A DNA stretch of 64,000 bases from Rickettsiales bacterium (GCA_021299465.1 JAJTHB010000005.1:254971-318970), one strand, 5' to 3'. Positions 1 to 64,000 are shown, counted from the stretch's first letter. The notes: generated from the sequence alone by a model not told the origin. A program made the numbers and translations.

Positions 1-50
1 GGGGCCTAGCATTATTTTGGCAGCGCTGGCTTGCTTTATTGTTTCGCGCC

Positions 51-839
51 TCAAGCCAGTTCCGCGATAAGCGGGACATGGTCGGACGGCGAGTCCCAAT
101 CGCGCGCATGGCGGAGTGTTTCATACGATTTGAGCGAAGCTTTGAGCGCAGGCGTGACCCAGATATGATCCAGCCTGCGGCCACGATCAGATTTTTTCCA
201 GTCGCGATTACGATAGCTCCACCAGCTATAGAGTTTTTCCGGCTGCGGAATGAAATGCCTGCCGGCATCACACCAGCCAGTTATTTCAAGTAATTTTGTC
301 AGGCGCTCGCGTTCTGGCGCGGTATGGCTGACCACATCGCGCAGTTGCTTCGACGACCAGACATCGTGCTCCAGCGGCGCGATGTTTAAATCACCGACTA
401 GAATAATTTTTTGTTTTTTGTTTAGCGATGACGACCAGTCCTTCATCGCATCCACGAAATCAAGTTTAAAGCCGTAGGCTGGGTTTTGCTCGCGGTCAGG
501 AATATCCCCGCCGGCCGGCACATAATAATTATGAACCGTGATATCATTGGGTAATGTCGCGGAGATGTGGCGCTTGTGATCCGAGCCTTTTACAACCGGC
601 ATGCACTCAATATTCGAAAGTGGTAATTTGGATAATATCGCCACACCGTTATAGCTTTTCTGGCCTGAAAAAGCGATATGAGGAAAGCCAAGTGCCTTAA
701 GCGATTCTAAAGGAAAGCTCGTATCCTCTACTTTGGTTTCCTGCAGGCAAACAACGTCCGGCCTTGCCTCATCCACCAGCTTTTTCAGCTGAGCGAGGCG
801 GATACGTACTGAGTTGATATTCCAAGTTGCGATGCGCAT
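51..839 (-). CDS. xth: Exodeoxyribonuclease III (AP endonuclease)
   Basis: MRIATWNINS, CLQETK, GDLNIA, YSWWSYR, RLDHIW and SDHVP motifs; start set at ATG 839. Confidence 0.95.
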   Translation of the reverse strand: MRIATWNINSVRIRLAQLKKLVDEARPDVVCLQETKVEDTSFPLESLKALGFPHIAFSGQKSYNGVAILSKLPLSNIECMPVVKGSDHKRHISATLPNDITVHNYYVPAGGDIPDREQNPAYGFKLDFVDAMKDWSSSLNKKQKIILVGDLNIAPLEHDVWSSKQLRDVVSHTAPERERLTKLLEITGWCDAGRHFIPQPEKLYSWWSYRNRDWKKSDRGRRLDHIWVTPALKASLKSYETLRHARDWDSPSDHVPLIAELA

Positions 840-875
840 GTTGTGTCCTATACTGCTGGTATGGCTGATATACAA
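827..875. promoter_or_regulatory. Overlapping divergent sigma70-type promoters for ubiH (+) and xth (-)
   Basis: + strand TTGCGA(827-832)-N16-TATACT(849-854); - strand TTGTAT(875-870)-N17-TATAGG(852-847); each -10 is 6-7 nt from its ATG. Confidence 0.6.
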
Positions 876-2096
876 TTAGAATACGATATTGCGATTGTCG
901 GTGGCGGCATGGTCGGTATGAGCCTTGCTATCGGCTGCGCGCGCATGGGGCTTCGCGTGGCGCTCGTTGATCGAGCTGAACTAAACTCACAACTTGATGA
1001 GCAATATGATGGCAGGGTGAGTGCGATCGCGCGTGGATCAGCATTGATTTTAGATAGCATCGGTGCTTGGCAGGAGATGGTGTCATATGGCGAACCGATT
1101 CTAGATATTCGCGTGTCGGATGATAATGCGCCGGTCTTTTTGCATTACGACCACAAAGAAGTCGGCAGCGAGCCATTTGGGCATATCATCGAAAATCGTC
1201 ATATTCGCCTTGCCTTACATACGCTGGCAGCACGTTATGCCAACCTGCATCGTTTAGACAAAACCAAGGTGGAATCACTTCTGCTGGAGTCGCAAGCGGC
1301 GACGATTAGAATTTCTGGCGCTCACGAAGGCGAGATACGCGCTCGTATCGTGATTGCAACGGACGGAAAAAATTCTCAGCTTCGCGCTATGGCTGGTATT
1401 GACGTGACAAAGTGGGGCTACGAACAAACAGCTATCGTGACCACCATCACGCACGAGCGCCCGCACTCAGGATTAGCTCAGGAGCGCTTTCTACCAGCCG
1501 GGCCATTTGCTGTACTGCCCATGAAGGGCAATCGATCATCGCTGGTTTGGGTTGAACCCAATGAAAGAGCAGGTCTTTATATGGAGCTTAGCGAGGATGA
1601 GTTCATTCAGGAAATTGCCGAACGCGTAGGGGATTATCTTGGTGCTATTACCGGCGCGTCACATCGATTTACCTACCCACTCTCACTGCTTCATGCAAAA
1701 AAATACACGGCTGAACGCTTTGCTTTGGCCGGTGATGCAGCGCATGGGATGCACCCGATTGCAGGACAAGGCGTCAATCTTGGCTTTAGGGATGTTGGGG
1801 TTTTGCTTGAACTGATAGAAAAGCAGGCAAAACTTGGCCTTGATATAGGTTCATCAATCATGCTTTCGCATTACGAGCGCTGGCGTGCCTTTGACAATGT
1901 TGCTATGCTCGCCGCAACAGACTCCATTAATCGGCTGTTTAGTAATAATATTATACCATTTCAGGCTGCCCGCCGATTTGGGCTTTGGGGTGTAAGTAAG
2001 TTGCCACCGCTTAAACGATTTTTTATGAAGCATGCCATGGGTTTGGTTGGCGATTTGCCTGAGTCTGTAAAGAAAAGCGCTGATAATCATAAATAA
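861..2096 (+). CDS. ubiH: UbiH/UbiF/VisC/COQ6-family FAD-dependent ubiquinone biosynthesis hydroxylase
   Basis: IVGGGMVG Rossmann motif, TDGKNS, GDAAHGMHPIAGQGVNLGFRD. Confidence 0.85.
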   Translation: MADIQLEYDIAIVGGGMVGMSLAIGCARMGLRVALVDRAELNSQLDEQYDGRVSAIARGSALILDSIGAWQEMVSYGEPILDIRVSDDNAPVFLHYDHKEVGSEPFGHIIENRHIRLALHTLAARYANLHRLDKTKVESLLLESQAATIRISGAHEGEIRARIVIATDGKNSQLRAMAGIDVTKWGYEQTAIVTTITHERPHSGLAQERFLPAGPFAVLPMKGNRSSLVWVEPNERAGLYMELSEDEFIQEIAERVGDYLGAITGASHRFTYPLSLLHAKKYTAERFALAGDAAHGMHPIAGQGVNLGFRDVGVLLELIEKQAKLGLDIGSSIMLSHYERWRAFDNVAMLAATDSINRLFSNNIIPFQAARRFGLWGVSKLPPLKRFFMKHAMGLVGDLPESVKKSADNHK

Positions 2097-2184
2097 AAGG
2101 CATTTTTCCTAATCTCATACTAAAAATTAACATTATTTCACTATCCTTACGATTATCACTAGTCGAATCAGGAGGGTGGCTCTA

Positions 2185-2535
2185 ATGCAGAACGCTGGTT
2201 TAACCGTTGCGTTTGGTAAGCGATTTGGAGATGGTTTTACTGAGACCATTAGCCAAGAAAAAAACCGCCGTATCGCAAGCGAATCACTGCGCGATTTGAT
2301 GCTCTTTAACAATGCGCTTGAAACAGAGATACGTAAAATCACGTCTGAGATGGATAAAGGCCGTTCAATTGACCAGAAAATGCTTGATCTGATGTGTGGT
2401 GTTAAAGAAAAATATAATTACGCTATGAGTGGTATGAAAGCCCTTGATGAAGATATGGAGCGTTACGCACTGTGCGCACTTGCTGATGCGATTCAAGATT
2501 TAATGTATTACGTGCATAACCATAGAAAGCACTAA
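2185..2535 (+). CDS. Hypothetical helical protein
   Basis: 116-aa ORF with GGAGG RBS at 2171-2175; no recognised motif. Confidence 0.6.
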   Translation: MQNAGLTVAFGKRFGDGFTETISQEKNRRIASESLRDLMLFNNALETEIRKITSEMDKGRSIDQKMLDLMCGVKEKYNYAMSGMKALDEDMERYALCALADAIQDLMYYVHNHRKH

Positions 2536-2538
2536 GTT

Positions 2539-2709
2539 ATGACTGATCCTTTTTTTATTACTATTGCGAAAACAGGCTGGCGCGGAGCGCATGATCTCCA
2601 GCAAGAAGGTGTGCTTCCAGCTGCTATGGCTATGGCAAGAAACGAGCCATCCATTGAGCAATCACGAGGAGACATGCCACAGGCTCATTCACGCGGCTGG
2701 TCTCGTTAA
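2539..2709 (+). CDS. Putative 56-aa small protein (below ORF-track cutoff)
   Basis: MTDPFFITIAKTGWRGAHDLQQEGVLPAAMAMARNEPSIEQSRGDMPQAHSRGWSR; starts 3 nt after the previous stop and exactly fills the gap to the convergent gene. Confidence 0.4.
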   Translation: MTDPFFITIAKTGWRGAHDLQQEGVLPAAMAMARNEPSIEQSRGDMPQAHSRGWSR

Positions 2710-2880
2710 TTAGAGCTTGCGGGCTTCTTCAACAAGCATCACCGGTATTCCCTCGCGAATCGGATAGGCGAGTTTAGCACTTTCGCTGATGAGCTCTTGC
2801 GAAACCGCATCGTAACGAAGTGTGCCCTTAGTGGCAGGGCAAACCAGTATTTCCAGAAGTTTTGGATCAATCGCGGACAT
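2710..2880 (-). CDS. Trm112-like (YcaR/UPF0434) protein
   Basis: [18 protein letters not shown]...[18 protein letters not shown]. Confidence 0.9.
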
Positions 2881-2921
2881 ATTGTTCAATGCATCAGCCA
2901 TCCGTATCTTTTAGGGAAGGA

Positions 2922-2996
<75 letters not shown>

Positions 2997-3016
2997 ATTT
3001 AAAAAAACGAAGCCGG

Positions 3017-3044
3017 ATCATATGCATTTTATTTCACAATGCAA
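3017..3044 (-). promoter_or_regulatory. Putative sigma70 promoter of tRNA-Gly
   Basis: TTGCAT-N16-TATGAT about 20 nt upstream of the tRNA 5' end. Confidence 0.55.
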
Positions 3045-3073
3045 GTGCTACCTTTAAACTTCATTTAAAATGA

Positions 3074-3292
3074 CTATTTTGCTTGATCTGCCGTAGTATC
3101 TTCTGGAATCGAAGGAACGGTTGTCGTTGCCTGTTTGGCGGCATCGCTAACTGTTTTTCCAACCATTCCATGGGTTGGCAAAGCGGAACCGCTAGCTTGC
3201 TGGGCAGCGCGATGATCATTGCCTCCAAATGCCCACAAGATCAGCCCAACAACAACGACCAAAACAAAGAAAAAAACTTTTCTGAGATCCAT
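3074..3292 (-). CDS. Small membrane-anchored hypothetical protein
   Basis: N-terminal hydrophobic helix plus A/T/Q-rich tail; GGGAG RBS upstream. Confidence 0.65.
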   Translation of the reverse strand: MDLRKVFFFVLVVVVGLILWAFGGNDHRAAQQASGSALPTHGMVGKTVSDAAKQATTTVPSIPEDTTADQAK

Positions 3293-3368
3293 GACTACTC
3301 CCGATTTTTTTAAACATGTCCATGAAATACATTGTGAATCAAGAAAAAAATCTTTCCTTATAAAACGC

Positions 3369-3397
3369 TTGAAATTCCTTGTGTAAATGGGTATATT
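3369..3397 (+). promoter_or_regulatory. Promoter of the rimP-nusA-infB operon
   Basis: TTGAAA-N17-TATATT. Confidence 0.7.
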
Positions 3398-3406
3398 CCG
3401 CGCTAT

Positions 3407-3433
3407 AAAAGGTGGGCCGTTGCCCGCCTTTTT
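3407..3433 (+). terminator. rimP leader attenuator-like hairpin
   Basis: AAAAGGTGGGC-CGTT-GCCCGCCTTTTT between the promoter and the rimP ATG. Confidence 0.7.
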
Positions 3434-3444
3434 ATTTGGATACT

Positions 3445-3948
3445 ATGGAACTCGCAAAAAAAATTACCGACATTATCGAGCCATCGCTGGAAGCGATGGG
3501 TTATTGTCTTGTTCAGGTTAAGCTTACAGATCAAGCGAAACGTAAGACACTATCGGTGATGGCAGAGCGCAGCGATGGCACTCCCATGAGCTTCGACGAT
3601 TGCACAGAGATTAGCCGCATTGCAGGCGCGCTTCTTGAAGTGGAAGACCCCATTACCACCGCGTATGACCTTGAGGTATGCTCGCCTGGCACGGATCGTC
3701 CACTGACCAAGATTGAAGATTTCAGCAAATATTGCGGCGATGAGGCTAAAATTGAACTCATGATTCCGCTCTCAGGTGGCAGGCGCAGAATGCGCGGCAT
3801 GATTGAATCAGTAAAGGGAAATGAAATCAGTGTTGCATTGGTTGACGCGAAAGAAACAGTGAAGATTGATTTTGCTAACATTCGTTCGGCAAAATTATTG
3901 CCACCAACGGTCGCGCCGAATGCAAAAAAGAAATTAGGAAAAAAATAA
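3445..3948 (+). CDS. rimP: Ribosome maturation factor RimP
   Basis: DDCTEISR, YDLEVCSPGTDRPL; upstream of nusA. Confidence 0.93.
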   Translation: MELAKKITDIIEPSLEAMGYCLVQVKLTDQAKRKTLSVMAERSDGTPMSFDDCTEISRIAGALLEVEDPITTAYDLEVCSPGTDRPLTKIEDFSKYCGDEAKIELMIPLSGGRRRMRGMIESVKGNEISVALVDAKETVKIDFANIRSAKLLPPTVAPNAKKKLGKK

Positions 3949-3967
3949 CTTAAGAAGGAATGATATT

Positions 3968-5503
3968 ATGAGCGCAACGCAAGCCATTTACGGCAGCACC
4001 GAACTCCTGCAGATCGCCGACGCGGTGGCAAGAGAAAAGGGACTTTCCAAGGATTCTGTTCTGGAAGCAATGGAGCAGGCCATTCAGACGGCAGGTCGCC
4101 GTAAGTATGGCCATGAGCATCATATTCGCGCTGAGATCGATAAGAAAAATGGCGAGATCAAAATGTATCGTGTGCGCACAGTTGTGGACAGCATGCCAGA
4201 ACCTGAGGGCGAAGAAGATGAAGTGCAAACTGGCGCTTACATTTTGCTTAAAGATGCAAAGAAAATTGACAAAACGTTGGAAGTGGGCAGCGAGATTAAA
4301 GATCTGCTGCCTCCGATTGACTTTGGCCGCGTTGCTGCGCAAACCGCAAAGCAGGTGGTGCTCCAAAAAGTGCGTGATGCTGAGCGCGAAAAACAATTTG
4401 AAGAGTTTAAAGACAAAGTTGGCGAGATCGTCAGCGGCGTTGTTAAACGGGTTGAGTATGGCAACGTGATTGTAGATTTCGGTCGGACCGAAGCGATGAT
4501 CCGCCGTGATGAGCTGATCCCACGCGAAGTATTCCGTGTTGGTGATCGTATCCGCGCTTACATCTTTGATGTGCGCCGTGAAAAATCTGGCCCACAGATC
4601 TTCCTGTCGCGTATTCACCCTGATTTTCTTGGTAAACTTTTCGCTCAGGAAGTGCCAGAGATTTACGATGGCATTATTGAAATCAAGGCTATTGCACGCG
4701 ATCCTGGTTCACGCGCAAAATTCGGCGTTTTTTCGAAAGATCCCAGTGTTAATCCGGTTCTTTCCTGCGTTGGTGTGCGTGGTTCACGTGTGCAGGCAGT
4801 AGTGAATGAGCTGCAGGGTGAAAAGATTGACATCGTGCCGTGGTCGCCCGATCCCGCGACCTTTGTGGTCAATGCGCTTTCTTCGGCGGAAGTATCGAAA
4901 GTCGTGATTGATGAAAACAAAAACCGCATTGAAGTCGTTGTACCTGATGATCAGCTATCGCTGGCGATTGGTCGTCGCGGTCAAAATGTTCGCCTTGCAT
5001 CGCAGCTTGTCGGCTGGAGCATTGATATCCTAACCGAGGCAACTGAATCCGAGCGCCGCGCTGAAGAATTCAAAACACTTTCTGAGCTTTTCATTGAAGC
5101 GCTTAATGTTGAAGAGGTGATTGCCCAGCTTCTCGTTACAGAAGGTTTCACTTCGATCGAAGAAGTGGCGTTTATACCAATCGAGGATCTCGCAAGTATT
5201 GAGGGATTTGATGAGGGTGTAGCGCAGGAACTTCACGAGCGTGCAGAAAATTACCTTCTAACCAAGCAAAAAGAAAACGAAGAAAAGCTTTCAAAACTTG
5301 GCATGAACGAAACGCTCATCAGTTTTGAAGGCCTCAAGCAGGAATGGCTTGAAAAACTTGGTGAAGCAAAGGTGCTAACGCTTGATGATTTTGCAGATCT
5401 TTCTTCTTCTGAACTTGTTGAAATTCTTGGCAGTGGCCAGATTTCAATGGAAGACGCGGGCGGGATGATCATGAAAGCGCGTGCCGGTTGGTTTGAACAA
5501 TAA
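3968..5503 (+). CDS. nusA: Transcription termination factor NusA
   Basis: FGRVAAQTAKQV, S1 and KH domains, ARDPGSRAK, LAIGRRGQNVRLAS. Confidence 0.98.
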   Translation: MSATQAIYGSTELLQIADAVAREKGLSKDSVLEAMEQAIQTAGRRKYGHEHHIRAEIDKKNGEIKMYRVRTVVDSMPEPEGEEDEVQTGAYILLKDAKKIDKTLEVGSEIKDLLPPIDFGRVAAQTAKQVVLQKVRDAEREKQFEEFKDKVGEIVSGVVKRVEYGNVIVDFGRTEAMIRRDELIPREVFRVGDRIRAYIFDVRREKSGPQIFLSRIHPDFLGKLFAQEVPEIYDGIIEIKAIARDPGSRAKFGVFSKDPSVNPVLSCVGVRGSRVQAVVNELQGEKIDIVPWSPDPATFVVNALSSAEVSKVVIDENKNRIEVVVPDDQLSLAIGRRGQNVRLASQLVGWSIDILTEATESERRAEEFKTLSELFIEALNVEEVIAQLLVTEGFTSIEEVAFIPIEDLASIEGFDEGVAQELHERAENYLLTKQKENEEKLSKLGMNETLISFEGLKQEWLEKLGEAKVLTLDDFADLSSSELVEILGSGQISMEDAGGMIMKARAGWFEQ

Positions 5504-5511
5504 AAACTGAA

Positions 5512-5580
5512 GTTAGAGCAGCTAGAGTTTAGGAAATAAGCCGATTTCATTACCTATACTCTAGACTCTAAGACCTAAAC
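5512..5580. repeat. Heptamer-periodic palindromic repeat
   Basis: Left arm ttagagca-gctagag-tttagga; right arm cctatac-tctagac-tctaaga-cctaaac; arms are imperfectly complementary. Confidence 0.65.
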
Positions 5581-5596
5581 ACTTTATAAGCACCCC

Positions 5597-8083
5597 ATGA
5601 CAGACAGTAACGATACCATGAAAAAAGAGACCCTAAAGGTTGCCAACCCTGGTCGCTTGCAGCTGACGAAAACAGTTGAAAGCGGTAAGGTGAAGCAGAA
5701 TTTCACCCATGGCCGCTCAAAAACGGTGACGGTTGAAGTTCGTAAAACGCGTACCTTTGCGCAAGGTGCCGCAGGCATGGTGGAGGTTAAGGCAGGCTCT
5801 GGTTCGGCGGGTGCATTTGATGATGAATCGCTCAGGCATTTAACGCCAGAGGAGCGTCAGTCTCGCTTAAAAGCGCTGAAAATCGCTGAGGAGCAAATGA
5901 AGCTTGCGACCGAGCAGGCCAAATTAAAACCCGTCGCTGAAGCGCCTGCATCTGTGCAGCCAGTTATTGAGCGCGATGAGGATCTTGCGGATGCATCAGG
6001 GATTGTAAAACCTAAAAAACCGATCATTCCGGCTAAAGATTCAAAAAAACCAGCGGCTACTAACCCGGCAGCTGTCGCGCCGCAACCGATTAAGCCGATT
6101 GGCAAAACCTATATTGGCGACGAAGAAGTTTCATCAGAAAAACCGGCCAAAGGGGGCAAGCTCAAGCTCAAAGGGACTGAAGACCGCTGGTCATCTGGCA
6201 AGATCACCGTACAAAACGCTCTTTCCAGTTTGGAAGATCAGCGTGTTCGGTCGCTCGCATCCATGCGACGTCAGCGTGAAAAGGCCATCAAAAAAGCCGC
6301 AGGCGTTCAGCAAAGCACTGAAAAAGTTATTCGTGAAGTGGTCATTCCGGAGGCAATTACGGTTCAGGAGCTATCCAACCGTATGGCTGAGCGCGTGGTT
6401 GATGTTATCAAAACCCTGATGAAGCTTGGCATGATGGTTACCGCGACCCAATCGATCGATGCGGATACAGCCGAGCTGGTGGTCGGTGAATTTGGCCATA
6501 AATTTAAACGCGTGACCGAAGGCGATGTTGAAAATGTTCTGAAGAACGATGAAGAAGAAGATGCATCGCTCTTGATCGATAGACCGCCGGTTGTGACGAT
6601 CATGGGCCATGTCGATCATGGAAAAACCTCGCTATTAGATGCACTACGTAAAACAAATGTGGTGGAAGGTGAGGCGGGTGGGATTACTCAGCATATTGGC
6701 GCCTACCAGGTGGAAGTTGCCAGCGGCCAGAAAGTTACTTTTCTTGATACACCAGGCCATGAGGCCTTCACCGCTATGCGCGCGCGCGGCGCGAAGATTA
6801 CCGACATCGTCGTTCTGGTCGTTGCCGCAGATGACGGCATCATGGAACAGACCAAAGAAGCTATCAGCCATGCTAAGGCAGCGGGTGCACCCATTGTTGT
6901 GGCGGTCAACAAAATTGACAAGCCAGGCGCAGATTCATCTCGCGTGAAGCAGGAACTGATGCAATATGAATTGATACCGGAAGAATTTGGCGGCGAGACG
7001 ATGGTCGTTGAAGTGTCAGCAAAAACTGGCCAGAACCTTGATAAGCTCGTGGAAACCCTCTTGTTACAAGCGGAAGTTTTGGAGCTTAAATCCAATCCAA
7101 ATCGTGTCGCAAGTGGTGTTGTCGTCGAAGCTAAACTTGATCAGGGCAAAGGTGTGGTCACCACACTCCTCATTCAAAAAGGCACGCTTAAGTCTGGTGA
7201 TATTGTGGTCGCTGGTCCGGCTTATGGCCGTGTGCGTAGTATCATTGACGATAAAGGCCAGGCGATTAAAGAAGCCACGCCAGGTATGCCGGCCATGATT
7301 CTTGGTCTCAGCCAGGCGCCTGAAGCAGGCGATGTATTCTCGGTGGTTGAAAATGAAAAAACCGCACGTGATATCGCGGAATATCGCGCTCGTCGTATAC
7401 GCGAACAAGCGGTTGTTGCTTCAGCACGCACGATTGATAATCTATTTGGTGCTGCTGCTGGCACAAACGCAAAAGAACTTGCCGTCATTATTAAAGGCGA
7501 TGTTCAGGGATCAGTAGAGGCGATTGCAGGTTCTGTTGCAAAATACTCGTGTGATGAGGTGGCTGTAAAAGTGCTTCATAGCGGTGTTGGTGCGATCACA
7601 GAGTCAGATGTCACGCTTTCGAAGGCAACCGGCGCTATGGTGATTGCCTTTAACGTACGCGCTGCGCCTAAAGCCAAAGAAATGGCAGCCAAGGATAAAA
7701 TTACTATTCGCTACTACTCGGTTATTTACGATGTGGTCGATGATGTGAAGGCAGCGCTTTCGGGTATGCTATCTCCGACCAAACGTGAGAACTTCCTCGG
7801 ATACGCTGAGATTCGCGAAATATTCAATATCAGCAAAGCAGGCAAAGTTGCGGGCTGTATGGTCACCGACGGCGTCATCAAGCGCGGCTGTAAGGTTCGC
7901 TTGCTTCGTGACAACGTGGTGATTCATGAAGGCACGCTTAAAACCCTGAAGCGCTTCAAAGACGAAGTTAAAGAAGTGAAGGGTGGTATGGAGTGCGGCA
8001 TGGCATTTGATAACTATGAAGATATTCGCCAGGGCGATCAGATCGAATGTTTCGAGGTCGAAGAATTGGCGAGAACCGTTTAG
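5597..8083 (+). CDS. infB: Translation initiation factor IF-2
   Basis: [38 protein letters not shown]. Confidence 0.99.
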
Positions 8084-8118
8084 GCTTATTGCTCGATTCT
8101 CTAATCATCTGATCTCAT

Positions 8119-8526
8119 ATGACTAAGCTTCATGATCTGTTCTCAAGCAAATCTTCCGGCAATCAGCGGCCGCTTCGCGTTGCAGAAGAAATTCGTCATG
8201 CCATCTCTGAAGTTCTGATTCGCGGCGAAGTTCACTCCGTGGAATTGATGGGAGCTTCAATTACCGTCTCCGAGGTTCGTATCGGTGCGGATATGAAGAA
8301 CGCAAGTGTTTACATCATGCCACTTAATGGCGAAATGAAAGAAGAACGCTTAGAGGCGCTTCGCACGGCTGCCCCTGAAATTCGTTATCTTGTCTCCAAA
8401 AAGGTTAAGCTTCGCTATATGCCGAAGCTTCATTTTGCGCTGGATAATTCCTTTGAAGAGGCTCAACGCATCAATAGCTTGCTTCAAAAACCCGAAGTAA
8501 TTCGTGATCTGAATAACAAACCCTGA
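8119..8526 (+). CDS. rbfA: Ribosome-binding factor A
   Basis: QRPLRVAEEIR, LRYMPKLHF; follows infB. Confidence 0.93.
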   Translation: MTKLHDLFSSKSSGNQRPLRVAEEIRHAISEVLIRGEVHSVELMGASITVSEVRIGADMKNASVYIMPLNGEMKEERLEALRTAAPEIRYLVSKKVKLRYMPKLHFALDNSFEEAQRINSLLQKPEVIRDLNNKP

Positions 8527-8602
8527 TGATCAGCTATTATTGATAGAGTAATTTTCATGCTCGGTTTTTTAAAAGCGGTTTGTAATTTCACAAAACCAAC
8601 AG

Positions 8603-9475
8603 ATGCGTAATGCAATTAATGGTTGGCTTATCCTTGATAAGCCTGTTGGCATGACATCAGCGCAAGCGGTGGCAAGAGTTAAGCGTATCTTGAAGCCACA
8701 GAAGATTGGCCATGCCGGAACACTGGATCCACTGGCATCAGGTGTATTGCCGCTTGCATTGGGAGAGGCGACCAAGACCGTCAATTATATGATGGATGCA
8801 TCGAAAAGCTATGCATTCACGGTATCGTGGGGCGCGGAAACAACAACGGATGATAAGGAAGGTAGCGTTACCCATTTTTCGCAAAAGCGGCCTTCTGAAG
8901 ATGAAATTCGTTCAATTTTGCCGCAGTTTATTGGCGATATTATTCAAACGCCACCTCAGTTCAGCGCCCTGAAAGTTGATGGCAAACGAGCCTATGATCT
9001 GGCGCGCGCAGGCCAAGAAGTGGAGATTAAGCCACGACAAGTACGGGTTAATAACCTTATTTTGAATAAGCATCAGGGCGATACAGATTTTATCTGCCAT
9101 TGCGGCAAAGGCACCTACATTCGTTCACTCGGTCGTGATATGGGGCGCCTACTCGGCTGCTATGGCCATATCAGCTATCTTAGGCGCTTGAAAGTCGGTC
9201 AATTTGAAGAAAATCATGCGATTTCACTGGAAAAGCTCGAAGAAATGGTGCATAAGGGCGACCTTGGTTTTATGAGGTCGGTGGCTTCTGCGCTGGACGA
9301 CATCCCGGCAGTTTCCGTCACCTCCCACCAGTCTGCATTGCTTAAGGCTGGGCAGTTCGTTTCCACGGATCGTCCGAACATGGATTCAGCTGCTGCTTTT
9401 GAGCAAGATAGGCTGGTTGCCATCGTTTCGGTGGGGGGCAACCTGATGAAACCAAAACGTGTATTTCATCTATAA
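8603..9475 (+). CDS. truB: tRNA pseudouridine(55) synthase
   Basis: KIGHAGTLDPLASGVL, GKGTYIRSLGRD. Confidence 0.97.
   Translation: MRNAINGWLILDKPVGMTSAQAVARVKRILKPQKIGHAGTLDPLASGVLPLALGEATKTVNYMMDASKSYAFTVSWGAETTTDDKEGSVTHFSQKRPSEDEIRSILPQFIGDIIQTPPQFSALKVDGKRAYDLARAGQEVEIKPRQVRVNNLILNKHQGDTDFICHCGKGTYIRSLGRDMGRLLGCYGHISYLRRLKVGQFEENHAISLEKLEEMVHKGDLGFMRSVASALDDIPAVSVTSHQSALLKAGQFVSTDRPNMDSAAAFEQDRLVAIVSVGGNLMKPKRVFHL
9228..9309 (+). promoter_or_regulatory. Putative rpsO promoter and leader hairpins embedded in truB
   Basis: TGGAAA(9228)-N17-CATAAG(9251); hairpins CGACCT..AGGTCG (9259-9280) and GCTGG-ACGACATC-CCGGC (9292-9309). Confidence 0.4.
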
Positions 9476-9493
9476 CCTGAAAGGAAAGCTACG

Positions 9494-9793
9494 ATGTCGC
9501 GTAAAGCTACTGCAAAAAACAAGGAAGCGGTAAAAATCGTTTCTAAAGAAGATATTATTAAACAAAATGCCACTAGCAAGGGTGATACTGGTTCACCAGA
9601 AGTACAGGTTGCACTGCTCACGGATCGCATCAACCAGCTGACTTCGCATTTTGAAACCCACAAAAAAGACCATCATTCACGCCGCGGGCTACTCATTTTG
9701 GTTGGCCGTCGCCGTCGTTTGCTTGATTATTTGAAGAGCAAAGATGTCGCGCGTTATGAAGGTCTGATTAAGAAACTCAATATCCGCAAATAA
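9494..9793 (+). CDS. rpsO: 30S ribosomal protein S15 (N-terminally extended)
   Basis: [26 protein letters not shown]; GAAAGGA RBS. Confidence 0.97.
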
Positions 9794-9885
9794 AAAGATG
9801 GTGCTAGGTTCTAGGGGCTAGGAGCTAGTGAAGCAGCGAAAAGCGCTTTTTCACTAGACCCTAGAACCGAGCATCTGGCATCTTT
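9794..9885. repeat. Heptamer-periodic palindromic repeat (long hairpin)
   Basis: tgctagg-ttctagg-ggctagg-agctagt ... actagac-cctagaa-ccgagca-tctggca, closed by aaagatg/catcttt. Confidence 0.75.
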
Positions 9886-9910
9886 CAAATCATAATCTGA
9901 AAGGAATGCT

Positions 9911-12052
9911 ATGTTTAACATTACAAGAAAATCAATTGAATGGGGTGGTCGCACCCTTACGTTGGAAACAGGCCGTATTGCTCGCCAGGCTGATGGCGCG
10001 GTGCTAGCAACGTATGGCAACACCGTTGTACTTTGTACCGTTGTTGGCATGAAAGAGGCGCGGGCCGATGTCGATTTCTTCCCGCTCACCGTTCATTATC
10101 AGGAAAAAGCTTTCGCTGCCGGTAAAATTCCTGGTGGCTTTTTCAAACGCGAAGGCAAGCCAAGCGAAAAAGAAGTGCTTACCTCGCGCCTGATCGATCG
10201 TCCGATCCGTCCGCTTTTTCCAGAAGGCTTTTACAACGAAGTTCAGGTTGTTTGCACGTTGTTGTCACATGATCTTGAAAATGATCCGGATATTGTCGCG
10301 CTTGTTGGTACATCTGCAGCACTTACTATTTCCGGCATTCCGTTCATGGGCCCGATTGCTGCGGCACGCGTAGGTTATCAAGGCGGCCAGTACATGCTGA
10401 ACCCAACCAAATCGCAGATGGCGGAAACACAGCTTGACCTCGTTGTCGCCGGCACAAAACGCTCGGTGCTGATGGTAGAATCCGAAGCTAAAGAACTCTC
10501 AGAAGATATCATGCTCGGCGCCGTAATGTATGGCCATAAGCAGATGCAGCCGGTGATGGATATGATTGTCGATATGGCGGAGTCCTGCGCGAAAGACGCA
10601 TGGGATTTTGCGAAGAAAGAAGATGCGGCCCTCGTTTCGCGCGTGCGCGAACTGGCTGAATCGGACCTGCGCGCAGCATATAAACTGCAAAGCAAACAGG
10701 ATCGCTCAAACCGTCTGGATGAAATCAAATCGAAAGTTAAAGCTGCATTTGAAGGCTCAGGCATGGATGAGAAAACCATCGGCGGCCAGCTCAAGAAGCT
10801 TGAGCAAGACATTGTTCGCACCGACGTGGTCGAGAGCAAAAAACGTATCGACGGACGTGGTCCTGCTGATATTCGCCAGATTCTGTGTGAAGCAAGTGTA
10901 CTTCCTCAAACGCATGGCTCAGCGCTCTTTACTCGCGGCGAGACACAGGCAATTGTGGTTGCAACTCTTGGCACCAGTCAGGATGAGCAGGTTATCGATG
11001 CGCTTGAAGGTGAATATAAACAGAACTTCATGCTGCATTATAACTTCCCGCCTTATTCTACCGGTGAAACCGGCCGCATGAGTGGTCCGGGCCGCCGCGA
11101 GATTGGTCATGGCAAGCTGGCATGGCGCGCGATTCGTCCATTGCTTCCAACCAAAGAGGCTTTCCCTTACACGCTGCGCTGCGTTTCGGAAATTACCGAG
11201 TCTAACGGTTCGTCTTCAATGGCAACAGTGTGCGGCAGCTCACTGGCGCTCATGGATGCTGGTGTTCCACTGAAAGCACCGGTAGCAGGTATTGCGATGG
11301 GTCTTATTAAGGAGAAAAGTGGTTTCGTAGTGCTTTCTGATATTCTGGGTGATGAAGATCATCTCGGCGATATGGATTTCAAAGTGGCAGGGACCCAGCA
11401 GGGTGTTACTGCGCTTCAAATGGATATCAAAATAGATGGTATCACCGAAGAAATCATGAAAGTCGCGCTGGAACAAGCTCATCATGGCCGTAAGCATATT
11501 CTCGGCGAAATGGCGAAGGCGCTTGATACACCGCGTGGATCGGTTGGTAAAACAGCACCGCGTATCACCACCATGACCATTCCGAAGGAAAAAATCCGTG
11601 AAGTGATTGGCAGCGGCGGTAAAGTCATTCGCGAGATCTGCGAAGTGAGCGGTGCGAAAGTTGATATTGAAGATGACGGCACAATCAAAATCGCAGCAGT
11701 AAGCGAAGATCAGGGCAAAAAGGCTTATGAGATGATCTACGCGATCGTCGCCGAGCCTGAGATCGGTCAGATCTATACCGGCAAAGTCGTACGCATTGTT
11801 GATTTCGGCGCGTTCGTCAATTTCATGGGTCCAAAAGATGGCCTCATCCATATCAGCGAGCTGGCGGATTATCGCGTGGCAAAAGTTGAGGATGTGGTGA
11901 AAGAAGGCGATAGCGTGAAGGTCAAAGTTCTCGAGATGGATAATCGCGGTAAGATCCGCCTGTCCATGCGTGTGGTTGACCAGCAAACCGGCGAAGATAT
12001 TTCTGAGCGTGTCGGTAAGCGCCAAAACAAAGAAGCTGCTAACGGCAACTAG
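9911..12052 (+). CDS. pnp: Polyribonucleotide nucleotidyltransferase
   Basis: [36 protein letters not shown] and S1 domains. Confidence 0.99.
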
Positions 12053-12066
12053 TTGTAGCGATAACT

Positions 12067-12102
12067 AAAGCCCTCGCTAGCTATGCTGCGAGGGCTTTTT
12101 TT
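12067..12102 (+). terminator. Intrinsic terminator after pnp
   Basis: AAAGCCCTCGC-loop-GCGAGGGCTTTTTTT. Confidence 0.85.
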
Positions 12103-12289
12103 ATAACAGGTAAATAATCAGAGCGATGACGGCAGCGGAAAGCACCAGCGCAATGAATAGCGCTAGGGCATCATGCTTCTTGTCGCCTTCAAAAGGAAAT
12201 ACATAGGCCGCAAGGCCTGAGGCAAGCCACCAGATTGGCGCTACAAACACATACTGAAAAAACTTCGCAACGATAAAAATCAATTCCAT
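12101..12289 (-). CDS. Small hydrophobic membrane protein
   Basis: About 62 aa with two hydrophobic segments; start uncertain (12289 or 12316). Confidence 0.5.
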   Translation of the reverse strand: MELIFIVAKFFQYVFVAPIWWLASGLAAYVFPFEGDKKHDALALFIALVLSAAVIALIIYLL

Positions 12290-12315
12290 TGGCTTTGTTT
12301 TCCAAATTGCAGGCA

Positions 12316-12352
12316 TAAAAAAAGGGGCCTAATTCTCAGGCCCCTTATTTTT
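12316..12352 (-). terminator. Intrinsic terminator after the histone H1-like gene
   Basis: AAGGGGCCT-N7-AGGCCCCTT flanked by A/T tracts. Confidence 0.85.
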
Positions 12353-12363
12353 AGCTATTAGTA

Positions 12364-12573
12364 CTAGAAGCGAATGGTGCTAACTTTTTTAGCTGCCATC
12401 ATACCCATACCCATTTTTGGCTTGGATGATTTAGATGGTTTTTTCGCAACTTTTTTAGCTACTTTTTTAGCTACTTTTTTTTTTGCGACCTTTTTGGCCA
12501 CTTTCTTTTTTGGTGCTGCTTTTTTCTTAGCTGCTGGTTTTTTAGCAGCTGCTTTTTTTGCCTTCTTAATCAT
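12364..12573 (-). CDS. Histone H1-like Lys/Ala-rich basic protein
   Basis: MIKKAKKAAAKKPAAKKK with tandem KKVA repeats; GGAG RBS; own terminator. Confidence 0.8.
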   Translation of the reverse strand: MIKKAKKAAAKKPAAKKKAAPKKKVAKKVAKKKVAKKVAKKVAKKPSKSSKPKMGMGMMAAKKVSTIRF

Positions 12574-12713
12574 AAAAGACTCCATAAGTTGATTATTTGT
12601 ATTGACCCGTGTTTGAATCAACACACGTGATATATAACCCAGCAATTATAAATTTTTTATTAATGCATCGCTGTTGTGAGAGTGGCAATGCAACTTTAAA
12701 AATAGCATCTAAA

Positions 12714-12741
12714 ATTATTGTTCCACATACGGAACAATAAT
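12714..12741. promoter_or_regulatory. Perfect 11-bp inverted repeat (putative operator)
   Basis: ATTATTGTTCC-ACATAC-GGAACAATAAT in a divergent intergenic region. Confidence 0.55.
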
Positions 12742-12907
12742 GAATAACGAAAATAGCAAGGAAAAAAGCGCGCTGCAGATGAATCGCAAAGTTGTGAGAT
12801 TCAGTTTAATGATGCATCTCAAACTAAAGTAAGATACCAACTAATGCTGGAAAATCATTACGAGTGTGATATAAAAAACACAATAAATAATCACGGTGAA
12901 TGAACCA

Positions 12908-13576
12908 ATGAATGCAAATTACTGCTGCAAACCGATAGCGCTAGTTGTTTTATCATGCCTAATTATTCTTGCGCTATCGCCACATGAAGCAGCCGCTGAT
13001 GCTAAACATTCCTACTTTGTAATGACCGAGAGCAAGTCCTCTAACCTTCGTCCATTTCCTAAATGGACGGGCATGATGGAGCGCCAAATCGCGGAAAATA
13101 AATTACCCGATGAAGAATGTGGTAAACAGAAGTTTCACCCATGCGTCGTCAAAGATTGGCGCGCACTAATAAGTGAAATCAAAGAAAAGCCGCTTCGTGA
13201 TCAGGTTGAATCAATTAATCGCTGGGCTAACGATCACCCCTATATTGTGGATCAACTAAATTGGGGGATGGAAGATTTCTGGGTAACGCCTTACGAGTTT
13301 ATGGCGATCAGCGGTGACTGCGAAGATTATGCCATCGCTAAATATTACTCGCTGCGAGCACTTGGTGTGCCGGAAGATCAGATGCGCATTATGATTGTTC
13401 AGGATTTTAATCTCGGCGGGATTATTCATGCGATACTTGGCATCTACGTGGATGATGAGCTGCTCATTTTAGATAACCAGATTAAACAAGTAATGCCGGC
13501 TATGAATATCTACCACTATCGTCCTATTTATGGTGTCAATGAAAGCTGGTGGTGGGCTTACACACCCCTTAGTTGA
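12908..13576 (+). CDS. LapG-like transglutaminase-like cysteine peptidase (BTLCP/peptidase C93), secreted
   Basis: Signal peptide; EDFWVTPYEF, GDCEDYAIAKY (Cys), HAILGI (His), LILDN (Asp), YRPIYGVNE. Confidence 0.9.
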   Translation: MNANYCCKPIALVVLSCLIILALSPHEAAADAKHSYFVMTESKSSNLRPFPKWTGMMERQIAENKLPDEECGKQKFHPCVVKDWRALISEIKEKPLRDQVESINRWANDHPYIVDQLNWGMEDFWVTPYEFMAISGDCEDYAIAKYYSLRALGVPEDQMRIMIVQDFNLGGIIHAILGIYVDDELLILDNQIKQVMPAMNIYHYRPIYGVNESWWWAYTPLS

Positions 13577-13637
13577 TTATTGTTTGGTCATCGGGCGTTT
13601 TTTTTGATAAAACGCCATGAAACACTGGAGTTTAGTT

Positions 13638-15800
13638 ATGTCTGCCATCGACACATTACCGAATGACTCAGAAGATAAAACAAAAGAGCCTGAGGCAACC
13701 AATTTTTCGCCGCGCATGTACGGCATCGTGCTTCTGGTCGTTGCTATTATTATTACCGGCATTTTCTTTATCAGTAAATTCACCCAGATGGACCTGACAA
13801 GGGATTTGCAGACCTGGCAGGAAAAGCTCAACCTGATTGCGGAAAGCCGTAGTAAGGAAGTAAGCGGTTGGGTGGGTGGCAACTTCGCAGAGCTGCACAA
13901 GCTATCTGATAACCCTGCACTTCAGCTTTATTTAAGCGAGTTGCAATCGATAGCGCAGAATGGAACCCAGCAACATACCGAAGAGCCGGCACAGAAGACT
14001 TACCTTCGCAATTTGCTAATGTTTACCGCTGAGCGCGCAGGCTATATCACCTCAAATGTATCAGCTTCACAAATAAGGGCTAATATTGAAGAAAATGCTG
14101 ATAGCGGCCTTGCGGTGCTGGATGCAAAAAACAAGATTGTTGTTTCCAGCGCTACCTCACCTCTCGTCACCGAGCAAATCTTGAAACATGCCGCTGAATC
14201 GCAGGCGGGCAGGGATGGGTTTGTTGACGTCAGTAAAAATGGCGATAAGCTTCAAATCGGCTTTAGCGTTCCAATCTTTTCTATTCAAGGCGAACGCAAT
14301 GCCAATGCTCAAATTGGTCGCGTCGTTGGTATTAAAACCGTTGATGCTGATTTCTTTGCATTATTGAAACACCCGGGCGTTACCGAGCAAACACTGGAAA
14401 CCGTATTGGTTCGCAAGGCGGACAAAAAAATAGAGTTTCTGTCACCGCTTCAGGATGGCTCGAGTGCATTAGCCAAGCAGGTCGATTTCATGCCCGACCG
14501 CACGGTTGAGGGTAGCCTTATTGAAACGGTCGGCAGCTTTAGCAGCGAAAAAAATGACTATCGTAACCGTAAGGTGCTTGCTACCTCTCGTACCATTGAG
14601 AACACGCCATGGACGCTAATGGTGAAGGTCGATCGCAAAGAAGCTCTTACAGAAAGTGACCAGCGCCGCGCAAGCATGATCATGTTCTTTTTCTTCCTGA
14701 TTGCCACGATTGTGCTGATTATCTTTGCCGTTTGGTGGCATGCGCATTCCAAGCGCGCGATGATGATGTCGTATCATTTCAAAAAAATTGCCTCGGAAGC
14801 GCGTGCACAAGAAAAGCTTTTGCGCCTGGTTGCCGATCATCAGCCGGAGCCTATTTTCATACTGGATCAAAATTACCGCTTTCACTTTGCCAATCAGAAA
14901 ACCTCTGAAAATGCAGATATGAGCGCCCAAGGGTTGATCGGAAAATCAATCAATGATGTTCGTGGAACAGCGCGCGCCGAACGATTAATTGGCCAGTGCG
15001 AAAAGGCCAGCCTTGAAAACAGAACGGTTTATGGGATCTCGCAGGTTATAGAAGGTGGTCAGGAGCGTATCATTCGGTCAGCTTATGTGCCGCTCGATCA
15101 CATTCCTATCGCCAGCCTGCCGGAACCTACACCCGGCATATTGGTTGTTGAACAGGATATCAGCGAGGTGGTGCATGAGCGCGAGCAACGTATCCAGACT
15201 CATAACCAACTCATTCAGACACTCATAAGGCTAGTTGATAAACGTGATCCTTACGCTGCTGATCATTCCATGCTGGTGTCCCACATCGCCTGCGAAATCG
15301 CGATTGAGATGGAGCTTGATAATACGATGGTGGAAACGGCGCGCATTGCTGGCAGCCTGATGAATATCGGTAAGATCGTCGTGCCACACGAGCTGCTGAC
15401 TAAATCCGAGAAACTGACGGACGAAGAGCGCCGCGTGATTCAGGAATCGATGTTTGTGGCCGCTGACTTGGTCAAATCCATTCAGTTTGAAGGCCCCGTT
15501 GTTGAAACGCTTAGACAGTGGCAGGAGCGCTGGGACGGTACAGGTCCGCTGGGTCTTCAGGCGGAAAAAATCATCATCTCCGCTCGTATCATTGCGGCGG
15601 CCAACGCCTTCATCGGTATGATCAGCCCGCGCTCATGGCGCAATGCCATTGCCATCGGCGCCGCCAATAAATTCCTGCTTGATCAATCCGATATTCTGTT
15701 TGATCGCAGGGTTGTGGTGGCGCTGATCAGCTATGTTGAAAACCACCATGGACACGCATGGCTTAATAAAATGCTCGATGAGAAGAAAAAAGCGGCTTAG
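13638..15800 (+). CDS. Membrane sensor: 2 TM, periplasmic Cache-like domain, PAS, degenerate HD-GYP domain
   Basis: Two TM helices around a ~300-aa periplasmic region ending PWTLMVKVD; PAS (EPIFILD..FANQ..QDISE); HD-GYP fold ([40 protein letters not shown]); GGAG RBS. Confidence 0.85.
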
Positions 15801-18025
15801 CTAAACCGGTTGGTTCTTGGGAAGCCCGTTGGGGGCAGGCGGCCGGCGTCAGCGCGGTTGCCCAGCCAAGCCTTCAGGTCTGTTTCAACACGGACTTTGC
15901 CACCAAGCTGCCAGCTTAAGCCTTCTTTCAGCTTGAAGACTTTGACATCTGCGAGCGTCGCATCCTTGTATTTCTGAAGCGCAACACCCTGGCCTTTTTT
16001 CATTGGCGGGATTTGCGAGATTGGGAAGATGAGCAGCTTACGATTCTCGCCCATCACCGCAACATGATCACCACTTGCTTCCACGCACACCACCGCCTTA
16101 TGGCCAGCCATAGGCGTTAGGATCTGTTTGCCGTTTTTGGTTTGCGCCACGACATCGGCGCTATCGACCACAAAACCTTTACCGTTAGAAGCCGCAAGCA
16201 GCAGCTTTTTGGCCTCATCATAAATTGAGATAGCAACGATTTCGCTATCCGCCTCCATCTCGACCATCAAGCGTACCGGCTCGCCATAACCCTTGCCGCG
16301 AGGTATTTTATCACAGGGCAGGGTGTAGAAGCGGCCATTGGAACCAAACAGCAGCAGTTTATCGGTGGTTTGCGCTTCAAGCGAGAATTTTGCTTCATCG
16401 CCTTCTTTATATTTTACCTCATCAAGGTTAAGCCCATGGCCTTTGACGGCGCGTAGCCAGCCCATCGCAGAATAGAAAATTGTGATCGGTTCTTTTTCGA
16501 CAAAGGCCTCGATATCGATGACCTTGCCCACAGGTGCATCGGCAAATTGCGTGCGGCGGCGGCCAAGCGGCGTTTTTTTGCCGAAGCGAGTTTGAATGTC
16601 CTTGATCTCTTCACCGATTTTTACCCAGCGTTTTTCTTCGGATTTAAGCAGCGCGTTCAGTTCTTTTTGTTCTTTGCTCAGCTCGGTATGTTCGCCTTTG
16701 ATCTCAAACTCCTCGAGTTTGCGCAGGCTACGCAGGCGCGTATTCAAAATAGCCTCGGCCTGAATATCGGAGAGCTTCCATTTCTTCATAATCACCGGCT
16801 TGGGATCATCCTCACGGCGAATGATTTTAATCAGCTCGTCGAGGTTGAGGTAGGCAACCAGCAAACCATCCAGAATTTCAAGCCGGTGTGCGATCTTGCC
16901 AAGGCGGAATTTCGAACGGCGCGTGAGCACTTCCATGCGATGTTCAAGAAACGCCAGCAGCAGATCCTTGAGGTTCATCACTTGCGGCGCACCTTGTGCG
17001 TTTAGCACATTGAGGTTCAGGTTGAAACGTGACTCAAGGTCGGTGCTCTTAAATAGCGATTCCATGAGCATTTCAGGATCAACCGTGCGGCTTTTTGGCT
17101 CCAGCACGATGCGGATATCTTCTGCCGATTCATCGCGGATATTGCCAAGGAAAGGCAGTTTTTTGTTTTTGAACTTTTCGGCGATATCTTCCATCAGCTT
17201 GTTTTTCTGAACCTGATAGGGAATCTCGCTGATGACGATCTGGTAAAGCCCGTGGCTTAACTCTTCCTTTTCCCATTTCGCTCGCACACGGATTGAGCCG
17301 CGGCCTGTTTCATAAGCGGTCCGGATATTCTCGTCGGTCTCAACAATCACGCCGCCGGTTGGGAAATCCGGCCCTTGCATGCGCGTCACTAAGTTGCGCA
17401 CCGTGCAGTCCGGTTTTTCAATCAAATACAGCAGCGCCTCGCAGATCTCACCCACATTATGCGGCGGAATGGAAGTCGCCATACCGACGGCGATGCCTTC
17501 CGAGCCGTTAGCCAGCAGATTTGGGAAAGCGGCGGGCATCACCACCGGCTCTTCCTCCGAGCCGTCATAGGTCGGGCGGAAATCAACGGTATCATCATCA
17601 ATACCGTTCATCAGCGCCATCGCGACATCGGTCAGGCGCGCTTCGGTGTATCGCATCGCGGCGGCGTTATCGCCGTCAACCGAGCCAAAATTCCCCTGGC
17701 CTTCGACCAGTGTGTAGCGCACCGCAAAGGACTGGGCGAGGCGCACCATCGCGTCATACACCGCTGTATCACCGTGCGGGTGGTATTTACCGATCACATC
17801 GCCCACTACACGCGCGCATTTTTTATAGCCGGATTTCGGGTCAAGCCGAAGCTGCAACATTGCATAGAGCAGGCGGCGATGCACCGGCTTTAAGCCATCG
17901 CGCACATCGGGCAGCGAACGCGCGGTGATCGTCGAAAGTGCATAGGCTAAATATTTTTCTTCCAGCGTCGTGCGGAAGGAAACGAGCTGCAGGTTTTCAG
18001 TTTTCTTGGTGGGTGTTTTGGTCAT
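15797..18025 (-). CDS. parC: DNA topoisomerase IV subunit A
   Basis: [27 protein letters not shown]; short 742-aa ParC-type C-terminus. Confidence 0.96.
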
Positions 18026-18037
18026 AGGCGCGAGAAA

Positions 18038-18781
18038 CTACAGGCTTTCTGCGGCTTTGTAAAGGATTTGCTTCAGCCTTTGCCTAGCTGGCGGCATCTT
18101 TTTTCCATGCGGCTCAAGTAGCCAGTGCTCCAGGAAATAGGCGGTGAGGGTTAGACCGTTGTTCACATCCCCGTGAAGGTGGGCATCTAATCTCACTGCA
18201 GACTCCCCGCTTTCGCGGGGACTTAGAAAACGAGGCAATCTCAGTAACCGATCTTTATACGGCTCCCCTGCCTCGCGTGAAACGGCGCGGCCGGATTTGG
18301 GGGAGACATAGATAAGATCATGCGTCTGGCCGGTGGCAGCGCAGCAAGTCAAGTCAAGCCCATAGCCGGTTTCCGCAAGGATCAGCATTTCAAAATGAAT
18401 ATAACCGTGCCATGAAAAATCCTCCAACAAATGAAGGAAATGATCATAAAGCCTGGGGTAAGGGTGGCGCTCCGGCAGAGCCTGCTCGAGCAGCGCGCAG
18501 GCCGATGTCAGCATCGCTAGTTTTTCTTCATCTTGCATGATGAGCGCGGCGTGGCTTCTTTGCGGTTCGAGCTTGAACATACCGATATGCTCGGAAAGCC
18601 GAGCGCTCCAGCTTGCGCTAACTAGGTTTCCCTGCTGAATGATCCCCCAGTTGGTTTTGGAAAAAGCGCCTTTCACCACGCCCGCTACCACACCATGATC
18701 GCGCGCAAACACGCGCAGTATCGCGCTGGTTTCGCCATGCCGGCGTACTGCCAGGATAATCGCGCTATCGCTCCAGTGCAT
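18038..18781 (-). CDS. recO: DNA repair protein RecO
   Basis: VRRHGET, GYGLDLTCCAATG, YVSPKSGRAVS. Confidence 0.95.
   Translation of the reverse strand: MHWSDSAIILAVRRHGETSAILRVFARDHGVVAGVVKGAFSKTNWGIIQQGNLVSASWSARLSEHIGMFKLEPQRSHAALIMQDEEKLAMLTSACALLEQALPERHPYPRLYDHFLHLLEDFSWHGYIHFEMLILAETGYGLDLTCCAATGQTHDLIYVSPKSGRAVSREAGEPYKDRLLRLPRFLSPRESGESAVRLDAHLHGDVNNGLTLTAYFLEHWLLEPHGKKMPPARQRLKQILYKAAESL
18166..18222. repeat. Degenerate GTCAT-type palindromic element inserted in frame in recO
   Basis: CATCCCCGTGAAGGTGGGCATCT-N11-AGACTCCCCGCTTTCGCGGGGAC; encodes SPRESGESAVRLDAHLHGD. Confidence 0.7.
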
Positions 18782-19229
18782 CGGGCGATATTTTCATTTT
18801 TACATGCATTAAGCCTTCGAGCATGTAGGGCTCTGTGATGGCAATGTAGCCCAGCGATTCATAAAAATTCTTCAGCTGTGCCTGGGCTTCAATGATGAGC
18901 GGCTGATTGTTATACATGCGGAATGTTTCGCGCACCGCATCCATCATCAGCTTCGCGCCGAGTTTCTGGCCGCGATAATCCTGATCGATGACTAACCTGC
19001 CGATCGCCGGCTCTTTATGTTTAAGCCCGGGCGGTAGGATGCGCGCCGCGCCGATGAGCCTCTCCCCATCAAACAAACACAAGTGCTGGCAGCGATCATC
19101 CAGACCATCGATATCGAGATAAACAATGTTTTGCTCAACCACGAAAATTTTCGAACGCAGCTGAAGCAAATCATAAAGATGTTTTTTGCTGAGCGACTTG
19201 AAGGAAAAGAGTTTGGTTTCGTATGGCAT
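18765..19229 (-). CDS. elaA: ElaA-family GNAT acetyltransferase
   Basis: LRSKIFVVEQ, DIDGLD, IGRLV, AQAQLKNFYESLGY. Confidence 0.85.
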   Translation of the reverse strand: MPYETKLFSFKSLSKKHLYDLLQLRSKIFVVEQNIVYLDIDGLDDRCQHLCLFDGERLIGAARILPPGLKHKEPAIGRLVIDQDYRGQKLGAKLMMDAVRETFRMYNNQPLIIEAQAQLKNFYESLGYIAITEPYMLEGLMHVKMKISPDALER

Positions 19230-19262
19230 AAAAAAACCCCGGCGAATGGCCGGGGCTTTTTT
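19230..19262 (-). terminator. Intrinsic (possibly bidirectional) terminator
   Basis: A7-CCCCGGC-GAATG-GCCGGGG-C-T6. Confidence 0.85.
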
Positions 19263-19282
19263 ATCATAAAATAGCAAAGACG

Positions 19283-19660
19283 CTATTGCTGATTCGGCTG
19301 GCCTGCTGGATTAGCAGTAGCTGGAGCCGGAGCAGATGGCGTGCCAGCAGCAGGAGCGAGCTGAGCGTTGGCTTCAGCAGCCATTTCTTCAGCGGTTTTA
19401 GCAACATCTTGCGCAGCCTGATCAACGGCCTGCTGGGTGCCTTCAACAGCTTGGCTTGCAGCTTCCTGAGCTTTTTGGGTTGCTTCTTTAGCAGCTTGTT
19501 CAGCGCGTTCAAACGAACCGGCAGGAGCAGGTGATTGCTGCTCAGCCGTTACGTTCGGCTGCTGGCTGGTTTGGTTGAGATTGATACCAAAGAATGCGGC
19601 AAGCGCGAGAATGATAAAACCGAAAATAATCATCGGCATGTTGGATTTTTGCTGAGACAT
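19283..19660 (-). CDS. Membrane-anchored Ala/Gln/Pro-rich hypothetical protein
   Basis: N-terminal TM, 11-residue periodic helical core, P/A tail; AGGAAG RBS and terminator. Confidence 0.8.
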   Translation of the reverse strand: MSQQKSNMPMIIFGFIILALAAFFGINLNQTSQQPNVTAEQQSPAPAGSFERAEQAAKEATQKAQEAASQAVEGTQQAVDQAAQDVAKTAEEMAAEANAQLAPAAGTPSAPAPATANPAGQPNQQ

Positions 19661-19799
19661 AACAGACTTCCTGTAGATTGGTTAATAAAAGCGTTAACAG
19701 TGCTAGGGTTAGTATGAAAGTTTACTAATTGCAAGCTAAACGGGCACTAAATAGATTAGCGACAGATTAAATCTATGTAATGATAAAAGCCTCTATTTA

Positions 19800-20210
19800 T
19801 TATTCGCCAGCAAGCTTACGGATGATATTGATCTGAGTGACATCTGCGGATAGCTTTTTAGCAAGGGCACTGCCGCTCTCCACCACCCGCCAAAATGGCG
19901 TAATCTGCGTTGCACTCGTACCAGCGGCATATTCCTCCAGCGCCGCTTCGGCAACAATTCTAAGGAATATACCGGTAGAAACCGGGCAGGTGGCATCAGC
20001 CTTGTGTTTGGCTGCCAGAGCCGTGCGCATCGCAGCAGGATCCACATAGCTACCTTTAGGAATGGTTCGAATGAAGTGGTCAATTTCCTTCGGCGAGGGA
20101 ATTAGCATGCTGCTGCCGGCTGGAATACCGGCAAAGGCTTTATCAATCGATTTAATATGCGGGTTTTTGCCGTAATCACGCTTCTGAGCCCAGGTTTTTT
20201 TCTTGCTCAT
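19800..20210 (-). CDS. MGMT/ATL-like DNA-binding protein lacking the catalytic Cys motif
   Basis: IRTIPKG, CPVSTGIF, ITPFWRVV (compare PCHRV/PWHRV); GAGGAGG RBS. Confidence 0.6.
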   Translation of the reverse strand: MSKKKTWAQKRDYGKNPHIKSIDKAFAGIPAGSSMLIPSPKEIDHFIRTIPKGSYVDPAAMRTALAAKHKADATCPVSTGIFLRIVAEAALEEYAAGTSATQITPFWRVVESGSALAKKLSADVTQINIIRKLAGE

Positions 20211-20314
20211 TATTCACCCTCCTCAAAATATTCAAACAATGCCTAGCTTAAGCACATAAGTTTTTTTAAATAAGGCTTATTCATTTCTCAAGCCTTAAGC
20301 ACAAGAGCAGTGAG

Positions 20315-20369
20315 GGAGGAGACGAGAGGATTGAGCGTCGCTTCGCGTTAAAGCGCTCGGTGTCGAACC
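20315..20369. repeat. Interrupted direct copy of the tRNA-Ser 3' end (att-like remnant)
   Basis: GGAGGAGACGAGAGGATT-[31-nt insert]-CGAACC versus tRNA GGCGGAGACGAGAGGATTCGAACC (20447-20470). Confidence 0.7.
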
Positions 20370-20411
20370 AAAAGACATATTATGGAGTAGACTTCAATGA
20401 TCCCCATCGCT

Positions 20412-20449
20412 GCCATTAAAAAAGCCCCATAAGGGGCTATTTTAATGGC
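20412..20449 (-). terminator. Terminator hairpin after tRNA-Ser, extended to pair with the tRNA GCCA end
   Basis: GCCATTAAAA-A-AGCCCC-ATAA-GGGGCT-A-TTTTAATGGC. Confidence 0.8.
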
Positions 20450-20537
20450 GGAGACGAGAGGATTCGAACCTCCGATACGGTGTTACCCGTATAACGGTTT
20501 AGCAAACCGCCGCCTTCGGCCACTCGGCCACGTCTCC
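20446..20537 (-). tRNA. tRNA-Ser(GCT)
   Basis: GGAGACGTGGCCGAGTGGCCGAAGGCGGCGGTTTGCTAAACCG...GGTTCGAATCCTCTCGTCTCCGCCA; long variable arm. Confidence 0.97.
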
Positions 20538-20597
20538 GCACGCTAAGGCGTATCAACTAATCAGGAAACGCTATCCAGTCAACCCGTAAATGGCTTG

Positions 20598-21257
20598 TCA
20601 GTGAACGATTTCACGAAAACAGGCTGCGTTTTCACAGTCGCTAATGAAGGTTGAGCAGCGGCGAATCTTGGCTGCTTCCTGCTTGTAGTGCCGCTCGTTT
20701 TTAGAATCGAGCTTTTCAAGCTCGTGATAAACCAGCTGGATCACCGATAAATAAACACAGGCCATGGATGCGCTGGAAATAGCAAGCGCAAGCGGCACAT
20801 GACTGGAAATATACTCCTTACGATGGTGATCATATAAGATGCCTTCACCTTGGGAGATACGCTCCATTGTTTTACGCCAGACGGCAAGTTTATGGCGCGC
20901 AACATCAATAAAATCGGCAGTTGTATCAATCAGTATATTTTTAGCTTCAGACGGGCGCATTTTACCCATAACTGTCGAATTTCTACGAATGCGTTCAAAG
21001 ACCTCATCAATTCTTGGATTTGACGATAATTGCGACAGGATACGATCCGCTGTCCTTAATGCTAAATCAGAATCAGATAAAACAGTTTGTGCCCGTTGCG
21101 GTAAAGACATGGATTGATATTTTTTTTGTAGATTTCCGAAGTCCTCAAGCTTCAATGCATTAAGCGATTGAATCACTACTTTTGGCTGAGGAGCATTAGA
21201 AGAATTGGCCATAAAACCCCGTGTAATATCTTGTTTAATGTAGTCCATTATGTCCAC
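20598..21257 (-). CDS. Hypothetical helical protein (orphan, AT-rich)
   Basis: 219-aa ORF; no recognised motif; start uncertain. Confidence 0.65.
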   Translation of the reverse strand: MDIMDYIKQDITRGFMANSSNAPQPKVVIQSLNALKLEDFGNLQKKYQSMSLPQRAQTVLSDSDLALRTADRILSQLSSNPRIDEVFERIRRNSTVMGKMRPSEAKNILIDTTADFIDVARHKLAVWRKTMERISQGEGILYDHHRKEYISSHVPLALAISSASMACVYLSVIQLVYHELEKLDSKNERHYKQEAAKIRRCSTFISDCENAACFREIVH

Positions 21258-21356
21258 TCATTCCTAAAGAACATTTAATAATTGATTCAATGTTATCGAT
21301 TGCGCAGATTTAGTTTGATCGCTATGGATAGCTGCCAATTATAAGGAAAATTGTTC

Positions 21357-22121
21357 ATGGAAGATCAAGCCACTGAAGTTAAAGCAAAAAATTCGTGGGA
21401 TGACACCATAAAAACTATTATTTACGCTGTAATACTTGCCCTGCTGTTTCGTAGTTTTTTGTATGAACCTTTTCATATTCCTTCGGGCTCCATGAAAAGT
21501 AACCTGCTGGTTGGCGATTATCTTTTCGTTTCCAAATACAGCTACGGCTATAGCCGTTATTCGTTCCCACTTGGCATACCGACATTTAAAGGGCGAATAC
21601 TATCCAGCAAGCCTGAGCGCGGTGATGTAGTCGTTTTTCGTTATCCGCCCAATCCCCGCGTTGATTTCATTAAGCGATTGGTTGGGCTGCCAGGCGATGC
21701 TATTCAAATGAAAAACGGCGCCGTCTATATCAACGGTAAGCAACTGGATCGTATCTATGTCGATCAATACATGGATGACGGGGATGAACGCCCTGACAGG
21801 AAGCCTCATCAAATCGCAAGGTTTGAAGAAACATTGCCAGAGGGCAAAAAAATACACATCCTGAAAGAAAAAGAGTATGCTGCAGGAGATGACACGCCAG
21901 TTTTTGTCGTGCCAGAAGGGCACTATTTCTTTCTTGGTGATAACAGGGATAATTCTCGCGACAGCCGCTTCATGGATGAGGTTGGTTTTGTTCCCGAACA
22001 AAATCTGGTTGGGCGTGCTGAAGTGATCTTTTGCTCAGTTGAAGGAGGCGGATCATGCTTTAATCCGCTGAACTGGTTTGGTAAATTACGCCTCGACAGG
22101 TTCATCAAGGTGATCGAATGA
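21357..22121 (+). CDS. lepB: Signal peptidase I
   Basis: IPSGSM, FIKRLVGLPGD, GDNRDNSRDSR. Confidence 0.97.
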   Translation: MEDQATEVKAKNSWDDTIKTIIYAVILALLFRSFLYEPFHIPSGSMKSNLLVGDYLFVSKYSYGYSRYSFPLGIPTFKGRILSSKPERGDVVVFRYPPNPRVDFIKRLVGLPGDAIQMKNGAVYINGKQLDRIYVDQYMDDGDERPDRKPHQIARFEETLPEGKKIHILKEKEYAAGDDTPVFVVPEGHYFFLGDNRDNSRDSRFMDEVGFVPEQNLVGRAEVIFCSVEGGGSCFNPLNWFGKLRLDRFIKVIE

Positions 22122-22774
22122 ATAAGCTGGAAGAAAAACTAGGCCATACCTTTCATGACATTAGCCTGCTCAGGCTGGCACTAACTCACCCTAGCCTTAA
22201 CCAGAACACGAATAATCAGCGGCTGGAATTTCTGGGTGATGCTGTGCTTGGCTTGGTGGTGGCCAAAATTCTATACAAACTATTTCCTGGCGAAACTGAA
22301 GGTGAACTTGCACGGCGTCTGGCTGCGCTCGTGCGCGGTGAGACCCTTACTGAAGTTGCTAAGGAGCTTGCACTTGGCGAATATTTAATGGTGTCTGAAA
22401 GCGAAGGGCAATCAGGCGGCCGCCAAAACCCAACGAATCTTGAAGATGCTATGGAGGCCGTGCTTGGAGCGCTCTATCTGGATGGCGGCCTTGAAGCAGC
22501 TGAAACATTTATCGCCATGCGCTGGAGTGATATGGCTCGGCGTATCAGCGCACCACCTAAGGACGCAAAAACTGCATTGCAGGAATGGGCGCAGGCGCGT
22601 GGGCTACCCGTGCCAGACTATCAGGTGATCGACACACAGGGACCAGCGCACGCTCCAGAATTCACTATTCAAGTAAGAATACAGGGCCATGAGCCCCATA
22701 CAGCGCGAGCCAATTCCAAGCGCGTTGCTGAGCAACAGGCTGCTCAGTCACTACTTGCTGTATTACCGCAATGA
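22118..22774 (+). CDS. rnc: Ribonuclease III
   Basis: NQRLEFLGDAVL plus a dsRBD. Confidence 0.97.
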   Translation: MNKLEEKLGHTFHDISLLRLALTHPSLNQNTNNQRLEFLGDAVLGLVVAKILYKLFPGETEGELARRLAALVRGETLTEVAKELALGEYLMVSESEGQSGGRQNPTNLEDAMEAVLGALYLDGGLEAAETFIAMRWSDMARRISAPPKDAKTALQEWAQARGLPVPDYQVIDTQGPAHAPEFTIQVRIQGHEPHTARANSKRVAEQQAAQSLLAVLPQ

Positions 22775-23667
22775 GCAAAGATTTACGTTGTGGCGTGGTG
22801 GCGATTATCGGTGAGCCAAATGCAGGTAAATCAACCCTGATTAACCAGCTGGTCGGCGGCAAAGTTTCCATCGTCACGCCTAAGGTGCAAACCACAAGAT
22901 TTAATGTGCGCGGCATCTGTCATGAGGGGGATGCCCAGATCATACTCGTTGATACGCCCGGGATTTTTGATGCCTCTGCAAGCTTTGAAAAAGCTATGGT
23001 GAAAGCGGCATGGTCCGGTATAGGTGATGCGGACGCGGTGCTGCTACTCATTGATAGCAAAGCCGGTCTTCGAGATTCCACCCAGAAACTATTTCAGAAA
23101 CTAACCGCTACCACCAAGCCGCTTTTTTTGGCGCTTAATAAAATCGATAAAGTATCTAAGGAGCAACTGATTCAGCTTGCTGCGGCATGTGGCGAGCCGG
23201 GCTTATTTCATGATATTTTCATGATCTCCGCTAAGAACGGTGATGGCGTGAACAAACTCAAGCGCACCATCGCCAGTGTCTTGCCTGCTGGACCATGGCA
23301 TTATCCCGATGATACCTTGAGCGATATTTCACTTCGCCTGCTCGCAGCAGAAATCACGCGCGAAAAACTCTTTCTAATGCTGAAACAGGAGCTGCCTTAC
23401 TCGCTGCTCGTTGAAACCGAATCATGGGAAGAAGATGAGCGCTTTATTAAGCTATCACAGGTGATTTATATCCAGCGTGAAACGCAGAAGAAAATTATCG
23501 TGGGAGAAAAAGGCTCGATGATTAAGCGCGTAGGCATCAGCGCACGGCGTGAGTTAGAGGCGATGACGGGCAAAAAAATACATCTGGCTTTGTATGTGAA
23601 GGTTAAATCAGACTGGAAAGAAAATCGCGAAAGTTACCGCTTACTCGGGCTGGAATATAAGAGCTAA
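22771..23667 (+). CDS. era: GTPase Era
   Basis: GEPNAGKST, QTTR, DTPG, NKID, KH domain. Confidence 0.97.
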   Translation: MSKDLRCGVVAIIGEPNAGKSTLINQLVGGKVSIVTPKVQTTRFNVRGICHEGDAQIILVDTPGIFDASASFEKAMVKAAWSGIGDADAVLLLIDSKAGLRDSTQKLFQKLTATTKPLFLALNKIDKVSKEQLIQLAAACGEPGLFHDIFMISAKNGDGVNKLKRTIASVLPAGPWHYPDDTLSDISLRLLAAEITREKLFLMLKQELPYSLLVETESWEEDERFIKLSQVIYIQRETQKKIIVGEKGSMIKRVGISARRELEAMTGKKIHLALYVKVKSDWKENRESYRLLGLEYKS

Positions 23668-24923
23668 CTTTCCTCTGCGTGGATAGGGATAACACGCCCC
23701 TCACTGCGCTCGTTGTCTTCAAGCAGTTCTTTAGGGATAGATTTGCTCGCTTTTGCGCCGAGCAACTTCATTTTCTCGGCACGGGATATAACATTTCCCC
23801 TTCCTTCACTTAATCTCATGAGGGCTTCGTCATAAGACGATTGTGTTGCGGAAATACGCTTTCCAATATTCTGCAGGCTTTCGCAGAACTCAACCAGACG
23901 ATCATACATTTTGCCTCCCTCATCCGCGATCTGAAGCGCATAACGGTTTTGCTGGTCAATACGCCATAGCGAAGCAATGGTGCGTAGGCTGGCAAACAAT
24001 GTTGAAGGACATACGAGCACTACTTTCTTATCCCATGCAAAGCTGTGTAGTTCACGGTCTTGCTGCACAGCAAGCGCATAAGCACCCTCGATGGGCATGA
24101 ACATGAAGACGAAATCCGGCGACTCTAATTTTTCATTCGTTTGGTATTTCTTAGCGGATAGTCCCACCACATGCGCGCGCAACGACTTCAGGAAATCATA
24201 AAGATGATTATCTTCTTGTTTATCGCAGTAGCGATCATAGGCTGTGAGCGACACTTTAGAGTCAATAATCACATGCTTGCCATCAGGAAGATGTACGATG
24301 ATATCGGGTTTTTGGAGGCTGCCGTCAGCAGCACGCAGCGATAAATCGATTGCCTGCGGCGTATAATCAACGCCTCGGCGAAGACCGGATTCCTCCAGAA
24401 TTTTCTCCAGCATTACTTCACCCCAGTTGCCCTGCGCCTTCACATCGCCGCGCAGCGCTTTGGTCAGGCTATCCGTTTGCAGCACAATCTTTTCAATTTC
24501 GGCCTTAAGTGTGTGTTGCTCTTTGCCTTGCTGGCTGAATGAATCATCGATTTTCTTTTGAAACTCTCCAAGACGGTCGCGAAGCGGCAGCAGCAGGTCA
24601 CCGATTTTCTTTTCGGAGCTTTGCGTAAATTTCTGATTCATTTCCTCAAAAAGCTGCGTGGCCGTACTTTTAAATTCAAGCTTCATGTTGTTTTTATTGT
24701 CTGAAAGTGCACGCAGCTCGGTCTCAGCCATGATCGCACGCTCATGATATTCGGTCATGGATTGCTGAGTCGATAAAAGCTCCTGCCTGGTTTGTTGCAA
24801 TTCGATTACCAGTCCTCGTAATCTCTCGCGGATGACGGTTAAACGAAACCATACCACCATCCATCCCAGCGCAAAAAACGCACCGGCGGTGGTTAAGATC
24901 CAAAATCCTTCCTGTGATGGCAT
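23664..24923 (-). CDS. rmuC: DNA recombination protein RmuC
   Basis: QGNWGE, PDIIVHLP, IIDSKVSL, PDFVFMF. Confidence 0.95.
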   Translation of the reverse strand: MPSQEGFWILTTAGAFFALGWMVVWFRLTVIRERLRGLVIELQQTRQELLSTQQSMTEYHERAIMAETELRALSDNKNNMKLEFKSTATQLFEEMNQKFTQSSEKKIGDLLLPLRDRLGEFQKKIDDSFSQQGKEQHTLKAEIEKIVLQTDSLTKALRGDVKAQGNWGEVMLEKILEESGLRRGVDYTPQAIDLSLRAADGSLQKPDIIVHLPDGKHVIIDSKVSLTAYDRYCDKQEDNHLYDFLKSLRAHVVGLSAKKYQTNEKLESPDFVFMFMPIEGAYALAVQQDRELHSFAWDKKVVLVCPSTLFASLRTIASLWRIDQQNRYALQIADEGGKMYDRLVEFCESLQNIGKRISATQSSYDEALMRLSEGRGNVISRAEKMKLLGAKASKSIPKELLEDNERSEGRVIPIHAEES

Positions 24924-24967
24924 GTGTGGGCTTGTCCTAATGCGGTGTAAGCGCTAATCATAGGCTG

Positions 24968-26323
24968 ATGAACACGCTTCACAAGCAGAATTTCTCGGTT
25001 GTTATACTTGCCGCAGGCAAGGGAACGCGCATGCGCTCCAAGCTGCCCAAGGTGCTACAGCCTATCGCCGGAAAGCCGATGCTAACGCAGGTTATTTCCG
25101 CAGTCCAGCCAATAGGGCCAGAGAGGCTGGTTATTGTGATTGCGCCGCAAATGGATGAAGTGAAAAGTGCCGTGTTGCAGCATGATGCGGCGTGCCGCTT
25201 TGCCATTCAGCATGAGCAGCGTGGTACTGGACACGCGGTGGCCTGCGCTCTGGCCGAACTACCTGATGATGGTATCGTGCTCGTGCTTTATGGCGATACA
25301 CCGCTCATTACCACATCAACGATTCAGGCTATGCTGGCGCAGCATGAAGAGCAAAAGGTTGTTATTTCACTGCTTGCTATGAAGCTGGATGATCCGACCG
25401 GCTATGGTCGTGTGGTGATGAAATCGCCGCCTTATGTTGATGCGATCGTTGAAGAAAAAGATGCGAGTCCGGAAGAAAAACAGATTCCGTGGGTATGGGG
25501 CGGGGTGATGGCGTTTCATGCTGGCTTTCTTAAAGAAGAACTCCCTAAGGTTCAGCCCTCTGCTGCAACAGGGGAGATTTACCTGACCTCACTTCTCCAC
25601 ATCGCAAGTAAGCAAGGTAAAAAGAGCCTGATGATTCCGGTTTTGGCCGAAGAAGTGATGGGCGTGAATGATAAAAAACAACTCTCTGAAGCGGAGGCAG
25701 TGATGCAGGATAAATTACGCAAGCGTGCCATGGATGCGGGGGTCACACTGACCGCCCCTGAGACCGTGTTTATGCAGGCCGATACGATACTGGAAGCAGA
25801 TGTTGTGGTACATCCATTTGTGGTGTTTGGCAAAAATGTTCGGGTGGAAAGCGGCGCTGAAATTCGTTCATTCAGCCATATTGAAGATGCTGTAGTAGGA
25901 AAAAATGCCACTGTCGGCCCTTATGCACGAATTCGCCCTGGCGCGGTGATTGGTGAAGGGGCGCATGTTGGCAATTTCGTAGAAATTAAAAATAGCAGGC
26001 TGGGTAAAGGCGCTAAGGCCAACCATTTAAGCTATGTCGGCGATAGTGATGTAGGCGAGGGTGCCAATATCGGCGCGGGGACCATCACATGCAATTACGA
26101 CGGCGTGAACAAACACAAGACCGTTATCGGCGCAGGTAGTTTTATCGGCTCCAACACAGCGCTGGTGGCGCCAGTGACTGTGGGAAACAATGTGATCATC
26201 GCCGCAGGCAGTGTGATCACCGAAGATATTCCTGATGATGCGCTTGCGATCTCAAGGCCACAGCAGGTGAACAAAGCCGCTAAAGCAAAAGAGATCAGGC
26301 AACGTAGGAAAAAGAACGCTTAA
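24968..26323 (+). CDS. glmU: Bifunctional UDP-GlcNAc pyrophosphorylase/acetyltransferase
   Basis: LAAGKGTRM, GNFVEIK, HLSYVGD, CNYDG, hexapeptide repeats. Confidence 0.97.
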   Translation: MNTLHKQNFSVVILAAGKGTRMRSKLPKVLQPIAGKPMLTQVISAVQPIGPERLVIVIAPQMDEVKSAVLQHDAACRFAIQHEQRGTGHAVACALAELPDDGIVLVLYGDTPLITTSTIQAMLAQHEEQKVVISLLAMKLDDPTGYGRVVMKSPPYVDAIVEEKDASPEEKQIPWVWGGVMAFHAGFLKEELPKVQPSAATGEIYLTSLLHIASKQGKKSLMIPVLAEEVMGVNDKKQLSEAEAVMQDKLRKRAMDAGVTLTAPETVFMQADTILEADVVVHPFVVFGKNVRVESGAEIRSFSHIEDAVVGKNATVGPYARIRPGAVIGEGAHVGNFVEIKNSRLGKGAKANHLSYVGDSDVGEGANIGAGTITCNYDGVNKHKTVIGAGSFIGSNTALVAPVTVGNNVIIAAGSVITEDIPDDALAISRPQQVNKAAKAKEIRQRRKKNA

Positions 26324-26810
26324 GCTGATTTTGTATAAGCCGTAGCGCTTGTTCAACCGCCTGCAGGCGTATGTCGGTTCTGTTTCCGTTAAATTGAAAA
26401 CGCTGCGCAAAAGTTTCTTGATCGGTTGATAGCGCAATAAACACTGTTCCTACCGGTTTTTGCTCGCTGCCGCCTGTGGGTCCGGCAATGCCTGTGATGG
26501 CAACAGAAAGATCAGCTTCGGCTTTTTGGCGTGCGCCACCCGCCATCGCAACCGCCACCTGTTCGCTTACTGCGCCATGCTCCCCAATGAGATCCTCATC
26601 AACACCAAGCAGACCCGTTTTTGCTTCATTTGCATAGGTTACAAAACCAACCTCAATCACCGCAGATGAACCTGATATTTCTGTGATAAGTCCTGTCAGC
26701 AATCCGCCGGTGCAGGACTCAGCCGCTACGATGCGAAGGCCGCTTTTTTTTGCTGCCTGCACAACGTCATGCGCAAGCTCGTAAAGTTCATTACTGAACA
26801 AGGTCGCCAT
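26295..26810 (-). CDS. pncC: CinA/PncC nicotinamide mononucleotide deamidase
   Basis: AESCTGG, GAVSEQVA, TGIAGPTGG, KPVGTV. Confidence 0.9.
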   Translation of the reverse strand: MATLFSNELYELAHDVVQAAKKSGLRIVAAESCTGGLLTGLITEISGSSAVIEVGFVTYANEAKTGLLGVDEDLIGEHGAVSEQVAVAMAGGARQKAEADLSVAITGIAGPTGGSEQKPVGTVFIALSTDQETFAQRFQFNGNRTDIRLQAVEQALRLIQNQLKRSFSYVA

Positions 26811-27324
26811 ACAGCCAGCCCATTGCCGTGTGAATGGTTTCAGTTTCTCCTAAGGCATTCGAGATGATGAGCGAAAGAAGAAACAGCAAAATCGGATAGA
26901 CAGCGGCGGCCATATCATCAAGCATCACACCGACAGCGCCTTCAACATTCTTATCAAGCCAGCGCACCGGCCAGGGTTTGATGATATCAAACGCACGAAA
27001 TAAAATAAAACCCACCAGATAGCCCTGCCATGTCAGGGGCAGTGCAGATAGCAATAGCCACTGCCCGGCCACTTCATCCACGACGATGTCCTTTGGATCA
27101 TGCTCGCAGCCGGTTTTTTCAAGAAAATGCTTACTTGCCAGCCAGCCGAGAAAAAAAATGATCCATGCGGCGATGAATAAACCGAAAGGGCCAAGTTGAT
27201 GATGGATTAAATAAGCAAAAGGCAGTGCAGCAGCCGAACCAACCGTGCCGCTGACGATTGGTGATTTGCCGCAGCCAAACCAGGTTGCAATCCACCACCA
27301 CCAATGTTTTGATGCCGCGATCAT
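26791..27324 (-). CDS. pgpA: Phosphatidylglycerophosphatase A
   Basis: GTVGS, VVDEVAGQ, FRAFDIIKPWP, GVMLDD. Confidence 0.93.
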   Translation of the reverse strand: MIAASKHWWWWIATWFGCGKSPIVSGTVGSAAALPFAYLIHHQLGPFGLFIAAWIIFFLGWLASKHFLEKTGCEHDPKDIVVDEVAGQWLLLSALPLTWQGYLVGFILFRAFDIIKPWPVRWLDKNVEGAVGVMLDDMAAAVYPILLFLLSLIISNALGETETIHTAMGWLYGDLVQ

Positions 27325-28499
27325 ATGATCGGTAACCTTATGGTTGCGACAGCCTGAGCCGCCACCCCTTCTGCGCGACCTGTAAAGCCAAGTTTCTCAG
27401 TGGTTGTTGCTTTAACGCTTACGCGCGATTCGTTAATTTTGAGGTTTTGGGCGATGCGCGTGATCATCGCCTCGCGATAGGGGGCGATCTTAGGGCGCTC
27501 ACAAATCAGCGTCAGGTCGAGATGCACAATCTCGCCGCCACGCGCTTTGACCAGCTCATAGGCATGCATTAGAAATCTCGAGGAATCCGCCCCTTTCCAT
27601 TGCAAATCATCAGGCGGGAAGTGTATGCCAATATCACCTGCGCCAATTGCGCCGAGAATGGCATCAACGAGCGCATGAAGCCCAACATCGGCATCTGAAT
27701 GTCCAACCAGAAAATGTGTATGCGGAATCTTCACACCGCATAGTTTGATCTGCTGCTTACCTACTGGTGTTTCTTCATCATGCACTTTCAAGGCGTGCAC
27801 ATCATAGCCAATTCCGGTGCGATATTCGAATGCGTGAGTAGGGGGTTGCATGGTTGTAAGATCCTGGGTGGTTGTTATTTTCTTATTTCTGACATCTCCA
27901 TCTACCGTTGCAACAGGAATCAATGCTTTTTCCATTAAGGCCGCATCATCCGTGAATTGCTCGTCCTTAAATCTTCTGTGCGCGCTTAGAAGCAGCTGGT
28001 AATCAAAACCCTGAGGTGTTTGAACTGCCATCAGCTCATCCCTGCTTAGCGTCATGCCCACGTGATCATTTTTTCTGGTTTTGATCGTATCAACAACTGG
28101 CACCACTGGAATCACCGCTTTTGAATGATCCAGTCTCTCAAGAACACGGCTGATGATTGCATGGGATACTAAAGGGCGCGCAACATCATGCACCAGCACG
28201 CGCTCAGGCATACGATGCTCAATGGATTCAAGCCCAAGCCTCACCGATTCCTGCCTGCTATTGCCGCCGACCACACATGGAAAGAGGGTAAGCCCCGCTG
28301 CCACCTTTTTATAAAGCGCATGATGCTCGCGCCTGATTACAACGCGAACACCATCAATTAATGGATGGCTCATGAACGTGCGCAGACTATGAAGCAATAC
28401 CGGCTCGCCATAAAACAGCTGGTAAGGCTTAGGAATAGGGCTTTCCAGGCGCTGTGAGGTGCCGCCGGCCACCAGAATGGCGATAGTTTTTTCTGCCAT
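27321..28499 (-). CDS. ispDF: Bifunctional IspD/IspF
   Basis: [40 protein letters not shown]. Confidence 0.96.
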
Positions 28500-28571
28500 A
28501 AAGGCCAGATTTCCTTGCTAAAACGGCTTATTTACGATAATGCCTTGCGGGACTCAAGTAAGGTTGAAAAC

Positions 28572-29606
28572 ATGCCTCCTGTCAAGATTGGTTCGATGGT
28601 GATTGATGATCCGGTTTGGCTCGCGCCAATGACCGGCGTCTCCGACCTGCCTTTTCGCAGGCTGGTTAAAAGTTTTGGCGCGGGCATGGTGGTATCGGAA
28701 ATGATCGCCTCGCGCGCAATGATCCTCGAGACGAAAAACACACTGCGCATGGCCGCATTCTCGCCAGATGAATTCCCTTTTGCCATACAGCTGGCTGGCT
28801 GCGATCCTGAGGTCATGGCCGATGCCGCCAAGCTGAATGAAGATCGCGGCGCGCATATCATCGACATTAATTTTGGCTGTCCGGTGAAAAAAGTAGTGGG
28901 TGGCATGGCTGGCTCTGCTCTCATGCGCGAAGTGCCGCTGGCCACTAAAATTCTGCAGGCAGTGGTGAAGGCGGTTAAAATCCCTGTAACACTAAAAATG
29001 CGCACCGGCTGGGATGATAGCAGCCGTAACGCGCCGCAGCTCGCTAAAATTGCTGAGGATGCCGGTATTAAGCTACTCACCGTTCATGGCCGCACGCGCT
29101 GCCAGATGTATAAAGGCCATGCCGATTGGAGTTTTGTGCGCAAGGTAAAAGAAGCCGTTTCGCTGCCGGTGATTGTAAACGGCGATATTTGCAATTTTGA
29201 CGATGTAGACCGCGCGCTTGCCGAATCCGGCGCAGATGGCGTAATGATTGGACGCGGCGCTTATGGCAGGCCATGGTTTCCAGCGCAGGTTGCGCATTAC
29301 TTAAAGACAGGTGAGCAGATTGCCCCGCCGCCACTCATAACGCAGCGCGGTATCGTCCTTAAACATTATGATGATATGCTGGATCATTACGGTGTGCAGA
29401 ATGGCATGATGGTCGCCAGAAAGCATATTGGCTGGTATTCCTCTGGCTTGTTTGATTCCTCTACCTACCGCCAACATGTAAATACGCTGATGGATGCAGA
29501 TCAGGTAAGGCAGGCGATTCGAACTTTTTATGATAGTGTTTTGGATAAACCCATCATCGTCGAAGCACCGCTGAGCGACGAAAGCGATGGCGCTCTTGCA
29601 GCCTAA
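28572..29606 (+). CDS. dusB: tRNA-dihydrouridine synthase DusB (NifR3)
   Basis: [31 protein letters not shown]. Confidence 0.96.
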
Positions 29607-29610
29607 CCCC

Positions 29611-29865
29611 ATGCCTGCCAGTGGATTGCAACATATTATCGAGGAACACCTAAAGAATTATTTTGCTGCTCACAGCAATGGCCAATTACCTGCACCAGGA
29701 CTTTACAATCGAATGCTACCGTTGTTGGAAAAACCACTGATAGAAGCAACCCTTAAGGCCTGTAACGGCAACCAGCTCAAAGCGTCAAAAATACTCGGCA
29801 TTAATCGCAACACACTACGTAAGAAAATTACTGAGCTTGCGATCCCTAAGGGTAGCGAGCCATGA
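29611..29865 (+). CDS. Stand-alone Fis-type HTH protein (NtrC C-terminal domain)
   Basis: [39 protein letters not shown]; alternative start 29587. Confidence 0.88.
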
Positions 29866-32039
29866 GGGGGGTTCGGTTTGGCTGGATCGGTAACAACATT
29901 ATTCCACTGCTGATCTTAGCTGCATTTATTTCTGGCATCATCACCTACATCACCATCGCTGGCAGCAGCGAACCGCTGCAAGTTAAGCCAAAAAGAGTCT
30001 GGGTGCTTTTAGCTGTAAACATTACATTGCTTACACTGCTGGTCGGGGCGATTAGTTTCCGCATTTATAAATTATGGGCAGCATTAAAGGCTGAATCTGC
30101 CGGCTCAAAGCTGCAAAAGAAAGTGCTGATTGTTTTCAGTGTGGTGACTATTTTGCCCACTATCATAGTCTCTATTTTCTCGGCGCTCTTTTTTAACCTT
30201 GGCATTCAAACATGGTTCAATGAGCGCGTTCAGACCGCTGTTAATGAATCGCTGGCTGTAGCCGAAGCCTATCTAGGTGAGCATAAAGAAAACATCCGTG
30301 CCGATGCCATTGCCATGGCAGGAGACTTAAGCCGGGTAGCAAGCCTTGCCATTCAGGATCCGGCAGAGTTCGATCGAATTGTTGTAACACAATCAGCCCT
30401 TCGCGTACTGACCGAAAGTATTGTGATCCAGCGCAACCGGATCATTGCGCAGGGACGATTCAGTTTTGCATTGGCCTTCGAGCATATCCCTCAAGATGCA
30501 CTTGAACGCGCCAAACGTGGAGAGGCTGTTTTAATGCCTGCTGCTGACGAGCCGGATAAAGTTCGTGCGCTGGTTCGCATCGAAGGGCTTGATGACGGTT
30601 ATTTGCTGATTGGCCGCCTCGTTGATAGCAAGGTGATCATGCACATGCAGAACGCGCAGGGTGCAGTAAGTGAATATGAGCAGCTTCAGGGGCAGCTCGA
30701 TAAGCTGCAAACCACGTTTTCTATCGTTTTTATCTCGGTAGCCTTACTCTTACTATTTGCATCGATTGGTTATGGTACGGTCTTTGCCGCGAGATTAACC
30801 AACCCTATCTCAAAACTTGCACTGGCTGCTGAGCGTGTGCGTAGCGGTGATTTTTCGGCGCGAGTGGAGGATGCGGAGCGCCGTGATGAATTTGGCATGC
30901 TGGCGCGCTCCTTCAATCGTATGACGGAACAGCTGGATGCGCAGCGCGGCGAATTAATTGAAGCCAACCGAAGGCTGGATGAAAGGCGACGTTTCTCGGA
31001 AGCCGTTTTATTCGGTGTCTCTGCTGGTGTTATTGCGCTTGATAAAGATAAAAACATCACCCTGTTCAACCGTTCGGCCAGTAATATCTTAGGATTTATC
31101 GATCTTTCAATTTCCACCGAAAATTCTATCGGCGAATTACTGCCCGGTATTCATGAAATGCTTGCCAAAGCCGAATTATCCCCGGGTGAAGTTACGGATG
31201 AAACCCTCACCCTGACTCATAAACAAAAAACCCTCTCACTCCATGCGCGCATTACGGCTGAAAAGAAAGATGATGAAATTGAAGGCTTTATTGTAACCTT
31301 TGATGATATCACCATGCTACTGTCGGCGCAGCGTACGGCTGCCTGGGCGGATGTGGCTCGGCGTGTCGCTCATGAGATTAAAAACCCGCTAACACCGATC
31401 CAGCTATCAGCTGAGCGTATCAAGAAAAAATATCTTAAATTCATCACCGAAGATCAGGAAAGTTTCATCCGCTACACCGATACCATTGCCAAGCATGTGG
31501 GCGATATCGGCAAAATGGTTGAGGAATTTGTAGGATTTGCCCGCATGCCATCGGCTGTTTTTGCCAATGAAGACGCAAGCAGCATCCTCAAAAAAGCCCT
31601 TTTTTCAGCCCAGGTTGCTAATACAGGAATTGAATTTCGCAGCTACCTGCCGAGCAAGGAAATTTCGTTATTGTGTGATGAACGCCAAATCACTCAAGTG
31701 CTCACCAATTTGCTTAAAAATGCCTGTGAATCGATAGAATCAAGGCTGGTAAGCCAGCCGAAGTCCTCCAAAGGCGTCATCATCACGCGCCTGGAAGATG
31801 ATGGTGAACAAATACTAATAAGTATTACGGATAATGGCCTTGGATTTCCTGAAGGTGAGATCTCAAAAATGATGGAGCCCTATGTTACGACACGCACCAA
31901 AGGTATGGGGCTGGGGCTATCTATTGTGAGGAAAATCATAGAGGAACACAAAGGGTTGATGAAAATTGAGAATAATCCTGATGGTGGAGCAAAAGTAACT
32001 CTTTCTTTTCCAGGGCACTGTGATATAAATGCCGCATAG
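29862..32039 (+). CDS. ntrY: Sensor histidine kinase NtrY
   Basis: TM segments, [33 protein letters not shown], HATPase. Confidence 0.95.
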
Positions 32040-32133
32040 ATAGAAGGCCGGATTTTGCTAATAGATTAGTTTTTTTATTAATCGCGCGCTGAATCCTTAA
32101 TTCTTAACCCCGAATAACAATCCTTAGGAACCC

Positions 32134-33525
32134 ATGTCCATAGATATCCTGGTTGTAGACGACGAATCCGATATTCGTGATCTCGTGTCTGATATTTTAA
32201 AAGATGCCAAATACAGCACCCGCACAGCAGCAAATAGCGACAGCGCTTTTAATGCCATAGCAGAGCGCGTGCCATCCCTTCTTATTTTGGACATATGGCT
32301 GCAAGGTAGCGAATTGGATGGGCTTGGTGTTCTGGAAATGGTTCGCAAACGCTACCCGCATTTACCAGTCGTCATGATTTCAGGACACGGCAACATCGAA
32401 ACTGCCGTCACCGCGATCAAGATGGGGGCGTATGACTTCATTGAGAAGCCATTTAAAGAAGATCGCTTGTTACTCGTTGTGGCAAGGGCATTGGAAAACG
32501 CCAGACTCAAAAATGAAAACCAGGAACTAAAAACGCGTGGCAAGCCTGAGATGGCACTAAATGGTGCTTCTGCAAGCATTCAGCAAATTCGCACCGCGAT
32601 TGAAAAAATTGCGCCGACGGCCAGTCGCGTACTGATCACTGGCGGGCCAGGCACTGGCAAAGAAATGCTTGCTCGCCTCATTCATAGTAAATCAACCCGC
32701 GCAGCCGGTAATTTTGTTATCATGAACGCTGCAGGACTAACTCAGGATCGTGTCGAAGCGGAGCTGTTTGGTGTTGAAGATACCAATCCAACCGGTGGCG
32801 CTGAGAAGCTGGGCTTATTCGAACGCGCACATAATGGCACGCTGTTCATTGACGAGGTGGCCGATATGCCGCTGGAAACACAGGGCAAAGTATTGCGCGC
32901 CCTTCAGGAACAAAGCTTTGCAAGGCTGCGGGGCAATCGTCGTGTAGAAGTTGATGTTCGCGTGATTGCCGCAAGCAATCGCGATCTTGAACACGAAATC
33001 GCCGATGGCCGTTTTCGTGAGGAACTTTATTACCGTTTAAATGTAGTACCAATTCGGATGCCATCACTTAAAGATCGCCGTGAGGATATTCCGGAGCTGT
33101 GCCGATATTTTCTGAAGCGTTCTGCTGAGATTGCCGGGCTTTCAGCGCGCGAGCTTTCTGAAGAAGCGATGGCGATGCTGCAGGCCTATCATTGGCCGGG
33201 GAATGTTCGCCAACTTCGCAACATGATGGAATGGCTGTTGATCATGACATCTGACAGCAAAGAGGCAATTGCAGCCAGTGAGCTTCCGCCTGAGATTCTA
33301 ACCTCTAATCCGGTGTTGGCGCGTCCAGAGACCAATGCAGACATTATGTCGATGGCACTGCGCGAAGCGCGTGAGTTGTTTGAGAAGCAATATCTTGCTG
33401 CCCAAATTGAGCGCTTTGGCGGTAATATCTCTAAAACCTCGGCCTTTGTCGGCATGGAGCGCTCGGCGCTTCACCGCAAGCTGAAAATGCTCGGCATCAA
33501 CGAGAGCGATGAAAAAGTAGGCTAA
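32134..33525 (+). CDS. ntrX: Response regulator NtrX
   Basis: LDIWLQGS receiver, AAA+ without GAFTGA, GMERSALHRKLK. Confidence 0.95.
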   Translation: MSIDILVVDDESDIRDLVSDILKDAKYSTRTAANSDSAFNAIAERVPSLLILDIWLQGSELDGLGVLEMVRKRYPHLPVVMISGHGNIETAVTAIKMGAYDFIEKPFKEDRLLLVVARALENARLKNENQELKTRGKPEMALNGASASIQQIRTAIEKIAPTASRVLITGGPGTGKEMLARLIHSKSTRAAGNFVIMNAAGLTQDRVEAELFGVEDTNPTGGAEKLGLFERAHNGTLFIDEVADMPLETQGKVLRALQEQSFARLRGNRRVEVDVRVIAASNRDLEHEIADGRFREELYYRLNVVPIRMPSLKDRREDIPELCRYFLKRSAEIAGLSARELSEEAMAMLQAYHWPGNVRQLRNMMEWLLIMTSDSKEAIAASELPPEILTSNPVLARPETNADIMSMALREARELFEKQYLAAQIERFGGNISKTSAFVGMERSALHRKLKMLGINESDEKVG

Positions 33526-33532
33526 AAGCCTA

Positions 33533-35254
33533 TCAGATATCCGCGAAGCAGTGTGTCTCTGCCTTGCCGCCCGGGTGGGTGAGCGCGCCTTTTTCAGCAG
33601 AGCCAACCAGCTGCGCGTATTTCCACAGCGCACCGGACTGGTAGTCCGTTTTCCTCGGCTTCCATGTTTTGCGGCGCTCAGCAAATTCCGCGTCGGTAAC
33701 ATTCACGCTGATGGTTCCTTTGGTGGCATCGATACTGATAATATCGCCATCTTTAAGCAGGCCAATCGCGCCGCCCACTGCCGCCTCTGGTCCCACATGG
33801 CCGATACAGAAGCCGCGCGTGCCGCCAGAAAAACGACCATCCGTAATGAGTGCCACTTTTTCGCCAGCGCCTTGGCCATAAAGCGCGGCGGTGGTGGAAA
33901 GCATTTCGCGCATACCGGGGCCACCTTTTGGACCCTCATAGCGAATTACCAACACATCGCCGTCGCTATAGTCGCGTTTTTCGACAGCAGCGAAGCATTC
34001 TTCCTCACTGTCAAAACAGCGCGCAGGGCCCTGATGATAAAGATTCTTCAGACCCGCGACCTTCACGATCGCCCCTTCAGGCGCGAGATTACCCTTCAGC
34101 ACCACCACGCCGCCTTCTTTTCGAAGCGGCTTATTGTGAGGATAAAACACATCTTGGCCGGTTGGGAACACGACATTCTCTAAATTTTCCGCTACCGTTT
34201 TTCCGGTTACTGTCAGGCAATCACCATTCAAGAAACCCCCGTCTAGCAGAGTTTTCATTACCACCTGAACACCGCCCGCCTGATACATTTCAAGCGCGGT
34301 ATATTTTCCGCCAGGCATCAGGTCGGCAAGGTAAGGCGTGCGTTTAAAGATTTCGCCCACTGCATGCATATCAAAATCAATACCGACCTCATGCGCCATG
34401 GCGGGCAGATGAAGTGCCGCATTGGTTGAGCCGCCGGTTGCTGCCACAATGGCTGCAGCATTTTCAAAGGCTTTACGCGTGCATATATCGCGCGGGCGCA
34501 GCTTGTTTTTAATGAGCTCCATCACTGCGCGGCCGGATTCAAATGCATACTGGTCACGCGATTCATACGGCGCGGGCGCGCCTGCAGAGCCGGGCAGGGC
34601 AAGGCCAATCGCTTCGGAAACACAGGCCATGGTGTTAGCAGTAAACTGCCCGCCGCACGAACCACCGGATGGACAAGCGACCTGTTCCAGCTCTTTCAGC
34701 TCCTCTTCGCTCATACCGCCTGCGGAATGTTTGCCGACACCTTCGAACACATCCACCACGGTTACGTTCTTGCCCTTATATTTACCGGGCAGGATGGTGC
34801 CGCCATACATAAACACGCTGGGCACATTCAGGCGCAGCATCGCCATCATCAGCCCGGGCAGAGATTTGTCGCAGCCCGCTAGCCCAACCAACGCATCATA
34901 ACTATGGCCGCGCATGGTCAGCTCCACGGAATCGGTAATCACATCGCGCGAAACCAGCGAGGACTTCATACCCTGATGCCCCATCGCGATGCCGTCGGTG
35001 ACGGTGATGGTGGTGAATTCGCGCGGCGTGCCGCCCATGCTCGCAACACCTTTTTTTACCACCTGCGCTTGACGCGCTAGTGTGATGTTGCAGGGAGCGG
35101 CTTCGTTCCATGTTGTTGCCACGCCCACCAGTGGCGCGTGAATGCCGGCTTCAGTAATGCCCATGGCGTAAAGATAAGAACGATGTGGCGCTCGCTCAGG
35201 CCCTTCAGTGACGTGGCGGGAGGGAAGGCGAGACTTACCGTAAGTCTTGGTCAT
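33533..35254 (-). CDS. ilvD: Dihydroxy-acid dehydratase
   Basis: GCDKSLPG, TANTM, GGSTN, GPKGGPGMREM, TDGRFSGG. Confidence 0.97.
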   Translation of the reverse strand: MTKTYGKSRLPSRHVTEGPERAPHRSYLYAMGITEAGIHAPLVGVATTWNEAAPCNITLARQAQVVKKGVASMGGTPREFTTITVTDGIAMGHQGMKSSLVSRDVITDSVELTMRGHSYDALVGLAGCDKSLPGLMMAMLRLNVPSVFMYGGTILPGKYKGKNVTVVDVFEGVGKHSAGGMSEEELKELEQVACPSGGSCGGQFTANTMACVSEAIGLALPGSAGAPAPYESRDQYAFESGRAVMELIKNKLRPRDICTRKAFENAAAIVAATGGSTNAALHLPAMAHEVGIDFDMHAVGEIFKRTPYLADLMPGGKYTALEMYQAGGVQVVMKTLLDGGFLNGDCLTVTGKTVAENLENVVFPTGQDVFYPHNKPLRKEGGVVVLKGNLAPEGAIVKVAGLKNLYHQGPARCFDSEEECFAAVEKRDYSDGDVLVIRYEGPKGGPGMREMLSTTAALYGQGAGEKVALITDGRFSGGTRGFCIGHVGPEAAVGGAIGLLKDGDIISIDATKGTISVNVTDAEFAERRKTWKPRKTDYQSGALWKYAQLVGSAEKGALTHPGGKAETHCFADI

Positions 35255-35263
35255 AAATTTACA

Positions 35264-35330
35264 AGCTGGTTAGCGTTTCTTCTAGCTGATCTTTTATATC
35301 AGCAATGAGTAACCAGCAACTAGCAACTAT
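35264..35330. repeat. Degenerate heptamer-periodic palindrome
   Basis: gctggtta..taaccagc and gctgat..atcagc stems; aaccagc-aactagc-aactatt heptamers. Confidence 0.45.
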
Positions 35331-35908
35331 TTGGTCAGTTTACGAATTTCAATCGTAACAATACGCTCAACGATGCCAGGCAAGTTTTTATCCAGCCAGT
35401 CTTTCATCATCGGCTTTAGCATTTCCATGACCATGGATTCAACGGAAGCCCCGGAAATAAAAGTCGGCGAGGGGGTCGCCTGAAAATTTGGAATCGGCGG
35501 TTCAGCAGCTTCCTGAAGCTTTTTAAAAGCGCTGGAAGCTGCTACTGCAGCCTGATCAGAAAGAAGTGTAGTTGCAAGGCTAGCGGGTGGCGTTGCAGAT
35601 GCAACAGGTTGGGAGACTGGTTTTTCCACGGCGATGGCCTCATCAATTTTGCTTAAAACGTCGTTATTGGTAACGGGAGTTTCAGTAGGAATTTCGGCTT
35701 TAACTTCAGCTACAATATTGGCAGGAGCAGGCTCCTCAATAATATCAGTAAGTTCGAGCACATCTGATCCAAGGCTTGGCGTTTCTTCGCTTGCCGCTAC
35801 GGTTGCAGCTGGTGCGCTCTCATCCTCGGAGATAATCTTCTTTATCGACTGGAGGATCTCCTCCATCGACGGCTCAGCAGCTCCAGTTGGTGTTTTGGCA
35901 TCAGCCAT
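35327..35908 (-). CDS. popZ: Polar organizing protein PopZ
   Basis: EPSMEEILQSIKKII, acidic/Pro-rich linker, MLKPMMKDWLDKNLP; pcm-tolC-popZ synteny. Confidence 0.92.
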   Translation of the reverse strand: MADAKTPTGAAEPSMEEILQSIKKIISEDESAPAATVAASEETPSLGSDVLELTDIIEEPAPANIVAEVKAEIPTETPVTNNDVLSKIDEAIAVEKPVSQPVASATPPASLATTLLSDQAAVAASSAFKKLQEAAEPPIPNFQATPSPTFISGASVESMVMEMLKPMMKDWLDKNLPGIVERIVTIEIRKLTK

Positions 35909-35971
35909 ATTTTGCTCGTATTAGTAGTGTCTTTCACGGATCATACTATTGCTTGTATTAAAAAACTATTA

Positions 35972-37477
35972 TTACAGTCCTAGCAACTGATATTTTACGC
36001 TGTCGTAATGTTCTTTAGGGTCGTAGTAGGAAACAGGCAGCGCTAGCGAGCGTGCTGTCAAATCGCCAGTAGCCGCAAGCAATCTATATGCCTGGATACG
36101 CTCATTACGCTCTGCGATCACAACATCAACGCGTGCCTGAAATGCTTCCTGCTCAGCATCCAGCACATCAAGGATCGTACGAGTGCCATACTGGTTTTCT
36201 TGCCTGACACCATCCAGCGCAAGTTCAGCAGCGCTCAAAGCTTCCTTTGTAGAGAGAATGATAGCCTGAGCGGTTGAAAAATCTTGCCAGGCACTCGTGG
36301 CATTTTCGATGACAGCATTCCTGGTATCAAGTGCATCGAATTTGGCTTTATCGGCAAGATTACGCGCTTCCCTTAAACGCGACCACTCAGCGCCTGATTG
36401 ATATAGTGGAATCGAAACATTGAGGGTCAGTGCATCGGTATCAACCTTACCTATTTGCTGCGTGTTGCCATTTTCAACACGTGACATCGAACCACGCACG
36501 CTGACTTCCGGCAAAATCGCGCCCGCGCGCGAATCTATATCGTATGACGCTGCTTTTTCTTCGAATGTCGCGGCGAGCAACGATGGATTTGTTTCCCCTG
36601 CCTTCTGGCGCACCACCTCAAGCGATTCGGGAATCATGGCCGGAAGTGGAGGCAAAACCAACTCAGCAGGAGGCTCACTGGCAATCACACGACGGTAGGT
36701 TGCGCGAGCAACCTCGAGGTCACCAAGCGCCTGACGCTCGTCAGCCTGTGCTTTAAGCAGCCTTGCCTGCGACTGCGCAACATCGGTTTGAGTTAACTCC
36801 CCCACCTTAAAACGAGCCTGCGTTGCTTCAAATTGCTGCCTGAGAACATCAACATTATTTTGGCTCAACTTAAGAATGTTGTGACGCTCATACATGGCCG
36901 TGTAAGCAATCACCGCATCATAAAGCACCTGCTGTTCTGCTGCATGGAGGCGTGCACGCCCCGCCCTGACACGCTCACGCGATCCCTTAAAGTTCGCCCA
37001 TGATTCGCCGCCGCTGAACACCGATTGCTCCGCAGTGATGCTTTTGCTGCTGGTATCCTGAAAGCTATCACCGCTATCACCCACTTCTCGTTTTTGGCGG
37101 CCGCGGCTATAACCAGCTTCCACATTCGGCCTGAACCCAGATATCGCCTGCGCAACTGATTCATCAAGGGCAGCGAGCGCTTCGCGTTCTGCCTTTAGTG
37201 AAGGATGGTGGAGGTAAGCGCTAATAAGCGCCTGCTCAAACGTCTGCACGTTTGGTTTACCATCGATTACCGGTTCATTAGGTTGCTTTGCTTCGGTTTT
37301 TTGATTTGATTCAACGGCAACAAAGGGAGCAACGCTGGATTCACTTTCACCAGTTGGTAATAATTTGGGTAGATTAGGTGGGATATTACTAATGACAGCT
37401 GGCGGTGGCAGCGTTTCCTGAGCGAAAGCAGCAAACGAAAAAAACCAGATAAATAACAACAGCCAGCAACGGATCAT
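35972..37477 (-). CDS. tolC: TolC-family outer membrane protein
   Basis: Signal peptide, RFKVGELTQTDVAQSQAR, IPLYQSG, GTRTILDVLDAEQE; start reset to ATG 37477. Confidence 0.92.
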   Translation of the reverse strand: MIRCWLLLFIWFFSFAAFAQETLPPPAVISNIPPNLPKLLPTGESESSVAPFVAVESNQKTEAKQPNEPVIDGKPNVQTFEQALISAYLHHPSLKAEREALAALDESVAQAISGFRPNVEAGYSRGRQKREVGDSGDSFQDTSSKSITAEQSVFSGGESWANFKGSRERVRAGRARLHAAEQQVLYDAVIAYTAMYERHNILKLSQNNVDVLRQQFEATQARFKVGELTQTDVAQSQARLLKAQADERQALGDLEVARATYRRVIASEPPAELVLPPLPAMIPESLEVVRQKAGETNPSLLAATFEEKAASYDIDSRAGAILPEVSVRGSMSRVENGNTQQIGKVDTDALTLNVSIPLYQSGAEWSRLREARNLADKAKFDALDTRNAVIENATSAWQDFSTAQAIILSTKEALSAAELALDGVRQENQYGTRTILDVLDAEQEAFQARVDVVIAERNERIQAYRLLAATGDLTARSLALPVSYYDPKEHYDSVKYQLLGL

Positions 37478-37517
37478 GTAATAATGTATAATCGCAGCAG
37501 GCTGACGAGACAAGTAT

Positions 37518-38192
37518 TTAGAAAGAAAAACCAGCAGGTTTTGCAAATTCCGGCAGCAATGCAGAGCTGGCATCAAATACTTCACGAAACTGAAGTCCGC
37601 CAGCTGCACGCGTAACCACCGTACCACGGCCAAGGCCAAGGCCGGAAGCAGGGCGACCTGCAACCTTAAAAACAGCTGTCAATTTACCGTGAATGGAAAG
37701 CTGAGAGCCAAGTGATTCGGGGATCACTTCTACTGCACCCGTGATTATAATGACGTCATACGGCGCAGAAAGCGCGTAGCCATCTGCTAGAGATCGCACA
37801 TGCTGAAAATCAACATTACCGAGATTAAGCTTACTTAAATTTTGTTTTGCAACTTCTAGCATTTGGCTATCAGTCTCGGTGGCCACCACATGATGGGCGA
37901 TTTTAGCCGCCAGCGCTACGACATAGCCAGTAACTGCGCCGACTACTAAAACGCGGTTAGTTTCGCTGATACCAGAAAGCAGTAGCAGTTTAGCTGCAGT
38001 AAGCGGTTCCATCAGGAAGCGGCCTTGGCCGATAGGAAGCTCTTCATCGACATAAGCTACTCCCTTGAGTGGCGCTGGCACAAAATGCTCGCGCGGCACA
38101 TCCACCATGGCCTGCAAAATGCGCGGGTCGGTGATTTCATTGGTATAAAGCTGGCCGAGCGCCATGTGTTTTGCTTGTGAAGATGATGTCAT
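37518..38192 (-). CDS. pcm: Protein-L-isoaspartate O-methyltransferase-like protein
   Basis: VPREHFVP, AYVDE, APYDVIII; synteny with tolC. Confidence 0.88.
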   Translation of the reverse strand: MTSSSQAKHMALGQLYTNEITDPRILQAMVDVPREHFVPAPLKGVAYVDEELPIGQGRFLMEPLTAAKLLLLSGISETNRVLVVGAVTGYVVALAAKIAHHVVATETDSQMLEVAKQNLSKLNLGNVDFQHVRSLADGYALSAPYDVIIITGAVEVIPESLGSQLSIHGKLTAVFKVAGRPASGLGLGRGTVVTRAAGGLQFREVFDASSALLPEFAKPAGFSF

Positions 38193-38201
38193 CGTGTCCT
38201 C

Positions 38202-41200
38202 TTATGCCGCTTTAGCAATTGAAATAATGACCTTCTTATCATCAATCTCGCTTTCGGTCGAGAAGGAGGCTGTTGCCGGCTTTTGCGCGAGCAGCGCGGT
38301 GGTGAGCGTCTGCTCCATCACATAATCCTTATGCGCCGCCAGCGCCGCGCTGATATTATCGGGCGCATCGATATGGAGTGAAATACGATCCGACACATGT
38401 AGCGCCGCATCCTTTCGCGCCTGCTGAATCGCCCGCACCATATCACGCGCGATGCCTTCGGCTTCGAGTTCCGGCGTGATTGTCGTATCCAGAATCACCA
38501 GCGCATCGTTAGTCGAAAGCGCCTGCGCGCGGTCTTTATATTCGGGCTTGGGTTCGAGCAGCAGCGAATATTCTCCTGCGAGCAACTTTTCGCCACAAAT
38601 CTCCACCGTACCATCCACCTGCCTCCACTCGCCCTTTTTTGAAGCCGGAATAATCTGCTTCATCTTCTCCGGCAGACGTTTCCCAAGGATGGGGTTATTG
38701 ATGGATAGTTTGAAGGTGGCATATTTGGAAATATCTAATTCTGAGTTCACTAGCTTCACGTTTACTTCATCTTCAATGATTTTTTTGTAATACTCACTAT
38801 TGGGTGCTTCTTTGAAATAGGATCCGATAAAACTCAACTTATTCAATGGTTGACGCACCCGTATATTTACACGATTACGAATCGCATGCGCTGCGTTGCA
38901 TACATTTCGAGTCCAATCCATAAGTCCTACATTGACTTCATCATGACTTAACTCGTGAGAGGAAATTTTCTGTACTGTCTGAAATGATGGAAACTCAGCC
39001 AGATGCAAGCTCTTACTGGTTAGGCCTTGATAAATTTCATCGAGCGTGAGCGGCAGAAGCGGTGCGGCGGCGCGGCACATCGTTTCGAGTACGGTGTAAA
39101 GCGTGTCGTAAGCTGCTTGCTTATCCGACGATTTTTCCTCCGCCCAGAAACGCTCCTTGCTGCGGCGAATGTACCAGTTATTAAGCACATCAAAAAACTG
39201 CGTTACAGCGTCGCATGCAGCTGGTGTGTCGTAGGCATCCAGCGCCGTGCGGATCGTATCAGTAGCCTGCGCGCATTTAGCGAGAATGTAGCGATCCATA
39301 ATGTTAGTTGGCGGTTCGCAGTTCGCAGTTTGCAGATGTTTTTCTTCTGACTGCCAACTGCCAACTGCCAACTGCGCACTGATTCCATCCGCATTCGCAT
39401 AGAGCGTTAAGAAGTTATAGGCGTTCCAGATCGGCTTGATGGCGAGGCGCACGACATCGCGGATGAATTTGCCCTCAGGGTCAACGGCCAAATCTTGCCC
39501 GCGCATCACAGGGCTGGAGATCATCAGCCAGCGTAGCGCGTCCGCGCCATATTTATCCATCACCTCCATCGGGTCTTTATAGTTCTTGAGGCGCTTGGAA
39601 TATTTAAGGCCAGTTTCAGAGTCCAGCACCACGCCGTGACAAATACAATTCTTAAACGGCGCTTTGTCGAAAAGGGCAGTCGAAAGCATAATCAGCGTGT
39701 TAAACCAGCCGCGCGTCTGGCCGACATATTCGGTGATGAAATCCGCCGGAAAATGTTTTTCAAACCAGTCTTTGTTTTCAAACGGATAATGCACCTGCGC
39801 GAACGGCATCGAGCCAGATTCAAACCAGCAATCGAACACATCTTCTACGCGCGTGTAAGTTTCGCCATCTTTCTCAATCGTGATGTCATCGATATAAGGG
39901 CGGTGAAGATCAGTTACTTTTTTGCCGGAAAGTTTTTCCAGCTCTTCAATGCTACCAATTACAATTAGTTTGCCGGATTTCGCGCGCCAAACAGGAATCG
40001 GCGTGCCCCAGAAGCGGTTGCGCGAGATACTCCAATCCGGCGCGGTAGCGAGCATATGCCCCATCTGGCCATCCCGGATATGTTCAGGAATCCAGTTGAT
40101 CGTCTTATTAATCTCAACTGCGCGATCGCGGAATTTGGTCACCTCCACATACCAGCTTGGCATCGCGCGGTAAATCAACGGCATATCCGTGCGCCAGCAA
40201 TGCGGGTAGTTGTGTTTGAAATCTTCCTGCTTAATCAGCTGGCCGGTTTGTTTGAGGTAATTGATGATGCGCAGATTCGCGAGGCCGAATTTTGCGAGCT
40301 GCTCCGGTTTGTAAGGCTCGCTTTCCAGCTTGCCTTCTGTTTGCGCAATGACGTTAAGGCCACGTAATTGTAATTTGTCATTCCGAGCCAAGGGCGAGGA
40401 ATCTTTAGATCCCTCCGCTGGCGCGTTCGGGATGACAGGAAATGGAATATCAAAAATCTCATCCGTATATTTGCCTTGGCCATCAACCGGTACGACCAGC
40501 TCGATGCCGTTTGCTTCGCAGCATCTCTGGTCATCCTCACCAAAGCCCGGCGCCATATGTACGATGCCCGTACCATCACCATCAGTGACGAATGACGAGC
40601 CATCGAGAATGCGGAAGGCGTTTTTGTGATTAGCAAAGTAAGGGAAGAGAGGTTTGTAGGAGAGGCCGACTAAATCATTAGCAGTTATGCCTGTTATGAT
40701 TCGCATATGCTCTGCGCTGCCATGCTTTTGAGCAAAGTTATTAGCGCATATGTTTACGATGCCGGGCTTATCGTCATCCAGTAAATAAACATATTCAACT
40801 TCTTTTCCTACAGCCAAAGCCAGATTGCTTGGCAATGTCCAAGGCGTTGTCGTCCATGCGAGCACATAATATTTATCGGCTTTCGGCGCGCCTTTTGGGG
40901 CTTCTGTAAGTTCAAACGCCACCGTAATCGCCTTATCTTCGCGCTCACGATACGAATTATCCAGCTTCGTCTCAAAATTACTTAAGGGCGTTTCCGCCGC
41001 CCAGCTATAGGGCATCACGCGGTGGGCTTCATAGACAAGGCCTTTGTCATAAAGCTGCTTAAATGCCCACAGCACGGATTCCATGAAATTTTTATCCATG
41101 GTTTTGTAGTCGTTTTTGAAATCCACCCAGCGCGCTTGGCGCGTCACATAATCTTCCCATTCGCGGGTGTATTTCATCACGCTGGTGCGGCAATGCTCGT

Positions 41201-41561
41201 TGAATTTGCCGATGCCATAATTGGTAATCGCGGCGCGGCCAGAGATGCCGAGCTCTTTTTCGCTGCCCATCTCGGCGGGCAGGCCATGACAGTCCCAACC
41301 GAAGCGGCGTTCCACCTTTTTCCCGCGCATCGTTTGGTAGCGTGCGTAGAGATCTTTCACATAGCCGGTGAGCAGGTGGCCATAATGCGGCAGGCCGTTG
41401 GCAAAGGGCGGGCCATCGTAGAAAATGAATTCCTTGGCGTCTTTGCGGTTATCAATCGAGGCCTGAAAACTGTTTTCAGCCTTCCAGCGCGCAAGCACCG
41501 CTTCTTCGATTTTGGCAAAATCCGGGTTGGGATCGACGTCAGGATAGTGTTTCTTGGTCAT
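38202..41561 (-). CDS. ileS: Isoleucine--tRNA ligase, type 2 (eukaryote-like)
   Basis: DGPPFANGLPHYGH, GWDCHGLP, WTTTPWTLPSN, DWSISRNRFWGTP, QTRGWF, KYSKR; type-2 C-terminus. Confidence 0.97.
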   Translation of the reverse strand: MTKKHYPDVDPNPDFAKIEEAVLARWKAENSFQASIDNRKDAKEFIFYDGPPFANGLPHYGHLLTGYVKDLYARYQTMRGKKVERRFGWDCHGLPAEMGSEKELGISGRAAITNYGIGKFNEHCRTSVMKYTREWEDYVTRQARWVDFKNDYKTMDKNFMESVLWAFKQLYDKGLVYEAHRVMPYSWAAETPLSNFETKLDNSYREREDKAITVAFELTEAPKGAPKADKYYVLAWTTTPWTLPSNLALAVGKEVEYVYLLDDDKPGIVNICANNFAQKHGSAEHMRIITGITANDLVGLSYKPLFPYFANHKNAFRILDGSSFVTDGDGTGIVHMAPGFGEDDQRCCEANGIELVVPVDGQGKYTDEIFDIPFPVIPNAPAEGSKDSSPLARNDKLQLRGLNVIAQTEGKLESEPYKPEQLAKFGLANLRIINYLKQTGQLIKQEDFKHNYPHCWRTDMPLIYRAMPSWYVEVTKFRDRAVEINKTINWIPEHIRDGQMGHMLATAPDWSISRNRFWGTPIPVWRAKSGKLIVIGSIEELEKLSGKKVTDLHRPYIDDITIEKDGETYTRVEDVFDCWFESGSMPFAQVHYPFENKDWFEKHFPADFITEYVGQTRGWFNTLIMLSTALFDKAPFKNCICHGVVLDSETGLKYSKRLKNYKDPMEVMDKYGADALRWLMISSPVMRGQDLAVDPEGKFIRDVVRLAIKPIWNAYNFLTLYANADGISAQLAVGSWQSEEKHLQTANCEPPTNIMDRYILAKCAQATDTIRTALDAYDTPAACDAVTQFFDVLNNWYIRRSKERFWAEEKSSDKQAAYDTLYTVLETMCRAAAPLLPLTLDEIYQGLTSKSLHLAEFPSFQTVQKISSHELSHDEVNVGLMDWTRNVCNAAHAIRNRVNIRVRQPLNKLSFIGSYFKEAPNSEYYKKIIEDEVNVKLVNSELDISKYATFKLSINNPILGKRLPEKMKQIIPASKKGEWRQVDGTVEICGEKLLAGEYSLLLEPKPEYKDRAQALSTNDALVILDTTITPELEAEGIARDMVRAIQQARKDAALHVSDRISLHIDAPDNISAALAAHKDYVMEQTLTTALLAQKPATASFSTESEIDDKKVIISIAKAA
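39306..39380. repeat. Heptamer-periodic palindrome inserted in frame in ileS
   Basis: agttggc-ggttcgc-agttcgc-agtttgc-ag N15 (ctgccaa)x3-ctgcgca-ct; 75 bp; encodes SAQLAVGSWQSEEKHLQTANCEPPT. Confidence 0.85.
40376..40437. repeat. TGTCAT..ATGACA palindromic element inserted in frame in ileS
   Basis: TGTCATTCCGAGCCAAGGGCGAGGAATCT-TT-AGATCCCTCCGCTGGCGCGTTCGGGATGACA; encodes VIPNAPAEGSKDSSPLARND. Confidence 0.85.
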
Positions 41562-41642
41562 TATTTTAATAGTTTAGTTAGGTTTAGAGACTAGTGTTTC
41601 TATCGTTTTAAGGCATCACTTGCAACCAGCAACATAAGCGCA

Positions 41643-42080
41643 ATGCACGAACAGCGACTAACACGTAGGTTATTGGCATATTGGGATTTAACCAGAGGTA
41701 CCGAAGCTATACCCGATGGCAGGAAATTTAACCCCGCTGCAATCGAGGATGTTTGGCCTTCATGTTTTCGTGTTGAAGTTAATGGGCGTGGGAAAAAGCC
41801 TATTTATCATTACGATTACATGGGCGAGCCGGTTGCTGAAATGTATGGCAGGGATTTAACCGGCACAGTCGTGGACCAAACAACCAAGCAATTTCCCGGC
41901 AAGGTGCTGCATTACAAATTTGATCAGGTGTTGGATTGTAAATCGCCGCTATCTGATGATGGGCATTTTATCAATGAAGCTGGGAAACTCATCAAATACC
42001 GCGCCTCCATATTGCCGCTTGGTAACAAAAAAAAGGGAGTAACACATATTATCGTTGGAATAAGTTGTCGCTACTTCTAA
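41643..42080 (+). CDS. Stand-alone PAS-domain protein (PAS_5/DUF1457-like)
   Basis: LLAYW, FNPAAI, MGEPVAEMYGRDLTG, YRASILPLG. Confidence 0.75.
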   Translation: MHEQRLTRRLLAYWDLTRGTEAIPDGRKFNPAAIEDVWPSCFRVEVNGRGKKPIYHYDYMGEPVAEMYGRDLTGTVVDQTTKQFPGKVLHYKFDQVLDCKSPLSDDGHFINEAGKLIKYRASILPLGNKKKGVTHIIVGISCRYF

Positions 42081-42146
42081 CGAATGATTGACGATAGCGT
42101 GTGAATCAGCGATATATTAAGCCCTTCAAATAACGGCGTATATCCT

Positions 42147-43322
42147 ATGCATAAAGAGACTTTACTGGCGACACTCGGCTGCCAGCCAGAACATCATCGC
42201 GGCGTGGTGAACATGCCGCCGCACCGCGCATCAACGATTTTATTTCCCACCATGGCGGAGCTGGAAGCGGCGGAGGGCAAGGATATTCCCGATGTCACGT
42301 ATGGCCGCTATGGCACCCCCACCACCGCCGCGCTGGAAGATACTATCGCGCAGCTGGAAGGCGTGGAGCATGCGATTGCAACAGCGTCTGGCTTATCGGC
42401 CATTGCTGTTTCGCTGATGGCCTTCTTGAAAAGCGGCGATCATGTATTGATGGCGGATAGCGTTTATGGTCCCTCGCGTCGCTTCTGTAACAACGAGCTG
42501 AAACGTTTTGGTGTTGAAACCACTTATTATGACCCCACCATTGGCGCGGGTATCAAAGCACTAATCAAGCCAAATACCAAAGTGATCTATTGCGAAAGCC
42601 CGGGTTCGCTAACTTTTGAGGTGCAGGATATCCCTGCCATTTCGAAAGTGGCGCGCGAGCATGACATCATCGTGATGCTGGATAATACGTGGGCGACGCT
42701 GTTTTACAACCGCCCGTTCGAACTGGGCGCGGATATTGTTATCCATTCGGCGACCAAATATTTTTCCGGCCATTCAGACCTTGTTATGGGATCGATCGCC
42801 TGCCGCCCGAAGCATTATAAAAACCTGGTGATGACCTTCCGCAATGTTGGGCCATGCCCCAGCGGCGACAACTGCTACCTCGCACTACGCGGTTTGCGCA
42901 CGATGGGCGTTCGCGTGAAACAACAATATGACAATGCGATGATCGTAGCAAAATGGCTGAAGGCAAGACCAGAAGTAGAGGAAGTTCTTTTTCCGGCGCT
43001 GCCGGGCGCGCCCGGGCATGAAATATGGAAACGCGATTTCACCGGCGCTTCCAGCCTGTTTGCCATCGCTATGAAGGGCGGCGACAAAAAAGCCGTGGCC
43101 GAGATGGTGGATCACCTTGAGCTGTTTGGCCTTGGCTACAGCTGGGGTGGTTATGAAAGCCTTGTGATGCCCAATAACCTCAAAGGCCGCGTGGCGACGC
43201 AGTGGAAATATTCCGGCCCGGGCATCCGCCTGCATATCGGGCTTGAGCATCCGGATGACATCATCAAAGACTTAGAGGCAGGGCTGAAGCGCTACGCCAG
43301 CGCATCCAAAGCAGCAGCCTGA
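42147..43322 (+). CDS. metC: Cystathionine beta-lyase
   Basis: YGRYGTPT, ESPGSLTFE, DNTWAT, SATKY, GYSWGGYESL. Confidence 0.94.
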   Translation: MHKETLLATLGCQPEHHRGVVNMPPHRASTILFPTMAELEAAEGKDIPDVTYGRYGTPTTAALEDTIAQLEGVEHAIATASGLSAIAVSLMAFLKSGDHVLMADSVYGPSRRFCNNELKRFGVETTYYDPTIGAGIKALIKPNTKVIYCESPGSLTFEVQDIPAISKVAREHDIIVMLDNTWATLFYNRPFELGADIVIHSATKYFSGHSDLVMGSIACRPKHYKNLVMTFRNVGPCPSGDNCYLALRGLRTMGVRVKQQYDNAMIVAKWLKARPEVEEVLFPALPGAPGHEIWKRDFTGASSLFAIAMKGGDKKAVAEMVDHLELFGLGYSWGGYESLVMPNNLKGRVATQWKYSGPGIRLHIGLEHPDDIIKDLEAGLKRYASASKAAA

Positions 43323-43325
43323 TTC

Positions 43326-44177
43326 ATGAAGCGCTCGCAAATTTCTGGTTTTACGCTCGTCGAGCTTTCGATTGTTCTTGTTATTATCGGTTTAATTACT
43401 GGTGGTGTGCTGGTCGGCAGAGATCTCATATTTGCAGCACAGGTTCGCCAGCAAATTTCTCAAATCGAAAGTCTGGATGTGGCAACCAATACATTTAAGT
43501 TAAAATATAATGCCATTCCAGGGGATATCAAAAACGCATCTGAACTTAATCTTGGAACCGCTGGAGGACCCGGAGATAATGGCAATGGCAATGGACAGCT
43601 GGATGTTGGTGCGGGATCAGTACTCGAAACCCATAGATTCTGGCATCATCTCAGCAGGTCGAACCTAATTAATGGCACTTATAATCAGCCAGTACCATAT
43701 GATCCTTACTTTGGCCCACTACCAGGAAAAGATTCTCCTGCGCTTAAACTTCCGATGATTGCATTGGATGGCAACGGCACACCATCCCAAAGAAATAATA
43801 TTGGTGGCATTGTTGTCGCCTATTCGCGAATGTATAAAGACATTATGGATCTACCTTTTACTAACGCATGGCTTATGGCAACATCAAGCTACGATACTGA
43901 AGCAATTGGTGGCTATCCTGGAGTTTATGCACGCTCTATTGATTTCAAACTAGACGATGGCGCACCAACAAGTGGCAATATTGTTGGAGTGAGGAATGCA
44001 TCTAGTGCCTCGTGTTCAGGTGGCATATGCTATGCGGTGCTTGATTATGGCCCTTTCACGAGTGATGGCGATCCAGACAATTCATGTATCGATGACAGTG
44101 TAACTCCATCCGTGTATGTAAATAACATGAAGCCAGCCGCAGAAAGCTGCGCATTGATTGTACGCGCAGGATTTTAA
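43326..44177 (+). CDS. Prepilin-type N-terminal cleavage/methylation domain protein
   Basis: GFTLVELSIVLVIIGL, KYNAIPGD, GNGNGQ, IDFKLDDG.P.SG, C-terminal cysteines. Confidence 0.88.
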   Translation: MKRSQISGFTLVELSIVLVIIGLITGGVLVGRDLIFAAQVRQQISQIESLDVATNTFKLKYNAIPGDIKNASELNLGTAGGPGDNGNGNGQLDVGAGSVLETHRFWHHLSRSNLINGTYNQPVPYDPYFGPLPGKDSPALKLPMIALDGNGTPSQRNNIGGIVVAYSRMYKDIMDLPFTNAWLMATSSYDTEAIGGYPGVYARSIDFKLDDGAPTSGNIVGVRNASSASCSGGICYAVLDYGPFTSDGDPDNSCIDDSVTPSVYVNNMKPAAESCALIVRAGF

Positions 44178-44184
44178 ATTTAAA

Positions 44185-45384
44185 TCATTTAAGCAGCCTT
44201 AACCTCAGCGCGTTCAGCTTGATAAAGCCAGCAGCGTCTTTCTGGTCATAAGCGCCGCGGTCATCTTCAAAGGTCACTACTTTTTCGCTGTAGAGTGATT
44301 TGGGGGATTTACGACCATCGACCGACACCGAGCCTTTGAAGAGTTTCAGGCGCACAGTGCCGCTAACATTCACTTGTGATTTGTCGATCAGGGCTTGCAG
44401 CATTTCGCGCTCTGGCGACCACCAGTAGCCGTTATAAATCAGCTCGGCGTAGCGCGGCATCAGCTCGTCTTTCAGGTGTGATGCGCCGCGATCCAGCGTA
44501 ATCGATTCGATGGCGCGATGCGCGCTTAGCAGAATGGTACCGCCCGGCGTTTCATACACACCGCGCGATTTCATACCGACATAGCGATTTTCAACCATGT
44601 CGAGGCGGCCAATACCATGGTTGCCGCCTAGTTCATTGAGTGTGGTCAGTAGCGCAGCGGGGGTCAATTTCACGCCATTCACTGCCACCGCATCTCCTTT
44701 TTCAAATTCTACCTCGATAAACTCCGGCTTATCAGGCGCCTTTTCTGGCGCCACAGAACGGGTGAACATATCCTCATGCGGCGCAATCCAAGGGTCTTCC
44801 AGCACTTTGCCTTCATAGGAAATATGGAGCAGATTCGCGTCAGTAGAGTAGGGGGCTTCGCCGCGCTTGTCTTTTGCAATCGGAATCTGGTGCTTTTCGG
44901 CATATTCAATCAGCTTAGTGCGGCTGGTTAAATCCCATTCCCGCCACGGGGCGATGACTTTAATATCAGGCTTCAGCGCATAATAGCCCAGCTCAAAGCG
45001 CACCTGATCATTGCCCTTGCCGGTTGCGCCATGCGCCACCGCATCGGCGCCGGTGGCAATGGCAATTTCAATCTGCCGTTTGGCGATCAGCGGGCGTGCG
45101 ATGGAGGTGCCAAGAAGATAAACACCCTCATAAAGCGCATTAGCGCGGAACATGGGAAACACATAATCACGAACAAATTCCTCGCGCAGGTCTTCCACGA
45201 AAATTTGTTTCGCGCCCATCATTTCAGCTTTCTGGCGCGCTGGTTCCAGCTCGCCGCCCTGACCAAGATCAGCGGTAAATGTGACCACCTCGCAGCCATA
45301 GGTTTCCTGTAGCCAGCGAAGAATAATCGAGGTATCCAGCCCGCCAGAGTAGGCAAGCACGACTTTATTCACTGATTTAGTCAC
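44185..45384 (-). CDS. argG: Argininosuccinate synthase
   Basis: [31 protein letters not shown]; GTG start. Confidence 0.97.
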
Positions 45385-45492
45385 AAAAACCCTCTTTCTA
45401 AGTTTGTTTGGGGGGCGCACCTTGACAAAACTATTGCGATGAATCAAGGGGCATAGTAGTCTGATGTACTATAGCTATAGAATAGGGAGATT

Positions 45493-45762
45493 ATGGCTGA
45501 AAAATCACAAAATATTCAAGACGTGTTTCTCAACACGCTGAGAAAAAAGAAAATTCCGGTGACGGTATTTTTGTCAAATGGCGTGAAGTTGCAGGGCAAT
45601 ATCACTGCCTTTGATAATTTCTCGCTACTGCTTCGCCGCGGGCCGCAGGTTCAATTGGTGTATAAGCATACCATTGCCACTGTGGTTCCATCCGCTCCGG
45701 TCAGCCTTCAGGATGAAGAGGGTGTAGACGCGGCAATGAGCGATGCGGCTCTTCACGATTAA
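45493..45762 (+). CDS. hfq: RNA chaperone Hfq
   Basis: QDVFLN, NGVKLQG, QLVYKH; GGGAG RBS; promoter TTGCGA-N17-TAGTCT at 45434-45462. Confidence 0.97.
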
Positions 45763-45768
45763 CTCTCT

Positions 45769-47034
45769 TTGACAACTTCCACAGAGCAAGTTTTTATCGT
45801 TCATCCTTGGCTGAAAAAACCCAAGGAGATGATGCTGCGTGGAGCTGATTCGTGCGTTGAAGAAGCCATTGGTCTTGCCCACGCAATTGACTTAAAGGTC
45901 GTAGGCACCGCCGCTGTGGCGCTGCCCAAAACCGTTCCAGCTACACTCATCGGTTCAGGCAAGGTTGAAGAACTTGCTGAAGAGATTAAAAGCCTTGAGG
46001 CAGGCCTTGCGATCGTTAACCATGCCCTGAGCCCCATCCAACAGCGTAATTTGGAGAAAGCATGGAACTGCAAGGTCATTGATCGCACCGCGCTGATTCT
46101 TGAAATTTTCGGGGCGAGGGCACGCACACACGAAGGCAAATTACAGGTTGAGCTGGCGGCGCTGGAATACCAGAAAGGCAGGCTGGTTCGCTCATGGACG
46201 CATTTGGAACGCCAGCGCGGCGGCTTTGGCTTTCTTGGAGGCCCGGGTGAATCGCAGATCGAGATAGATAGGCGCCTGATCCGCGACCGAATTTCTAAAA
46301 TCAAAAAGCAGCTTGAGCAGGTGACACGTACGCGCGAGCTGCACCGCAAAGTACGGCGCGAAACACCTTATCCGGTGGTGGCGCTGGTTGGTTATACCAA
46401 TGCCGGCAAATCGACCTTGTTTAATAAACTAACCGGCGCATCGGTGATGGCAATGGATAAGCTTTTTGCCACGCTGGATCCAACCATGCGCCAGCTCACA
46501 TTGCCCTCTGGTAAAAAAATTATTCTATCTGACACCGTAGGATTTGTATCCAATCTCCCGACAGAGCTGGTCGCGGCCTTCCGCGCGACGCTGGAGGAAG
46601 TGCTTGAGGCAGAATTATTACTTCATATACGAGATATTGCTCATCCTGATTCTGCGGCGCAAAAACATGATGTCGAGTCAGTCTTGCGAAGCTTGTTCAA
46701 GTCTGAGAATGTGCCGGATAATGTCATTGAAGTGCGCAATAAAATTGATCTGCTGGAGCATCAGGATCAGACTGAAGGGCTGGGCATATCCGCGATCAGC
46801 GGACAGGGGATAGATAAGCTGCTTACCTTTATTGAACGCGAAATCGAGCAGCGCTTCTACATCCCTTCAACCTTCACACTCAAACTTGATGATGGCAAGG
46901 CGTTGGCATGGCTGCATGCACATGGCAAAATCACAAGCCAAGAAATAGATGACGACCGGCTGCAAGTTAAGGTACAACTCTCAAAAGAGAACACCAGCCG
47001 CTTCGAACATCTCTATGCTTCTTCACTATATTAA
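45769..47034 (+). CDS. hflX: GTPase HflX
   Basis: HLERQRGG, GPGESQIE, GYTNAGKST, LFATLDPT, DTVGF. Confidence 0.97.
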   Translation: MTTSTEQVFIVHPWLKKPKEMMLRGADSCVEEAIGLAHAIDLKVVGTAAVALPKTVPATLIGSGKVEELAEEIKSLEAGLAIVNHALSPIQQRNLEKAWNCKVIDRTALILEIFGARARTHEGKLQVELAALEYQKGRLVRSWTHLERQRGGFGFLGGPGESQIEIDRRLIRDRISKIKKQLEQVTRTRELHRKVRRETPYPVVALVGYTNAGKSTLFNKLTGASVMAMDKLFATLDPTMRQLTLPSGKKIILSDTVGFVSNLPTELVAAFRATLEEVLEAELLLHIRDIAHPDSAAQKHDVESVLRSLFKSENVPDNVIEVRNKIDLLEHQDQTEGLGISAISGQGIDKLLTFIEREIEQRFYIPSTFTLKLDDGKALAWLHAHGKITSQEIDDDRLQVKVQLSKENTSRFEHLYASSLY

Positions 47035-47809
47035 CCGAATCTCACGCTATGTTTTCCTTGGCCTGTATTTGTTTGCCGCCTTTTCGGCACGACAAGCTGC
47101 CGCCATGCCAACCGTCACTGTGCTTGCTGAAAGCTCTCTGTCACTTGCCATAAGTGAATTAGCGCGGTCTTACTCTAAACAAGCGGATGTGATGGTTGGG
47201 GCATCCTTTGCCTCACAACAAGAACAACAGCAGCAAATTGAAGAAGGTGGCGAAGCAGACATTCTAATTACGACTCGCGCGCACTGGATCGAAGATTTGA
47301 AAACCCAAGGCCTGATTGATGTCTATTCAGAAGCGTTGATCGCCCGCAATCGCCTGGCACTGGTGAGCAAGCACGGAGGGGCGATTTCACCTCGTAATGA
47401 CGGTGTTTTTCCACTCAACGAAATGCTCAAATTATTCAGCTGGGAGCCATCTTTTGTTGTTGGGAATCCCGATGTGCTGGACGAAGGACGCTTTAGCAAA
47501 GAAGCCTTGCGCAACCTTGGAGTGGCTGGTGATTTAGAGGAATACACTCTTTACATCAAATCGCGCGCGCAGATGGAATCCATGATCAGCCAGCAGGGAA
47601 TGATCGGATTGATGTTTAATTCATCAGTCAGCGATAATCGTAACCTGCAAATGATCGATTTGCTGCCTGAATCATCGCATACACCAATTAATTATCATGC
47701 TGCTGTCATTGCAGGTGATAACATGCAAGAAGCAAGGCTGTTCATGAAGTTTTTAAACAGTGATACAGCCAAAGTGATTCTTCGCAGCCATGGCTTTTTT
47801 GTGGATTAG
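47015..47809 (+). CDS. Divergent ModA-like periplasmic substrate-binding protein
   Basis: Signal peptide, [44 protein letters not shown]. Confidence 0.75.
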
Positions 47810-48831
47810 GCTGCAAGTGGCCAGCGTGCCCGCGGTTCAAACGATAAATCATCTGTCATACCAAGCCTGAAACGCTCCATGCCAGCCCAGGCGATCATCG
47901 CTGCATTATCGGTGCATAAAGCAATAGGTGGGGCACTCAGCAGCAGATCATGCTCGGCGCATATGCCCTCGAGCGCACCACGAATAAATTGATTCGCCGC
48001 GACGCCGCCAGCAAGCACCATCGATTGAATGGCAGGTTGAGAGATTTTTGCCATTTTGATAGCGTTAAGGCTTCGCTCGCATACCGTGTTGGCAACGGTT
48101 TGCTGAAATGAAGCGCAAATATCTTGAATTGTTTTTTGGTTTAATTGGTTTAATGCCTGAAGTTCTTTGACCACTGTGCGCACAGCTGTTTTGAGTCCTG
48201 AGAAAGAAAAATCGCAGCCCGGCCTGCCTTTGAGTGGTTGTGAGAATGCATACGCAAAAGGATTACCCAGTTTTGCCAATGCTTCCACGGCTGGCCCGCC
48301 CGGGTAACCAAGCCCAAGGAGCTTCGCGGTTTTGTCGAAGGCTTCACCGAGCGCATCATCCATCGTGCCGCCAAGACGCTGGTAACGACCAACTCCTTCA
48401 ACCATTAGAAACTGGCAATGACCACCGGAAACAAGTAGCAGCAGATAAGGAAAAGGGGTGTCTTGTGTTAGCCGCACTGTGAGCGCATGCCCCTCAAGAT
48501 GATTGACGGCAATGAAAGGTTTGCGGTAGCTGCTGGCAATGGCTTTAGCGGTCATTACACCCACAATAACACCACCGATAAGCCCAGGGCCACCGGTTGC
48601 TGCAATCGCATCCACATCAGCAAAGCTGACTTTTGCTTCTGATAAGGCGCGGGTTATCACCTGATCCAGATAATCCATGTGTGCGCGCGCGGCAATCTCC
48701 GGCACAACACCGCCATAAGCCAGATGTTCTTTGGTCTGCGAAAGCACAATATTCGACAGAATACGACGATCATCAGCGACGATGGCCGCTGCTGTTTCGT
48801 CACAACTGGTTTCAATGCCGAGTATGAGCAT
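47806..48831 (-). CDS. tsaD: tRNA threonylcarbamoyltransferase TsaD
   Basis: [41 protein letters not shown]. Confidence 0.98.
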
Positions 48832-48868
48832 GGTTGCTTGTTACTGGCTGTTGGTGTTAACTGGCAAG

Positions 48869-49762
48869 ATGAAAATACGTCTTGGAACAAGAAAAAGCGC
48901 GCTAGCGCTGGCACAATCAGAGGAAGTAAAGGCAAAGCTTCTTGCGGCTTGGCCGCATCTGGAGGTCGAGCTGGTCAAAATCACCACTAGCGGTGATAAA
49001 TTTACGGAGTTTCCACTTGCCGATATTGGCGGCAAAGGCCTGTTTACTAAGGAAATTGAAGAGGCATTGCTTAATCGATCAATCGATATCGCCGTACACT
49101 CAATGAAAGATATGCCAACCGTTCTACCAGACGGACTGACGATTGGCGCGATGCTGAAGCGAGAAGATCCACGTGATGTCCTGATCGGCAGGCAATGCTT
49201 ATCGGATATTCCCAAAGGTGCAACCTTTGGCACAGCATCGCTCAGGCGAGCAGCACAAATCCTTATGAAACGGCCAGACCTTTCAATCGTTACACTACGC
49301 GGCAATGTTGAAACTCGCCTCAGCAAGGTTCAGAAAGGCCTTATCGGTGCAACCATGCTTGCACAGGCAGGCTTGAACCGTCTGGGTATCAAAGGGGCAG
49401 GGGCAGCACTTTCCACCGATGAATTTCTTCCTGCCATAGCACAGGGCGCCGTGGGGATTGAATGTCGTATGGGTGATCAGAGGATTAATGATTTGCTCGC
49501 TGTCATTACCAACGAAACAACCGTTCGGGCCGTGGATTGTGAACGCGCATTCCTGAAGGTGCTCGATGGCTCATGTCGCACGCCTATTGCGGGTTATGCC
49601 CATTTAAATGGCGACGAAATTCAATTTCGCGGCCTGATTGCAAAACCAGATGGCAGCGCACATCACACAGTGACCTTGGAAGACCGGGCAATCAATTTCC
49701 GTGAACTTGGTGAAGAGGCGGGGCGGTTATTGCTCGCTAAAGCCGGCAAACATTTTATTTAG
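48869..49762 (+). CDS. hemC: Hydroxymethylbilane synthase
   Basis: GTRKSALA, GGKGLFTKE, VHSMKD, LRGNVETR, LDGSCRTPI. Confidence 0.97.
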   Translation: MKIRLGTRKSALALAQSEEVKAKLLAAWPHLEVELVKITTSGDKFTEFPLADIGGKGLFTKEIEEALLNRSIDIAVHSMKDMPTVLPDGLTIGAMLKREDPRDVLIGRQCLSDIPKGATFGTASLRRAAQILMKRPDLSIVTLRGNVETRLSKVQKGLIGATMLAQAGLNRLGIKGAGAALSTDEFLPAIAQGAVGIECRMGDQRINDLLAVITNETTVRAVDCERAFLKVLDGSCRTPIAGYAHLNGDEIQFRGLIAKPDGSAHHTVTLEDRAINFRELGEEAGRLLLAKAGKHFI

Positions 49763-50661
49763 TTTGGCATCGCTGGCGCTGCAGAACCCTGACTATTGAT
49801 CAGCTGCAGATTGTCCCACGCGCGCTCGTAAAACACCTTGCTATCTGTAAGCGCCATGTTCAGGTAGGCCTTGGCGAGCTGATCATCCTTGGCCAGATGC
49901 GCATAGAGTCCGAGGTTGTTATTCAGTTCAGCGCCAGTAAAATAACGCTGCGCGATCTCTTTTGCTTCGTTTACTTTTCCTGCTGTTGCATAGACCAGAG
50001 ATAAATTTAACTCGATACGCTTGCGCTCAATATTTCCGATGCCAGCAAGGCTTACTGATCTTAGCAGGCTTGCAATCGCTGCATCGTACTGTTTGGCAAG
50101 CGCAAGCGAAAGGCCGGTGTTATTAAGCACCGATGCGCTGCTTGGGTTTTGTTTTAGGGCTTCAGTGAAGTAAGCCTGCGCCTCTGGTTGCATACCTCGC
50201 ATGGAGAAAAGGATCCCCAGAGCATTAAGCGTTCGCCAACGCTTGGGTTCGGATTTAATGACCTCATCAAGCAGCAGGACGGGTGCTTCAAAATCCCCCA
50301 TTTCCATCAGTGCCAGGGCTTTACCTTCCTTGGCGGGGATATAAGCAGCATCCAAAGCCAAAGCGGCGTCATACACAGCGATCGCCTTTTGAAGATTACC
50401 AGAACGCCGGTAACTCTCTGCGAGGGAAACCATCCATACTTTATTATCAGGTTCTTTTTCCAGTGCCTGCTCATAAAACTGTGCGGCGCTGGCGTAATCC
50501 CCCTGCGATTCAGCTTGTGCTGCACTTGCTGCCATCGTTTCAGACACAGTTGGAACCTTTGGCCCCTCAATGCTTGAGAGCACTTTCTTGGCATCAATAG
50601 CGCCTACACCGCCTTCGCACCCAAATAATAATAAGCTGGCAAATAAAATAGGATATCGCAT
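49759..50661 (-). CDS. TPR lipoprotein (TadD/CpaO-like)
   Basis: Lipobox LFGC, multiple TPRs, NNTGLSLAL, NLSLVY, NNLGLY. Confidence 0.7.
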   Translation of the reverse strand: MRYPILFASLLLFGCEGGVGAIDAKKVLSSIEGPKVPTVSETMAASAAQAESQGDYASAAQFYEQALEKEPDNKVWMVSLAESYRRSGNLQKAIAVYDAALALDAAYIPAKEGKALALMEMGDFEAPVLLLDEVIKSEPKRWRTLNALGILFSMRGMQPEAQAYFTEALKQNPSSASVLNNTGLSLALAKQYDAAIASLLRSVSLAGIGNIERKRIELNLSLVYATAGKVNEAKEIAQRYFTGAELNNNLGLYAHLAKDDQLAKAYLNMALTDSKVFYERAWDNLQLINSQGSAAPAMPN

Positions 50662-50738
50662 GCCAATGCTGTATCGCTAAAGCGATGAAGTTGCAAATCA
50701 TTTGCCTAAGTCTGTTGGCTTGTTTATAGTTATTTTGC

Positions 50739-51692
50739 ATGAACGCCGCTCTCATCAAAAACCTTAATAAGCCTTTTAGCCAACATCACCTGCTCGGTAT
50801 CGATGGCCTTTCGCGCGATGACGCTATGACCATCCTGTCACTCGCCCAGAGCTACATCGATAAAAACCGCGCGACCGATAAGAAGCACGCCATTCTCAAA
50901 GGTCGCACGCTGATTAATCTCTTTTTTGAAAATTCCACCCGTACCCGTACCTCGTTTGAACTAGCGGGCAAACGACTTGGCGCCGATGTAATCAACATGT
51001 CGGTCGCAGGGTCATCAACGAAAAAAGGTGAGACGTTGATTGATACCGCGATGACGCTCAACGCCATGCACCCTGATTTCATCGCTGTTCGTCACTCTGA
51101 ATCAGGTGCGGTACATTTACTGGCAAAGAAGGTTAATTGCTCGGTGATCAACGCCGGTGATGGCTGCCATGAGCACCCAACGCAGGCGCTACTTGATGCA
51201 CTCACGATTTTACAACACCGCGATCAAATTGAAGGCCTTACCGTTGCGATCTGTGGCGATGTGCTTCATAGCCGTGTGGCACGCTCTAATATGAAACTGC
51301 TTAATCTTCTCGGTGCCAAAGTCCGTATCATTGCCCCAGCCACACTAATGCCCACCGCGCCGGAATCGTTTGGTGTCACGCCTTACTTTGATATGAAAAA
51401 AGGTCTGGAAGGTGTGGATATCATCATGATGCTGCGCCTGCAGATGGAGCGTATGCAGCGTAATTTCATTCCCAGCATTCGTGAATACTTCCACTTTTGG
51501 GGGCTGGATCGCAAAAAACTTTCCTATGCCAAACCTGACGCGCTGATTATGCATCCCGGCCCCATCAATCGCGGTGTCGAGATCGATACCGAGCTGGCCG
51601 ATGACATTGACCGCAGCATTATCCTGGATCAGGTCGAGATGGGTGTGGCCGTGCGCCAAGCGGTATTGGAATTACTCTCAAAGCATGCCTAG
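50739..51692 (+). CDS. pyrB: Aspartate carbamoyltransferase catalytic subunit
   Basis: [37 protein letters not shown]. Confidence 0.98.
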
Positions 51693-53148
51693 CTTTTCAT
51701 TATTCAAACCAGCCGAGTGGATGGGTTGGGTATGCGCATTGTTTGCGATCATTTACAGCTTTAGTTTTGTTTGGATTGCCTTTTCCAGCCTCGGCTATCC
51801 TTACAATCTAGAATGGATGGAAGGGCATTCAATCGAAATTATTCAGCGCCTGCGTGATGGACTGCCTATTTATACCAAACCATCCCTGGAGTTCATCCCC
51901 TACATTTACACACCACTTTATTTCTTTGTTTCTGCGGCCCTTTCATGGATAACTGGCATTGGTTTTTTTCCGGCGCGCCTTCTATCGATAGTATCGACAA
52001 TTGGTGTGGCAATCATCGCTTATCTCTGGGGGAGGCGTGAAGGCGGCAACAAAATCACGGGCATTGTCGCCGCCGGTCTTTACCTTGGAACCTATGGCTT
52101 AAGCAGCCGCTGGTTTGATGTCGGGCGAATCGACAGCTTCTATTTATTGCTAATGGTCTGTGGGCTTTACATTTATTATTTTGGTCAAACGAATCGTAGT
52201 GCTTATTTGGCCGGGCTTTTATTTGCCGGAGCATTTCTGACCAAACAGTCAGCGTTACTGGCGCTTGCTCCACCATTTTTGGCCGCCTTATGGCTGGATC
52301 AGAATCGAGCCTTCAAAGCGGGCTTTGTAGCCTTCTGGGTTACACTGCTTGTTTGTGCATTTTTTGAATGGCAATCGGCAGGGTGGTTTTGGTTTTTTAT
52401 TTATGATGTACCGGCGGGGCACGCATACGATATGCGGATGCTGAGCGGTTTTTGGCTGCGCGATATGAAAGAAATCGTGTTTATGCTAGTGGCCGCACTC
52501 GCATGGCTATTTTATCTCTTTTATCATAACAAACGTATTCTGATCTGGTATAGCGCCTGCATCATCGGCTTTATCGGCAGTGCATATCTCTCGCGGCTAC
52601 ATGCTTTTGGCTGGATGAATGTGCTGATGCCGGCACATTTTATAGCTGCACTATGCGCTGGTTTTGCGATGGTTAAATTATCTTCTGTTCATCCGCGCTA
52701 TGGCCTCATAGTCTCGGTGTTGATTTTAGCCCAATTCGTCTCGATGCGTTATGATCCGGTTCGCTTTATACCTAGCAATGAAGCCGAAGCCAAAGGCCGG
52801 GCATTCTTACAGGAAATCGCCAATATCTCTGGTGATATCCTCTTTGTGGAAACTCAGTATATCCAGACGATTGTCGGTAAAAAAAACTACAGCTTTGGTA
52901 TGGCGGGGTTTGATATTACTCGCTCGGATCTGGGCGAGAAGAATTTCATTAAAGAAGCATTCATAGATGAGATGCGACGTTCAATTGAGAATCAGGAATT
53001 CAGCGCCGTTATTGCTGGCAACTTTCTTCGCTTACGTGAACTGCACGGATTTTATGCAGAAGAACGCACCATTGACTACCCACAGGAGTTTGTGACCGGT
53101 GCTGTTTCCACGCCGCGAGCAAGTGTTCTTACACCAGTAAGAAAATAA
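51685..53148 (+). CDS. Polytopic membrane glycosyltransferase (ArnT/PMT-like, GT-C fold)
   Basis: LEWMEG, YTPLY, ARLLS, GRIDS, TKQS motifs; about 11 TM segments. Confidence 0.7.
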
Positions 53149-53184
53149 GTTGTCATCGGCGGTAAATGGGATAAGGTTTTGCCC

Positions 53185-54516
53185 ATGACCCAACATTTCG
53201 CCTTACCTACCCATAAGTTAAGCCCTTCACGAAAAGTCGCTTATGTTAACGCGCGGCTGCTTGATCCAGCGAGCGGTATGGACGAAAAAGGCGGCCTGCT
53301 CACCATAGGTTCAACCATTGCTGATTTTGGCAAGGCGATCAAAGAGGGCAACATTCCAGATGATGCCGAGATTATCGACTGCGGGGGGCATTTACTCACC
53401 CCCGGCCTGCTCGATATTCAGGTTCATTTCCGTGAACCCGGACAAGAATTTAAGGAAACAATAGAAACAGGAAGTAAATCGGCCGCCTCCGGCGGTGTAA
53501 CACTGGTTGCCTGCATGCCCAATACCAAGCCGGTGATCGATGACGTATCGCTGGTTGCTTTCATCCATAAGCGCGCACGCGAAACAGCTTATGTGAATGT
53601 GCGCACGTACGCTGCCATCACCAAAGGACAAAAAGGCGATGAAATCACCGAGATGGGGCTGCTTGCGGAAGCTGGCGCGGTAGGTTTTACTGATGATGGG
53701 CTGCCGGTTATGAATGCCGGCGTCATGAGAAAAGCACTTACCTACTCGCGTGAGTTTGGTGTGCCGATTGCTCAACATGCCGAGGATTTACACCTGTCGC
53801 ATGGCAGCTGCATGAATGAAGGTATCGTTTCAGCGCATCTTGGTGTTGCTGGCGCACCTAATGTTGCCGAAGCGGTGATGGTTGAACGCGATATTCTGCT
53901 AGCAGAACTGACAGGTGGCCAATACCATGTGCTGCACATCTCAACAGCAGAAGCTATTGATGCCGTACGCCGCGCTAAAAAGAAGGGCCTTAAGGTTACC
54001 GCTGAAGCCGCCCCACATCATTTCACGCTTACGGATGAAGCCGTTAGAGAATACCGTACATTCAGCAAGATGAATCCACCGCTGCGTGCTGAAAAAGACA
54101 GGCTCGCAGTGATTGAAGGATTAAAAGATGGCACGATTGATGCGATTGCTACCGATCATGCGCCTCATGATCAGGAAAGCAAGCGCGTACCGCTTGCCTC
54201 GGCTGCTTACGGTATTGTCGGCCTGGAGACAATGTTACCGCTCTCGCTTGGGCTTTATCATCAAGGCATCATGCCGCTTCGCGACGTTATCGCAGCGATG
54301 ACCTATAAACCTGCAGATATTATTCATGTCCCCGCAGGCCGTCTTGGAAAAGGCGTTCGGGCGGACCTGACCCTGATTGATCTCGACCGGATCTGGACGA
54401 TGGATCCGGAACAATTCGCAAGTAAATCCCACAACTCGCCATACGACAATTATCAAACCAAGGGGCGAGCTATTCGCACCATCGTTGGCGGCGAAACTGT
54501 CTACAGGCTGGACTAG
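53185..54516 (+). CDS. pyrC: Dihydroorotase (possibly the ATCase-associated PyrC' type)
   Basis: PGLLDIQVHFREPG, MPNT, KMNPPLR, ATDHAPH. Confidence 0.92.
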   Translation: MTQHFALPTHKLSPSRKVAYVNARLLDPASGMDEKGGLLTIGSTIADFGKAIKEGNIPDDAEIIDCGGHLLTPGLLDIQVHFREPGQEFKETIETGSKSAASGGVTLVACMPNTKPVIDDVSLVAFIHKRARETAYVNVRTYAAITKGQKGDEITEMGLLAEAGAVGFTDDGLPVMNAGVMRKALTYSREFGVPIAQHAEDLHLSHGSCMNEGIVSAHLGVAGAPNVAEAVMVERDILLAELTGGQYHVLHISTAEAIDAVRRAKKKGLKVTAEAAPHHFTLTDEAVREYRTFSKMNPPLRAEKDRLAVIEGLKDGTIDAIATDHAPHDQESKRVPLASAAYGIVGLETMLPLSLGLYHQGIMPLRDVIAAMTYKPADIIHVPAGRLGKGVRADLTLIDLDRIWTMDPEQFASKSHNSPYDNYQTKGRAIRTIVGGETVYRLD

Positions 54517-54519
54517 ATC

Positions 54520-55224
54520 ATGCAAAAAAATCCAATTATTTGTGCCATTGATACGACGGATTTACAAAAAGCCGAAGAATTAGCTATATCACTCAAAGGG
54601 CAGGTAGGTGCGCTGAAAATCGGACTGGAATTTTTTTCAGCACACGGTGCGGCAGGCACGGATTTTGTGGCCTCGCACGGCATTCCGATTTTTCTGGATT
54701 TAAAATTTCATGATATTCCAAATACAGTTGCTGGCGCAGTGCGAGCGACAGCGGGGATACGCTGCTTCATGATGACGGTGCACGCCGCAGGAGGCAAAGC
54801 GATGATGAAGGCAGCAAGCGAGGCCTCGATGGAGGTTGCCTCGATCACTGGCAAAGAAAGGCCAATGGTGGTTGGCGTGACCATGCTCACAAGCATGGAT
54901 GGTGCCGATGCAGCAAGTATTGGTGTATCAGGAGCGCTTGAAGAACAGGTGAAGCGGCTTGCGGACCTTGCACAACAATCAGGGCTTGATGGCGTGGTAT
55001 GCTCGCCGCATGAGATCGCATTACTACGCAAGCAATGCGGCGATGATTTTACGTTGGTTGTGCCGGGAATTCGGCCAGAAGGCTCAGAAAACGGCGACCA
55101 GAAGCGTGTGATGACGCCGAAGGAAGCGTTAGCGCAAGGCGCAAATTATCTGGTAATTGGACGCCCTATTACAGGCGCAGCGCATGCCTCCAAAGCAGCC
55201 CAAACGATCGTTTCAAGTTTGTGA
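54520..55224 (+). CDS. pyrF: Orotidine-5'-phosphate decarboxylase
   Basis: FLDLKFHDIPNTV, VPGIRP, VIGRPIT. Confidence 0.97.
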   Translation: MQKNPIICAIDTTDLQKAEELAISLKGQVGALKIGLEFFSAHGAAGTDFVASHGIPIFLDLKFHDIPNTVAGAVRATAGIRCFMMTVHAAGGKAMMKAASEASMEVASITGKERPMVVGVTMLTSMDGADAASIGVSGALEEQVKRLADLAQQSGLDGVVCSPHEIALLRKQCGDDFTLVVPGIRPEGSENGDQKRVMTPKEALAQGANYLVIGRPITGAAHASKAAQTIVSSL

Positions 55225-56156
55225 TGCAGGATCCTGTTATCAGCTATGTTGTGACGGTTTACCGTAAAGAGCCCTATGTTGGCTACACGGTCAAATCACT
55301 ACTTCAGCAGGAAGGTGGATTGCCGTCAGAATATATTTTTGTTGATGATGTATCGCCTGATCGCTCGCTGGATGTCGTTGAGCAGGTAACGCAAGGGATA
55401 CCTAACGTCACCATCATTCGAAACAGCGAAAACAAAGGGCCCAGTATCAGGCTTAATCAGGGTGCCAAACTGGCTCGTGGCCGCTATCTGCAGTTTATTG
55501 ATTCGGATGATATCATGGCAGCCAATGCCTCACTGACGATGCTGAACCTTGCACAGAAGCATGATGCGGATGTCGTCTATGGTCGCTGGAGAAAAACCGA
55601 TATTCTGTCTAAGGATCTGCTGGGCACGCGCATGCATGATGATGCGCCATATAAAGTAAGCGATACCCCATTAGATTTCCAATTTAATGAACGTATCCTT
55701 CGCATGACCCAGCTTGTAGATCGCGATACATTTCATCATTCCGGCGGCTGTGACGAACGGGTATTTATACAGGATGAATCAATCGCGCTGCGGCTTGCGC
55801 GTGTCGCCAAACGTTTTGTGTTGATTGATGAGCCGGTAGTATTGGTGCCTAAAATTGAAGGAGAGCTCTCTGGCAATCGCTCGCAACTCAATCACGATCG
55901 CTACCTTGCTAATCGCCATATGATTACTGATTTTTCTGATCTGAAAGAGGAACATCGCCGCCTGTTTTATCGCCGCTGCGTATCTGCGGCGTGGAAACAG
56001 GTGAGAGACAGTCAGAAATTTCCTGCGGCGTTATTTACTCGCGCTTTTGTACGCTATATGAGGACTCAACTTTTTTTGAACAATGTGAATAATCATGAGC
56101 TCTTAGAGATGGATCGTTTTTTTGCTGATCTGGCAGGGGTTAGGCGTAGTGGCTAG
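55224..56156 (+). CDS. Glycosyltransferase family 2
   Basis: ISYVVTVY, FVDDVSPD, FIDSDD. Confidence 0.88.
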   Translation: MQDPVISYVVTVYRKEPYVGYTVKSLLQQEGGLPSEYIFVDDVSPDRSLDVVEQVTQGIPNVTIIRNSENKGPSIRLNQGAKLARGRYLQFIDSDDIMAANASLTMLNLAQKHDADVVYGRWRKTDILSKDLLGTRMHDDAPYKVSDTPLDFQFNERILRMTQLVDRDTFHHSGGCDERVFIQDESIALRLARVAKRFVLIDEPVVLVPKIEGELSGNRSQLNHDRYLANRHMITDFSDLKEEHRRLFYRRCVSAAWKQVRDSQKFPAALFTRAFVRYMRTQLFLNNVNNHELLEMDRFFADLAGVRRSG

Positions 56157-57375
56157 CGTCTCTTTAATGAGTAAGATGGCATTGTGGGTTCTAGCTTTGA
56201 TGCCATTATTCCTGGCTATCAGCAGGGCGGGAGCGGATATTGCCTTATCGGTGATTGCCATCATTTTTATCCTTCACTCTTTTATTAATAGAAAATGGGA
56301 TTGGCTAAAATCCAATGATGTTTGCCTGCTGCTTATTTTCTGGTTTTATCTCTGCTGCCAGTCATTCTTTTTAACCGATCAGACTATTTCATTACGCATG
56401 ATCGTCTGGATAAGGTTCATTGTGTTTTATGCAGCGCTTTCGCACTGGCTGCTGGTTGATCGGCAGTCCATTCAATTTGTGGCACTTGCCGCCATACCAA
56501 TTATCGCATTGCTAGTTATAGACAGCTACTGGCAATACCTGACCGGTATCTCATTGTCAGGGCGCGAATATCCGCATCCGCATCGTATTGGCGGGCCGAT
56601 GAGCCATCCTAATATTGCGAATCTCCTGCTGAAAACGACAGTTCCACTTTGCGGTATTTGGGTTATTTATGCTGCTAATCTTCGGCAACGTAAATTAGCT
56701 CAATTTGCACTTGCCGTTTTTATTCTGCTACTCGTATCACTTGTCATCGTCAGCGGTGAAAGATCAGCTGCTTTACTGATGCTACTGTCAATGTTGATTA
56801 TCGCTACCACTTTTTTTCTGACCAAACCAGCTTCCAGAAAATATGTTGTTTTATCGACATTACTCTTCGTGGGAATGTATTTGGTCTTACTATCGACACA
56901 AACTGTAGTTCATGCGAGAAGTAGCCAGTTGGTTCATCAGGTTTTTACACTTATGGACACGGTATACGGCCAACTTTTTCAAGCCGCCTTTTATTTATGG
57001 ACCCATAATCCATTTTTTGGAATTGGTACCAGTCAGTTTCTGTCACAATGCCAGGTTGCAGCTGAAGCTTTGTCACTCAATTATTGTGATGTGCATGCTC
57101 ATAACATCTATCTTCAGCTGCTGAGCGAAACTGGCTTGGTCGGCTTTGTATTATTTATAGTTGCCATGGTCTCGGTGGTAAGAACAAGCTTTAGGCACAT
57201 CGCTGCGCCAGTTTTTTTAAAATCTCCACTAATTTTCTCAATTGCCACATTTTGTATATTATTATGGCCAGTCATTATTACACAGAGTCTGTTCACAAAC
57301 TGGCCGGCAATACTTTTTTGGTATAGCCTAAGCCTTGCTGCCTGCTACCCTCGCATATACATAAAATATGAATAA
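56149..57375 (+). CDS. O-antigen ligase (WaaL/Wzy_C family)
   Basis: Multiple TM segments, SGERS, PFFGIG, HAHNIYLQLLSETGLVG. Confidence 0.85.
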   Translation: MASVSLMSKMALWVLALMPLFLAISRAGADIALSVIAIIFILHSFINRKWDWLKSNDVCLLLIFWFYLCCQSFFLTDQTISLRMIVWIRFIVFYAALSHWLLVDRQSIQFVALAAIPIIALLVIDSYWQYLTGISLSGREYPHPHRIGGPMSHPNIANLLLKTTVPLCGIWVIYAANLRQRKLAQFALAVFILLLVSLVIVSGERSAALLMLLSMLIIATTFFLTKPASRKYVVLSTLLFVGMYLVLLSTQTVVHARSSQLVHQVFTLMDTVYGQLFQAAFYLWTHNPFFGIGTSQFLSQCQVAAEALSLNYCDVHAHNIYLQLLSETGLVGFVLFIVAMVSVVRTSFRHIAAPVFLKSPLIFSIATFCILLWPVIITQSLFTNWPAILFWYSLSLAACYPRIYIKYE

Positions 57376-58123
57376 CTTGCCTGCCATATCAGTGTTTATC
57401 ATCGCTTTGAATGAAGCTGATCGTATTGCGGATACGATTGAAAGTGTCAGAGGCTGGGTGGATGAGATTATCGTTATCGATAGCGGAAGCGATGATGATA
57501 CAGTTAAAGTTGCAGAGAAACATGGTGCACGGGTGATATACCACCCATGGCAGGGCTATGGCATGCAAAAACGTTTTGGTGAGGAACAGTGCCGCAATGA
57601 TTGGGTCCTGAACCTTGATGCCGATGAAATTGTGAGCGCATCCCTTAAACAAGAAATCTTACAGGCGCTGCCCGCCACCACACATGCTGGCTTCATGATG
57701 AACATTGTTGAAATTCTGCCAGGCAGAAGCGAGCCAGGCATTGGCGCGCACGTCACACGCGCGGTGCGGCTTTACCGTAAATCCTGCGGCCGCTACAGCG
57801 ATTCAACCGTACATGACCGCGTGCATATGACGAACGGCACGATTGGCGAGCTAACGCATATCGTTGAGCATCGCTCCTCGCGCGGGCTCATGCACAGCCT
57901 TGATAAGATCAACCGCTATTCCACCATGCAGGCAAACGACATGATACAGAAGGGCATGGCGCTTCCATATCTCAGACTTATCACCGAATTTCCGGTTGCT
58001 TTCCTTAAAGCTTATCTCCTTCGTGGCTACGCGCTTAAAGGCACGCAAGGCTTCACCAATGCAATGGTCTATGCCTTCAGCCGCTTCATTCGCATTGCGA
58101 AATATCTAGAAAAAAGGCGCTAG
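57368..58123 (+). CDS. GT2 LPS-core beta-1,4-glucosyltransferase-like (WaaE/LgtF/KdtX family)
   Basis: IIALNE, DSGSDD.T, WVLNLDADE, KINRYS. Confidence 0.85.
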   Translation: MNNLPAISVFIIALNEADRIADTIESVRGWVDEIIVIDSGSDDDTVKVAEKHGARVIYHPWQGYGMQKRFGEEQCRNDWVLNLDADEIVSASLKQEILQALPATTHAGFMMNIVEILPGRSEPGIGAHVTRAVRLYRKSCGRYSDSTVHDRVHMTNGTIGELTHIVEHRSSRGLMHSLDKINRYSTMQANDMIQKGMALPYLRLITEFPVAFLKAYLLRGYALKGTQGFTNAMVYAFSRFIRIAKYLEKRR

Positions 58124-58128
58124 GCATG

Positions 58129-58197
58129 TGTCATGCCGCACTTGTTGCGGCATCTCCATGAATCATTATGAGACCCCGTAATGAATGCGGGGTGACA
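58129..58197. repeat. TGTCA..TGACA double-hairpin palindromic element between convergent genes
   Basis: TGTC-ATGCCGCA-CTTGT-TGCGGCAT-CT..AG-ACCCCGTA-ATGAA-TGCGGGGT-GACA. Confidence 0.8.
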
Positions 58198-58199
58198 GA

Positions 58200-58484
58200 C
58201 TAGGCTGCTTCTTCCTCACGCTCTTCTGCTGATTCAATCATGCCAAGTGCATGCAGGTAGGTATCGAGGATGGTTTCGGCTTCCTCGCGCTCGGATGCAT
58301 CCATTTTACGCATTTTGATGATGGTGCGAATCGCCTTCACATCAAAACCATTGCCTTTGGCTTCGGCAAATACATCACGAATATCCGCGCTGATGCCGGT
58401 TTTTTCTTCTTCCAGTTTCTCCACACGACCAATGATCGACTTCAGTTGATCCACGGCAACGCCGCCAACGCGATTTTTTTTCAT
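58200..58484 (-). CDS. gapR: Nucleoid-associated protein GapR (DUF2312)
   Basis: QLKSIIGRVEKLEEEK, DIRDVFAEAKGNGFD, YLHALGM. Confidence 0.92.
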   Translation of the reverse strand: MKKNRVGGVAVDQLKSIIGRVEKLEEEKTGISADIRDVFAEAKGNGFDVKAIRTIIKMRKMDASEREEAETILDTYLHALGMIESAEEREEEAA

Positions 58485-58486
58485 AA

Positions 58487-59854
58487 TCATCCTTTCTGTT
58501 TTTTTAGTGTCTCGGCAATGAGAAATGCAAGTTCTAGCGACTGCGAAGCATTAAGTCTAGGGTCGCAATGCGTGTGATAGCGGTCGGAGAGGTTCACTTC
58601 AGAAATGGCCTGAGCACCGCCGAGGCACTCAGTAACATCCTGCCCGGTCATTTCAAAATGCACGCCGCCAGCGAAAGTTCCTTCGGCCTTGTGAATCGCA
58701 AAAAACTGGCGAACTTCGGCGAGAATATCGGTGAATTTTCGGGTTTTGTAGCCGTTGGGTGATTTGATGGTGTTGCCGTGCATCGGGTCACACGCCCACA
58801 CCACCTGCCGACCATTTTCTTTAATCGCGCGCACCAGCGGCGGCAGTAGCTCACCCACTTTGGCCGAACCCATGCGCGAAATCAGTGTCAGGCGGCCAGG
58901 CTCGTTCTCAGGGTTTAAGATATCGCAGAGTTTCAGCAGGCCATCCACTATCATGCTCGGGCCTACCTTCATACCGATGGGGTTCGCAATACCACGCATG
59001 AACTCCACATGCGCCTCATCGGGCGAGCGGGTGCGATCACCGATCCACAGCATATGGGCGGAGCAAGCATAAAATTTTCCATCCGCCTCGGAGCGGCGGG
59101 TGAGGGCGGATTCATAGCCAAGCAGCAACGCCTCGTGCGAGGTGAAGAAACTGGCTTCAGAAAACTGCTCCACCTCATCAATCGGCAGGCGGCAGGCGCG
59201 AATGAAGTTGATGCATTCGTTAATGCGATCGATCAGCTCCTGAAAGCGCTTGCCTTGCGCGGAGCTTTTGGCGAATTCCATGTTCCAGTCATTAATGCGT
59301 GGTAGCGCGGCATAACCACCGCGAGCGAGCGTACGCAGGTAGTTCAGCGTGGCCGAGCCTTGGTAGTATGCACGCAGCAAGCGCTCTGGGTCCGGCGCGC
59401 GCGTGGATTCTTCAAACTCCATGCCGTTCACCATATCACCGCGATAGCTTGGCAATTCTTGATCACCCTTTTTTTCAAATGGATCGCTGCGTGGTTTTGA
59501 AAATTGCCCTGCGATGCGGCCGACTTTCACCACCGGACAGCCCGCGCCATACATCAGCGCCATGGTCATTTGCAGCAGCACTCGGAAAAACGAGCGCAAA
59601 TTTTCCTCAGAAAACTCAGCAAAACTCTCGGCGCAGTCCCCGCCCTGTAGCAAAAAAGCTTTACCCTGCGCCACATCCGCCAGCTCGCGCTTTAAGCTGC
59701 GCGCTTCAGTGGGCGAGGCAAGCGCGGGCAGGCCGCGCAGCGTTTCTTCCACTTCTCTCAGCTGGGCAGCATCAGGATAGCTCGGCTGCTGCTTGATAGG
59801 AAGCGTGCGCCAGCTATCGGGATTCCAAGTTTTTTGTGTCGTTTGCTTTGTCAT
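58487..59854 (-). CDS. Class II DAHP synthase
   Basis: [43 protein letters not shown]. Confidence 0.96.
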
Positions 59855-59901
59855 AAATTTGTGCTAATCAGAGCGCTCTTATGTAGAGTTTTTGAGGGCT
59901 T

Positions 59902-60771
59902 ATGTCCAGTGCAACCGTGCTTGATCCAGAGAACACCATCGCTTTTATGGGCATGGAGGGGGCGAATGCTGATTTAGCGTGCAGGCAGGCCTGCCCATAT
60001 ATGCATACTTTGCCATGCGCAAGCTTCGAAGATGTGTTTGAGGCAGTTGCCAGCGGCAAGGCACAGCTGGGGATGATCCCGATTGAAAATTCGCAGGCTG
60101 GCCGCGTTGCTGAGATACACCAGCTGCTTCCACGCACCAACCTGCATATCATCGGCGAGTATTTCCAACCGATTGAACACCAGCTGCTTGCTCCAAAAGG
60201 CGCCACGATGGAGTCGGTCAAGGATGTCTACTCCCACCCGCAGGCGCTACTTCAATGCCGCCAGAATCTTTTAAAACTAAAATACCAAGCTCACACATAT
60301 TCTAACACTGCCGCCGCCGCTGCGGATGTCGCCAAATGGAACGACACAACCAAAGCTGCGATTGCCTCACCGCTGGCGGCAGAGCTTTATGGCCTGAGCG
60401 TCCTCAAAGAACATTTGCAGGATTCAGATAATAATACGACCGTTTTTGTAATTATCGCGCGTGAGCCGGTTGACCCCCAGCCCAAAGAAGGTGAGGTGAT
60501 TCTTACCACGCTACTCTTTACCATCCGCAACATTCCGGCGGCTTTATACAAAGCGATGGGCGGCTTCGCGACCAATGGCGTGAATATGCTCAAGCTTGAA
60601 AGCTATATTCCCGCCGGCCAGAAGCGGGAGGCCGCGCAGTTTTTCCTCACCGTCGAGGGGCACCCGTCCGACACCCCACTTAAGAATGCGCTCGAAGAGC
60701 TTGGCTTTTTCTGCAAAAAAGTGCAGGTGCTGGGGGTATACCCGGCCGATCCATCACGTTTTCAGAGCTGA
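59902..60771 (+). CDS. pheA: Prephenate dehydratase (monofunctional)
   Basis: IPIENS, SHPQALLQC, ACT domain with GGFATNGVNMLKLESY. Confidence 0.93.
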   Translation: MSSATVLDPENTIAFMGMEGANADLACRQACPYMHTLPCASFEDVFEAVASGKAQLGMIPIENSQAGRVAEIHQLLPRTNLHIIGEYFQPIEHQLLAPKGATMESVKDVYSHPQALLQCRQNLLKLKYQAHTYSNTAAAAADVAKWNDTTKAAIASPLAAELYGLSVLKEHLQDSDNNTTVFVIIAREPVDPQPKEGEVILTTLLFTIRNIPAALYKAMGGFATNGVNMLKLESYIPAGQKREAAQFFLTVEGHPSDTPLKNALEELGFFCKKVQVLGVYPADPSRFQS

Positions 60772-61377
60772 TTACTCTCTACCAATCTGCCGATTAATCA
60801 TGGCTTTCAGCGGCGAATCGTCCGGCAACGAGCGGTAGAGGCTTTGCATATCTTTCATGGCGGTTTCGCCTTCGCCATCCTGCACGCGGCGCACAATCAG
60901 CCAGTAGCGCGCCTCCTTATGCTCAGGCTTTTGTAGCAGCACCATCTCTAAGCTTTTTTTGCTTGCGTCGTTCACCTTGCCATCGTCCGCTGCAATGGTG
61001 GCTTTGGCATAAGCCATAATGACATCCGGCGCGCCATTCGTAAGCAATACCGCCTGTTTAAAGGCATTTGCCGCGGCACCATATTGCCCCGTTTGCATGA
61101 AAGCGGTACCGAGCCTGATCCATGCCGCAACATCTTTAGTATCACGCTTGACCTGCCCGGAATCTTCCTGAATCTGGATGCGCAGTTCGGCAAGGCGCTG
61201 GTTTCGTTCCTTCATTAAAGGTATGATGTCTGGCTTACCGATTGTCAGATATATCCCAAAACTTGAGGCGATCATAAACAATAGAAGCCACGCCCCTGGC
61301 GCTTTTTCTTTACGCAAAGGCCATAGCAGCAATAAGGAAGCGGCAACTACGATGAAAAAAAGAATAATATATAGCAT
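60772..61377 (-). CDS. ccmI: Cytochrome c biogenesis TPR protein CcmI/CycH-like
   Basis: Two N-terminal TM segments plus TPR; position in the ccm operon. Confidence 0.75.
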   Translation of the reverse strand: MLYIILFFIVVAASLLLLWPLRKEKAPGAWLLLFMIASSFGIYLTIGKPDIIPLMKERNQRLAELRIQIQEDSGQVKRDTKDVAAWIRLGTAFMQTGQYGAAANAFKQAVLLTNGAPDVIMAYAKATIAADDGKVNDASKKSLEMVLLQKPEHKEARYWLIVRRVQDGEGETAMKDMQSLYRSLPDDSPLKAMINRQIGRE

Positions 61378-61766
61378 CAAGCCCGCGACTTACGAAAAAA
61401 ACGCAGCATAAACCAGCATGCCAGCGTAAATATAATCAAGGGCCCAAACCATAGCAGGTAGGTGGTTGGTTTGAATGGAGGGCTCATTAGGATAAAATCA
61501 CCATAGCGCGACACAAGAAATGTTTTCACTTCATCATCACTCATCCCGCTTGCAATTTGATCACGGATTGCAAGACGCATGGTTTTTGCCATATCAGATG
61601 GCGAGTCTGCCAGTGGCTCACTTTGGCATACCACACAGCGAATTTCATGAAACAATGCTTTGGCCCGCGCTTCCTGCGCGGGATCGGCAAGCGGCGTATC
61701 GACAGTAAGGGCCATCACCGACACCGGCAGTAAAATCATCAAAATACAATAGAAGAAGACTCTCAC
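61377..61766 (-). CDS. ccmH: Cytochrome c biogenesis protein CcmH/CycL
   Basis: IRCVVCQ, RYGDFILMSPP. Confidence 0.93.
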   Translation of the reverse strand: MRVFFYCILMILLPVSVMALTVDTPLADPAQEARAKALFHEIRCVVCQSEPLADSPSDMAKTMRLAIRDQIASGMSDDEVKTFLVSRYGDFILMSPPFKPTTYLLWFGPLIIFTLACWFMLRFFRKSRA

Positions 61767-62308
61767 CGCTCAGTCCGCAACTTCTGCACGGCCGGAATGA
61801 TTTCTTTTTGAATAATATCGGCAGTGAGATTGGAGCGGTAAACATAGCGTATGCGGCCCTTACTGTCGATGATGTAGGTCTCCGGAACCCCCATCACACC
61901 GAGCGCGATGCTACTCTTGCCTGATACATCAAGACCAACCATGCGGTAAGGATTGCCGCGCTCTTTAAGCCAGCGCATGACATTTTCACGACTATCGCGC
62001 CAGGCAATGCCATGAAGTTCCACTTGGCCGCTGGCGTAAAGTTTCATCAGTTCAGGATGTTCAATAATACAAGGCTTGCACCATGTCGCAAAAATATTCA
62101 GCACAATGATTCTGTTGCGCCAATTATCTGTTGTAAAGCGAGATGCATCGCCCATCACCATGGGCATATCAAAAAAAGCAACCTGCTTGCCTAACATTGG
62201 TGAAGGTGCACGTGCAGGATCCATCCGCCCCCAAAGCCCAAGCCCGCCGAGTATGATGACCAGCATCAGGATGATAAGCGGAAGAAAGCGAAGGTAAATG
62301 CGGTTCAT
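61763..62308 (-). CDS. ccmG: Thiol:disulfide interchange protein CcmG/DsbE
   Basis: FATWCKPCIIEHP, GVMGVPETY. Confidence 0.93.
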   Translation of the reverse strand: MNRIYLRFLPLIILMLVIILGGLGLWGRMDPARAPSPMLGKQVAFFDMPMVMGDASRFTTDNWRNRIIVLNIFATWCKPCIIEHPELMKLYASGQVELHGIAWRDSRENVMRWLKERGNPYRMVGLDVSGKSSIALGVMGVPETYIIDSKGRIRYVYRSNLTADIIQKEIIPAVQKLRTER

Positions 62309-64000
62309 GGATAGTTACGCCTTAATGAAATAAAACCAGCCATGCCAATTAACACAAATCCGATCCAAATAAAACTGATCATTGGCACGTAGTAGGCCCG
62401 CAAGGCGAGCTTGCCATCTTGTTGTTTTTCTCCAGCAACCACATAGAGATCATAGAAAAACGTACCATAAAGCGATGCTTCGCTGGTGGTCGCGCCACGA
62501 ATATCGTAGGTGCGATATTCCGGGTATAGTTTGATCACCGCTTCATTGCTGCCGTAATTAGCGCTGATATGGCCACGTATGGCGCTGTAGTTAGGCATAC
62601 GCAGATCTTCAATCTTATCGAGCGTCATCGTATAACCACCAATTTCAACAGACTCACCTACGGCTAGGCTGCGCTCAATATTGACTTTCCATAGGGAGGC
62701 GCCGGTGATGCCGGCCACCATGATGGCAGCGCCAGCATGACCAAGAAACACAGCCCAGCGACCATCCACGTTGCTTGATTGCTTGAGCCATTTGAGGCTT
62801 CCAACAAAAAGCCACACGGATAGGCCAAACCCGAATACAGCGTAGGGAACATGCGATGACACACTCACCAGAACCAAAACCACAGCGACCATGGCAGCAA
62901 GCAGTGCAGGGCGGCATCGTTTTAGGGATTCTCTTATATTGGCTTTTTTCCATGGCATGAAAGGCACCAGCGCCGCAAATAGTAATGCAATCGACATAAT
63001 CGGCAGGAAGGTCGCATTAAAGTAAGGCGCACCAACGGTTAGCCTCGCGCCGCTGATCCATTCGGCAACTAACGGATACATCGTGCCAAGCACAACTGTA
63101 GCGCAGGCAGTGAGTATGAAAAGGTTATTGATGACAATCATGCCTTCGCGCGAAACGGGCGCCATTGTTTCGCTTGCTTGCAATCGCTGACCTCGAAGCG
63201 CGTATAATGCCAGAGCCGCTCCCATAACCACGGCGATATAAGCCAGAATATAAAGACCGCGCGCCGGATCATTGGCAAAGCTATGCACCGAAGTCAGCGC
63301 ACCGGAACGAACCAAAAATGTTCCAAGCAAACTAAGACCAAAGGTCAGGATAGCGAGCAGCACCACCCAAGGCGCGAGCAGGCCTCGCTTTTTTAGCACC
63401 AGATTGGAATGAAGCAGCGCGGTTGCCGAAAGCCAAGGCATGAGCGAGGCATTCTCCACTGGATCCCAAAACCACCAGCCGCCCCAGCCAAGCTCCCGAT
63501 ACGCCCACCAGCTGCCAAGGCCAATACCTAGCGTAAGTGTTGCCCATGATACCATGATCCAAGGGTGCGCCATCTGTGCCCAGCGACGCATATCCACGCT
63601 CTGCTTTTCGGGCAGCAGCATAAGCGCGACAGCTAGTGAAAATACAACCGAGAATCCGACATAGCCGAGATAGAGCATCGGCGGATGCATGGCGAGTGCG
63701 ATGTCTTGCAAGAGTGGGTTTAAAGCGAGGCCATCCGGCGGTGGCGGGAATATTCTTACAAATGGATTAGAGGTGAATAAAATAAAAATGAGTACGCCAG
63801 CAAGCAGAATGGATTGCACAATCAAAGCAAGATCACGTATCTGATTGGTTTGTTCATCACTAGAGCGCTGGAAAGCAAGCCACCAGCCAAACATCGCCAT
63901 TACCCAAGCCCAGAGCAGCATTGAGCCTTCGTGATTTCCCCAGGTGCCGGTGATCTTATAAAGCAGGGGCATAGAGAGATTTGAATGTGAAAGCACATTT
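62305..64000 (-). CDS. ccmF: Heme lyase CcmF (5' part outside the window)
   Basis: WGNHEGS, HPPMLYLGY, WAYRELGWGGWWFWDPVEN, SVHSF. Confidence 0.97.
   Translation of the reverse strand, partial: NVLSHSNLSMPLLYKITGTWGNHEGSMLLWAWVMAMFGWWLAFQRSSDEQTNQIRDLALIVQSILLAGVLIFILFTSNPFVRIFPPPPDGLALNPLLQDIALAMHPPMLYLGYVGFSVVFSLAVALMLLPEKQSVDMRRWAQMAHPWIMVSWATLTLGIGLGSWWAYRELGWGGWWFWDPVENASLMPWLSATALLHSNLVLKKRGLLAPWVVLLAILTFGLSLLGTFLVRSGALTSVHSFANDPARGLYILAYIAVVMGAALALYALRGQRLQASETMAPVSREGMIVINNLFILTACATVVLGTMYPLVAEWISGARLTVGAPYFNATFLPIMSIALLFAALVPFMPWKKANIRESLKRCRPALLAAMVAVVLVLVSVSSHVPYAVFGFGLSVWLFVGSLKWLKQSSNVDGRWAVFLGHAGAAIMVAGITGASLWKVNIERSLAVGESVEIGGYTMTLDKIEDLRMPNYSAIRGHISANYGSNEAVIKLYPEYRTYDIRGATTSEASLYGTFFYDLYVVAGEKQQDGKLALRAYYVPMISFIWIGFVLIGMAGFISLRRNYP

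Follow-up and report, generated by a model that had tools for sequence, protein, structure and literature searches.

A short Fis-like gene between dusB and ntrY in a Rickettsiales genome, probably left by deletion of ntrB and most of ntrC

Fis of Gammaproteobacteria (E. coli, P. aeruginosa; NCBIfam model NF001659; PDB 1ETY, 3IV5, 6M10) combines a four-helix core and an HTH_8 motif with an N-terminal arm of about 26 residues before helix A, which has a role in invertase stimulation, and its gene follows dusB in 29 out of 30 loci. A shorter type of Fis regulator with 77-81 aa, which we take to be betaproteobacterial, is found in Pseudomonadota (NF002517, a model of 77 positions; loci L173-L181 and L188); here the match to the domain model begins at residue 1-2, and dusB lies upstream in 11 out of 12 loci. 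The C-terminal domain of alphaproteobacterial NtrC (NR-I) has been proposed as the ancestor of Fis (Morett and Bork 1998, as described in PMC7962754). Here we report a locus from a Rickettsiales bacterium, located in a window of 64,000 nt (the whole stretch of DNA that was analysed), in which a small gene assigned to this domain alone is situated between dusB and ntrY. A literature search, with most subscription journals outside its scope, returned no paper on a stand-alone NtrC domain or a Fis-like gene in Alphaproteobacteria.

The locus is bordered on the left by ispDF (fused IspD/IspF; 27321..28499, - strand) which, according to the ORF listing, is divergent from dusB; gene maps place ispDF beside dusB in relatives as well, making it a conserved border. 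The tRNA dihydrouridine synthase gene dusB (nifR3; 28515..29606, + strand) was identified by TIGR00737 (400 bits vs a cut-off of 293.3) and Pfam Dus (5.4e-101), which upholds the identity given in the earlier note; its start may be the ATG at 28572 used there, internal to the ORF, or the TTG at 28515 (363 aa). Reading the sequence, the dusB stop TAA (29604-29606) is followed by the four nucleotides 'cccc' and, on the same strand, by the ATG (29611) of the small ORF, which codes for 84 aa (29611..29865, + strand) and whose stop TGA (29863-29865) overlaps the ntrY start (ATG, 29862-29864) in the form ATGA. An alternative upstream ATG (29587..29865, + strand) would give 92 aa and a 20 nt overlap with dusB. 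The 84-aa start appears likelier, because two congeners have a homologous start (MPASGL vs MPTQGL) and because the database record of the window's own small protein (P0001) also has 84 aa. Thus, the spacing, the overlap and the length of 84-92 aa noted earlier for a stand-alone NtrC helix-turn-helix were all confirmed. Downstream follow the sensor kinase gene ntrY (29862..32039, + strand; Pfam NtrY_N 8e-36, HAMP, PAS, HisKA and HATPase_c) and the response regulator gene ntrX (32134..33525, + strand; receiver, AAA+ and HTH_8), the latter with 682.9 bits on NF051870 (cut-off 600).

The small ORF matches Pfam HTH_8 (PF02954, 'Bacterial regulatory protein, Fis family') with 52.2 bits (gathering cut-off 22, E 5e-14) at residues 44-83 of the 92-aa form, and on the NtrC model TIGR01818 it covers only positions 391-463 of 463 (52.2 bits vs a cut-off of 558.6). 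Among the NCBIfam models its best match is NF002517 (1.4e-17, 64 bits), below the cut-off of 122, and gamma-type Fis (NF001659) is matched with 58.4 bits, below the equivalog cut-off of 99. Since the protein is 60-69% identical to the NtrC C-termini of family relatives, falls into one clade with them and occupies the same place before ntrY, we assign it on sequence grounds to the NtrC C-terminal HTH_8 domain, orthologous to the C-terminus of the family's NtrC. Unlike these NtrC proteins, which carry GAFTGA and Walker A, it has neither a receiver nor an AAA+ domain, nor an NtrB partner. No ntrB is present at the locus in the ORF listing, and the absence of ntrB and of the NtrC receiver and AAA+ domains, already seen in the earlier note, extends beyond the locus, as profile scan and tblastn detected no remnant of any of them there or elsewhere in the 98.6% complete genome (36 contigs). 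Likewise, no full ntrBC came to light elsewhere, as the scan of the genome with the NtrC model gave no match above cut-off; an NtrB orthologue was not found genome-wide, the best tblastn match to family NtrB being 29% identical and concerning generic kinase domains. An assembly deletion, raised earlier as a concern, is contradicted by contigs from other, independent public metagenome runs, which span both junctions with 0 differences (X12, 29164-29883; X6, 28803-29655 and 29633-29954).

In agreement with the order that had been stated as usual for Alphaproteobacteria, relatives within the family carry ispDF/dusB-ntrB-ntrC-ntrY-ntrX at the same place; in these loci the stop of ntrC and the start of ntrY overlap. 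Our census of 44 family genomes revealed 19 short forms, 13 of which were confirmed by gene maps, and 18 full dusB-ntrB-ntrC-ntrY-ntrX loci, together with one receiver-less form that also lacks GAFTGA (G018, 353 aa), one split form, one locus cut by a contig end and four genomes without a match. The frame of the small ORF is open in all 19 short-form genomes, the endpoints all fall within the same inter-domain linker of ntrC, and the congeners of the source genome share the fragment. The surroundings vary: in G014 the ORF is intact with pyrG instead of dusB upstream and a toxin-antitoxin-like pair inserted before ntrY, so that about 850 nt separate ORF and ntrY, a distance also seen in G146, and in G039 dusB and the short HTH are followed by a different kinase. 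In G037, G034 and G032, ntrYX is present but the small gene is not, and in at least one genome of the taxonomic order (G037) dusB abuts ntrY with no HTH between them, indicating that the module is dispensable in some lineages. G015 may only seem to be gene-less as well, since its ntrY is a fragment situated within about 400 nt of the point where the available sequence stops, possibly at a contig end.

The short form did not arise only once, as the earlier note's picture of a single birth of a Fis-like gene would have it. On a tree of NtrY and NtrX of the locus (two proteins, not whole genomes), a single clade of short forms was rejected (dlnL 348.7, p-AU 1.9e-33, for a group named only after the tree was seen), and within the family the short form requires four or more changes, including one within a genus in which G339 is short and its congeners G021 and G345 are full; the deletion in G339 is clean, with a TGATG stop/start overlap with dusB. 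A larger tree (39 rows, quick method) gave at least six changes overall. Of the 79 public loci that were scored, 31 have the order dusB-short HTH-ntrY (12 Rickettsiaceae, six other Rickettsiales, four Holosporaceae and nine without family or order label), one has the short HTH before ntrY without dusB, and 11 have dusB and the short HTH without ntrY downstream. Loci of Rickettsiaceae (among them Candidatus Megaera polyxenophila NZ_CP104166.1 and Ca. M. venefica) and Holosporaceae have the same order with a domain of 80-90 aa, yet their short HTHs are only 45-58% identical to the window's ORF and form a separate clade (SH-aLRT 95), and thus stem from other truncation events. Judged by these comparisons of sequence and gene order, the same truncation is recurrent within the family and widespread in other small-genome Alphaproteobacteria, and this repeated reduction points to a selective reason for keeping the DNA-binding module once NtrBC signalling is given up. 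In databases, such proteins bear generic names ('helix-turn-helix domain-containing protein', 'GlnG').

The suggestion that selection rather than decay shaped the short ORF is borne out by its substitution pattern. In 35 out of 36 pairs, pS (0.57-0.94) exceeded pN (0.16-0.40), with synonymous sites saturated, and omega was 0.14-0.43 in the 13 correctable pairs. Of 48 columns conserved in full NtrC, 40 are kept across 12 short forms. The conserved amino acids lie mainly in the helix-turn-helix and the dimer helices, and the ORF has been kept throughout a genus in which most synonymous sites vary between members. These patterns argue for purifying selection on a real, selected protein-coding gene. 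Close relatives with a full ntrBC, in combination with either variable endpoints of the fragment or a dN/dS near 1, had been named as signs against this reading: family relatives with full ntrBC do exist, but the fragment is common to the congeners, the break lies in the same linker throughout and dN/dS is well below 1. Relative to NtrY and NtrX, the domain evolves at a rate of 1.45-2.09 in the short-form clades vs a median of 0.99 in full NtrC, and this roughly 1.5-2-fold acceleration could reflect partial relaxation rather than a new role.

The predicted model of the small protein (pLDDT 87.3) has helices at residues 4-20, 31-50, 55-62 and 66-75, and Foldseek returned Fis chains as top matches (TM 0.76-0.80, rmsd 1.1-2.2 A), so that the modelled fold corresponds to the four-helix core of Fis, including the helix-turn-helix at its C-terminal end. 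The motif GNQxxA..LGINRxTLRKK is common to gamma Fis and the window's ORF, which likewise lies directly behind dusB; the ORF, however, aligns to Fis residues 27-94 only and, with helix A starting at model residue 4, lacks the N-terminal arm. In length and N-terminal boundary it equals the short Fis regulators of the NF002517 type, including dusB upstream, but differs from them by its score below the cut-off and its place in a different clade. A homodimer, which Fis forms through helices A and B, is predicted, with a score of 0.60 vs 0.00 for the best of three controls, which may reflect the model's memory of, or likeness to, solved Fis dimers; among proteins of solved structure, 20 of 30 pairs and one of 23 single chains reached the mark used for dimers. 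The dimer runs share at least 93% of their contacts, and partner pLDDT is at least 76. In the domain tree, limited to 78 columns, the family's sequences, short and full alike, all fall into a single clade (SH-aLRT 94), and gamma/beta Fis form a separate one (97); forcing Fis and the source genus into one clade costs 68 lnL (p-AU 0.035). The window's ORF lies outside the Fis clade, precedes ntrY-ntrX and is of separate, much younger origin than gamma Fis. The phylogeny proposed in the earlier note therefore places the ORF with its own family's NtrC, which argues that the origin proposed for Fis has been replayed here independently and more than once, whereas the other option offered there, a relative of the donor arrangement, finds no support in the domain trees.

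Taken together, these results are probably best explained by an in-place deletion of ntrBC that left a selected, Fis-like DNA-binding protein. This deletion took out ntrB together with about 400 codons from the 5' end of ntrC; the break lies in the linker that precedes the C-terminal domain, and just after dusB there is now a new start codon. By sequence and model, the product keeps the dimerisation helices and the helix-turn-helix of NtrC and amounts to a Fis core without the arm, matching in extent the short Fis proteins of 77-81 aa behind dusB in other Pseudomonadota. Its most likely active form is a homodimer, which may still bind DNA sites of the NtrC/Fis type. With no receiver, AAA+ domain or NtrB partner, it should be subject neither to phosphorylation control nor able to activate sigma-54 polymerase, from which we infer a role as passive repressor or as architectural, nucleoid-type protein. 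The gene is probably part of one transcript with dusB and ntrYX, with translational coupling. No Shine-Dalgarno sequence is evident before the ATG at 29611, so translation of the small ORF would depend on the assumed coupling, and a scan of 28300-33800 gave promoter and terminator counts at chance level, with no + strand sigma-70-like promoter between dusB and ntrY and one terminator-like hairpin, again at chance level, inside dusB. Among 22 runs, none was listed as an RNA run with the stretch of the locus.

Instead of a general Fis-like protein, the small gene might encode a dedicated NtrY/NtrX accessory, for instance one that shares NtrX target sites or pairs with the DNA-binding domain of NtrX, in which case its retention would be tied to ntrYX. 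In every short-form gene map it does lie directly upstream of or near ntrY-ntrX, even without an adjacent dusB (G014, G008, G005, G030, G033, G038, G026, G029), ntrY follows the short HTH in the 31 public loci with dusB and in the one without, and the stop/start overlap with ntrY was inherited from ntrC. Yet such linkage is no more than ancestral gene order, and with ntrY missing downstream in 11 of the 79 loci, a different kinase in G039 and ntrYX kept without the small gene in three genomes (G037, G034, G032), we regard a dedicated accessory as rather unlikely. Improbable in our view is also that the 3' end of ntrC was kept for cis reasons only, as promoter, for ribosome loading or for translational coupling of ntrY, the peptide being irrelevant. 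This would suit the shared nucleotides of the ORF stop and the ntrY start, seen here as in many relatives, and the lack of a separate promoter for ntrY in our scan. Against it stand the amino-acid conservation in the helix-turn-helix and dimer helices, the saturation of synonymous sites, the intact ORF in G014 despite about 850 nt and an inserted gene pair before ntrY, the similar distance in G146, and G037, where ntrY directly follows dusB without the segment.

A decaying pseudogene remnant or an assembly artefact would be conceivable for a gene derived by deletion in an assembly of 36 contigs, but the frame is open in 19 out of 19 short-form family genomes, the ORF is conserved across the genus, and the independent contigs X12 and X6 bridge both junctions without a difference, which makes this explanation very improbable. 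Hardly any credence can be given to a fis gene acquired horizontally from Beta- or Gammaproteobacteria in place of ntrBC: the ORF does match the two Fis models of NCBIfam, at 64 and 58.4 bits, and shares with fis the position behind dusB, but both scores remain under their cut-offs (122 and 99), the identity of 60-69% is to NtrC C-termini of its own family, with which it groups (SH-aLRT 94) apart from Fis (97), and the AU test disfavours one clade of Fis and the source genus (p 0.035). Retention of a selected NtrC domain after deletion in place thus remains the preferred reading.

The locus and its relatives represent a natural and repeated release of a regulatory domain from a signalling protein. 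We tentatively consider it possible that several alphaproteobacterial lineages (the freshwater family, Rickettsiaceae and Holosporaceae) independently and repeatedly made their own dimeric Fis with a global or architectural DNA-binding role. If so, the 1998 hypothesis on the origin of Fis would become directly testable, with the full, receiver-less, HTH-only and fully deleted states held by one family, and beta/gamma Fis could stem from the same simple deletion, with no special transfer event needed. In Rickettsiaceae and Holosporaceae, the small genes that precede ntrY and are labelled 'HTH domain-containing' deserve a name and a test. In addition, the family offers a comparative system for domain release, for the later role of the released domain and for the fate of nitrogen control after NtrBC loss. 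The last point arises because the source genome keeps glnBA, glnD and amtB despite the loss of NtrBC, and because glnB (39/41) and glnA (40/41) are present in nearly all family genomes; amtB was found in 36 of 44. The idea that the short form goes along with a loss of nitrogen genes was rejected, since the presence of glnB, glnA and amtB shows no pattern by state. Upstream of glnB, in regions that are not alignable across the family genomes searched, no sigma-54/NtrC-type site with at least nine of 11 consensus positions was found in 21 family genomes; at seven of 11 positions, scattered matches occur, including TGGATTTGTGGTTGCA in G000, G002 and G003.

In the window, ispDF (27321-28499, ORF listing) is divergent from dusB (28515-29606, forward strand; TIGR00737, 400 bits, cut-off 293.3), which is followed on the same strand by a small ORF of 84 codons (ATG at 29611, TGA at 29863-29865; HTH_8, 5e-14), by ntrY (29862-32039, with NtrY_N, HAMP, PAS, HisKA and HATPase_c domains) and by ntrX (32134-33525; NF051870, 682.9 bits, cut-off 600). 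In a family scan the small ORF aligns with the end of the NtrC model (positions 391-463 of 463) and scores under the cut-offs of both NCBIfam Fis models (64 vs 122 and 58.4 vs 99). Its ATG lies 4 bases past the dusB TAA, which ends at 29606, and its stop overlaps the ntrY ATG (29862-29864), confirming the stand-alone NtrC HTH that an earlier note on this DNA had described behind dusB. Begun at an in-frame ATG further upstream (29587), the frame would have 92 codons; the shorter form of 84 aa is preferred because the homologous Met-Pro is the start in two congeners and the window's own database protein has 84 aa. An assembly artefact was rejected: the stretch is present in 20 runs, all DNA, from 11 freshwater or lake metagenome studies, and independent contigs from other studies' runs span both junctions with 0 differences, X12 covering 29164-29883 and X6 covering 28803-29655 and 29633-29954.

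Gene maps show the order ispDF/dusB-ntrB-ntrC-ntrY-ntrX in 10 family genomes with all four neighbours visible, and in several of these, e.g. G004, ntrC and ntrY share a stop/start overlap. Against the C-termini of their NtrC proteins (484-499 aa), the window ORF shows 60-69% identity, and the domain was matched in 40 of 44 family genomes, which by open-frame length comprise 19 short forms (87-137 aa), 18 full-length forms, one of 358 aa (G018), one split (G343) and one cut by a contig end (G017). The short form, confirmed by gene maps in 13 of the 19 genomes and assigned by frame length alone in the remaining six, occurs in 4/4 genomes of the window's genus, 4/4 of genus g9 and 8/9 of genus g12 (one without a match), as well as in G008, G005 and G339. 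Since relatives hold full ntrBC at the same place, the proposed origin by loss of ntrB and most of ntrC stands.

Several loci depart from these two states. Directly after dusB, G018 encodes a 353-aa NtrC (L057:2490-3551, reverse strand). The receiver, GAFTGA and ntrB are missing and Walker A is altered (GESGSGKT), yet HTH_8, the AAA lid and Sigma54_activat are retained; such a protein resembles a step on the way from full NtrC to the free HTH. In G343, a 79% complete assembly, a frame change in the linker breaks ntrC (L215:2379-3895, forward strand) into a 425-aa receiver and AAA+ frame and a 61-aa HTH frame, which could reflect either a gene beginning to split or an error in the sequence. G037, from another family of the order, has only 43 nt between dusB and ntrY (L191:820-3708, reverse strand), with no HTH and no NtrC remnant at the locus, so complete loss of the HTH is viable there. 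G034 and G032 have ntrYX and no small gene in the 1.2-1.4 kb fetched upstream.

The loss occurred repeatedly. On a quick LG+G4 tree of the NtrY and NtrX proteins of the locus (30 rows, 1199 columns), the short forms of the window's genus (100) and of g9 (100) are placed separately, short G014 lies beside full-form G010 (91), and short G005 and G008 group with full-form G017 and G013 (99), so that the short/full label changes at least 4 times within the family. Constraining the nine short-form rows, a group named only after seeing the tree, to a single clade cost 348.7 lnL (p-AU 1.9e-33). When six genomes were added (quick tree), short G339 fell among full forms, and the overall minimum is 6 changes. 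Once gone, ntrB, the receiver and the AAA+ domain cannot be regained, and independent deletions are therefore the best reading of these changes. The congeners of G339, G021 and G345, are full length. Against G021 DNA, homology stops within dusB, ~90 nt short of its end, and resumes in ntrC at about codon 421, with nothing alignable between, and a new TGATG stop/start overlap links dusB to the ORF. Every retained N-terminus falls in the linker that follows the AAA+ lid, 5-20 residues ahead of helix A, and between clades these ends cannot be aligned; the dusB-ORF spacers likewise differ (a 1-nt overlap in G339, and 4 nt in the window's genome, G000, 8 in G023, 34 in G002/G003 and 42 in G001). 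A domain tree of 78 columns and 136 rows unites the family's short and full forms in a single clade (SH-aLRT 94); every short gene therefore comes from the family's own ntrC, by deletion in place. The feature is thus real and its origin clear.

The short ORF is under purifying selection. Among 36 pairs of nine short genes (Nei-Gojobori), pS was 0.57-0.94 and pN 0.16-0.40 in 35, the near-identical G002/G003 pair having a pS of 0.034, and omega was 0.14-0.43 in the 13 pairs with a correctable synonymous distance; among pairs from clades sharing a truncation, G000-G002 gave pN 0.25 and pS 0.82, and G023-G011 pN 0.16 and pS 0.81. Across 15 full NtrC proteins, 48 columns are conserved at ≥80%; in 12 short forms, 40 of these still show the same residue at ≥80% and only 2 are clearly relaxed. 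The earlier suggestion of selection rather than decay is therefore borne out, and the free domain evolves faster than in full NtrC: divided by the distance in NtrY+NtrX, the domain distance gives a median of 0.99 for 90 full-full pairs and values of 1.45-2.09 in 6 of 7 within-genus short pairs (0.65 for near-identical G002/G003). Retention merely for coupling to ntrY is argued against by G014 (L036:5926-7010), whose HTH gene is intact even though a gene pair, antitoxin-like (83 aa) and PIN-like (132 aa), is inserted before ntrY and pyrG, not dusB, lies upstream. The 61-nt pyrG-HTH spacer consists of heptamer repeats (GGCATTA/GGGGTTA/GGGATTA).

The window's genome (G000; 1.95 Mb, 36 contigs, 98.6% complete) retains rpoN, glnD, glnB-glnA and amtB. 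Its four proteins with a sigma-54 activator domain, three of them on contigs C17, C21 and C8, are FlbD (742 bits on the FlbD model, adjoining fliH/flhA-like genes), two orphan response regulators and NtrX (window 32134-33525), none of which reaches the NtrC cut-off of 558.6 (best, NtrX, 383 bits). In a genome-wide tblastn with a family relative's NtrB and NtrC as queries, NtrC residues 401-476 matched this locus (65.8% identity) and everything else was generic kinase similarity (≤29% identity); no other ntrBC was found by either search, in agreement with the reported absence of ntrB and of the NtrC receiver and AAA+ domains. When the four sequences were read, GAFTGA was present in FlbD only; it is missing from NtrX and the orphan regulators (456 and 486 aa) although rpoN is present. 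Outside the window, glnB (C36:6532-6849) has a putative sigma-54-like -24/-12 element, TGGATTTGTGGTTGCA, 45 nt upstream, with 8/11 consensus positions; the element precedes glnB in G000, G002 and G003, all without NtrC, and a comparable TTGCA box, without GG at -24, is present there in full-form G004 and G007.

Aligned with E. coli Fis, the ORF covers residues 27-94 (1.2e-10; P. aeruginosa Fis, 3.7e-13), which is the core minus the N-terminal arm. An AlphaFold2 model (46 sequences, pLDDT 87.3) shows four helices in a predicted Fis-core fold, with Fis chains as the best PDB matches (TM 0.76-0.80, rmsd 1.1-2.2 Å) and the shorter NtrC1 and NtrC4 DNA-binding domains ranking below them. Two copies were predicted to pair with a score of 0.60 (best of 3 controls, 0.00), at least 93% of contacts agreeing between runs and partner pLDDT at least 76; the pairing mark is reached by 20/30 proteins solved as pairs and 1/23 solved as single chains, and the pass may reflect likeness only, because Fis dimers are solved. 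The ORF is identical at the positions aligned with Fis N73, Q74, N84, R85, T87, R89 and K90, which we take to be DNA-contact residues. The short protein is probably a homodimer still binding NtrC/Fis-type sites and, having no AAA+ domain, would be unable to remodel sigma-54 polymerase, so that its most likely role would be that of an architectural protein or a passive repressor. The main rival ties its role to NtrY/NtrX. No evident Shine-Dalgarno precedes the ATG, and the ORF is probably translated by coupling to dusB across the 4-nt spacer, with ntrY coupled in turn. Among 79 public loci scored (80 fetched), dusB-short HTH-ntrY occurs in 31 (12 Rickettsiaceae, including Candidatus Megaera polyxenophila and Ca. 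M. venefica, 6 other Rickettsiales, 4 Holosporaceae and 9 without family or order label), dusB-short HTH without ntrY in 11, and the full ntrB-ntrC-ntrY order in 7, e.g. Tsuneonella flava and a SAR116 genome.

Proteins matching the ORF number 627 (50-161 aa), many of them 82-101 aa long and originating from metagenome bins labelled alphaproteobacterial or 'Rickettsiales'. Like the window ORF, gamma-type Fis stands behind dusB in 29/30 loci and short Fis (77-93 aa) in 11/12, the latter starting at the same domain boundary. In the domain tree, whose backbone is unresolved, separate clades are made up by Fis (97) and by the short forms of Rickettsiaceae/Holosporaceae (95), and holding Fis together with the window's genus cost 68.3 lnL (p-AU 0.035). 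Of the two origins offered earlier, these results favour an independent replay of the origin of Fis over a close relative of the Fis donor arrangement. An origin of Fis from the C-terminal domain of an alphaproteobacterial NtrC has been proposed (Morett and Bork 1998, as described in an excerpt of PMC7962754). A Fis-type protein derived from NtrC is a known kind; the present recurrent form is new, and full-text literature covering few subscription journals yielded no account of a free-standing NtrC domain or of a Fis-like gene in Alphaproteobacteria. Excerpts of two further sources report that the Caulobacter NtrC ChIP-seq motif resembles the E. coli Fis and NtrC motifs (preprint 10.1101/2023.06.06.543975) and that SAR11 keeps NtrYX with NtrBC absent (PMC3870248). 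In the Holosporaceae-like loci L067, L069, L070 and L079, a receiver-containing protein of 391 aa (216 aa, contig-cut, in L079) with weak similarity to the NtrX receiver is encoded ~2.4-2.5 kb upstream of dusB, in opposite orientation.
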